This document shows, in pieces, positions 1 through 64,000 of a DNA stretch of 64,000 nucleotides. Below the pieces are notes generated by a model. It was not told where the DNA came from and made no database searches. It saw nothing but the letters and a program-made list of their open reading frames with translations. Both the position numbers and the translations under genes were made by a program. Every line of letters starts with the position of its first letter. The first letter of the stretch is position 1. The stretch comes from Octopus vulgaris (lineage: Eukaryota): contig OX597836.1 in the NCBI GenBank assembly GCA_951406725.2, positions 46,872,001 to 46,936,000 on the forward strand, written 5' to 3'.

Positions 1-82
1 TAATAAAAACACATGCACTATATATTTGGTGTTATTTTGCTTCAGTGTTATTTATTTTTTACATTAATCTTAATCTTATTTC

Positions 83-126
83 GGCCAGAGTTCTTTCGTC
101 ACACTCCTGTGACCTCATCAGTGGTC
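83..126 (-). ncRNA. Minimal type I hammerhead ribozyme motif (Penelope-type)
   Basis: Minus strand reads GACCA CUGAUGA G GUCACA-GGAG-UGUGAC GAAA GAAC UC^ UGGCC. Core intact, 6-bp stem II, 2-bp stem III, stem I GACCA/UGGCC with one A-C mismatch, one extra nt after CUGANGA. Confidence 0.65.
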
Positions 127-359
127 CTTTGCTTTCTTCTTTCTTATTTGTGTGTCTCTCCTTACTAACCGTCAGCCATTTTGTATTTCTATTGTATGTG
201 TCTTCATTTGCGTATGCGTATAACTCTATGTGTGTCTATGTTTAGTTAGTGTGTGTGTGTGGGGGGGATGCCTGTAATATTTGCATCTTCTGTTTATATA
301 CGTTCGTGTAGTTTGTTTTTGTTTTTGTTTATTTTTATTTTGTTCATGTGTTTACACCT

Positions 360-367
360 ACTTATTA

Positions 368-431
<64 letters not shown>

Positions 432-452
432 GTATGTATGTATGTATGTATG
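360..452. repeat. (TAT)n then (TATG)n microsatellite
   Basis: Direct reading; explains the poly-I/poly-Y ORFs. Confidence 0.95.
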
Positions 453-984
453 TATAATAATAATAAAAATAATAAAAATATATATATGCATTCATTTATA
501 GTTATTGGAGCTGACACTGCACATCCAGTTTTCTTGTTGCTATGGCCACGGAAAAATAGTTTTTTTAATTTATGTTTTGTATATTTATGTCTGAACTTTT
601 CAAATTCCTTTTCTTTAACCCCTAATCCTAATAACAGCTGTCAATCAATCATTATATTTTTGCACACTACTACTACTACCACTAAATGTTTTCAAAGAAT
701 TTATTATCTCCAATGAAAATTTCTTGTCATTTCTTGACCTTTAGAATTATTTTTGTTTAGCAAGATTGTTTTTTTTTTCCTTCTTTTACTTTATATCTTT
801 TACTGTTGTCTTCTTTACTTTGCCATTTTTGCTGTTTACGCACAAGGTATGGATAAGTGCATTTTCAATTTGTACGCAACTTTAGATACGATATGAGATA
901 TCTGAAAAGTTGCATTTCTGTAAGGTCAAACTTCTTTGATAGGAGTGTAGACATAACTCTACACACACACACATAATATATGCA

Positions 985-1197
985 TTGGTTTCAAATTTTG
1001 GCACTAGGTCAGCAATATGGGGAAAGGGCTAAGTCAATTATATTGACCCCAGTTCATAATGGTACTTATTTTATCGACCCCCAAAAGGATGAAAGGCAAA
1101 GTCAACCTCATTGGTATTTGAAATGAGAACGCAATGACAGACAAAATTCCACAAAGCATTTTGCCCAATGTGCCAATGATTCAGCCAACTCATTGAC

Positions 1198-1199
<2 letters not shown>
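985..1199 (-). mobile_element. SINE family B, diverged copy
   Basis: Reverse complement of the ...gactttgcctttcatcctt..ggggtcgataaaataagtacc... core seen in many copies in the window. Confidence 0.75.
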
Positions 1200-1241
<42 letters not shown>

Positions 1242-1245
<4 letters not shown>

Positions 1246-1430
1246 AAAGTTTACGAAAAAAAACAAAAGATGAAGACAGGTGGTGTACTAAACAAACAGA
1301 TGTATTAGTATAACGCTCAGGAATAGAAAAAGTCTTTTACGTTTCGAGCCTACACTCTTCCACAGAAAGGTACACAGAAAAAACAAGGAGAGAAAAAGAT
1401 GGGTGTAGTGGCTAACAATCTATCATAAAT
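1242..1430 (-). mobile_element. Short non-coding HHR-bearing element abutting (TA)n; variant HHR at 1334-1369
   Basis: Minus strand CUUU CUGUGGA A GAGU-GUAG-GCUC GAAA CG UA^ AAAG. Same family as 2454-2590 and related to 8888-9108 (shared acgctcagg...acgtttcgagc...ctcttc..cagaaa). Confidence 0.6.
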
Positions 1431-1556
1431 TCGATTAGAGGTTGTGTTAACCTCATGAAGGGATGCTTTCATCCAAGGAAATGTTGGTTCAATACCTAGT
1501 ATTTTGGGGGGAATAAATTTCCTAAAAAATAATAGGTGTATATATATAAAAACATA

Positions 1557-1994
1557 TAGTTTATATTCATATAAAAGAAGAGAAAGAAAATGGAGATTGG
1601 GAAGTTAATAATTGTTCTTAATTAACAGCAAATTAATCATCTTCACTTACAGCCGTTTCAATTAATACTCAGTGAATTTTAAGTAAATATAAGTTTATAT
1701 GACCCTCTTCAGAGGGAAAAAATATACCCTTTAATATTTTTTTGTGTTTATGGATACACTTTCGCAGACCGCTATGATGAATCCATAAAAACATATAAAA
1801 CATGCAAAGGTATATTTTATCCCTCTGAAGATATTATGGTCAGCTCATTTGAAATTAGTATTTACTTAAAATTTACAGAGTATTAATTGAAACAGCTGTA
1901 AGGGATGATGATAAATTTCCTATTAATAATAATAATTGTTAATTATTAACTTCCCAATCTCCACTTTCTTTTTCTTCTCTTATATATAAATATA
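1557..1994. repeat. ~200-bp-arm imperfect inverted repeat with an outward-facing HHR motif in each arm (1642-1718 minus; 1819-1906 plus)
   Basis: ggagattgggaagttaataatt vs aattattaacttcccaatctcc. Plus arm reads AUCCCU CUGAAGA...GAAA CAGCUG UA^ AGGGAU. Confidence 0.75.
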
Positions 1995-2023
1995 CACATA
2001 AATACACACACACACACACACAT

Positions 2024-2058
<35 letters not shown>

Positions 2059-2063
2059 TATAT

Positions 2064-2431
2064 ACTCTTTTACTTGTTTTGGTCATTTGACTGCGGCCAT
2101 GCTGGAGCACCACCTTTAGTCGAGCAAATCGACCCCGGGACTTATTCTTTGTAAGCCCAGTACTTATTCTATCGGTCTCTTTTGCCAAACCGCTAAGTGA
2201 CGTAAACACATCAGCATCGGTTGTCAAGCAATGCTAGGGGGACAAACACAGACACACAAACACATACACACACATACATACATATATATACATATATACG
2301 ACAGGCTTCTTTCAGTTTCTGTCTACCAAATCCACTCACAAGAGATTGCCCAAGATGCCACGCAGTGGGACTGAACCCGGAATCATGTAGTTGGTTAGCA
2401 AGCTACTTACCACACAGCCACTCCTGCGCCT
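2064..2431 (-). mobile_element. tRNA-derived SINE family A (internal microsatellite, TAAAAGAG tail)
   Basis: RC head ggcgcaggagtggctgtgtggtaag (A box) ...ggttcagtccc (B box); tail ggtgctccagcatggccgcagtcaaatgac. Confidence 0.9.
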
Positions 2432-2453
2432 ATGTATATATATATATATATAT

Positions 2454-2590
2454 AAAGACTTGTTTCATTTATATTTTCTGAGCGCCATACTAATACAATT
2501 GTTTGTTTGTATTCCACCTGCCTTCGTCTTTTGTTTATTTCCGTAAACCTGCCTTCGTCTTTTGTCTATTTTCATAAAGCTTCCTGTTAT
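2454..2590 (+). mobile_element. 5'-truncated sibling of the 1242-1430 element between two (TA)n tracts
   Basis: aaagact...ctgagcg..atactaataca..tgtttgttt...ccacctg.cttc.tcttttgttt matches the RC of 1242-1337. Confidence 0.75.
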
Positions 2591-3119
2591 ATATATATAT
2601 ATACATATATATAATACTGAAACATATATGTCAGTTCTTTTCTTTTCTTTAGCTTTAGAACTTATAATCAATTTATGTATTTATTTCTTTATTGCCCACA
2701 GGGGGCTAAACACAGAGGAGACAAACAAGGACCGACAAACAATTTGTGTTTCGTTACGGACTCAACCTCACATTTCACAAGTCTACACAATATTCTGGAA
2801 TTGTCCAAACAGGGCAAAATGCTACACCCTCAATATTTTCTTGACCTTGCTTCTTTAGAGCTCTTTGTGAAAACATTTAGGCAGGAAAAGTATAACCAGC
2901 AACGAAGACATAGAAAATGAATTACATATATATTTTAATTCAAAACCACAGGAATTATTTGAATGAGGCATTGAAAAATTTACAAGCAGAACGGAGAAAA
3001 ATTCTACAAAATCAAAGAATTTATAAACATGAGCAAATATATTGTATTAACAATTATCTTTGTACTTTTAGATGAATACTGAAGATTGAACAGAATTTTC
3101 TGGACAATATCATATATTA

Positions 3120-3835
3120 TGTATACATACATATTCACACACCCACACTCAAACACATATTCACACACACATTCACACAGATACAAGCTCATACATACAC
3201 TCACACTCAAACACACACACACACACACACATACTCACATACACTCGTAATTACACACTCGTGCACAGATTTACACAGACACATGCTCTCACATACACAC
3301 ATATATAGACACATACACACACACACACACTCTCACACAAAGACACTCACTCATACACACACCAATACATTTACACACTCACACATTCACACTCATGAAT
3401 ACACACATTTACATACACACTCACACATATGCACACACTCTCAAACACAATCATACACATGCACACACACACACACACGAACTCCCACATAAACACACTC
3501 ACACTTATGCACACACTCTCAAACACAATCATACACATGCACACACACACACACACGCACTCCCACATAAACACACTCACATTCGCTCACACATGCATAC
3601 AAATGAACACACGTGTGCACACACACACACACATACACACTCACAAATACACACATTTACATACACACTCACACATATGCACACACTCTCATGCACAATC
3701 ATACACATGCACACACTCACACACACATGCACTCCCACATAAACACACTCACATTCGCTCACACCTGCGCACACACACACGCACACACACACACATACAT
3801 ACACACACATACGTACATACACATACACACACAAG
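3120..3835. repeat. CA-rich compound repeat with ~80-bp higher-order units; related block at ~4420-4760
   Basis: tatgcacacactctcaaacacaatcatacacatgc recurs near 3430, 3508, 3678 and in similar form near 4710. Confidence 0.85.
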
Positions 3836-4964
3836 CTACAATTAATTGAAATCGCAAGTTATAAATGTGCATTGAAATGAAATCTGAAAGAACACAAAAC
3901 AATAGCAATAACAACAACAACAGCAACAACAACAAGAAACACAATAACTAAAACAACAAGAGCAACAGCAACAGCAGCAACAACCACAATAAACATATGA
4001 AGCAGAATCCTAAACACAAAGGTATGAAATGTTCAATAGAATTTTCTGCTGTGTTTTGTTGCTTTGCTATGTTTCACAAGCGAAAGCCGACTGGTGAAGA
4101 ATCAAATAATGTCCAATAAGAGGATGTAGATATTTTAATATAGATTTGATGGAGATGTTTTAATATATGGTTTATGTAAAAATAAATCTGACAGGATGTG
4201 AGTAAATGGCTATTTTGTACAACACAAATCCTCTTGTGATTGGTTAAGCATATGAATTTATATGCGCTGATGCTGAAATTACGCATTCACATTAAAATGA
4301 ATTATAAAATAAACCTCTATATGCTCCCATGATCACATACATAGATATATACATATATATGTATGCGTGTATATATATATATATACATATGTAAGTGTGT
4401 TACAGATGTGCCCTCACACAGTCTCACAAAATCTCACACGGGCTCACATGCGCATGCATATGAATACAGACACATGCTCTCACGCACACACATACACACA
4501 CACACACATACCCCCACAGACACTCTCACACAAAGACACACACTCATGCAGACACCTATACATGTACACACTCACACATACACACTCACAAATACACACA
4601 TTTACATACACACTCACACATATGCACACACTCATACACACACCAATACATATACACACTCACGCATACACACTCACAAGTACACACATTTACACACACA
4701 CTCACACATATGCACACACTCTCAAACACAATTGTATACATGCACACACTCACACACACGCTGGGGGGGGGGGAGTTGTCGGAGTTGTTAGAGCGTCGGA
4801 GAAAACTCATTTGCAATAATGGTTGTAACACTGAATGGTTCTGAGTTCAGTGTGACACAGCGGTGGTGAGGAGGGGGGAACGGTCAACCATGGTGTGCCA
4901 CATGAGAGAACTCTTGGTCAAACAACTGGAGATTTCGAAGTTCATATACACACAGACACAGATA

Positions 4965-5009
4965 GATATATGTATGTATGTATGTATGTAGTGTGTATGT
5001 ATGCATGTA

Positions 5010-5040
<31 letters not shown>

Positions 5041-5695
5041 ATGAGTGTATGTATGTATGCATGTACGTGTGTGTGTGTATGTATGTATGTATGTATGTAT
5101 GTATGTATGTATGTATGTACGTGTGTGTGTGTGTATGTATGTATGTATATGTATATATGCATGTGTGTGTATGTGTGTGTATGTATGTATGTATGTATGT
5201 GTGTGTATATGTATGTATGTATGTGTATGTGTATGTAAGTATGTATGTGTGTATGTATGTATGCATGTATGTGTGTGTATGTATGTATGTATGTATGTAT
5301 GTGTGTATGTATGCATGTATGTATGCGTGTGTGTATGTATGTATGAATATGCTGTATGTGTATGTATGTGTATGTAAGTATATGCATGTATGTTTGTATT
5401 TGTATGTATGTGTATGTATGCATGTATTTATGTATATGTATGTATGTTTATGTATGTGTATTTCTGTATGGATATATATATGTGTGTGTATTCATGTATG
5501 TATGCATATGTATTTATGCATATGTATGTACATGTATGTACGTGTATGTATGTATGTATGTATGTATATGCTTGTATTTGTATGCATGTAAATGTATGTG
5601 CGTATATGTATGTGCATGTATATATATATATATATATGTGTATGTGTATATATGTATATGTATGTATGTACATACATATACATGTGTATGTGTAT
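4965..5695. repeat. (TATG/TG)n microsatellite
   Basis: Direct reading. Confidence 0.95.
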
Positions 5696-5946
5696 TGTCC
5701 TCCAGGATAATTCCATCTAAATGTTCTGCCAGGTGACTCTGCAGTCAAGCATAACCAGTCATTAGCGAGGACAAATTAAACACAAAACACAAAAACCAAG
5801 AGAAGACAACTGCATGAAACACTGCACACGTTTCTGTCATAGGAGTGCATTGACAAAACAAAGGAAAACAATACAAGCTCCGGTTAATTGCTATGAAAGC
5901 AGACCAAACCATTGAGACGATGGCATCAACAAAACGAATGCAATCA

Positions 5947-6360
5947 TAGGCACAGGAGTGGCTGTGTGGTAAGTAGCTTGTTTACCAACCACGTGGTTCC
6001 GGGTTCAGTCCCATTGCGTGGCACCTTGGGCAAGTGTCTTCTGCTATAGCCTCGGGCCGACCAATGCCTCGTGAGTGGATTTGGTAGACGGAAACTGAAA
6101 GAAGCCCGTCGTATATATGTATATATATATGTGTGTGTATGTGTATGTCTGTGTGTCTGTGTTTGTCCTCCTAGCATTGCTTGACAACCGATGCTGGTGT
6201 GTTTACGTCCCCGTCACTTAGCGGTTCGGCAAAAAGAGACCGATAGAATAAGTACTGGGCTTACAAAGAATAAGTCCCGGGGTCGATTTGCTCGACTAAA
6301 GACGGTGCTCCAGCATGGCCGCAGTCAAATGACTGAAACAAGTAAAAGAGTAAAAGAGTA
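5947..6360 (+). mobile_element. SINE family A, full length
   Basis: A/B-box head, ccttgggcaagt core, internal (TA)(TG) repeat, gtaaaagagtaaaagagt tail. A partial minus copy follows at ~6470-6720. Confidence 0.92.
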
Positions 6361-6755
6361 GACAAAAGAGTATTTAAAGAGTATTTAACTCGTCTGAGTT
6401 CGTCAGCAGAAAGATTGCAGAATAGAAAACTCGAGGAACATAAACATCGGGGATTTAAATAGATTATCTTTTATCTTTAACTTGTTTTAATCATTAGACT
6501 GCGGCCATGCTGGGTCACTGCTTTGAACGGTTTTAATCAAATTGACCTTAAGCGTTTAACTTATTTCTATCAGTCTTTTTTGACAAACTGTTAAGTTACA
6601 AGGACATAAACACACAAACACTGGTTGTCAAGCAGTGGTGAGGGACAAAGACATGCAAAGACAAGCACACATAGATATATACATATATATGTATGTGTGT
6701 ATATATATGTGTGTGTGTGTGTGTTTCTATATATATGACGTATATACATACATGC

Positions 6756-6792
<37 letters not shown>

Positions 6793-6796
<4 letters not shown>

Positions 6797-7088
6797 CGTG
6801 ATCACCGTGACCGACCAAGCTATCAGATGTTGCTACACATCGCTGGTCACAATGCGCTTCGCATTGTTTTAGCCTTCAAATGACGCCACTCTGCTGGCTA
6901 AGCAAGCAGGCCAACAGAAGAAAGAGTGACAGAAAGTTGCGGTGAAAGAGTACAGCAGGGATCCCCCCTCCTCCACTGCCGGAGCCTCGTGGAGCTTTAG
7001 GTGTTTTCGCTGAATAAACATTCACAACGCCCGGTCTGGGAATCGAAACCGCGAGTCCGCTGCCCTAACCACTGGGCTATTGCGCCTC

Positions 7089-7089
<1 letters not shown>
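6793..7089 (-). mobile_element. tRNA-derived SINE family C (head ggaggcgcaat.gcccagtggttagggcagcggactc)
   Basis: Head and body shared with 40017-40318, 43891-44186 and 63042-63410. Confidence 0.85.
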
Positions 7090-7125
<36 letters not shown>

Positions 7126-7189
7126 CTATATATAAAGATAAAACTTATTTGGAAATGGATGCATGGCATTCAATCAAATGATAATATAA

Positions 7190-7229
<40 letters not shown>

Positions 7230-7469
7230 TATATACACACTCATATGTACATACATATGTGTGTATATAAGTATGTATATATGGATACAGAACATCACAA
7301 AACGTAAACAACATGAAATACGAAAATAAAGTTGGGTACGCAAAGAACGAGAGAAACAAACAGAAAAGAAGACAAGTAACATAAAAACTACCCTTCGTCA
7401 GTCGTCGGCTGTCCTTCTATTCCTTATTTCGAGCAATGAATGACAAGATAAGACTTTGAAGGCTGTTGC

Positions 7470-7780
7470 TTCCGCCAAAGTCTGGATGCCCGTGCTCGGA
7501 TCTTCCATCACCTTGTCCGGCAGTTGTTGAATGAATTTTGGCGTATGGACGCGGTCAGAACGCCTGCTGTGTCGCTTCCTGCTGGCCACAACTTCGTAGT
7601 CTCCGCTGTTCATGTCACATCTTATAGGTCCTACAATGTTCACAGAGCATAGAGCTACAGTCATAATGTCGAAATTTTAGTATCCGGCGCGAATCATATT
7701 GACACAGGCAATTCTTCACCAGTATCCACATGGCTTCCAGTCTACCATGTCAGTAAACGTTTTCTCAACTACAACTTTGA
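7470..7780 (-). pseudogene. Tc1/mariner-superfamily (maT-like) transposase N-terminal fragment
   Basis: Translation SRKRHSRRSDRVHTPKFIQQLPDKVMEDPSTGIQTLA resembles the HTH linker region of such transposases (recalled pattern). Confidence 0.45.
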
Positions 7781-8059
7781 TATTTATGCTTTCCAATGCT
7801 ATTGACTGTCCACCAATACATCAAGCTGTTCTTGAAGAGAAGAGGCATATAAAATTGCCAAATCTATCTCAAACACTCTCTATGTGTGTGTATGTGTAAG
7901 CGTCTACACACCTACGCTTTATTCATATGAAGCTGATTATTCTCTTTATCACAGTTCACAGATTCCTGATGTGCGTGCTTGATCAAGCTGAATCGGATAA
8001 ATGAAGAATTAGATAATTTTATGAATTTTAACTTTTTAATTGACTTTAAAACTCACCCA

Positions 8060-8375
8060 AGGCTCAATATCCGCACCAACCACCCTTCCCCAAAAATCAT
8101 GCACGCGTCACATAACAAGACTAAGACAGAACTATTTCATCTCAACTGGCCCTGGTTTATTTAACATCTGATCAAAACACATAAAGGAAGAAAAAGATCT
8201 GACAACATTCAAACGGTTCTTGGATGAATATCTCCCACAAATTCCAGATGAAGCATCTACTTTACTTGAATGGGCTATGGTGCCCAAAGAATGTCTGTAA
8301 TGTGAAACATCATTAGTTGTTTTTTCCAGGTAGTGCCATTATAGTCATGGCCTGGGCCAATTCTGGCCGAAACTT
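8060..8375 (+). mobile_element. Decayed 3' end of CR1/L2-group LINE
   Basis: Encodes GPGLFNI*SKHIKEEKDLTTFKRFLDEYLPQIPDE, homologous to GPQLFNILPK...FKSKLDIFLSRVPDEP at 46773-47099. Confidence 0.6.
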
Positions 8376-8831
8376 ATCGAAGGCAACTGGTAGTTCTCAA
8401 CTTGGAGCTGCCTACAAACTGACATTTGTAACCAACAATGGAATAATTTACTTTTTTTCTTCTGGTGAGCTTGTGTTATAAGGTGATCACGCAGTTGTTT
8501 AAGGAATGATTACCGATAGTTTAATAGTACGCGATTATGTCAAAGAATTGTTACCGAATCTCCACTTTTATTCTATTTATGGATATACATCCTACAGTTC
8601 ATTCGAATTTATATAATATCTAGTGAAAATCTGACGAAAGATTAATACCTGATTGGAAGATGGACATACATGGATTTATATGAAGTCCTAAGCAAAGGAT
8701 TGCATTCGAAATTGCAACTTTTCAATACATACATACGCACGCACACACACACACTCACACAAACTCACACATACATACATGCATACTATATATAAAAAGA
8801 CATATATACATACACATATACATGAATAATG

Positions 8832-8887
<56 letters not shown>

Positions 8888-8891
<4 letters not shown>

Positions 8892-9108
8892 GATAGATAA
8901 TCCAACCATGAAAACACAGAGAAAACACAACAACGTGAGGACGTGGAACAAGTATAGCGTTATTGGACGCTCAGGAAAGGAAGGAAAGAAAAAGGATTTA
9001 ACGTTTCGAGCGGAGCTCTTCGTCAGAAACATAGGAAAAGGAAAGATCCAAAGAAGGGAAGACGGAGGAAAAAAATTGCCAACGGTACACATGCGGTCAC
9101 ATTTTGAA
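8888..9108 (-). mobile_element. Short HHR-bearing element between (TA)n tracts; minimal HHR at 8996-9030
   Basis: Minus strand GUUU CUGACGA A GAGC-UCC-GCUC GAAA CG UU^ AAAU, with palindromic stem III AACGUU. Confidence 0.7.
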
Positions 9109-9396
9109 CATATATATATATATATATATTTAGCAATTAAGGACAACTACTTAATAAGGAAAACTTAACAAGAAATTGTCAGGTAGATAGCGTGAAAACC
9201 TCATAAGAGAATAAATTTCGAAAATAATTATTTCTTATTGAACATATTAATTTATATATAGAGGGCATTATACATACATGCCAGAGGGCATTATACATAC
9301 ATGCCACACGCTAAGAGGGACAATTAGTCATTTCTACCAAAAATATTACTAATCCCACCGAATGCAATTTTTCAAAGTAAGACATTTAAAAAATAT

Positions 9397-9444
9397 AGAC
9401 CTGTATCACAGTGATTTCATACTTACGTATTCATCAGCAGGCCT
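9397..9444 (-). ncRNA. Canonical type I hammerhead ribozyme in a ~360-bp element (9130-9493) flanked by (TA)n
   Basis: AGGCCUG CUGAUGA AUAC-GUAA-GUAU GAAA UCAC-U-GUGA UA^ CAGGUCU. All core residues present, 7-bp stem I, GNRA-capped stem II, near-palindromic stem III. Confidence 0.85.
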
Positions 9445-9490
9445 GAATGTATCATAAATAAACGACCCTGCCCCGCTTAAGCCGATCAGC

Positions 9491-9548
<58 letters not shown>

Positions 9549-9549
9549 C

Positions 9550-9594
<45 letters not shown>

Positions 9595-9959
9595 TGTGTG
9601 TGTCTGTGTGTAAGCGTAAATGTATATTGGAAACAAAATGAAAGGGCCTTGAAAACTTTGTCTTGAATAAAAGAAGGTATTTACATTTTTATCAAAAAAA
9701 TATTCTGCGTGTTTCAGTTGCTTTAAAAAAATTATTTATTCCTGCTGGAATAAAAAGAGATACAAATTGTTCTGGAAGTTTATGCTTTCGTCACAAAAAT
9801 CACAGAGTCGTTGGTAATTCGTTTCCTTCTGAGTTTTGTAGGGTCGTGATGGTAGTAACAGTAGCAGAAATTTCTATCAGTAGAGGCAGGAACAGATATG
9901 GCTCTCGGTAGTAGCAGCTGCAGGAACGTCAGTGGTGTAACAGTTGTTTTGTCCTCCTA

Positions 9960-9992
<33 letters not shown>

Positions 9993-10754
9993 GCTACTGC
10001 TACTACTAGCAGTAGTAGCAGGTTTGGCGATAGTTGCCTCTCCTCTGCTACAAGTATTTTAATGTGGTTGGTATTTGGTTGTTTCTTTGTTGACGCGTTC
10101 TGGCTAACTTGTGTAATCGCTACATTAATATAAATGAAAATTTAAAAAATTTGATTGTTTCTAACTTGCACTTGTGTCTATATCTTCACTGAGTTCTATT
10201 TGTCTCTATTACCGTATTTTAATTTGCGATCCATGTAGAGTGATGCGTTATCTTAAGGAACTTAAGTTTGTCCAATGTAGTTTTCTTCACATCATAAGAA
10301 TATGGTTGCATAGATTGCGTTTTCAGACGCACAGATGAAGTTATTTATTATTGCGAAGTTGTCCTTACTTGAAACGGATTTATGATACGAAAGAACGTCA
10401 GATTAAAACATAAACCACTGTGGAGTCTTATATTTTTATTGTTGGACCTGTTGGTATTGTGTGAAGTTTGGCCTTTGTTGGTATTTTTTCATTCATTTGG
10501 GTTGTCTTTTGTATTTATGAAGGCAAGTTTTTGGAGGATTTGATTACGTCCGGTGTCCTTTTTCAGTGTTCTGGTGTATGATGTTGTAGGCGTCATTGTT
10601 TTAGGATTGTGGGCGATGAGAGGTATGACCTTCGATTTTGTTTTATTTGCCTTAGTTCTCGGATACTGAATTTCTTGGTTCATTGTATTCCATTTTGGAT
10701 CAAATACGGCGGGTAATTCCTGTCAAAGAGTGTATCATTAAGTTCTTGGAGTCT

Positions 10755-10925
10755 GCGCGGCAACTTGGACAAATATCTTTTACTATAGTTCCAGGACGAC
10801 CAAAGCCTTGTGAGTGGAATTGGGAGACGGAAACTGTAAGAAGCCTGTCTTGTGTGTGTGTGTACATGTATGTGCCTATGCATGAGTGCTTGTGTTTGTC
10901 CTCCACCACTGCTTGCATCAAATGC
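10755..10925 (+). mobile_element. SINE family A internal fragment
   Basis: gaccaaagccttgtgagtggaattgggagacggaaactg; nearly identical to 13091-13290. Confidence 0.75.
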
Positions 10926-11100
10926 TAATACGCGGTTCTTTTTGGCTAGATGATAAAATACATTTATTCTGGAATGTCCCGGATAATGTTTGGAGTCCGT
11001 AGGTTTACAGTGAATATCCGTCTCTCTTTGGTTGTTGGTATTCTTTATCAGGATGTCTAAAATGAGAGTTGGTTACGCCCATATTTCATAGTGAATTGTA

Positions 11101-11318
11101 CGAGGGCTGCTGAGAAGTTCCGGGTTTTTCGGTAAAAGAAAATACAGGAGGATCATTTTAATTAGGATTTTATTCAACACATTACCTTCTCAGATTCACA
11201 CAGTTATTGCAGTGATCCTTCGCGTTTTCTAATCCCCGAAAAAGAACTCGGAAGGTTGAACCTCCAATCAGGCCTTTAAAGATACCCTTAAAGCCAGAAA
11301 CATTTTAGCATCCGCTCG
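11101..11318. mobile_element. Mariner-type MITE
   Basis: TA-cgagggctgctgagaagttcc ... aaacattttagcatccgctcg imperfect TIRs, non-coding interior. Confidence 0.6.
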
Positions 11319-12772
11319 TGTAATTTTATTAATTCCGCCGAGGAGTGTTTCAAATTCTTTTAATTTCTCTGCCTCATTCCATAGAATGAAGCAATCGTCG
11401 AGGTACATTCTCAATCTTTTTGTATATATTTAAAGAAAGAGTTTCCATGATTTCGTAGTGATTTTTTAATGTATCGTAGTCTCTAGGCAGCCCCGTAACT
11501 AGATTTGCAACGGTGAGGATTGTTTGCATCCCCAGCACACTCCCAGATTTCTTTCGTGAAAAGTTGTCATTGAACAGTAAATGATTATCCCTTTGAATAA
11601 ACTTCAGTCTTCCTATGATTAATTCTTTTTTTTTTATGCGATGGTGAAGCTCACCTGTATATTTATTCAACCAGAATTGACTGGCTTCAGTTCTTAAGTC
11701 TTGATGAATATTTGAATAGAGATTTGTTACATCGAAAAAAGCCGTCAAATTGTTTTTCTTTGACTATTTTCGTAAGATCTGTCTGTGTGTGTGTGTGTGT
11801 GTGTGCACGCGTGCGTGTGCATGTGTGTCTGTGTGTGTGCGTGCGTGTGTGTGCATGCGTGCGGGCAGAGTACGTATGTGTGTATGTATGTGCGTGCGTG
11901 CGCGTATGCATGCGCGCGCGCGTGTGTATGTAAGCAACTGAATGTAAAGACATCAGTGCAAACAAGAAGGAAGCAATAAAAATGGTATTCGATATACAAC
12001 TTAGAGTTTCAAGATATACATGTGGTGAAAAAATGGTTAGATATTTCTGCATATAAACAAAAATAGGTGAAAATGCACAAAACATTAAGAGAGTTATTGC
12101 AATTTTTTAAGAAAAGTTAAAGAGACAAAAAAGGTGTAACATCATATACAAATGCATTGAATTTTTTTTCTTAAATTAAGTAATAGCTTTCATCCAGGTA
12201 TCAGGATTTTTCAAATGATTTTGTAGCTGGACAGGAAAATCTGTTTATAGTGATCACAAAATATAAATTTGATTTATGCCATAACATGCTGTGGATGCTT
12301 ACATAACTACATCGGATAGACGGGATTAATGCTTCGCAGGAGTGTAACGGTGCACAAGCAAGAAATAAATAATGAAAAAAAATCAGGTAAATTCCATTAA
12401 GTGAACATATAGCAATATGTGCTGGAATGGTGCCTCCAAAAGTTGAAGAACAGAACAGCAAAGAATAAAAGAAAAAAGACAGTTTATTACGCAATCTAAA
12501 CCTTGAGTGAATGGTTAATAAACAATTTCTTCGACTTAGGGGTAATTTCAGATACGCTTGCATGGATGCAAACACAAATATTCACATATTATTTGGATTT
12601 GGATATATACAATATATCATCAATTTGTGTGTATGTATGTATGTATGTGTGTGTGTATGTGTGTGTGCGTGCGTGCGTCTGTGTGAGTGCACGCATGTGT
12701 CTGCGCATGTTCGAATAAATATATGCACGTATGTATATATATGTCTTTCTATACCTTATAAAGACTCTCTCT

Positions 12773-12988
12773 CTCTTTTACTCTTTTACTTGTTTCAGTC
12801 ATTTGACTGCGGCCATGCTGGAGCACCACCTTTAGTCGAGCAAATCGACCCCGGGACTTATTCATTGTAAGCCTAGTACTTATTCTATCGGTCTCTTTTT
12901 GCCGAACCGCTAAGTGACGGGGACGTAAACACACCAGCATCGGTTGTCAAGCAATGCTAAGGGGACAAACACACACACACACACACAT

Positions 12989-13019
<31 letters not shown>

Positions 13020-13186
13020 TATAGGTGCAGGCTGGTATTTATGTGTAAGAATTTTGCTTCCCATCTAGGTGATCCTGAGTTCAGTCTCACTGCGCGGCAA
13101 CTTGGACAAATATTTTTTACTATAGTTCCAGGACGACCAAAGCCTTGTAAGTGGAATTGGGAGACGGAAACTGTAAGAAGCCTGTC

Positions 13187-13237
<51 letters not shown>

Positions 13238-13410
13238 CATGTATGTGCCTATGCGTGAGTGTTTGTGTTTGTCCTCCACCACTGCTTGATAACCGGTGTT
13301 GGTTTGTTTGAGTCCATGCAACTTGGCTGTTCGACAAAAAATAGCGAAGGTATAAATAAGTACCAGCTTTAAAAGAAGCCAAAGGTGTCAGTTTGTTCGA
13401 CTAAATCGTT
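12773..13410. mobile_element. Two SINE family A copies back to back (12773-13000 minus 3' half; ~13021-13410 plus, diverged)
   Basis: Family A tail and core motifs on opposite strands. Confidence 0.8.
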
Positions 13411-13719
13411 CATAGCTGCAGTTCGATGATTGGAACGTGTGTGGCATGTGTGTGTATGTGTGGTATGTGTATGTGTGGAATGTGTGTGTGTGTGTCGTAT
13501 GTGTGTGTGTGTGTCGTATGTGTGTGTGTGTGTGTGTGTCGTATGTGTGTGTGTGTGTGTGTCGTATGTGTGTGTGTGGAATGTGTGTGTATGTGGTATA
13601 TGTGTGTGTGTGTGTGTCTCAATATCTACACACACAAACAGACGCAGCTGTACACACAAAGCAATATGCAATATATATAAAATGCGCACGCGCGTGTATT
13701 GTATATTGCTTCGTGTGCG

Positions 13720-13800
<81 letters not shown>

Positions 13801-14639
13801 TGTGTACATTAGAATATATGGCTTACAATACAGGAAGCGCAATTTATGTAACTGCAACACATAGGTATTATAGCTGTGTATGTGCGTGTTTGGGTGTATA
13901 TGCGTATATGTTTATGTGTTTGTGTATGTGTATTTATGTGTGTGTGTGTTCGTGTATGTATATGATGTATTCAATGTTTCCATATAATTCTTTGTCAATA
14001 TTTCACAGCCTCCATCTTGTAGGAAGCGCAAATCTTTAATTATCTCGATATTCATCTTCCAGGCATGATTTTATTAAAAATAGAAACAGGTCACTTGTCC
14101 ATTTACTCAACTCTAATATCAACAACATTTCCTGCAACTATTCAAACATTCCTTTTCGTTTTTTCACCATTTCCTTTGAGATGCTTTCCGAAAACTCACC
14201 TTAAAAAACGTTTAACTTCCCTATGATTTCATTGCTTTTTGTTTTTCTCCCTTTAATATTTTGCTTATTTCCCCATTTAATTTTTACTTTTTTTAAAGTA
14301 TTTTTCGAATCAAATTTTATTTTACGAATTCGTTTTTATATACTTATTTTATTGTTTCTATTTTAAACGTTCGAGTTGGTAGAAATCGTAAACCACTGGA
14401 CAAAATGCCTGGAGTATTGTCCTTCATCTTTTCCAGATCAATATTCCGCCCTTTCGTTAAAATATTCCCTGAACACATTTTGTATTAAGAATCTTCTAGA
14501 AAAGAGTTTAGCTGAAGAATATCATCATTTTACGTCCTGTCTTTCTCTCTATTTACTTCCCGTTTTGCGTAATAGTTTAATATCTGTGACTAACTTGTTC
14601 ATAGTTTGTATTTTTCTCATTCGTTTTGAAGTTGTATAA

Positions 14640-14965
14640 GCGTGGCTGCGTGGTAAGAAGTTTGCTTCCCAACTACTCGATTCCGCGTTCAGTCCCATTG
14701 CGCGGCACCTCGGGCAGATGTCTTCTACTACAGCTTCGGGCCAACCATCGCCTTGCGAGTGGGTTTGGTGGTCGGAAAGAAACCAGTCACGTGTGCCTGT
14801 GGTTTTGTGCTGTGTTCGTAACCCACAACCATTGTTGGTTGGTTTACGTACCAGTAACTGAGCACTTCGGCAAGAGACGCCGAAAGAATAATTACTGGGG
14901 TCGATTCGTTCGACTAAAACCCTTCAAGGTGATGCTCCAGCATGGCCGCAATCGAACGCCTGATA
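14640..14965 (+). mobile_element. SINE family A, diverged
   Basis: gcgtggctgcgtggtaagaag...gttcagtccc...gctccagcatggccgca. Confidence 0.8.
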
Positions 14966-15671
14966 CAAATACATTATATGCTGCACCCCAAAGCTCCCTG
15001 TCAAGTAGTCACGGTGTGTCGAATTTAATACAAATGAATAGGCCCAGAAGGAAACGCATCGAAAGATGAAACCATCGCTCGAGACTATTCCTCGCGAAGT
15101 CATGATTGGTCAGATTTTGTCGATCACGTGGGCGATATTGGACGGATCGATGTGACTGCTGAACGTTTCCACTACAAATTCATGTGGTCTATAGTAACAT
15201 GGACATTCCCTTGGTGTTGCCAGAGAACAAATGTGTTGTCCACGTATCATTAGCAATCCGATGGTTTCCCTTTTAGGAGTTAGTCTTCCAAGTGCATCGC
15301 ATAGATGCTAGTCGATAACCAATGATAATTGTGGACACATAACAAGCTCCTCAATATGTCGGCAAATTTCATTGGCCGTTCTTAGGTGCACTGCTGACGT
15401 CAGCATGATAATATTATTCATCATTTTAATTTATTCGTTTTGCAAACTAGAAAAGACCCAAAGTCATTTCGACATTTTGTAACAGCAAACTAACGAAGCC
15501 GAAAATAAACAGCCTAATGACAGTCTCCAACAGTGCCTTTGTAGATATAATAGATATATATATATGCATATTCATAAACCCAAAATAGAATATATGCATA
15601 TGTATATGTGTATGCATGTAAGTATGTATATAATACATGTAAGTATATATATATATATATATAAAATGACC

Positions 15672-15720
<49 letters not shown>

Positions 15721-15785
15721 TAAAAACGGTAAGATAACAAAAGAATGAAAGAGACCTCAATATTATGTAGATAGAAGAAATTTAT

Positions 15786-16128
15786 CTGTAAAATAATATG
15801 TGACAATTATTCGGTAGCCAAGATAAAACTCGGAGTTTCGGATGCCGAGGTGGAAATCCACAACACCATCTATTTGGTTATCTGGCCATCTCTATAGTTA
15901 CTATAGATGGCCGGATAACCGAAGAGATGGTGGTGTGGATTTCCACATGGCCAGATAACCGAAGAGATGGTGGTGTGGATTTCCACATGGCCAGATAACC
16001 GAAGAGATGGTGGTGTGGATTTCCACATGGCCAGATAACCGAAGAGATGGTGGTGTGGATTTCCACCTCGGCATCCGAAACTCAGAGTTTTATCTTGGCT
16101 ACCGAATAATTGTCACATTTTATTTTAC

Positions 16129-16131
<3 letters not shown>
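15786..16131. repeat. Foldback element with 4x40-bp tandem (15907-16066) and variant HHR (16034-16095 plus), flanked by (TA)n
   Basis: Arms are reverse complements around ctatagttactatag. Right arm reads AGAUAA CCGAAGA GAUG...CAUCC GAAA CUC-A-GAG UU^ UUAUCU. Confidence 0.8.
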
Positions 16132-16180
<49 letters not shown>

Positions 16181-16486
16181 CAGCATCAGCGCCAAACAGT
16201 AATGTAGAATAAACGAACTTTAGTTTAGTTAAAATATGTTGGTGACATGTTTTAACTTCCAAAGGCAAATTCACTGCAGTTATTAACTGCGGAGAAAAAA
16301 ATTTCCTCTTATGGAAAAAGGTGTTTTTCTATAGTTTATTTCCAGACACGTTTCTGGCTCTTTAGCCTTCCTCGATGAGAAATACCGAAGGGAGACAACC
16401 CAGGGCAGATTCAAAGCCGTTTGTTTTATCAAAAAGAAAAAAAAAAAACTAGCCAACATCAATGACCAGGCGACCCACTAGAATAC

Positions 16487-16905
16487 CTATTTCTTTACTA
16501 CCCACAAGGGGCTAAATACAGAGAGGACAAACAAGGACAGACAAACGGATTAAGTCGATTATATCGACCCCAGTGCGTAACTGGGACTTAATTTATCGAC
16601 CCCGAAAGGATGAAAGGCAAAGTCGACCTCGGCGGAATTTGAACTCAGAACGTAACGGCAGACGAAATACGTATTTCTTTACTACCCACAAGGGGCTAAA
16701 CACAGAGAGGACAAACAAGGACAGACAAACGGATTAAGTCGATTATATCGACCCCAGTGCGTAACTGGTACTTAATTTATCGACCCTGAAAAGGCAAAAG
16801 GCAAAGTCGACCTCGGCGGAATTTGAACTCAGATCGTAACGGCAGACGAAATACCGCTAAGCATTTTGGCCGGCGCGCTAACGATTCTGCCAGCTCGTCG
16901 CCTTA
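16487..16905 (-). mobile_element. SINE family B dimer (head + 2 body units)
   Basis: RC head aggcgacgagctggcagaatcgttagc; body repeated head-to-tail. Confidence 0.9.
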
Positions 16906-17363
16906 AAGAACACCGTCACTTCTATAGAAAAATGCAAATCTCTTGGTAGATGCTGTAGAGGGCAACAGGGACATTGTTCTAATCTATCATTATTTTATAT
17001 CTATATGAAGATCTCTGGTAGTATTGGCTTGCTTGATATTAAACTACGACCACAGTAGCACTCCATAAATGTGTGGTTATATTAGTGTACTAGTTTGCCT
17101 GCAACTAAACACGTGGCGATGTCTAGAAAGTTAGCTTTTAACTAGAAACGATCACTAGCCAGACTAAAGGTTTCACTGTTGAAGTAGACTATATATTAGT
17201 CATAAATATTTATAGTTAATTGATCAGTTCATTGTTTATTTGAGTAATTGTATTCCATTCCCTGACAAGGATTTGCTTTTAGAGAGGAAAATAATAGATG
17301 TTATATATGCAGAATGGATTTATGCGTGTGTGAGCATATGTACGTCTGTGTGTGTGTGTATGT

Positions 17364-17417
<54 letters not shown>

Positions 17418-17726
17418 AGTGCCTGTATGTGTTGCATGCGTGTCTATACGTTTGCATTTGTGATTGTAAATGAATATATAGATATACGTACAAACACACA
17501 CTTATATATATATATATATATATACATATAAATAGTATATACATACATATACATATATATATTTATATATATATATTTATATATATATGCGCGCACTTCT
17601 ATAAACGTAAAATAGTATACATGTGTATATATGTAATGTATGTATATATATATATATATGTATTCATATATACATACATGTATGTATTCATATATACATA
17701 CACACATATATACTTACATATATACA

Positions 17727-17762
<36 letters not shown>

Positions 17763-18023
17763 TACATACATACATATATACATACATACATATATATATA
17801 CATACATATATATATACATACATACATACATATATACATACATACATACATACATATATACATACATATATACATACATACATACATACATATACATACA
17901 TACATACATACATATATATACATACATACATGCATATATATATACATACATAAATACATATAAATACATACATACATACATATATACATACATACATACA
18001 TACATATATACATACATACATAC

Positions 18024-18076
<53 letters not shown>

Positions 18077-18087
18077 CGCGCCAATCA

Positions 18088-18637
18088 GTGAAGTTGGTTA
18101 AAATATGTTTCTGACATGTGTTAACTCCTAAAGCAAACTCAATGCAGTGACCATGGAAAAAAAAAATTGTCACGTAAGCTAGAGGTGTAAAAGCTCCATA
18201 TCTGTGCAGTTCTTCCATCTAGCAGGTTGCCAGATACGGTTTATGGCTCTTTGGCCTTCCACAATGGGAAATACTAAAGAGAGATAACCCTGGGCAGATT
18301 AAAAGCCGTAAATTTATCTAAAAAAAAAACAGTCAAAATCTGTAACTGAGTTGCGCTAGTGGACCGGCTGGTCATTGATTGTTGACTGTCGATTTTAGAT
18401 AAAGCTATGCCTTTGAATTTACCCAAGTTTATCTATCTTCGGTATTTCCCATTGATAAAGGGTAGAGAGCCAGAAACATGCGTCTAGGAATCCGCTAGAG
18501 CCAAGCACTGAACAGATATAGTGTTTTTACACCTCTTACCGCAAGAGAGAATTTCTACTCCTCCTTAACTAAAATGAAGTTGCCTCGTTTAGAAGTTAAA
18601 ACATGTCACAAATATATTATAGCCAACCTAAAGTTCA
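18088..18637. mobile_element. ~550-bp imperfect palindromic (foldback) MITE; half copy at ~16215-16480
   Basis: gttggttaaaatatgtt..tgacatg / catgtcacaaatatatt.gccaac; aatgggaaatac / gtatttcccatt; tttatctaaaa / ttttagataaa. Confidence 0.7.
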
Positions 18638-18861
18638 TATATATATATATCATTTTAAATTTTATATTTTATTTTTTATTTTTTATTTTATATTTTATTT
18701 TTGTTTTTTTTATTTATGATTTGGTTTATGTCTATCATTGTTTGAATTGCATAATAGTGTTTTTTCTCTAATTTATATATATATTTTTTATATTTATATA
18801 GTGAAATTTGATTTAATACTAAATTGAATTTTACCCTGTAAGTTTGGAGTAATATTACCCA

Positions 18862-18892
<31 letters not shown>

Positions 18893-19172
18893 GGACAATT
18901 ACAATGAATACGGAGACTGGTACATCTGCATATTTTTTATATCTATTTTGATTTTTTTTACAATTAATTATACAACATGATTCGTTTAGATGCGACCGAT
19001 ACGTGTTTTTGCTGCATAGAGAATATTCAGCAGCATTTGCACCCTGCTATGCACCTTTGTTCAAAGTCTGTCCGCAGAAGTGGTTCGAAGAGAACTTTGT
19101 GCGTGGTTAACGTGTATTGCTAAGTTACTACAGTCTTTGATTAGTAAAAGAAAGTACATAATTTATTCCTAT

Positions 19173-19525
19173 GAAGGCACATGGCTCAGTGGTTACAGCA
19201 TCGAGCTTAAAATCATGAGGTTGTGATTTCGAATCCTGGACCGGGCTGCGTGTTGTGTCCTTGAGCAAGACACTTTATTTCACGTTGCTCCAGTTCACTC
19301 AGCTGTAGAAATGAGTTGCAACATCACTGGTGCCAAGCTGTATCGGCCCCTTGGGGAACATCAGTGGTGTGGAGAGAGGATGCTGGTATGCATGGGCGAC
19401 TGTTGATCTTCCATAAAAACAACCCTAGGTTGGGCGTTCGCCAGCGAGGCGACTTTCCGCCCAGACTTGTACCCTGGAGGGAATCTCTTGGGTGCACCCA
19501 TAGTCATTCGTGACCGACGGAGTCG
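19173..19525 (+). mobile_element. tRNA-derived SINE with CORE-like central domain
   Basis: A box tggctcagtgg, B box atttcgaatcc, then gtgtccttgagcaagacactt...ccagttcactcagctgtagaaatgagt, resembling the CORE-SINE consensus. Confidence 0.7.
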
Positions 19526-19597
19526 AGAGTTTTGAACTTATCCCTATATACTCATCGTATAAATAAATGTATATAAATATACATGCATGCATACATA

Positions 19598-20889
19598 CGA
19601 GGGGCGTTCAATAAGTAATGCCCCTGACCCACTTCCCATAGCAGTAGAGCAACGAAACATGGCACAGTTATTAGTCCTTGTGTACATAGGAACCACCCTG
19701 AGTTACGCATTTCTCCCATCGTTTGATACAGCTCTGGAGACCGTTTTTGTAGAAGACCCCAGCTTGGTCCTCCAACCACGACGTGACTTCAGAAATCAAG
19801 GCTGCATCATCTGGGAAACGCTTTCCTTTCAAAAACAACTTCATGGCTGGGAAGAGGTGAACATTAGACGGTGCAAGGTCAGGAGAGTAGGGGGATGGGA
19901 GAGGAGTTCATAGCCGCACGCCTCTGCTTCTGATCTGGCGACACGCGAGTTGTGGACCGGAGCGTTGTCTTGCAGGAGGAGGATGCCTTTGCTGATCTTG
20001 CCCCGCCTCTTGATTTTGATAGCTTCTCTTAATTTACTCAAAAGTGAAGCATAATAGGCTCCTGTAATTGTGGTATCCTTTGCCAGGAAATCTGTCATCA
20101 CTACTCCATCCTGGTCCCAGAAGACTGTGAGCATGACCTTGCCAGCGGAGGGCTGCACCCTCGCCTTCTTTGGAGGAGGTGAGTCACGGTGCTTTCACTA
20201 CATTGACTGGGGTTTGGTCTCTGGATCATAGTGATGGACCCAGGTTTCATCCTGTGTAATCAGTCTTTTGAAAAATTTTGACTCATCTTCTTGGCACATC
20301 TCCAAATTCATACTCGAGCACTCGACGCGTTCTTGCTTCTGGAAAGGTATGAGCAACCTGGGAATCCATCTGGCAGACACCTTTTGCATATGCAAATGGT
20401 CATGAATGATAGTTTCCACAGACCCGGTACTAATCTTGACCTCATGGGCTATTTAGTGAATAGTTATGCATCGATCTTCCAAAATGGCAGCCCCAACTTG
20501 ACGGACAGATGCCTCATCAATGGCAGAAGTAGCGATACCAGATCTGGGAGCTGTTTCCACAGAGTTCCGACCATGTTTGAATTCACGATGCCAGCGTTTT
20601 ACAAGGTCATATGATGGGGAATCATCACCATAAGTTACTTTGATTTCATCCAAAGTCTCCCGTGGTGTGCGTCCTTTCAAATACAAAAACCGGATCACTG
20701 CTCGACACTCAACAGGCTCCATTTCACACTTGACTCAGTTCAAACACCTGTAAATCGGAAACCACAATTAGTTCAGAGCTGTAATTTGCCACTTATTCTA
20801 GAGAGATATAAATAATTGCACATGCAACATTTCAGCTAGATCAAACAACTGGAAGTGGGTCAGAGGCATTACTTATTGAACGCCCCTCG
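19598..20889 (-). mobile_element. Full-length mariner (DD34D) transposon
   Basis: 39-bp TIRs cgaggggcgttcaataagtaatgcc(c/t)ctgacccacttcc with one mismatch; TA on both sides. Confidence 0.97.
19671..20722 (-). pseudogene. Mariner transposase with two stops and one frameshift
   Basis: RAVIRFL, ARWIPRLL, TQDETWVHHYDPE, KVMLTVFWD, LLQDNAPVH, HPP/SPDLAPSD; D-D spacing 34. Confidence 0.95.
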
Positions 20890-21023
20890 TATCTTGACAA
20901 ATCCATCCATCATTCCATATATACATACATATATATATATATCTGTATGTATGTATGATGTTTATGTATATATATATCTATATCTATATATATATATATG
21001 CATATATATATTATTTATATTAT

Positions 21024-21055
<32 letters not shown>

Positions 21056-21215
21056 CATATATGCATATATGCATGTATGTATATCGTACATTTTATATAT
21101 ATATGTGTGTGTATGTGTGTGTGCGTGTACTCTTGACGGAACAGCCTTTTTTAATACACGTGGGGTATTATAATCATTTTATGAATGATTTTTTCCATTT
21201 GTCCTTTATATTTAA

Positions 21216-21581
21216 CTAGCACTATGACCCGGCAACGCCGGGTCATAGTGCTAGTGCATGCATATACAGCTGCGGGCGTGAGCACATACACGCGAGTACT
21301 GTCCAAATCTCCGACCAATCACATACAGCAAGCTGGCATTCAATTGGCGTATCAAGTTTCGGGCATTTTGATTGGGTTTTGGATAGAAAATTCACAAAAA
21401 AGTCACTTCTATTGATTTTTTAATGGCTTTGCGTGGTGACTGGGGAAATGTAAAGATGTGCACGACCATCCTTGGACGGTTTTGAATGACCATAGAAAGT
21501 GCGAGTTCTCTAACTGAAAAATTGTGGATTTGTATAAAAGACACACACACACAGACATTTTGCTGTTTATATATAGAGAGA
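21216..21581 (-). mobile_element. Non-autonomous Helitron
   Basis: Minus strand starts A|TCTCTCTATATATAAA and ends with a GC-rich hairpin and CTAG|T; no TSD. Confidence 0.8.
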
Positions 21582-21764
21582 TTTCAAATATTAACGTTCC
21601 GAGGTTCATAAGCACTTCAAGAAATTCTCCATATCGTGTTCAATGTGATCGTGTATTTAAGTGTATATGTAGATGTGTATAAATTTATGCGTATAGAAGT
21701 GTATGTATATTTGTGAATATGTATATGTATACTTCCCTCTCCCTTTTTCTCTCTCTCTCTATAT

Positions 21765-21816
<52 letters not shown>

Positions 21817-22219
21817 GTGTGTGTCTGTGAATGCGTGTTAACATAGTTTTAAATAGGTTTAAAATCCATGTAGCTTCAACTTTCCATCAATTATGATTAG
21901 TGGTTGGTTATAAATTTGACGGTCAATATTGCGATATGTCATTCGGGAATAACCATCCATAAATCAGGGCTTGGCAGTAAACCGAGAATCCACGGGAGAC
22001 ATTGATATCAATCCTTTTACAGGCACATGTCTGCAATGAGAAAGTGGTTATGCTCGGATATGAATTTAACGACCGCCCCCATAATATACATATAATGTGT
22101 GCGGGAGCGAGGCATATGTTGTACAGCATTGATTGTAAGGAGAATGTTTAATCAGGAGAGTTGGTTTATTCCTAATAATTTTCGAAACGTGTTTCGATCG
22201 CGTTAATGGCATACTATTG

Positions 22220-22900
<681 letters not shown>

Positions 22901-23096
22901 GTAGATATTTGTGTGTGTATGTTGATATACAAGATCCTACAAGATCTTTCCTGAAGAAATCTCTATTTCACATCAATCGCTGAACCAAACAAATTTCAAA
23001 AGGTCATCATCCAGTTGATTCCAGTTTCCTTCCTCGTAAACCAAACCCTTAAAAATTATTTAAGTTACTGCAACATAAATTAATATTTGGTAATGT

Positions 23097-24128
23097 TAAA
23101 GCGTCGAGCTGGCAGAATCTTTAGCGCGCCGGACAAAATGCTCAGCAGCATTTCGTCCGTCTTTACGTTCTGAGTTTAAATCACGCTGAGGCCGACTTTG
23201 CTTTTCATCTTTTGAGGATCGATAAAATAACCACCAGTTCAACACTGGCGTCGATATAATCGACTAATTCCCTCACTCGAAATTGCTGGCCTTGTGCCAA
23301 AACTTGAAACTAATGTTCGTTGATGTTAAGGCGGTGAGCTGGCAGAAACGTTAGAACGCCGGGCGAAGTGCTTATCGGTATTTCGTCTGCCGTTACGTTC
23401 TGAGTTCTAATTCTGCTGAGGTCAACTTTGCCTTTCATCCTTTCGGGGTCGATAAATTAAGTACCAGTTACGCACTGGGGTGTCAATGTAATCGACTTAA
23501 TACCTATGTCTGTCCTTGTTTGTCCCCTCTGTGTTTAGCCCCTTGTGGGTAGTAAAGAAATAGGTATTTCGTCTGCCGCTACGTTCTGAGTTCAAATTCC
23601 GCCGAGGTCGACTTTGCCTTTCATCCTTTCGGGGTCGATAAATTAAGTACCAGTTACGCACTGGGGTCGATGTAATCGACTTAATACCTATGTCTGTCCT
23701 TGTTTGTCCCCTCTATGTTTAGCCCCTTGTGGGCAATAAAGAAATAGGTATTTCGTGTGCCGCTATGTTCTGAGTTCAAATTCCGCCGAGGTCACTTTGC
23801 CTTTCATCCTTTCGGGGTCGATAAATAAAGTACCAGTTACGCACCGGGGTCGATGTAATCGACTTAATCCTTTTGTCTGTCCTTGTTTGTCCCCTCTATG
23901 TTTAGCCCCTTGTGAGCAATGAAAGAATAAGTATCATTAGCATGCCGGACAAAATGCTTAGCAGCATTTCGTCCGTCTTTACTTTCTGAATTCAAATTCT
24001 GCCGAGGTCGAACTTTGTCTTCCATCCCTTCGAGGTCGATAAAATAGGTACCAGTTAAACACTGGGGTCGATCTAATCGACTAACCCGTTCCACAGAAAC
24101 TGCTGGTCTTGCGCCAAAATTTGAAACC
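23097..24128 (+). mobile_element. SINE family B cluster: old monomer, trimer (units start 23378, 23564, 23748) and a headless old copy
   Basis: Head aggcggtgagctggcagaa; core ggtcgactttgcctttcatcctttcggggtcgataaattaagtaccag resembles the Meta/MESC SINE domain (from memory). Confidence 0.9.
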
Positions 24129-25534
24129 AGTATTTGTTGATGTTGTTGAAGTTTTAATATCGTTAATTGAGAAATTCTATTTGAGTTTATAATGGAGTCT
24201 AGACATCTAATAGCGGAGGACAGTAGGTATCCTTTTATCAAATAACAAATTTTAGATTTTCGAACTTGAAATAAAATTCTTGTTACATCAGCGACAGGTG
24301 CTGCTACTGCTATAGCTGTTGCCTTCTTGTCGAATTATCTTCACTGCTTTCTCTGGTGGTGGTGTTGAAGTCGGAAATAGTGCGTAGGGGGATCATTCTC
24401 TTAACTGCCCACCTATTAGAGATGATGAGTCATAACGTATTCATACAGAAACCGGAGATTTCCAGAAAGGGAGACCAGGCAGAAAATAGCTCCCCCCATC
24501 CACCCAAACGGATGAAAAACAAGCAGATGAGACCAGAGAGTTTAAACAGATTAAATATATAAACTCTTACTGTGGTCTCACTAATTGCAATGAAAGAGAA
24601 CATCTATCACATAAAGATCAAAAGATAGGGGAAAAAAAGAAGTGAAGATAGCGATAGAAGGAGAAAGAGTTGGAGAGAAGACAAGAGCTGGTGATGAAGA
24701 AAAAGGGTAAAGGAGAGAAGTCTGGTGAAATAAGATAAAAGAGAAAAAAATGTGAGAAAGATAAAAGTAAATAGATTATTAACAAATAATTAACGTAAGG
24801 CCATAAATATAGAAAGATGACTTGAAAGGATTATAAATAATAAATGATAGGCAGAGTAATAGAAGCGAGAAAAATGTATGAAAAAAAATGAAAAGCAAAA
24901 ATGTTTTCAACTGTTTTATTAGAAAACTGTGAATATTGAAATATGAACGCATAAATTTTAATATGATTTGACTCGAAAAACAAAACCTAATGTGTTTATA
25001 AATGTTGTAGAAATATATTTGTAAACAAATATAAACAAATATATTTGTAGACCAAAACGTTTAAGTATCAAGATGCACTAAAATAGATTCTCTTAAAAGA
25101 GAAATCTTGAAAAGAAAATGTGTGTCTATGCGTGTGTGTGTATATATATATATACACACATATATATATAAATATACATATATACAATATGTATATATAT
25201 ATATATAAATACATATACATATATACAATATATATATATGTATTATATATGTATATGTATTTATATATATACATATTGTATATATATAAATACATATATA
25301 TATATATACAATATATATATATATATATTATATATGTATATGTTTTTATATATATACATATTGTATATATATAAATACATATACATATATACAATATATA
25401 TATCTATATATAAATACATATATTATATATGTATATGTATTTATATATATATATATATATATATATTGTATATATATAAATACATATACATATATACAGT
25501 ATATATATACATGTATGTATGTGTGGTGTGGTGT

Positions 25535-25585
<51 letters not shown>

Positions 25586-26123
25586 ATGAATAATATATTT
25601 GCCATTTCGCCATGATATTTGTTTTCGATTCTTGAAAAAAGCGATTCAGAAAATATTTTTTAGTTTCGATGTTGTAGTGAGAAAGGATATGATTGGTAAT
25701 GGAATATAGTTAAAGATAAATTATGATCTAAATATAATCAAAGCTACAATGGTAAGCAGAAGAATGCAATTTGGAGAGTTCGAAATCACAGTTTTGTCAT
25801 GTAATTTTCCAGATTAACAATCTAAGTAGCAGTGATATGATATTGACTTTGTGATGTGAGCCAGAAGGGGAATACTTGGAGGGTAGACACAATTACGTTG
25901 ACTCAGTGCCTGGCTGAGGTTTTTATTACATCGTAAAGCAATAAAAACCGAGAAAACTAGGGGTGCTGTGCATCAACAAACAGTAATTCCAAGAGCGCAA
26001 GCAGTGGAGTGTTTTGTATACAACGGGGAACAAAAAAAAGTCAAACGTTTTGAACGGGAGTTTTTCTTTAGAGTGAGAGGAAGACGAAAGGTTCTAGCTC
26101 TGGGCCGTAAAAATGAACTTGTG

Positions 26124-26172
<49 letters not shown>

Positions 26173-47488: not shown

Positions 47489-49034
47489 TGTCAAGGTAAA
47501 GTGTGCAATCGTTTCTCCCAAATCTCCAACCAAATTTACTTCAATTTATAAAGACTGTCTTATCGGGAAGTTAGCAGTCCGAACTAACGAACCCTTAATC
47601 TCCACTGTGCATACTCTTGATCAAAACAACGTTGAACTTTCTATGGCAAGGGGACCAGCCATTGTTAGTCAACTTTATTCGGGGGAACTCTCATAGGCAA
47701 CCGTCAAGTCAAACTCAATAGAAGACTTGAAGATTTCAGCAGAAAGAAAGAGTAATTTCAAATTTATCTCACATAACTTCCAACGTATGTTCTCTAACCA
47801 AAAGAATGTCTGTTCATTCTTAACACTTCTCCAGTTAATAAAAACTGACCATGTAATCCTCTTAATGAACTTCCCTGACAAATCTGTTCTAAACACGATA
47901 GCAAAATCTTTGGGCTAAAAAGCAAATAATAAAGCGACCTCTAGTTGTATGAGTAGGGAACTTTTGCTTCTTATCACCAAACACCAGAATATCATTTCAC
48001 TAGCCTGCTATTTCTCAAGCAAAACTTCCTGATGGATGATCAAAATCAACTGTTTTGTCCAAAACTTTTAACCTGAAAAGCTTTACGAAAAGTCAATATG
48101 TTACTTTCTCTTTAACTCTCACAGAATCCTTCAGTTATTTTGAACTAGTCTTCATAAAGATTTTAGTGATTCAACAAGTCAGAATCTTAACTAAGCCACG
48201 GTTGCAATAAAACAACAGCAAATACAATTTACCACCAGGGAACGTATCAGAAACTGACACACACACACACGTGCAATATTTGTTTTGCTTATAGTTGTGC
48301 ATCGAAATCAATGATGATTACGTTCTCCATCATTTGTGGATTCTTTATTGACTATATTCCAACCTTTCATACACAGCTTCAGCTAGACACAGAATATGTA
48401 AATGTTTCGCTTGGTAATGTTGAGTTCATTTCTCTATGATATCTTTAGTCCAACCACTTCAACGGTAAAACCACCAAAGCAAATGATCGTTTCTATTCAT
48501 AAAAGGTCATTCCTCTTCAAAACGACTTTAGCTGTTGAAACCGTTTCAATTATTTGTGTCTTTCTTCTCTTGTTTTGGCCTTCTTTTGTCAACGTTTCTC
48601 ATCTATTCAAACTACTAGTAGACATTTGTCCGGAAACAGAGACGATTGTTTACATAACTATCTCAGCCTTCCGACGGATTCAGAGACCTGCTTGGATTTC
48701 CTTGTCCAATGTGCAATCATTTGATATGATGATATTTAGATTGGAAAACGGTTTAATTATTCAAAAAGCGAGTGGTGCTTGTTGCAGCATCATAGTCATC
48801 CTTACTCTTCTGTCAGGTTTATTCTTTCAAAATGCATATCAGCTGCTGACATGATGCCCAGCAAACAACAGGAATACAGCCACCAGTAACTTTATCTCAA
48901 TAATTTTATCAAATCTGCGTTTGGTGGTAGCCTACCGTTTTTTTAAGTTTGAAAAACTCCGTCAAGTCAACAGTTAATAGTGACTTCCACCTCTATTAAA
49001 GTTATTCTGTGCAATAATTGTATGGTTATACAGA

Positions 49035-49463
49035 TTAAGAGATTAACAAGACGTGAGCTAACAAGTAACCATGTAACCTTGTTCGACTCGTTCTTTTATG
49101 ATAAGGGGCTCCAACGTCTGCGTCCCCAAAGTTCATCCCCTCCTCACCGTAGTTTGGGACGCTGGCAACGGGTAGCGTCAGAGCTATGCCGTCGGGAACT
49201 TCGGTTCCTGGTAGGGCCACCCAAGGCGGATTGGTCTGACACCGAGTGGTATTAGGGTCACAACCTGGCAGACGGGGCTCTGGTGAAAATCCTCGGAGTG
49301 TCTGCTTCGGCAACCGGCGGCTCCTCGGTCGTTCTGTCCCTGCGTCTGCGGACAATCTGCGGCAAACAGGATGTCTCCACATGCGGGATTGCTGGGGACC
49401 GCTTGTGAAATCCACATATTCCCACGAAACTTCTTCCAACTTCTTCCAACGTCTGCAGTCCAT
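49035..49463 (-). CDS. Candidate coding exon of an unidentified host gene
   Basis: Non-repetitive GC/CpG-rich ORF (ATG at 49463 or 49382) downstream of a strong acceptor ttgttctttctatttgtag|G at 49585/49584. No recognisable domain; donor site weak. Confidence 0.3.
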   Translation of the reverse strand: MDCRRWKKLEEVSWEYVDFTSGPQQSRMWRHPVCRRLSADAGTERPRSRRLPKQTLRGFSPEPRLPGCDPNTTRCQTNPPWVALPGTEVPDGIALTLPVASVPNYGEEGMNFGDADVGAPYHKRTSRTRLHGYLLAHVLLIS

Positions 49464-50187
49464 CAACTCAGGCCAGCATCTGTGTGGAATTGGAGGAGGA
49501 GAATCACGAATTTAAGCGAAGCAATCGAACCTTCTGAAAACATATCACAAAGTTCCTTGTTTTTTGTATGTTAAAATTTCTGACCTACAAATAGAAAGAA
49601 CAAATTTTCCAAGTGTTTTTCCTGAAGCTGCCTTGTAATGACTACTATATCCGTCGTGTTTGGGTCCCTGTGGAAGCCACACTGTGACTCTGGTGTGCAC
49701 GAACTGCGTGGTCTAACCGCTTCCTAAACATGGTATCCTACCGCGAATCCAACTACATCAAACCTCGTTCACACCCGAACCCTCTGCTAAACTATGACAG
49801 TCAAGCACTTGGAACTGTAGTACTTTTACACCGACTATTCCTAGCAACAAATGTGTTGAATCGGTAGGCTTGTTCTTTCACATACGTCACACAAACAAAG
49901 GCTCATGATTCACAAATTCTGTAGGGCTTTAGCCGCAACTTGACTTCAGTAAAACATGGGAAAAGAAAACAAGCGTCTGCCACGCTTGCTGTTACACACA
50001 CACACACACACACATACATCACACATCTATTATGGACACTCAGAGCGACTAAAAGATGCGATTAGGCAATCTTCTATAAAGTATTTTGTTTAAATCATAA
50101 CAGTTACATAACAGTGTATATGCATGTTCTAACCGATCATACATATACACGCGTATGTATATTTGTGTATATGTGTGTGTATGTGTA

Positions 50188-50224
<37 letters not shown>

Positions 50225-51210
50225 ACGAGATGCATTCAAAAGTTTTGACACTGATTTTTGTAGGGGAACCATTAATTAATTTCAAAGAAGACTCTAATCT
50301 CCTTCAAAGTAGGAACCTCTGACTCCAATGCATTTCTTGGAACTCTCGAGTCACTTCGTGAAGGCCCCATGGAAGTCCTCCAAAGCGAAGGTGTCCAGGA
50401 CTCTTGTAAAACCTCCCTTCATCTTCTCAATGTTTTCAATTCGACTTCCCTTGAGGCTCTTCTTCAGCCTGTGGGACAATCAAAGAGAGCAAGTTCTGGA
50501 CTGTAGGGACGGTGAGGGATAATTTTGATGCTCCTTTGTCTGGAGTAGTTGCTTACCAGGATGGTAAACAAATACTGATTCATTATCCGAGTGGGAAAGC
50601 TCTGACCTTTAACTTCCTCAAAACCTCCACAAACTGCTATTTGATGATCGGTTGGCAAGAGGGAACTCAGCGGATGTAGACGATGCTCTCGCTGTCGAGA
50701 AAGGGGATCATCATGAGCTTCCCGATAGACCTACTTTGCCGGGCCTTCTTGGGTCTGGGGGAATCAGGATGCTTACATTGGGTAATTTGTCTCTTGGCTT
50801 CTGAATCATACCAGCAGCTCCAGCTTTCGTCACAGTTACCAGTGTCTTAAGTACTCTTGGATTGGAGAGAATGAGTTCAACCCTCTCCCTGCTGTCCCCA
50901 ATGTCTTTCTTTCTGTTTGCCGCTGAGCACCCTGAGAACAAACTTTGCACAAATTTTGGGCATGTTCAGATCTTCACGAATAATTCTGTGTACAGTTCCA
51001 CACCAACTCCAAACTGTATGCGTTTGTTTTTATAAACACACAACTGTCTTCAGCCAGAAAATTGGGAATTTTCCCAAGCAGCTCCGATGTTCCGGACTTC
51101 CCTCTCCCTGCCACACTTCTCATCTCCTCTCACTTCTTCTCTGCAGTCATTGAACCTCCTGCACCAGCGTAAAACCCTTGCTTGGTTCATACAAGTTAAT
51201 CTATAAGCAG

Positions 51211-51660
51211 ATGTCTTATATTATTTGTTACACACATGTGAGTAAGAACACTTTGAGATATTTTTGGTATCTAACATATGTCAGATACTGCGAGCGCTGC
51301 TTCTGATTGGTCAATCCATGGTGATGACCCGAGGTCACGGTGACAGCGCTGCTGCTGATTGGTCAATCCATGGTGATGGCCTGAGGTCACGGTGACGGCA
51401 CTACTTTTGTCATTCATAAGTTACAACTAAGCGTGAAGAATTTAGTAATTGGGTTAATAAAATATGGTCGTTTATTCGTGTGTAATAAATCAAATACCAA
51501 ACGAGTTCCCTATGGATACCGTATTTATTACAACGAGTGGCTTGTAAACGTATCTAACGAGCGAAAGCGAGTTAGATACGTTTACAAGCCACTCGTTGCA
51601 ATAAATACGGTATCCATAGGGAACTCGTTTGGTATTCTCTATATATCTACTTACTTATTA
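51211..51660. mobile_element. Non-coding foldback element: 66-bp-arm hairpin (51493-51636) plus 2 x 52-bp tandem (51294-51397)
   Basis: Arms match with one mismatch around the loop gagcgaaagcga. Confidence 0.75.
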
Positions 51661-51856
51661 TTGTGAATGTTGATTGTCTGAGTATGACTGGTCATAGTGT
51701 CGATGATTCGATTTCTAATAGAAAAACTCCCTAAAATTATTTAAAGATTTGTTGAAATATTGTACTGGAATAAATATATTGTTTTGAAATTAATTCAATG
51801 ACTAACGTGTTTTCTTTTTTTAAGTCAACATTTCGCTCTGTTTTACCTTACCCAAA

Positions 51857-54800
51857 ATGTCTTTGTCAAGGAGAAAAGTGGATACAGAGTATAGATTATT
51901 TCGAGAAAGTGGTCCTTTTCTTATTTATTCGTGTAATTGAATGGCAAACCTGTGTGCTTGCTGTTTTCCCAGCAGGTTTCGGTACTCAAAGAATATAACA
52001 TTCGGCGCTACTATGAGACTCATCATGCTGACAAATACAATAACTTGCAAGGACAAATGAGAAGAGAGAAGGTCAATAAATTGTTGGCGAATCTGAAGAG
52101 ACAACAGTCTGCTTTAACTCAAAGCCGAGATATCAGTCAGGCAGCAGTAAGAGTTAGCTACCTTGTTGCTAGAGAAGTAGCATTTGCAGCAAAGCCGTAC
52201 TGTGAGGGTGAGTTCGTGAAAACATGCATATTGAAGGTTACAGAAATTGTATGCCCTGAGAAGTGGACAGAATTTTGCCCATATTAGCCTTACGAGAAAC
52301 GCTGTGATAGATAGGATTTCAGCTCTTTTGGCAGATTTTGACGGGCAACTGAAGCACAAAGTCACGTCATCTGTTGCCTTTTCAGTTGCAATTGGTGACA
52401 GCACGGACATTACGGGTGTTCATCATCATCATTCATCATTGTTCGACCGTGGTCGAGACAATGGAATTTACCATGCTACGCCAGACTTCACGGTCCATCA
52501 TGGCATTACGGAGGTCCTGTTGCTGGATGCCTGTATCCCTGGAGATTACATCAGGGTAGGAGAGTGTGCGCCCTCTGGTATTGCGAGTAGATGGCTTCCA
52601 GAGGAGAAGAGTAGAAATTACTTCTTTTTCAGCTCTACAACAATGTCCAGCAAACTGGACTCTCCTACCTTTCACAAGAGATGACACAGGTGGTAGTTTC
52701 CCATATATTTGCATTTTGGTTGGATGGCGCTTCCACGAGAGATTTTGAGCTCTCATAAGGAGGCGAGTGTAAGTTCCATTCAACCGCCTCTCAAGCTTCT
52801 TTGATAACGTCCAGGTTTCTGAGCTATATAGTAGAATTGGTTCGACTGTAGCTTTGAAGATTTCAAGTTTGAAGTCTCTACTTAGATTTGATGACCAGAT
52901 CTTATGCATGTCATTACAGGCTGACCAGGCCATACCCTTTCTAGTTAGAAAGTCTTTTCCAGATGATGATATGTATGACCCAAGATATTAATAATCAGAA
53001 ACCATATTTAAGGGCGCATTGTTGAGAGTATGGATGATGCAATCACTGTTGGACAGGCACTTGTTTATGTATTCAGTTTTGGCCTCATTGAGGTAAAGAC
53101 CTACACAATTTGAGGCTTGTTCAAGAGATTGTAAAAGAGACTGGGCATTGGAGAGAGAATCACTGATAAGAGCGATGTCGTCAGCAAAGTCAGTGTCTGT
53201 CAAGTACTTAGCTGGGTGTCTGGAACTTCTTCTTGGTTTTATTTCAAAGCCCTTGCCAGAGATGGTATCAACTGACATACGTAGCACATAATCAACAACA
53301 ATGATGAAAAGAAATGGGGCGAGTGTGTCTCCCTGCAGTATTTCGGCTTTGATTGAGAAAGATGATGTTTCTCCGTCAGGGGTTAAGATGGTTGAAGACG
53401 TATCTGTGTAGAGGACCTTGATGGCAGAAATGATTTTGTCTGGTATCCCATAGAGCTTAAGGATTTCAAACATCTTGTACCTATCTACTGAATCGAACGC
53501 TTTAGAAAAGTCTACAAATACCATTGCAAGATCGCGATTAAATGCTTTTGATTCTTCAATAAGTCTGCGTAGGCATAGTATCTGGCTCAGCGTTGAGCGC
53601 CCATGTCTGGATCCATTTTGGTTCTTTCGGAGCAAAGGTTCAACAAAAAGGACAAGACGATTTAGGATCAGTTTGTTGTACAGTTTTGCAGCAATTGACA
53701 TTAGAGATATACCCCTGTAGTTGGTGACGAGGGATAAATCGCCTTTTTTGGGTATTGGAATGATTTGAGATTGGTGCCAAATCTTTGGAGCGACAAAGGT
53801 TGAAAGTGTGTGGTTGCAGAGGTTGAGCAAAAGTGTGTGAAATCTATAATCCTTCCAAATTACAGCTGGGATGTTGTCGGGACCAAATGCTTTCGAGGCT
53901 TTTAGTTGCTTGGTGGCTGCTGTTAGTTCAAATATGGTAAAAGGGGAGGTGTTGATGTCCAGCGTGTCTGATATAGGCACACTTGGAAGAGTGGGGTTAT
54001 CAGGGATTTTGGCATTCTTCCCAAGGAGGTTTTTAAAATGGGTTGACCAATTTTCTAAACGCTTCTTAGCTGATCCCCCTTTAATTCTAATTGATGACCC
54101 AGAATTTTTGCCTGATAGGTCTTTGATGGATTTCCAGGCGAGATGGTGTTTTTCACTAATGTGCTCTTTGGATAGTTTACTAATTTTGCCATTGATAAAG
54201 TCGACCTCGGCGTTCAAGTAAGCCTCATCAAGATTCTTCTTGGCAGCTATGAGTTGGATCTTCAGTGACTGGGATGGAGAACGGTGGTAAGCTAGTGATA
54301 TAGACGATGACATTTGGGGAATTAGAAGGTTTGTCTGGCCCCTACTCTTACGTAACTGGCCATATTCATTCGTGGTGTAGAGGAGATTCTGACCACCACC
54401 AAGGAGTTCCTGAAGTTGGTTCCTATGATGGGCACCACGCCAGCAAATGGCATTTTCAGTTTTTTTGTTGTAGCGCTGGACAGGGTCGGAGTGTATTGGG
54501 CCCGTGCTGTCAGCGTGGCTACAGATGGCGCTCCATCAATAATTGAGAAAAAAACAGGTGTTGTGACGCAGTTCAGAGAGAAAGTACAGACTGCAAATGG
54601 AGGACGTGATTTTTGGATATTCCATTGCATTTTGCACCAGGTGGCATTGTGTTGCAAGTAGTTTAAAATGGATCACATCATGGAAGTGGTTGTCCGAACT
54701 GTTAATTTCATCCGAACAAGAGGTCTGGGTCACCGTCAGTTTGACAATCTTCTCAGCGACATAGGCGTTACCTATGGCTGGCCATATCACACCGAGATAA

Positions 54801-55916
54801 GATAGTTAAGCCGAGGTGCCGTGTTGAAGCGGTTCTTTAATCTACGTGAAGAAAGTGAACAGTTCACGGAGAAAAAGGGCAAACCAATGTTAGAATTTCA
54901 ATCACCAGAATGGCTGCAAGATTTAGCATTTATCGTGGATATTACAGAGCACTTGAATAATCTGAACAAAATGTTGCAAAGATATAAAAAAAATGTTGTC
55001 CCAGTATTTTGAAAGCATACGCACGTTCAAGTTGAAGCTAACTTTGTGGGAGACACAACTGCCAGATGGTGACCCTGATCATTTTCCTTGACTAAATGTT
55101 TATTTGAATCGTAGATAATTGCTTCATGATTCGGTACAAAGTCAATATCACGGGATTGCTGCGAGAGTTTGAGCAACGGTTTTTTTTTTTTGATGAACTT
55201 GAGACGGATTTCAGTTTCCCGCTCGCCATTTACAGTCAACGCCTCTGATCTGCCCGTCAATATCGAATTTGAAATGATTGACTTGCAGTGTGATTCAGAT
55301 TTGAAGAACAAATTTACTTCGGTGGTCTTGGACACATTTTATCAGTATCTTTTGCCAAAGTACCCCGAATTGACAGCCCTTGCTGCGAAAGTGTTGTTCG
55401 GGATTCCCTATCTTTGTGAACAAGTTTTCTCTGTAAGGAGCATCAATAAAACAAAGCTACGCTAAATGACATATTGAAATTGGCTGCTGATCAGGATTTG
55501 ACGCCTGATATTGATGCGCATGTGAAGGAGAAAAGATGCCAAGTTTCAGGAACATATTGAAAATAAATGATAAAAAAAGATAAAAGTGTTTTCAAATGTT
55601 TTTCAAAGTGAGTCTTTTTTTTTAATTTATAAGTTGTATACATTTACAAGGCAGAGAGATAACTATCTTCTTTAATAGTTTCATTCACTTTCATTCACTT
55701 TCACTTGTTCAATGTTTTGCAAAAGAAAAAAAAGAAGAAAATTGCTCTTTAAACATAAACATTTTCAGAAGGTGCATTTTTAACACTAAAACAAAGGAAA
55801 AAATTTGAAATTACTATTTATAGGTTCTTATGTCATGATTTTACTGGTCCGGCCCGCTTGAGATCAAATTGGGGTTGATATGTGACTTGTGAACTAAAAT
55901 GAGTTTAACACCCCAG
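51857..55916 (+). mobile_element. SPIN/Charlie (GTF2IRD2-like) hAT transposon, decayed transposase (51857-52420 + 54354-55560)
   Basis: NGKPVCL, KEYNIRRYYETHH, DSTDIT..LAIFIRGV, SVATDGAPS, HCILHQVALC, YHTEIR*LSRGAVLKRF, YLCEQVFS. Right TIR gagtttaacaccccag followed by gtctagag (NTCTAGAN target). Left TIR lost. Confidence 0.9.
52421..54310 (-). mobile_element. 5'-truncated RTE-clade LINE with nearly intact RT (ORFs 52988-54313, 52436-52933)
   Basis: KAFGPDNIPA, PIPKKGDLS..NYRGISL, FVDFSKAFDSV, LQGDTLAPFLF, DFADDIAL, LLYSSETW; (ATG)n tail right after the stop. Confidence 0.95.
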
Positions 55917-56051
55917 GTCTAGAGCATTTTATAGATTTCTGTAGCGTTTTTGCCCAGTTCAACAAAACTTCATTGCATAACAATCTTCCAAATTGTCTTC
56001 ACATCCTGACTGCATTCTGCAAACTAGTCAACTGTGACAAGAAGTGTTTAG

Positions 56052-56621
56052 TGAAGGCGGCGAGCTGGCAGAGACGTTAGCACGCCGGGCGAAATGCTTA
56101 GCAGTATATCGTCTGCCGTTACGTTCTGAGTTCAAATTCCGCCGAGGTCAACTTTGCCTTTCATCCTTTCGGGGTCGATTAAATAAGTACCAGTTACGCA
56201 CTGGGGCCGATATAATCGACTTAATCCCTTTGTCTGTCCTTGTTTGTCCTCTCTGTGTTTAGTCCCTTGTGGATAGTAAAGAAATAGGTATTTCGTTTGC
56301 CGTTACGTTCTGAGTTCAAATTCCACCGAGGTTGACTTTGCCTTTCATCCTTTGGGGTTCGATTAAATAAGTACCAGTTACGCACTGGGGTCGATATAAT
56401 CGACTTAATCCCTTTGTCTGTCCTTGTTTGTCCTCTCTGTGTTTAGCCCCTTATGGGCAGTAAAGAAATAGGTATTTCGTTTGCCGTTACGTTCTGAGTT
56501 CAAATTCGGCCGAGGTCGACTTTGCCTTTCATCCTTTCGGGGTCGATGTAATCAACTTTATGCCTTTGTCTGTACTTGTTTGTCCCCTCTATGTTTAGAC
56601 CCCTGTGGGCAATAAAGAAAT
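56052..56621 (+). mobile_element. SINE family B trimer with 13-bp TSD aagaagtgtttag
   Basis: TSD at 56039-56051 and 56622-56634; units start 56104, 56288, 56472. Confidence 0.93.
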
Positions 56622-56819
56622 AAGAAGTGTTTAGCAGGATGTGTTCAAACGGCTATTACAGCCATCTCCTTCAATCTGGAATAAGAAAGCTGGAAGGTCA
56701 GCTTATTTCGTGTATTTCGTTTTTGTATCTGGTTTGCAAGATTCTTTATGTGAATTTGTAGATGGAAGAGAAACAATTATTTCTTTTGTCTTAATTGATA
56801 GATTTAATCAAGATAATAT

Positions 56820-57000
56820 TTGCTCTCGTTATACGTGACATTATCTCATCTATTCGGTAAACTGTTAATCCCTCGGCCGCAAAAGTCTTCAGGTTTCGCA
56901 GCAATGAAATACTCAATGGCGTTTTGAACCTCTTCACAATAAAAAAGAAAAAACAAACGTCTGAAAATGTCAAGTGAGCTGGAACAAGCTCGAGAAAGTA
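56820..57000 (-). pseudogene. Mariner transposase C-terminal fragment
   Basis: EEVQNAIEYFIAAKPEDFCGRGINSLPNR; paralogous to 58465-58659. Confidence 0.6.
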
Positions 57001-57207
57001 AGAAAGATGAAGCAAAAAAAAAAAAAATGATATATGTGATTCTCCCTAACACAACAAAATTATTAGATGTATATTAAAGATATACTAAACTTAGGATAAT
57101 CTCGAAGAGTCATAAGTCTTTCACCTAAAAATGTCTCATTACTTCTGGAATGCACCTCGTATACTGAAGAATTTAGTTGGAGCCATGTTTTATTCCCTTT
57201 CCTATAC

Positions 57208-57638
57208 AGGCGCAGGAGTGGCTGTGTGATAAGTAGCTTGCTTACCAACCACATGGTTCCGGGTTCAGTCCCACTGCGTGGCATCTTGGGCAAGTGTCTT
57301 CTACTATAGCCCCGGGCCGACCAATGCCTTGTGAGTGGATTTGGTAGACGGTAACTGAAAGAAGCCTGTCGTATATATGTATATATATATATATATATAT
57401 ATGTGTGTTTGTATGTGTTTGTGTGTCTGTCTTTGTCCCCCTAGCATTGCTTGACAACCGATGCTGGTGTGTTTACGTCCCCGTCACTTAGCGGTTCGGG
57501 AAAAGAGACCGATAGAATAAGTACTGGGCTTACAAAAAATAAATCTTGGGGTCGATTTGCTCGACTAAAGGCGGTGCTCCAGCATGGCCGCAGTCAAATG
57601 ACTGAAACAAGTAAAAGAGTAAAAGAGAGTAAAGAGTA
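57208..57638 (+). mobile_element. SINE family A, full length
   Basis: Complete head, core and tail. Confidence 0.93.
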
Positions 57639-58017
57639 ATTCTAAAGTAAATTAAAAATGTATAATGCGAAATCTCATAAAGAAAGGTAAGTCACGTGTG
57701 CAAACATGTGCTTAATCCGTTTGTCCAACAAAACTCCGATATTAGCTGGGTTGCATTTTCTCTAGGATGTATCTCGCATTTCAGATGACTCCAGGGAAAT
57801 ATCTCAACAGTTTCTTCTTTATTTCCTATTTGTATCTTTTTATTTATTATTATTTTTTTTAGTGGGGTGTGTATAATTTAATAATGTTGAAGGAAGATGC
57901 TGAACTTCAATAACTGAATTTAAAAAGACGGCAACAATATAACCAAAACACATACATAAGCGCGCGCTCACCCCCCCCCCCCCCAAACACGCGTGTGCAT
58001 ACACATACATACACACA

Positions 58018-58056
<39 letters not shown>

Positions 58057-58095
58057 GTATGTACCTATATTCGTATATATATATTCTATATATTC

Positions 58096-58162
<67 letters not shown>

Positions 58163-58181
58163 TACGTATGTACCTATATTC

Positions 58182-58220
<39 letters not shown>

Positions 58221-58239
58221 TACGTATGTACCTATATTC

Positions 58240-58273
<34 letters not shown>

Positions 58274-58740
58274 GTACAAAATTAGAAAATGGATACGTAT
58301 ATATGTGCATGTATAGATATATACCTATATAGATACACACACACATACATACACACTCAAACGCAAATACACACACATACATATAAGGTTGGAAAGAAAG
58401 TCTTGTTGCATTTGAAGAATTTGAAGATGGAAAAGAAATAAATTCTTCTTTGGTTTCGACTTTTTTAATCAGGATAATATTTCTCCTCATTATTCATAAC
58501 ATAATCCCATCTATTTAGCAAACGGCTAATCCCTAGGCTGTAAAATTCTTCAGATTTGGAAGCAAAGAAACACTCAATATCATTTTGAATCTCTTCTTCA
58601 CAGTTATAAATAAACGAATCGTCTGAAAATACGAAAGTGAGCTGGAACAAGATCTTCAAAGTATGGAGGAGGAGGCAAACTTTCTATATTTGGTGTCATG
58701 AGGTTTCCCTGGGTAATTTTGTAATATCGTTTAAGAACAA

Positions 58741-59496
58741 CACTCCTTTATGATTGACCAACACTCCTCTATGATTGACCAACACTCCTTTATGATTGAC
58801 CAACACTCCTCTATGATTGACCAACACTCCTTTATGATTGACCAACACTCCTCTATGATTGACCAACACTCCTCTATGATTGACCAACACTCCTCTATGA
58901 TTGACCAACACTCCTCTATGATTGACCAACGCTCCTTTATGATTGACCAACACTCCTCTATGATTGACCAACACTCCTCTATGATTGACCAACACTCCAT
59001 TATGATTGACCAACACTCCTCTATGATTGACCAACACTCCTTTATGATTGACCAACACTCCTCTATGATTGACCAACACTCCTTTATGATTGACCAACAC
59101 TCCTCTATGATTGACCAACACTCCTCTATGATTGACCAACGCTCCTCTATGATTGACCAACACTCCTCTATGATTGACCAACACTCCTCTATGATTGACC
59201 AACACTCCTTTATGATTGACCAACACTCCTCTATGATTGACCAACACTCCTCTATGATTGACCAACACTCCTTTATGATTGACCAACACTCCTTTATGAT
59301 TGACCAACACTCCTCTATGATTGACCAACACTCCTCTATGATTGACCAACACTCCTTTATGATTGACCAACACTCCTCTATAATTGACCAACACTCCTCT
59401 ATGATTGACCAACACTCCTTTATGATTGACCAACACTCCTTTATGATTGACCAACACTCCTTTATGATTGACCAACACTCCTCTATGATTGACCAA
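58741..59496. repeat. 36 x 21-bp minisatellite (cactcctYtatgattgaccaa)
   Basis: ORF 58696-59538 has 252 aa of 7-aa LVNH(R/K)GV units, i.e. 36 copies. Confidence 0.97.
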
Positions 59497-59560
59497 CGAT
59501 GGGTGCTTTATTTGCAGATTTTTGAGCAATGCTTCCAATTAACAATACTTCTCCGTATCA

Positions 59561-59750
59561 AGGCGGCGAGCTGAGAGAATGGTTAGCATCATTTCGTCCA
59601 TCTTTACGTTCAGAGTTCAAATTACGTCGGGGCCTACTTTGCCTTTCATCCTTCCGAGGTCGATAAAATAAGTACCAGTTGAGCACGGGCGTTGATATAA
59701 TCGACTTAAATCTTCCCCCAGACTCTTGGCCTTGCACAACATTTTAAAAC
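59561..59750 (+). mobile_element. SINE family B with TSD caataYttctcc
   Basis: TSD at 59543-59554 and 59751-59762. Confidence 0.8.
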
Positions 59751-59796
59751 CAATATTTCTCCACATTAACTGTTTCATTTAGGTTCAATAGTTTAT

Positions 59797-60014
59797 TATT
59801 TCTTTACTACCCACAAGGGGCTAAACACAGAAGGGACAAACGGATTAAGTCAATTATATTGACCCCAGTGCGTAACTGGTACTTATTTAATCGACCCCGA
59901 AAGGATGAAAGGCAAAGTCGACCTCGGCGGAATTTGAACTCAGAACGTAACCGCAGACGAAATACTACTAAGCTCTTCGCCCGGCGTGCTAACGGTTCTG
60001 CCAGCACGCCACCT
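59797..60014 (-). mobile_element. SINE family B (3' part of the U6atac chimera)
   Basis: RC head aggtggcgtgctggcagaaccgttagc, tail gtagtaaagaaataa. Confidence 0.9.
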
Positions 60015-60034
60015 TATTTATTTATTTTTTTTTT

Positions 60035-60139
60035 CTAGAAATAGGTTGCTCTGAAGTAGAGAGTAATGCCCATATGTGTTAGAAAGATCGATTGATCTCT
60101 TCCGTCCTTGTCAAGGGGAGTGCTAACCGTCTCTCCTTT
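60035..60139 (-). pseudogene. U6atac: U6atac minor-spliceosome snRNA retrocopy, 5'-truncated
   Basis: Minus strand AAAGGAGAGAcGGUUAGCACUCCCCUUGACAAGGAcGGAAGAG...GGCAUU...CUACUUC matches the conserved U6atac 5' domain (AAGGAGAG box, AGC triad, ISL); followed by an A tract. Confidence 0.88.
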
Positions 60140-60724
60140 TTTGGTTCAATAGTTTATGATAGATAACACCCTTCATATCTCACCAAACACAGAGCAAAAT
60201 TTTTTGCGAATAGAGTCTGGGAATAGAATCTCCCCTTTTCATTGGGTGCCAGCAACTGTCGTATTCGTTGGATATGATTATAAGCGACTCACATTCCCTC
60301 ACTAAAGGTTTGGTAGTAAGTCCGCTCTTCAATGACCAACTAAGGGCGACACTCTAAGTCAAGAAACCGTCAGATGATGAAGGACCTACAGGACAGGAGT
60401 AGACATTATTAGTTGTTTATGAGGGTGTTTTATATTTTGCTAATTCTTAAGCAGTTTGGTTTGGATTTTCCTCAACTACTGCTCTTAGAAGCTCGATATT
60501 AACGACACTTGATCATCGGAAAACAGCGAGTGAAAAATTTTCCAGGCGAAACTAGCCAATCCCTCATTAGCATATCCAGACACAGTAATGTTTATTTCCG
60601 TAGAAGGAATATTCCTTACAGCTTCCATTGTTGAAAAGCCCCTTTTTAATTCATACAACATGCAGTGTCGCGTGTGGTTCTGATTTAAACTAACTTTAAA
60701 AGGTAGAATCCAAACGCGAATTAG

Positions 60725-60763
<39 letters not shown>

Positions 60764-60866
60764 TAATTAGGGTTCAGCAAAGATTTGCTTTACCACATAC
60801 CAAACTTTAGAAATAGCAGCCAAAGAACCTTAGCTGTTTGTTCTACTATAAGAAGAGGCTCCCGAC

Positions 60867-60925
<59 letters not shown>

Positions 60926-60996
60926 TAGATAGATAGATAGCTAGATAGATAGATACATAGATAGATACATAGATACATAGATAGATACATAGATAC

Positions 60997-61032
<36 letters not shown>

Positions 61033-61089
61033 ATATGTGTGTGTGTATTTACATACACACACATACACACACACGCACACACATGTATG

Positions 61090-61123
<34 letters not shown>

Positions 61124-61308
61124 TACATATATACATACACACACACACACACATATCGTTTGTAGAAATACATAAATCCGGAGGAGATCACGCTCTAAGA
61201 TGTAGAGCAGTCCATAGTCCATATTATAGTGGGGTAGGCCGGTTTATGGGGTTACCCTACTATAATATATATATATATCATTAATTAAATATATTCTGTT
61301 AGAATATT

Positions 61309-61400
61309 ATTCACTGACGAGCGGAAGTATTGTCTGTCAATGTGTATTAACAGTGGATTCCATTATAATGAGAGTCCTTTACGTGAAACGATCGTAAGAT
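61309..61400 (+). ncRNA. Hammerhead motif with long stem II and eroded stem I
   Basis: CUGACGA GCG...CGU GAAA CGAUCG UA^; palindromic stem III ACGAUCGU. Confidence 0.5.
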
Positions 61401-61439
61401 ACATTGATTAACACATTTTTAAGGTGTCGTGTTTCATTC

Positions 61440-62083
61440 TCTTTCTCTTTTCTCTTTTACTTGTTTCAGTCATTTGACTGCGGCCATGCTGGAGCATCGC
61501 CTTTAGTCGATCAAATCGACCCCGGAACTTATTCTTTGTAAGCCCAGTACTTATTCTATCGGTCTCTTTTGCCGAACCGCTAAGTGGCGGGGACGTAGAC
61601 ACACCAGCATCGGTTGTCAAGCGATGCTAGGGGGACAAACACAGACACACAAACACACACACACACACATATATATATATACATATATGCGACAGGCTTC
61701 TTTCAGTTTCCGTCTACCAAATCCACTCACAAGGCATTGGTCGGCCCGGGGCTGTAGCAGAAGACACTTGCCCAAGATGCCACGCAGTGGGACTGAACCC
61801 GCAACCATGAGGTTCGTTAGCAAGCTACTTATCACACAGCCACTCCTTTATTTCTTTTCTTTCTTTCTTTTTTTACTTATTTCAGTCATTTGACTGCGGC
61901 CATGCTGGAGCACCGCCTTTAGTCGAGCAGATCGACCCCGGGACTTATTCTTTGTAAGCCCAGTACTTATTCTATCGGTCTCTTTTTGCCGAACTGCTAA
62001 GTGACGGGGACGTAAACACACAAGCATCGGTTGTCAAGCAATGCTAGGGGGACAAACACAGACACACAAACATATACACACAC

Positions 62084-62141
<58 letters not shown>

Positions 62142-62307
62142 TACAACAGGCTTCTTTCAGTTTCCGAATACCAAATCCACTCACAAGGCATTGGTCGGTC
62201 CGGGGCTATAGCAGAAGACACTTGCCCAAGATGCCACGCAGTGGGACTGAACCCGGAACCATGTGGTTGGTTAGCAAGCTACTTACCACACAGCCACTCC
62301 TGCGCCT
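61440..62307 (-). mobile_element. Two tandem SINE family A copies (61440-61848; 61862-62307)
   Basis: RC of full family A, twice. Confidence 0.92.
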
Positions 62308-62414
62308 ATATATATTTTAAATACAATACTATTTTAGTCATATATATTTCGTGCGGAATTGAATTTCATGGTATTATTTCAAGATACAGTGTGTGTGTGT
62401 ATGTATATATATAT

Positions 62415-62469
62415 TGAAGCAGCTTGTTTCGCAAGGTTCCTAACAAGAACCAGACTACTTCAGGCTTCA
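62415..62469 (-). ncRNA. Degenerate hammerhead relic next to (TA)n
   Basis: UGAAGC CUGAAGUA GUCUGGUUCU..AGGAACCUUGC GAAA CAAG CU GCUUCA: perfect 6-bp stem I, two core substitutions. Confidence 0.4.
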
Positions 62470-63041
62470 GGAATGTCGAAAGGAGAGATGTAGGAAGTCG
62501 GAGATGGATATCGGAAGACAGACTGCAATTGATTTAGGAGGGTCGCGTGCTATTGTAGGGAATAAGTGCCCCTTTCTTTCGTTTCTCTACTCACTCGTAT
62601 GTACACACACACACACACACACATAATGCGAGTACATGCGTGTGTGTGTGTGTGCGTGTGTGTGCGTGCGCGTGTGCGTGTGCGTGTGTGTGAGGTGGCC
62701 TATTCGTCGGTGCATAGAATGCTATGGGATAGTCCTTCCGGATCTCTACACTCAGCTCAATCTTCAACGATAACAATTTTGACTCTTTGCCTTTCCGAAG
62801 AAATCAGCGATTGGTCACTCCTGGACAGAGATGAGTTTGACCAGGTTTAAAACTGTTCAGTACACAACGAAGTTCACGATGTCACCTCTGCGTCACCACC
62901 AGAATTTATGAGTCTAAGGCATATATGACCGAGATGGCCACGGATGGAATGTTTTGTACATGTATTTTCACGATCGAGATTCACTTGTGTCTAAATAACG
63001 ACAGCAACAGCAACAACAACAGCATCAGCAGCAGCAACAGT

Positions 63042-63410
63042 GGAGGCGCAATGGCCCAGTGGTTAGGGCAGCGGACTCGTGGTCGAAGGATAGCGGTTTC
63101 GATTCCCAGACCGGGCGTTGTGTGTGTTTATTGAGCGAAAACACCTGAAGTTCCACGAGGCTCCGGCAGGGGGTGGTGGCGACCCCTGTTGTACTCTTTC
63201 GCCCCAACTTTCTCTCACTCTTTCTTCCTGTTCTTTGTCCCCGACTTCCTATGCAACCGCTGAGCCTGGATGCGCATTCATCCATCCATGTCGATGCTCT
63301 TGGTGTCGGGAGTTGACCTGCTTTCCCTTCTTACGAATAGTAAAGGACCACGTTTCGGACTTCTCCCACTGGGACGAAGACCGCTTCGCTCAACAAACAA
63401 ATAAACAAAC
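63042..63410 (+). mobile_element. SINE family C with a third type of 3' region
   Basis: A box tggcccagtgg, B box ggtttcgattcc, (CAAA)n tail. Confidence 0.85.
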
Positions 63411-63519
63411 TAAAGCAGCAGCAGCAAAAGCACTAATTCCAATAATGTATTTAAGCAGACATTTTTCTCTGTGAAATATTTTGTTTATTTTTATAATTTA
63501 TTTCTCGTTTCTGAAATAA

Positions 63520-64000
63520 TGACTTCAAATTTTGACATACGGCCAGCAATTTCTGAAGAGGTGCTAAGTCGATTATATCGACCCTAGTGTTCAACTGGTA
63601 TTTCTTTTGTCGATTCTGAAAAGATGAAAGGCAAAGTCGACTTGAGCGGAATTTGAACTCAGAACGTGTAGATGGACGAAATGCGCCAAGCATTTTGCTC
63701 CAGATGCTAACGGTTCTGCCAGCTTGCAGTTTTATCTTATCTCTGAAATAATCCTTTCTATTATAGGCACAAGGCCTGAAATTTTGGAGAAGGGAGATAA
63801 TCAACTACATTGACCTCAGTGCGTAACTGGTACTTATTTTTATCGACCCCGAAAAGATGGAAGACAGAGTCGACCTCGGCAGAATTTGAACTCAGACGTA
63901 ATGCTGCCGAGCGTTTTGCCTGGCATGCTACCGATTCTACCAACTCGCGCTTTATCTTGTTTCTGAGACATTGGTTTCAAATATTGGCACAGGACCAGCA
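63520..64000 (-). mobile_element. Cluster of older SINE family B copies
   Basis: RC core tcgacccc.gaaa.gatg.aag.ca.agtcgac at ~63610 and ~63845; another tail starts at ~63970. Confidence 0.8.

What the first reader, a model, noticed from the sequence alone, without database searches (positions are those of the whole stretch)
9130..9493. Textbook-intact hammerhead in a (TA)n-flanked element
Seen: AGGCCUG-CUGAUGA-AUAC(GUAA)GUAU-GAAA-UCAC(U)GUGA-UA^CAGGUCU at 9397-9444 (minus). Every core nucleotide is present and all three stems pair. It is on the same strand as the adjacent HHR element (8888-9108) and the decayed PLE about 600 bp away. The unit also has a short direct repeat (agagggcattatacatacatgcc x2). 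Inference: the best candidate for a currently active ribozyme; if a minus-strand transcript crosses it, the pre-mRNA would be cut.
Basis: partly seen in the sequence, partly recalled or inferred. Interest (0 to 1): 0.7.

Follow-up and report, generated by a model that had tools for sequence, protein, structure and literature searches.

The report
Lone truncated copy of hammerhead retrozyme
The hammerhead ribozyme motif is real, but it lies in a cut-short, single copy of a young 476-base repeat family that is likely pasted into TA repeats by Penelope-type transposon enzymes, so it is probably an ordinary member of a known kind of genomic parasite, predicted to cut poorly on its own, and no host gene that it would cut was found.

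Summary
The type I hammerhead at 9397-9444 (-) is real: 0 in 300 shuffles, and relatives show compensatory pairs. It is not special to this place. Window 9128-9491 is 0.76 of a 476-bp non-coding unit: 98 exact ribozyme copies, 666 by a looser pattern, as solos, tandem arrays (up to 31) and back-to-back arms, loci about 2% apart. This is a non-LTR retrozyme. Its insertions carry a Penelope-type footprint: (TA)n targets (97 of 109 ends), 5' truncation, inverted arms and two fixed 3' ends. 33 of 46 two-armed loci have one of each end, 0 have A+A, and the ends are about 120 nt apart against 38 nt in intact Penelope-like elements here. 5' ends ignore the cleavage site and arms share private mutations, which fits copying from one circular or uncut RNA. 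The scan has already reported this architecture for other retrozyme families in this genome.

The parts
9128..9491 (-). 5'-truncated solo copy of a 476-bp non-LTR retrozyme unit (unit positions u389-u476 + u1-u276, numbering from the cleavage site; u277-u388 missing; no inverted arm)
9397..9444 (-). type I hammerhead ribozyme motif: helix I 7 bp, helix II 4 bp + GUAA loop, near-palindromic helix III
9403..9404 (-). predicted self-cleavage site (AUA^C); defines u476/u1
   Evidence: position inferred from hammerhead consensus
9260..9306 (-). 23-nt direct repeat x2, part of the family unit, directly 5' of end A; copy number differs among family members
9244..9261 (-). internal TA-like run marking alternative 3' end A (u143-u160), used by other copies, read through in this one
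9131..9250 (-). about 120-nt 'tail' between 3' ends A and B
9128..9131 (-). 3' end B (u273-u276), joined to host (TA)n
9492..9561 (.). (TA)n target microsatellite, 5' side of the insertion
9110..9127 (.). (TA)n target microsatellite, 3' side of the insertion
8888..9108 (-). neighbour, not part of the element: separate, older, high-copy element with a minimal hammerhead
10044..11748 (-). neighbour, not part of the element: decayed Penelope-like RT + GIY-YIG fragments (33-52% identical to an intact 780-aa ORF)

Best explanation
The hammerhead lies in a 5'-truncated, single-ribozyme copy of a young 476-bp tandem repeat family (a non-LTR retrozyme) that was likely inserted into a (TA)n tract by the reverse transcriptase-endonuclease of a Penelope-like element. 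Shown: unit, copy number, tandem and inverted arrangement, TA targets, two fixed 3' ends, covariation in helices I and II. Inferred: tandem loci are transcribed; adjacent ribozymes, probably pairing as dimers through helix III, cut out 476-nt monomers that would be ligated to circles; a Penelope-like enzyme nicks both strands of a TA tract and starts reverse transcription inside the RNA at end B on one strand and end A on the other, running through the ribozyme site for up to several turns, which gives back-to-back arms. The window copy is a one-armed product started at end B that stopped 88 nt past the cleavage site. With one ribozyme it cannot release a monomer and is predicted to cut a read-through transcript only weakly.
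For: Family: 40 of 40 scored candidates gave 96-100% full or near-full matches; 98 exact 46-mers, control 0; 666 by a looser pattern, with a 31-unit array. Unit 476 bp, GC 33%, longest ATG ORF 39/42 aa. 63 loci: 97 of 109 outer 3' ends fall at A (46) or B (51); of 46 two-armed loci 33 are A+B, 1 B+B, 0 A+A, 12 have one other end; 13 of 19 further loci are two-armed, 12 A+B and 1 with the end at u121. (TA)5 within 30 nt of 97 of 109 3' ends against 282 of 4760 flank windows. Intact RT+GIY-YIG elements are abundant, also end in (TA)n and show two ends 38 nt apart. 5' ends near the cleavage site: 4 of 113, expected 4.7. Divergence 0.62% within an arm, 0.76% between arms, 2.0% between loci; 18 private changes fixed in all covering units, 12 of them in both arms, in 11 loci. 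Circular unit folds at -130.8 against -89.5+-6.3 kcal/mol, 0 of 60 shuffles. Covariation C-G/U-A (12/11 of 23 variants) in helix I and A-U/G-U/G-C (16/4/3) in helix II.
Against: No cleavage, circle or transcript was observed; the runs laid are contigs whose RNA status is a guess. No autonomous element shares sequence with the unit: none in 16 PLE 3' regions at E<0.5, none contiguous with the unit in the loci screened; the 120-nt tail does not match their 38-nt tail. 'Private' is judged against 63 loci out of several hundred, and 83 private changes are unshared. Long arrays are nearly uniform and show block patterns, so a linear multimer transcript or DNA-level expansion can mimic a circle. The active fold is rare in the nearest-neighbour ensemble (p 0.0008). 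In the 2026 preprint 8 of 9 dimers tested did not cleave, and the lizard PLE inserts without ribozyme cleavage. Loci were partly chosen on end B or on an exact ribozyme.
Confidence: 0.75

Rival explanations
1. Same family and same Penelope-type mobilisation, but the template is an uncut linear multimer transcript of a uniform source array; the ribozyme is weak or acts late, and circles play no part in insertion.
For: A near-uniform 31-unit array exists. Unprocessed RNA is the main substrate of the lizard Poseidon element and ribozyme mutants still insert (PMC11167929). Helix III is weak as a monomer. No 5'-end excess at the cleavage site fits this equally.
Against: Locus-private changes shared by every unit of both arms in 11 loci; strong fold of the circular monomer; covariation and an invariant core among subfamilies (the core was fixed by the search pattern); published animal retrozymes give abundant circles (PMC7229834).
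Confidence: 0.3
2. One reading: a locally active monomeric ribozyme that cuts a host minus-strand pre-mRNA.
For: Core and helices intact; helices I and II keep pair probabilities of 0.54-0.76 in the 364-nt context; published invertebrate retrozyme ribozymes with short helix III cleave as monomers (coral 0.8/min, mussel 0.1/min).
Against: No host exon found; helix III pair probability 0.02-0.04; no conserved loop 1 / loop 2 contact identified; the copy is a recent insertion like 25 other single-ribozyme loci of 63, with no sign of selection at this place.
Confidence: 0.1
3. The unit is the pseudo-LTR of an autonomous Penelope-like element, and the window copy belongs with the decayed PLE 550 bp upstream or with the neighbouring hammerhead element.
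For: Same strand and proximity; pLTR-like tandem/inverted layout; Xenopus retrozymes are homologous to pLTRs (preprint).
Against: No similarity of the unit to the rest of the window, to 19 other copies of the neighbour or to 16 PLE 3' regions; the unit continues into itself, not into an ORF; it is far younger than either neighbour.
Confidence: 0.05

Closest known systems
Metazoan non-LTR retrozymes (Cervera and de la Pena 2020, PMC7229834: passages and Discussion seen; Li, Clavereau and Pollet 2026, 10.64898/2026.07.22.740005: parts 1-3 of 5 read)
   Same: Non-coding, low-GC tandem unit with one type I hammerhead; monomers, dimers and multimers; short helix III suited to dimers; co-occurrence with Penelope-like elements.
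   Different: 476-481 bp is just above the 150-450 bp of the 2020 paper, within the 51-972 bp of the preprint. The text seen describes neither inverted arms, TA targeting nor two fixed 3' ends, and no cephalopod family. No homology to a pLTR was found here, unlike 21 Xenopus TE matches.
EN+ Penelope-like elements and their non-autonomous derivatives (Craig et al. 2021, PMC8557442: passages; Frangieh et al. 2024, PMC11167929: parts 1-2 of 4 read)
   Same: 5' truncation, partial tandems, inverted 5'-truncated arm, optional tail at one end, AT-rich or (TA)n targets, internal start of reverse transcription downstream of the ribozyme, both strands extended.
   Different: No ORF; tail about 120 nt rather than 30-40 nt (38 nt in the intact elements of this genome); canonical-sized hammerhead rather than the minimal or U3-A8 forms.
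Newt / axolotl satellite hammerheads (as described in PMC7229834 and PMC4209133, passages)
   Same: Weak, near-palindromic helix III predicted to need a dimer.
   Different: Helix III here has 3-4 potential pairs, longer than the 1-2 bp amphibian forms, so some monomer activity is possible.

Membership tests
Type I hammerhead ribozyme | Core CUGANGA / GAAA / NUH with three helices, helix I open | tested here: met
   0 of 300 shuffles
Type I hammerhead ribozyme | Covariation supporting the helices | tested here: met
   3 pairs with double changes, 96.2% of 345 cells paired, slid controls 18-45%; helix III was fixed by the search pattern and cannot count; the pair-count measure was reached by 91 of 500 shuffles
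Type I hammerhead ribozyme | Match to an Rfam hammerhead model | tested here: not met
   none at gathering or E<=10
Type I hammerhead ribozyme | Loop 1 / loop 2 tertiary contact | tested here: inconclusive
   no stable extension of helix I in folds; mussel retrozymes also lack the usual contacts
Type I hammerhead ribozyme | Self-cleavage | not testable with these tools
   needs in vitro assay
Non-LTR retrozyme | Short tandem repeat with one type I HHR per unit | tested here: met
   family; the window copy itself is a truncated monomer
Non-LTR retrozyme | Non-coding, GC below 45-50%, dispersed young copies | tested here: met
Non-LTR retrozyme | Expressed as linear and circular monomer RNA | tested here: inconclusive
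   contigs of 4 guessed-RNA runs cover parts of the unit; contigs cannot show circles, ends or strand
Non-LTR retrozyme | Long target-site duplications when present | tested here: inconclusive
   flanks are (TA)n, so a duplication cannot be read
Penelope-like element (autonomous) | RT + GIY-YIG ORF between pLTRs | tested here: not met
Penelope-mobilised non-autonomous element | Partial tandem + inverted 5'-truncated arm | tested here: met
   46 of 63 loci, 13 of 19
Penelope-mobilised non-autonomous element | Optional tail at one end (30-40 bp in the literature) | tested here: met
   present, but about 120 nt; intact elements here 38 nt
Penelope-mobilised non-autonomous element | 3' similarity to an autonomous partner | tested here: not met
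   two intact families checked, 16 3' regions; other PLE families of this genome not checked

The most novel reading that the evidence does not exclude
A Penelope-like enzyme copies one 476-nt RNA circle from both nicked strands of a TA tract, starting at two fixed internal sites 120 nt apart (three times the known tail and unlike the partner's own), so that each insertion records one RNA molecule; this would be direct genomic evidence for rolling-circle reverse transcription of animal retrozymes and show that Penelope enzymes read start sites by structure in an RNA unrelated in sequence.
Probability: 0.4. Interest if true: 0.6.

Novelty: new member of a known kind. Interest (0 to 1): 0.36.

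Why it matters
The locus itself is ordinary: one truncated copy of a parasite family. The family is useful as a test system. How animal retrozymes are mobilised has been proposed (PMC7229834 Discussion; 2026 preprint) rather than shown; here the insertions carry the Penelope footprint, are young enough to read as single events, and coexist with intact candidate enzymes. The strict A+B pairing of ends gives a sharp prediction for an in vitro priming assay and bears on the unexplained Penelope 'tail'. Five searches of the library gave no paper on a cephalopod retrozyme or on twin priming in retrozymes; the library is incomplete and the supplements of PMC7229834 and of the preprint were not seen.

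Tried and rejected
Rfam: no hammerhead hit. Link to the neighbouring hammerhead element or decayed PLE: rejected; the neighbour also occurs in 11 of 89 retrozyme loci, but at varying distance and orientation. Autonomous partner: long-ORF scan of 60 loci found one intact PLE about 1 kb from an array, without similarity to the unit; 17 loci of two intact PLE families gave 16 3' regions, no match; 19 loci chosen on the end-B motif held no ORF joined to the unit. Host gene: 89 of 144 complex ORFs against Pfam, only transposon domains above cut-off; short exons would be missed, so this does not show an intergenic site. RNA cover of the window itself was not obtained, which leaves the pre-mRNA question open. 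No RNA holder on record was listed for the unit. Enrichment of 5' ends at the cleavage site: none. A>G excess among fixed private changes: not seen (3 of 18; T>C 6). Lower variation in the ribozyme (0.46% against 1.39%) was not used as evidence, because most loci were chosen on an exact ribozyme match. In one search, 7 of the first 30 loci were dropped as overlaps of others, and L051-L080 were replaced by wider cuts. Supplements: PMC7229834 unreadable; PMC4209133 2 files searched, 1 not, no cephalopod term.

Full report
Observation. My own descriptor found 5 loose hammerhead-like hits in the window; only this one has all three helices (7, 4 and 4 complementary pairs), and 300 dinucleotide shuffles of 56,900 nt gave 0 motifs even at I>=4, II>=3, III>=3. 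Rfam does not recognise it. The 23-nt repeat (9260-9306) and the (TA)n flanks are present. One detail is wrong as drawn: UCAC-U-GUGA would close a 1-nt loop, so a monomer has 3 pairs and a triloop. In ViennaRNA the active fold costs -8.2 against -12.1 kcal/mol for the optimum, helix III pairs have probability 0.02-0.04, helices I and II 0.54-0.76 in the 364-nt context, and the helix III strand gives -10.1 as a self-duplex against +0.8 as a hairpin. Such models leave out core tertiary contacts (own knowledge), so this argues for a dimer preference, not for inactivity.

The element. The window lies in a 2.8-Gb animal genome (G000; earlier scan notes call it a cephalopod, not tested here). The 364-nt piece has 96-100% matches on many contigs (58 matches from 40 scored of 1807 first-look candidates). 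Their flanks show that it is part of a longer unit that runs into itself: 476 bp between cleavage sites, GC 33%, longest ATG ORF 39 and 42 aa. The window holds u389-u476 + u1-u276 and lacks 112 nt. The exact 46-mer occurs 98 times, control 0; a looser pattern 666 times, including a 31-unit array with one inverted arm; the end-B 22-mer 558 times. Sister subfamilies at 84-96% have units of 459-481 bp. Among 23 distinct ribozyme variants, 96.2% of 345 cells pair, with C-G/U-A in helix I (12/11) and A-U/G-U/G-C in helix II (16/4/3); slid controls pair at 18-45%; 0 of 500 shuffles reach the covariation score but 91 of 500 reach the number of doubly changed pairs, and core and helix III were fixed by my pattern. 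The monomer folded as a circle is much more stable than shuffles (-130.8 against -89.5+-6.3, 0 of 60). This meets the sequence definition of a non-LTR retrozyme (PMC7229834; preprint 10.64898/2026.07.22.740005).

Insertion footprint. I mapped 63 distinct loci (23 of the first 30, the other 7 being overlaps, plus 40 wider cuts) on the unit. 46 consist of two arms joined at their 5' ends with both 3' ends pointing outward; junction offsets are mostly within a few bases. Of 109 outer 3' ends, 46 fall at u143-165 (A), 51 at u266-285 (B), 12 elsewhere. Of the 46 two-armed loci, 33 are A+B, 1 B+B, 0 A+A, 12 have one other end (some caused by a different number of 23-mers or a mapping artefact). The first 23 were biased to end B by my query; in the 40 others I count by hand 27 two-armed loci, 17 A+B, none A+A or B+B. 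A third set of 19, chosen on the end-B motif, has 13 two-armed loci, 12 A+B and one ending at u121. 97 of 109 ends have (TA)5 within 30 nt, against 5.9% of flank windows. Partial tandems, inverted 5'-truncated arms, an optional tail and microsatellite targets are the described Penelope signature (PMC8557442), and the tail corresponds to two internal start sites of reverse transcription with both DNA strands cut and extended (PMC11167929). This genome holds many intact 780-785-aa RT + GIY-YIG ORFs (97 scored matches; Pfam; the linker cysteine motif suggests the Neptune clade, my reading, not tested by a tree). They end in (TA)n and show two ends 38 nt apart, the inner one followed by a TA run as at end A. 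None shares sequence with the unit, so the partner is not named and the 120-nt tail is unexplained.

Template. 5' ends are spread over the unit; 4 of 113 lie within 10 nt of the cleavage site, 4.7 expected, so the templates were read through that site: circles or uncut multimers. Units differ by 0.62% within an arm, 0.76% between arms and 2.0% between loci. 18 changes absent from the other 62 loci are fixed in every unit that covers them, 12 in both arms (11 loci); 83 private changes are unshared. This shows one sequence variant per insertion and fits a single circle, but only 63 loci were compared, long arrays are nearly uniform, and two arrays show block patterns, so a linear multimer or DNA-level expansion is not excluded.

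Expression. No holder on record as RNA was listed. Contigs of four guessed-RNA runs cover 13-18 of 30 bins of a tandem locus. One contig (run X6, depth 9.2, a different organism code from X1-X4) has 8 A>G changes on the element strand at u216-u266, where genomic pieces show G in 0-8 of about 240: a weak hint of an edited sense transcript. RNA cover of the window was not obtained.

Neighbours. The hammerhead element at 8888-9108 is a separate, older family (other copies 91-94%, 3309 first-look candidates), TA-flanked and without similarity to the unit. The decayed PLE at 10044-11748 matches the intact ORF at 33-52% in five pieces; the unit matches nothing else in the window. Shared strand and proximity are best explained by repeated insertion into TA tracts. 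No host exon was found.

Verdict. A real hammerhead in a lone, truncated, very young copy of a retrozyme family: new member of a known kind. 26 of 63 loci hold a single ribozyme and 18 hold two or more on one strand; the latter, not this one, are the candidates for activity. My reading (family, two ends, circle test) was set down before I consulted earlier findings; these report the same architecture for other 359-495-bp families in this genome, none for this sequence. I took the 'twin-primed' wording from them and tested the edit-fixation idea on this family without support. They are not independent evidence and make the feature look general here rather than unique.

Noticed in passing
window 60037-60149 (-): U6atac snRNA match, 75.9 bits.
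   Followed up: no
window 8888-9108 (-): Separate high-copy TA-flanked element with a minimal, palindromic-helix-III hammerhead; no tandem partner seen in 20 loci.
   Followed up: partly
window about 27960-28015 (-): A third loose hammerhead-like motif (helix I 6 bp, no helix II).
   Followed up: no
L141:6462-8801 (-) and L142-L157: Two young intact Penelope-like families with U3-A8 variant hammerhead motifs about 90-110 nt before the inner 3' end and a 38-nt tail.
   Followed up: partly
L105:3415-7107: Three linked changes alternate with period 3 over seven units, as from a trimeric template or a block duplication.
   Followed up: partly
L136-L137: 31-unit, 15-kb array with one inverted arm; end A on the inverted arm, end B on the array.
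   Followed up: partly
L014:1509-1559 (run X6 contig): Cluster of 8 A>G changes on the element strand inside the tail region, possible A-to-I editing.
   Followed up: partly
L168:2480-3113: An older relative of the unit at 73-77% identity.
   Followed up: no
L156: Tandem PLE copies next to an assembly gap and an interstitial TTAGGG array.
   Followed up: no
window 52439-54535 (-); 19844-20734 (-): Non-LTR retrotransposon RT (515-aa frame) and mariner transposase fragments.
   Followed up: no
window 30003-36972: 7-kb (TA)n-rich array.
   Followed up: no

Follow-up and report, generated by a model that had tools for sequence, protein, structure and literature searches.

A truncated U6atac snRNA copy joined to a SINE in Octopus vulgaris, and the recurrence of such fusions across the genome

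In a 64,000-nucleotide stretch of contig OX597836.1 of the Octopus vulgaris assembly GCA_951406725.2 (hereafter the window, in whose positions all coordinates are given), a sequence derived from the minor-spliceosomal U6atac snRNA lies ahead of a SINE, inside a mariner element. This arrangement raises the questions of whether the two parts arrived in one integration or in two, by which route they could have been joined, and whether the locus is an exception in its host genome. We examined the locus itself, its mariner paralogues, the solo copies of its SINE (SINE B) and the copies of U6atac and other small RNAs across the genome.

Structure of the locus, its mariner host and the parent gene

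The window locus consists of a 5'-truncated, promoterless U6atac sequence, an A-rich linker and a full-length SINE B, all under a single 15-bp target site duplication (TSD; Table 1). The two copies of the 15-mer are identical at 15 of 15 positions, as stated in the preliminary description made from the sequence of the window. The Rfam U6atac model (RF00619), suggested there as a check, matches positions 60037-60149 of the minus strand with 75.9 bits (gathering score 33, E 5e-18). The U6atac-derived DNA itself spans 60143/60142-60039 on the minus strand, that is, gene nucleotides 7/8-111, with a 5' end 6-7 nt short and an overlap with the TSD of at least 1 nt; the 5'-truncated U6atac had thus been recognized correctly, but its placement at 60139-60035 of the minus strand was about 4 nt off. 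The copy is identical to the U6atac gene (locus L001) at 104 of 105 positions and has three T left of the terminal T-run. The full SINE B reported on its 3' side is present in the same orientation, starting 25 nt past the U6atac end, with 9 differences when compared to the majority sequence of the 29 copies nearest to it; the final two A of the linker may be part of the SINE head. The linker had been taken for poly(A): it is A-rich but mixed in sequence, and it may or may not derive from a tail added to U6atac. Matches to mir-1277, mir-297, mir-3149 and RUF21 in the same Rfam search were dismissed as (TA)n artefacts under the gathering score.

Table 1. Features of the U6atac-SINE B locus and its flanks, in window positions
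Feature	Position	Strand	Description
Host mariner transposase fragment	60158..60330	-	decayed; upstream side of the insertion
5' TSD copy	60143..60157	-	15 bp (18 bp possible with one mismatch)
U6atac retrocopy	60039..60142	-	gene nt 8-111; 5'-truncated; no PSE/TATA upstream; 1 substitution vs gene L001
A-rich linker	60014..60038	-	25 nt: CTAG, A10, TAAA units
SINE B	59797..60013	-	full-length, tRNA-type, 217 nt
3' TSD copy	59782..59796	-	15 bp
Mariner fragment	59730..59781	-	resumes past the insertion

The flanking DNA encodes a mariner transposase (Pfam Transposase_1, E 1.6e-5) that has decayed through stops and frameshifts; accordingly, the claim that the mariner frame resumes across the insertion holds locally but not overall. 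In the comparison with empty mariner sites, about 24 of 29 paralogous copies (70-90% identical), judged by eye, run through a single copy of the site and continue into the same downstream sequence, and U6atac is absent from the insertion site in all 29. Both TSD copies have common substitutions that depart from the usual mariner sequence, and the duplication therefore arose at this locus. A tandem array with a 21-bp unit occupies window positions 58740-59500, approximately 280 bp from the insertion, and a diverged SINE B-like head is found beyond this array (59560-59710).

The genome contains one promoter-bearing U6atac gene, L001, with a PSE-like motif and a TATA box that resemble those of U6 genes and with a T-run terminator. 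PSE-like and TATA motifs were found only at L001 and at the U6 genes, and the DNA upstream of the window copy is mariner. Given that this copy lacks the 5' end and the promoter and that its T-run is reduced to three, it is not expected to work as an snRNA; the 99% identity to the gene would fit a working second gene, which the mariner DNA in place of the PSE-like and TATA motifs makes extremely improbable. The preliminary description was right in that the host has a minor spliceosome, given the presence of L001 together with full U12 and U4atac genes, for which the window copy is superfluous as proof. One loop base of U6atac, compared across L001-L030 and L061-L073, is T in 17 loci and C in 14 (11 unreadable, 1 A); the gene carries C, and the copies with T may reflect either an older state of the gene or a second gene.

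One integration or two

U6atac and SINE B probably arrived in a single event. Among 29 solo SINE B copies of the subfamily nearest to the window copy, 21 have a TSD of 9-18 bp (null 1.1%) and the other 8 have no detectable TSD, whereas the search for a separate short TSD around the window SINE alone yielded, at best, a 6-bp repeat of A/T. A single event is favored because the 15-bp outer repeat fits the TSD sizes of solo SINE B copies and the 6-bp inner repeat does not, in agreement with the original interpretation of a chimera under one TSD. Other snRNA-SINE B fusions carry outer TSDs of 9 bp (L011), 14 bp (L081), 14 bp (L087) and 12 bp (L018), the latter value coming from the unrestricted search, as the restricted one missed this locus when the chain entered the next element; over 900 nt, the unrestricted search is swamped by microsatellites, as seen in the null. 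L018 represents an independent case of U6atac followed by TAGA, A-rich sequence and SINE B, and its TSD begins in microhomology with the SINE tail.

The alternative scenario, already considered in the preliminary description, is that U6atac with an A-rich tail integrated first, generating the 15-bp TSD, and that SINE B inserted later at the end of the tail, with a TSD of its own of 5-6 bp. A-rich tracts are indeed targets of SINE B, which at L230 sits in the tail of another SINE, and the human genome contains U6atac retrocopies with poly(A) tails (PMC4476161, table 1). Furthermore, ATAAA/AATAAA is found both in the linker and in the first bases of the 3' TSD, and only 3.5% of random sites would match to this extent by chance. 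A (TAAA)n leader precedes 11 other SINE B copies, and in 6-7 of these it is repeated past the 3' end of the SINE. However, the repeats at A-rich SINE B insertions are 8-20 bp long rather than 5-6 bp, the TSDs of 21 of the 29 solo copies are all at least 9 bp, and L018 would demand a second unusually short inner TSD. SINE B is not less diverged than U6atac, although the divergence values (9/217 vs 1/105 differences; Fisher p 0.18) do not discriminate between the two scenarios. With the 6-nt match between the linker and the 3' flank remaining in its favor and the TSD sizes weakening it, we consider the two-event scenario unlikely. A (TAAA)n leader built into a SINE B subfamily was also explored and rejected: besides the window copy there are 11 further matches (12 in all), 6-7 of which have a leader that belongs to the target DNA, and the head variant of the window copy is common to just one other copy.

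The evidence from TSDs does not extend to most fusions in the genome. A long outer TSD is absent at two of the five U6atac-SINE B loci (L024 and L062), and fusions with SINE A or with short tails (see below) show no TSD outside microsatellites; hence the TSD shows a single-event origin for only a minority of the 36 fused U6atac copies. At L098 (1075-1860, minus-oriented), one 16-bp direct repeat encloses a SINE B dimer, a 5'-truncated U6 and another SINE B, which is likely a double jump. In the subfamily of solo copies mentioned above (L105-L133), GTA follows most of the 29 copies and the TSD starts there, so that SINE B is likely to be primed by microhomology at GTA.

Fusion partners of U6atac and other small RNAs

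In the survey of the genome (2.8 Gb, 227 contigs), 46 scored candidates yielded 43 U6atac matches (L001-L030 and L061-L073), all of which were examined and which include each of the 16 matches to an exact 30-nt U6atac pattern. Apart from the gene, these comprise 3 copies that are truncated at the 3' end and 39 that are complete there. A same-strand partner starts within 25 nt downstream in 36 of the 39 3'-complete copies, compared to 2.1% expected for a random position. The partners are 16 SINE A heads, 5 SINE B-like heads, 14 short element tails of about 50-65 nt and one other tail. The partner references were taken from eight chimeric loci, of which 2 U6atac and 6 U6 loci are self-matches, and the search is blind to families missing from this set. 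The proposed genome-wide search for junctions thus revealed the same kind of fusion recurring across the genome, and the suggestion that the chimera is unusual for its host did not survive it. Inspection by eye of 72 copies of U6atac, U6 and 7SL revealed none with a poly(A) tail, no partner and a long TSD. With 42 of the 43 U6atac matches being non-genic, such copies would inflate snRNA annotation.

The junctions retain individual features. Among the 21 SINE-head partners of U6atac, 20 begin no more than 7 nt from the 5' end of the reference; by contrast, the junctions vary across the 43 loci, with T-runs of 3 to 9, and sequence read through from the gene is retained at the junctions of L007 and L017. 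The recurrence of the same partner families, namely SINE A and SINE B-like heads, would be expected of an amplifying U6atac-headed SINE comparable to the SINEU family. Nevertheless, the junctions differ from copy to copy, and no U6atac end was found in the 60 nt upstream of any of the 29 SINE B copies nearest to the window copy, so that an amplified family, like the working gene discussed above, can hardly account for the locus. The short elements (about 50-65 nt) have a fixed 5' start and a hairpin and occur alone, behind snRNAs or as the tail of SINE A (examples are L005, L088, L089, L095, L096, L153, L154 and the window).

Other small RNAs served as controls. For U6, 30 of 48 matches were examined, 7 of which are genes; a partner was detected by script in 20 of the 23 non-gene copies and by eye in 2 more. 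For U6, 185 sites, genes among them, match an exact 26-nt pattern; U6atac capture (16 exact matches) is thus roughly one tenth of that of U6, in a comparison where the patterns differ and genes are counted. All 25 7SL matches were examined: 15 are genes or gene-like (14 gene copies are located on C5, mostly in one cluster), and all 10 dispersed copies (L174, L175, L177-L183, L185) are fused at or just past their 3' end, mostly via the terminal T-run, to short element tails or 3' parts of SINE A.

The Pol II snRNAs present a different picture. None of 42 U1 copies, most of which are genes, has a partner from the reference set; the dispersed copy L224 bears a different short tail, which in L226 is found inverted upstream, whereas L222, L225 and L227 retain the 3'-box extension within (TTA)n tracts and are likely retrocopies of unprocessed pre-U1. 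U12 (one gene and two fragments) has no same-strand partner; one of the fragments (L152) meets a SINE B-like sequence in inverted orientation head to head, an arrangement reminiscent of twin priming. For U4atac, there are one gene and two truncated copies, and L242 (1466-1900) is the copy that is joined to SINE B. Here, a 3'-truncated U4atac precedes a full SINE B; the pair lies within a SINE A head, the 5' end of U4atac is duplicated, and the insertion has a repeat of about 7 bp. As this case involves a 3'-truncated Pol II snRNA, capture can do without a U-tail. Altogether, capture strongly, though not exclusively, favors U-ended Pol III RNAs, Pol II snRNAs being captured rarely.

Origin of the junctions and relation to described chimeras

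Two routes would place the junction within a single integration. The one we prefer, at a probability of about 70%, is target-primed integration with a template jump from the 5' end of the SINE onto the ends of other RNAs. Under this scenario, the LINE machinery that moves SINE B would nick the mariner and prime on the SINE 3' end, the reverse transcriptase would copy all 217 nt of SINE B, and an end-to-end switch to the 3' end of U6atac would follow, with drop-off 6-7 nt short of the U6atac 5' end. The linker likely has one of two sources: a short tail-element RNA, onto whose A-rich end the enzyme would briefly have jumped first, making the insertion a double jump, or the U6atac RNA itself, if extended by oligo(A). 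End-to-end jumping is favored by the near-intact 5' ends of 20 of the 21 SINE-head partners, by the variable T-runs and by the read-through sequence at L007 and L017. Transcripts of SINEs made by Pol III are expected to carry a 5' triphosphate. Serial end-to-end jumping by a non-LTR reverse transcriptase has been demonstrated in vitro for an R2-derived enzyme (PMC8594491). A search for the driver LINE via matches to the SINE B tail alone produced 4 matches in the DNA examined, none of which was informative.

The other route is RNA ligation, in which RtcB would join the cyclic-phosphate end of U6atac to a SINE-containing RNA with a 5'-OH, and the chimeric RNA would then be retrotransposed in one integration. 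A single TSD is equally expected, and such ligation has been shown for U6 and L1 in human cells, where U6atac, too, is stated to end in a cyclic phosphate (Moldovan et al., 2019; PMC6789731); the 7SL result is also compatible, to judge from a title on cyclic phosphates of human SRP RNA among the references of PMC5855946. However, the ligation described there joins U6 to 5'-OH L1 RNA and loses much of its efficiency when the 5' end is triphosphorylated (PMC6789731). In octopus, most partners start at an intact SINE 5' end, where a triphosphate is to be expected; the T-runs of 3 to 9 and the occasional read-through are unlike a uniformly trimmed mature end; and at the window locus the A-rich linker lies between the two RNAs. 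Ligation is therefore improbable in our view.

With regard to the linker under template jumping, a brief jump onto the RNA end of a C/E-type tail element is plausible, given that the linker starts with CTAGA before turning A-rich, that CTAGA or TTAGA directly follows the hairpin in 10 of the 19 C/E-type tail elements examined, and that L025 contains a comparably short remnant of another tail. Oligo(A) extension of U6atac is a plausible source as well; polyadenylation of U6 is discussed in PMC5855946. A read-through source, with a tail element upstream of SINE B amplified as a unit, was rejected, the 8 exact matches having spacers that are all different.

The window locus is a well-preserved, presumably inert member of a described class, the group IV snRNA/non-LTR chimeric pseudogenes defined by Doucet et al. 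(2015; PMC4476161): it is snRNA-derived, located 5' of a SINE in the same orientation, enclosed by one TSD and devoid of promoter or gene flanks. The cases given in that source include human U6atac/Alu (14-bp TSD), U6/Mon-1 and U6/L2 of platypus, and U6/AnolisSINE2 and U6/RTEX-2 of Anolis; hence a SINE as partner, regarded as unusual in the preliminary description, has precedent in U6atac/Alu, U6/Mon-1 and U6/AnolisSINE2. The class shares with the window locus the 5'-truncated promoterless snRNA ahead of a SINE, the single TSD and the same doubt as to one event or two; the octopus locus differs in its invertebrate host, its full-length SINE and its A-rich linker. At the genome scale, 36 of the 39 3'-complete U6atac copies of octopus are fused, compared to 7 of 23 characterised human copies, and the octopus fusions extend to all 10 dispersed 7SL copies (PMC4476161 for the human copies and the class). 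7SL and other RNAs also serve as heads of L1 chimeras (PMC11838501).

Three other systems are comparable in part. In the RtcB-dependent U6/L1 chimeras, a U6-type 3' end is likewise joined to the RNA of a retroelement prior to integration, but the partner there is a 5'-OH, 5'-truncated L1, as opposed to the mostly intact SINE 5' ends or fixed-start short tails of octopus (PMC6789731). The WEIRD/Mg-SINE/MGL chimeras of Magnaporthe attest to single and double jumps outside vertebrates, with one 14-bp repeat; the tripartite chimera differs in its fungal host and in a head RNA that is no spliceosomal snRNA (Gogvadze et al., 2007; PMC2104539). SINEU of crocodilians also has an snRNA-derived 5' end on a non-autonomous retroelement, but its copies stem from masters with shared structure, whereas the octopus copies have individual junctions (Kojima, 2015; PMC4494074). 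No such chimeras in molluscs, cephalopods or invertebrates were found in the titles and abstract openings searched, which cover few subscription journals.

As a dead pseudogene, the single locus is of little import, and the genome-wide pattern, which extends the formation of U6-type chimeras to a mollusc and is apparently undescribed for molluscs, carries more weight. The pattern is also relevant to the choice between template switching and RtcB ligation, given that most partners start with an intact SINE 5' end and that the captured 7SL retains its terminal U-run. In human, U6atac is present at less than 1% of the level of the major snRNPs and turns over fast (PMC3728624); such a low level, together with capture at about one tenth of U6, would fit nascent RNA as the acceptor of the jump. 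Tentatively, and at somewhat less than even odds, at least two retrotransposon machineries might routinely finish a SINE and then jump onto the U-rich ends of new Pol III RNAs (U6, U6atac and 7SL), with occasional double jumps within one insertion, such that nearly every dispersed copy of these RNAs would be a hybrid. If this is the case, the octopus genome would provide a natural test set of hundreds of junctions for telling template jumping and RNA ligation apart, and what the chimeras document would be the nascent output of Pol III, not the steady-state abundance of its products.
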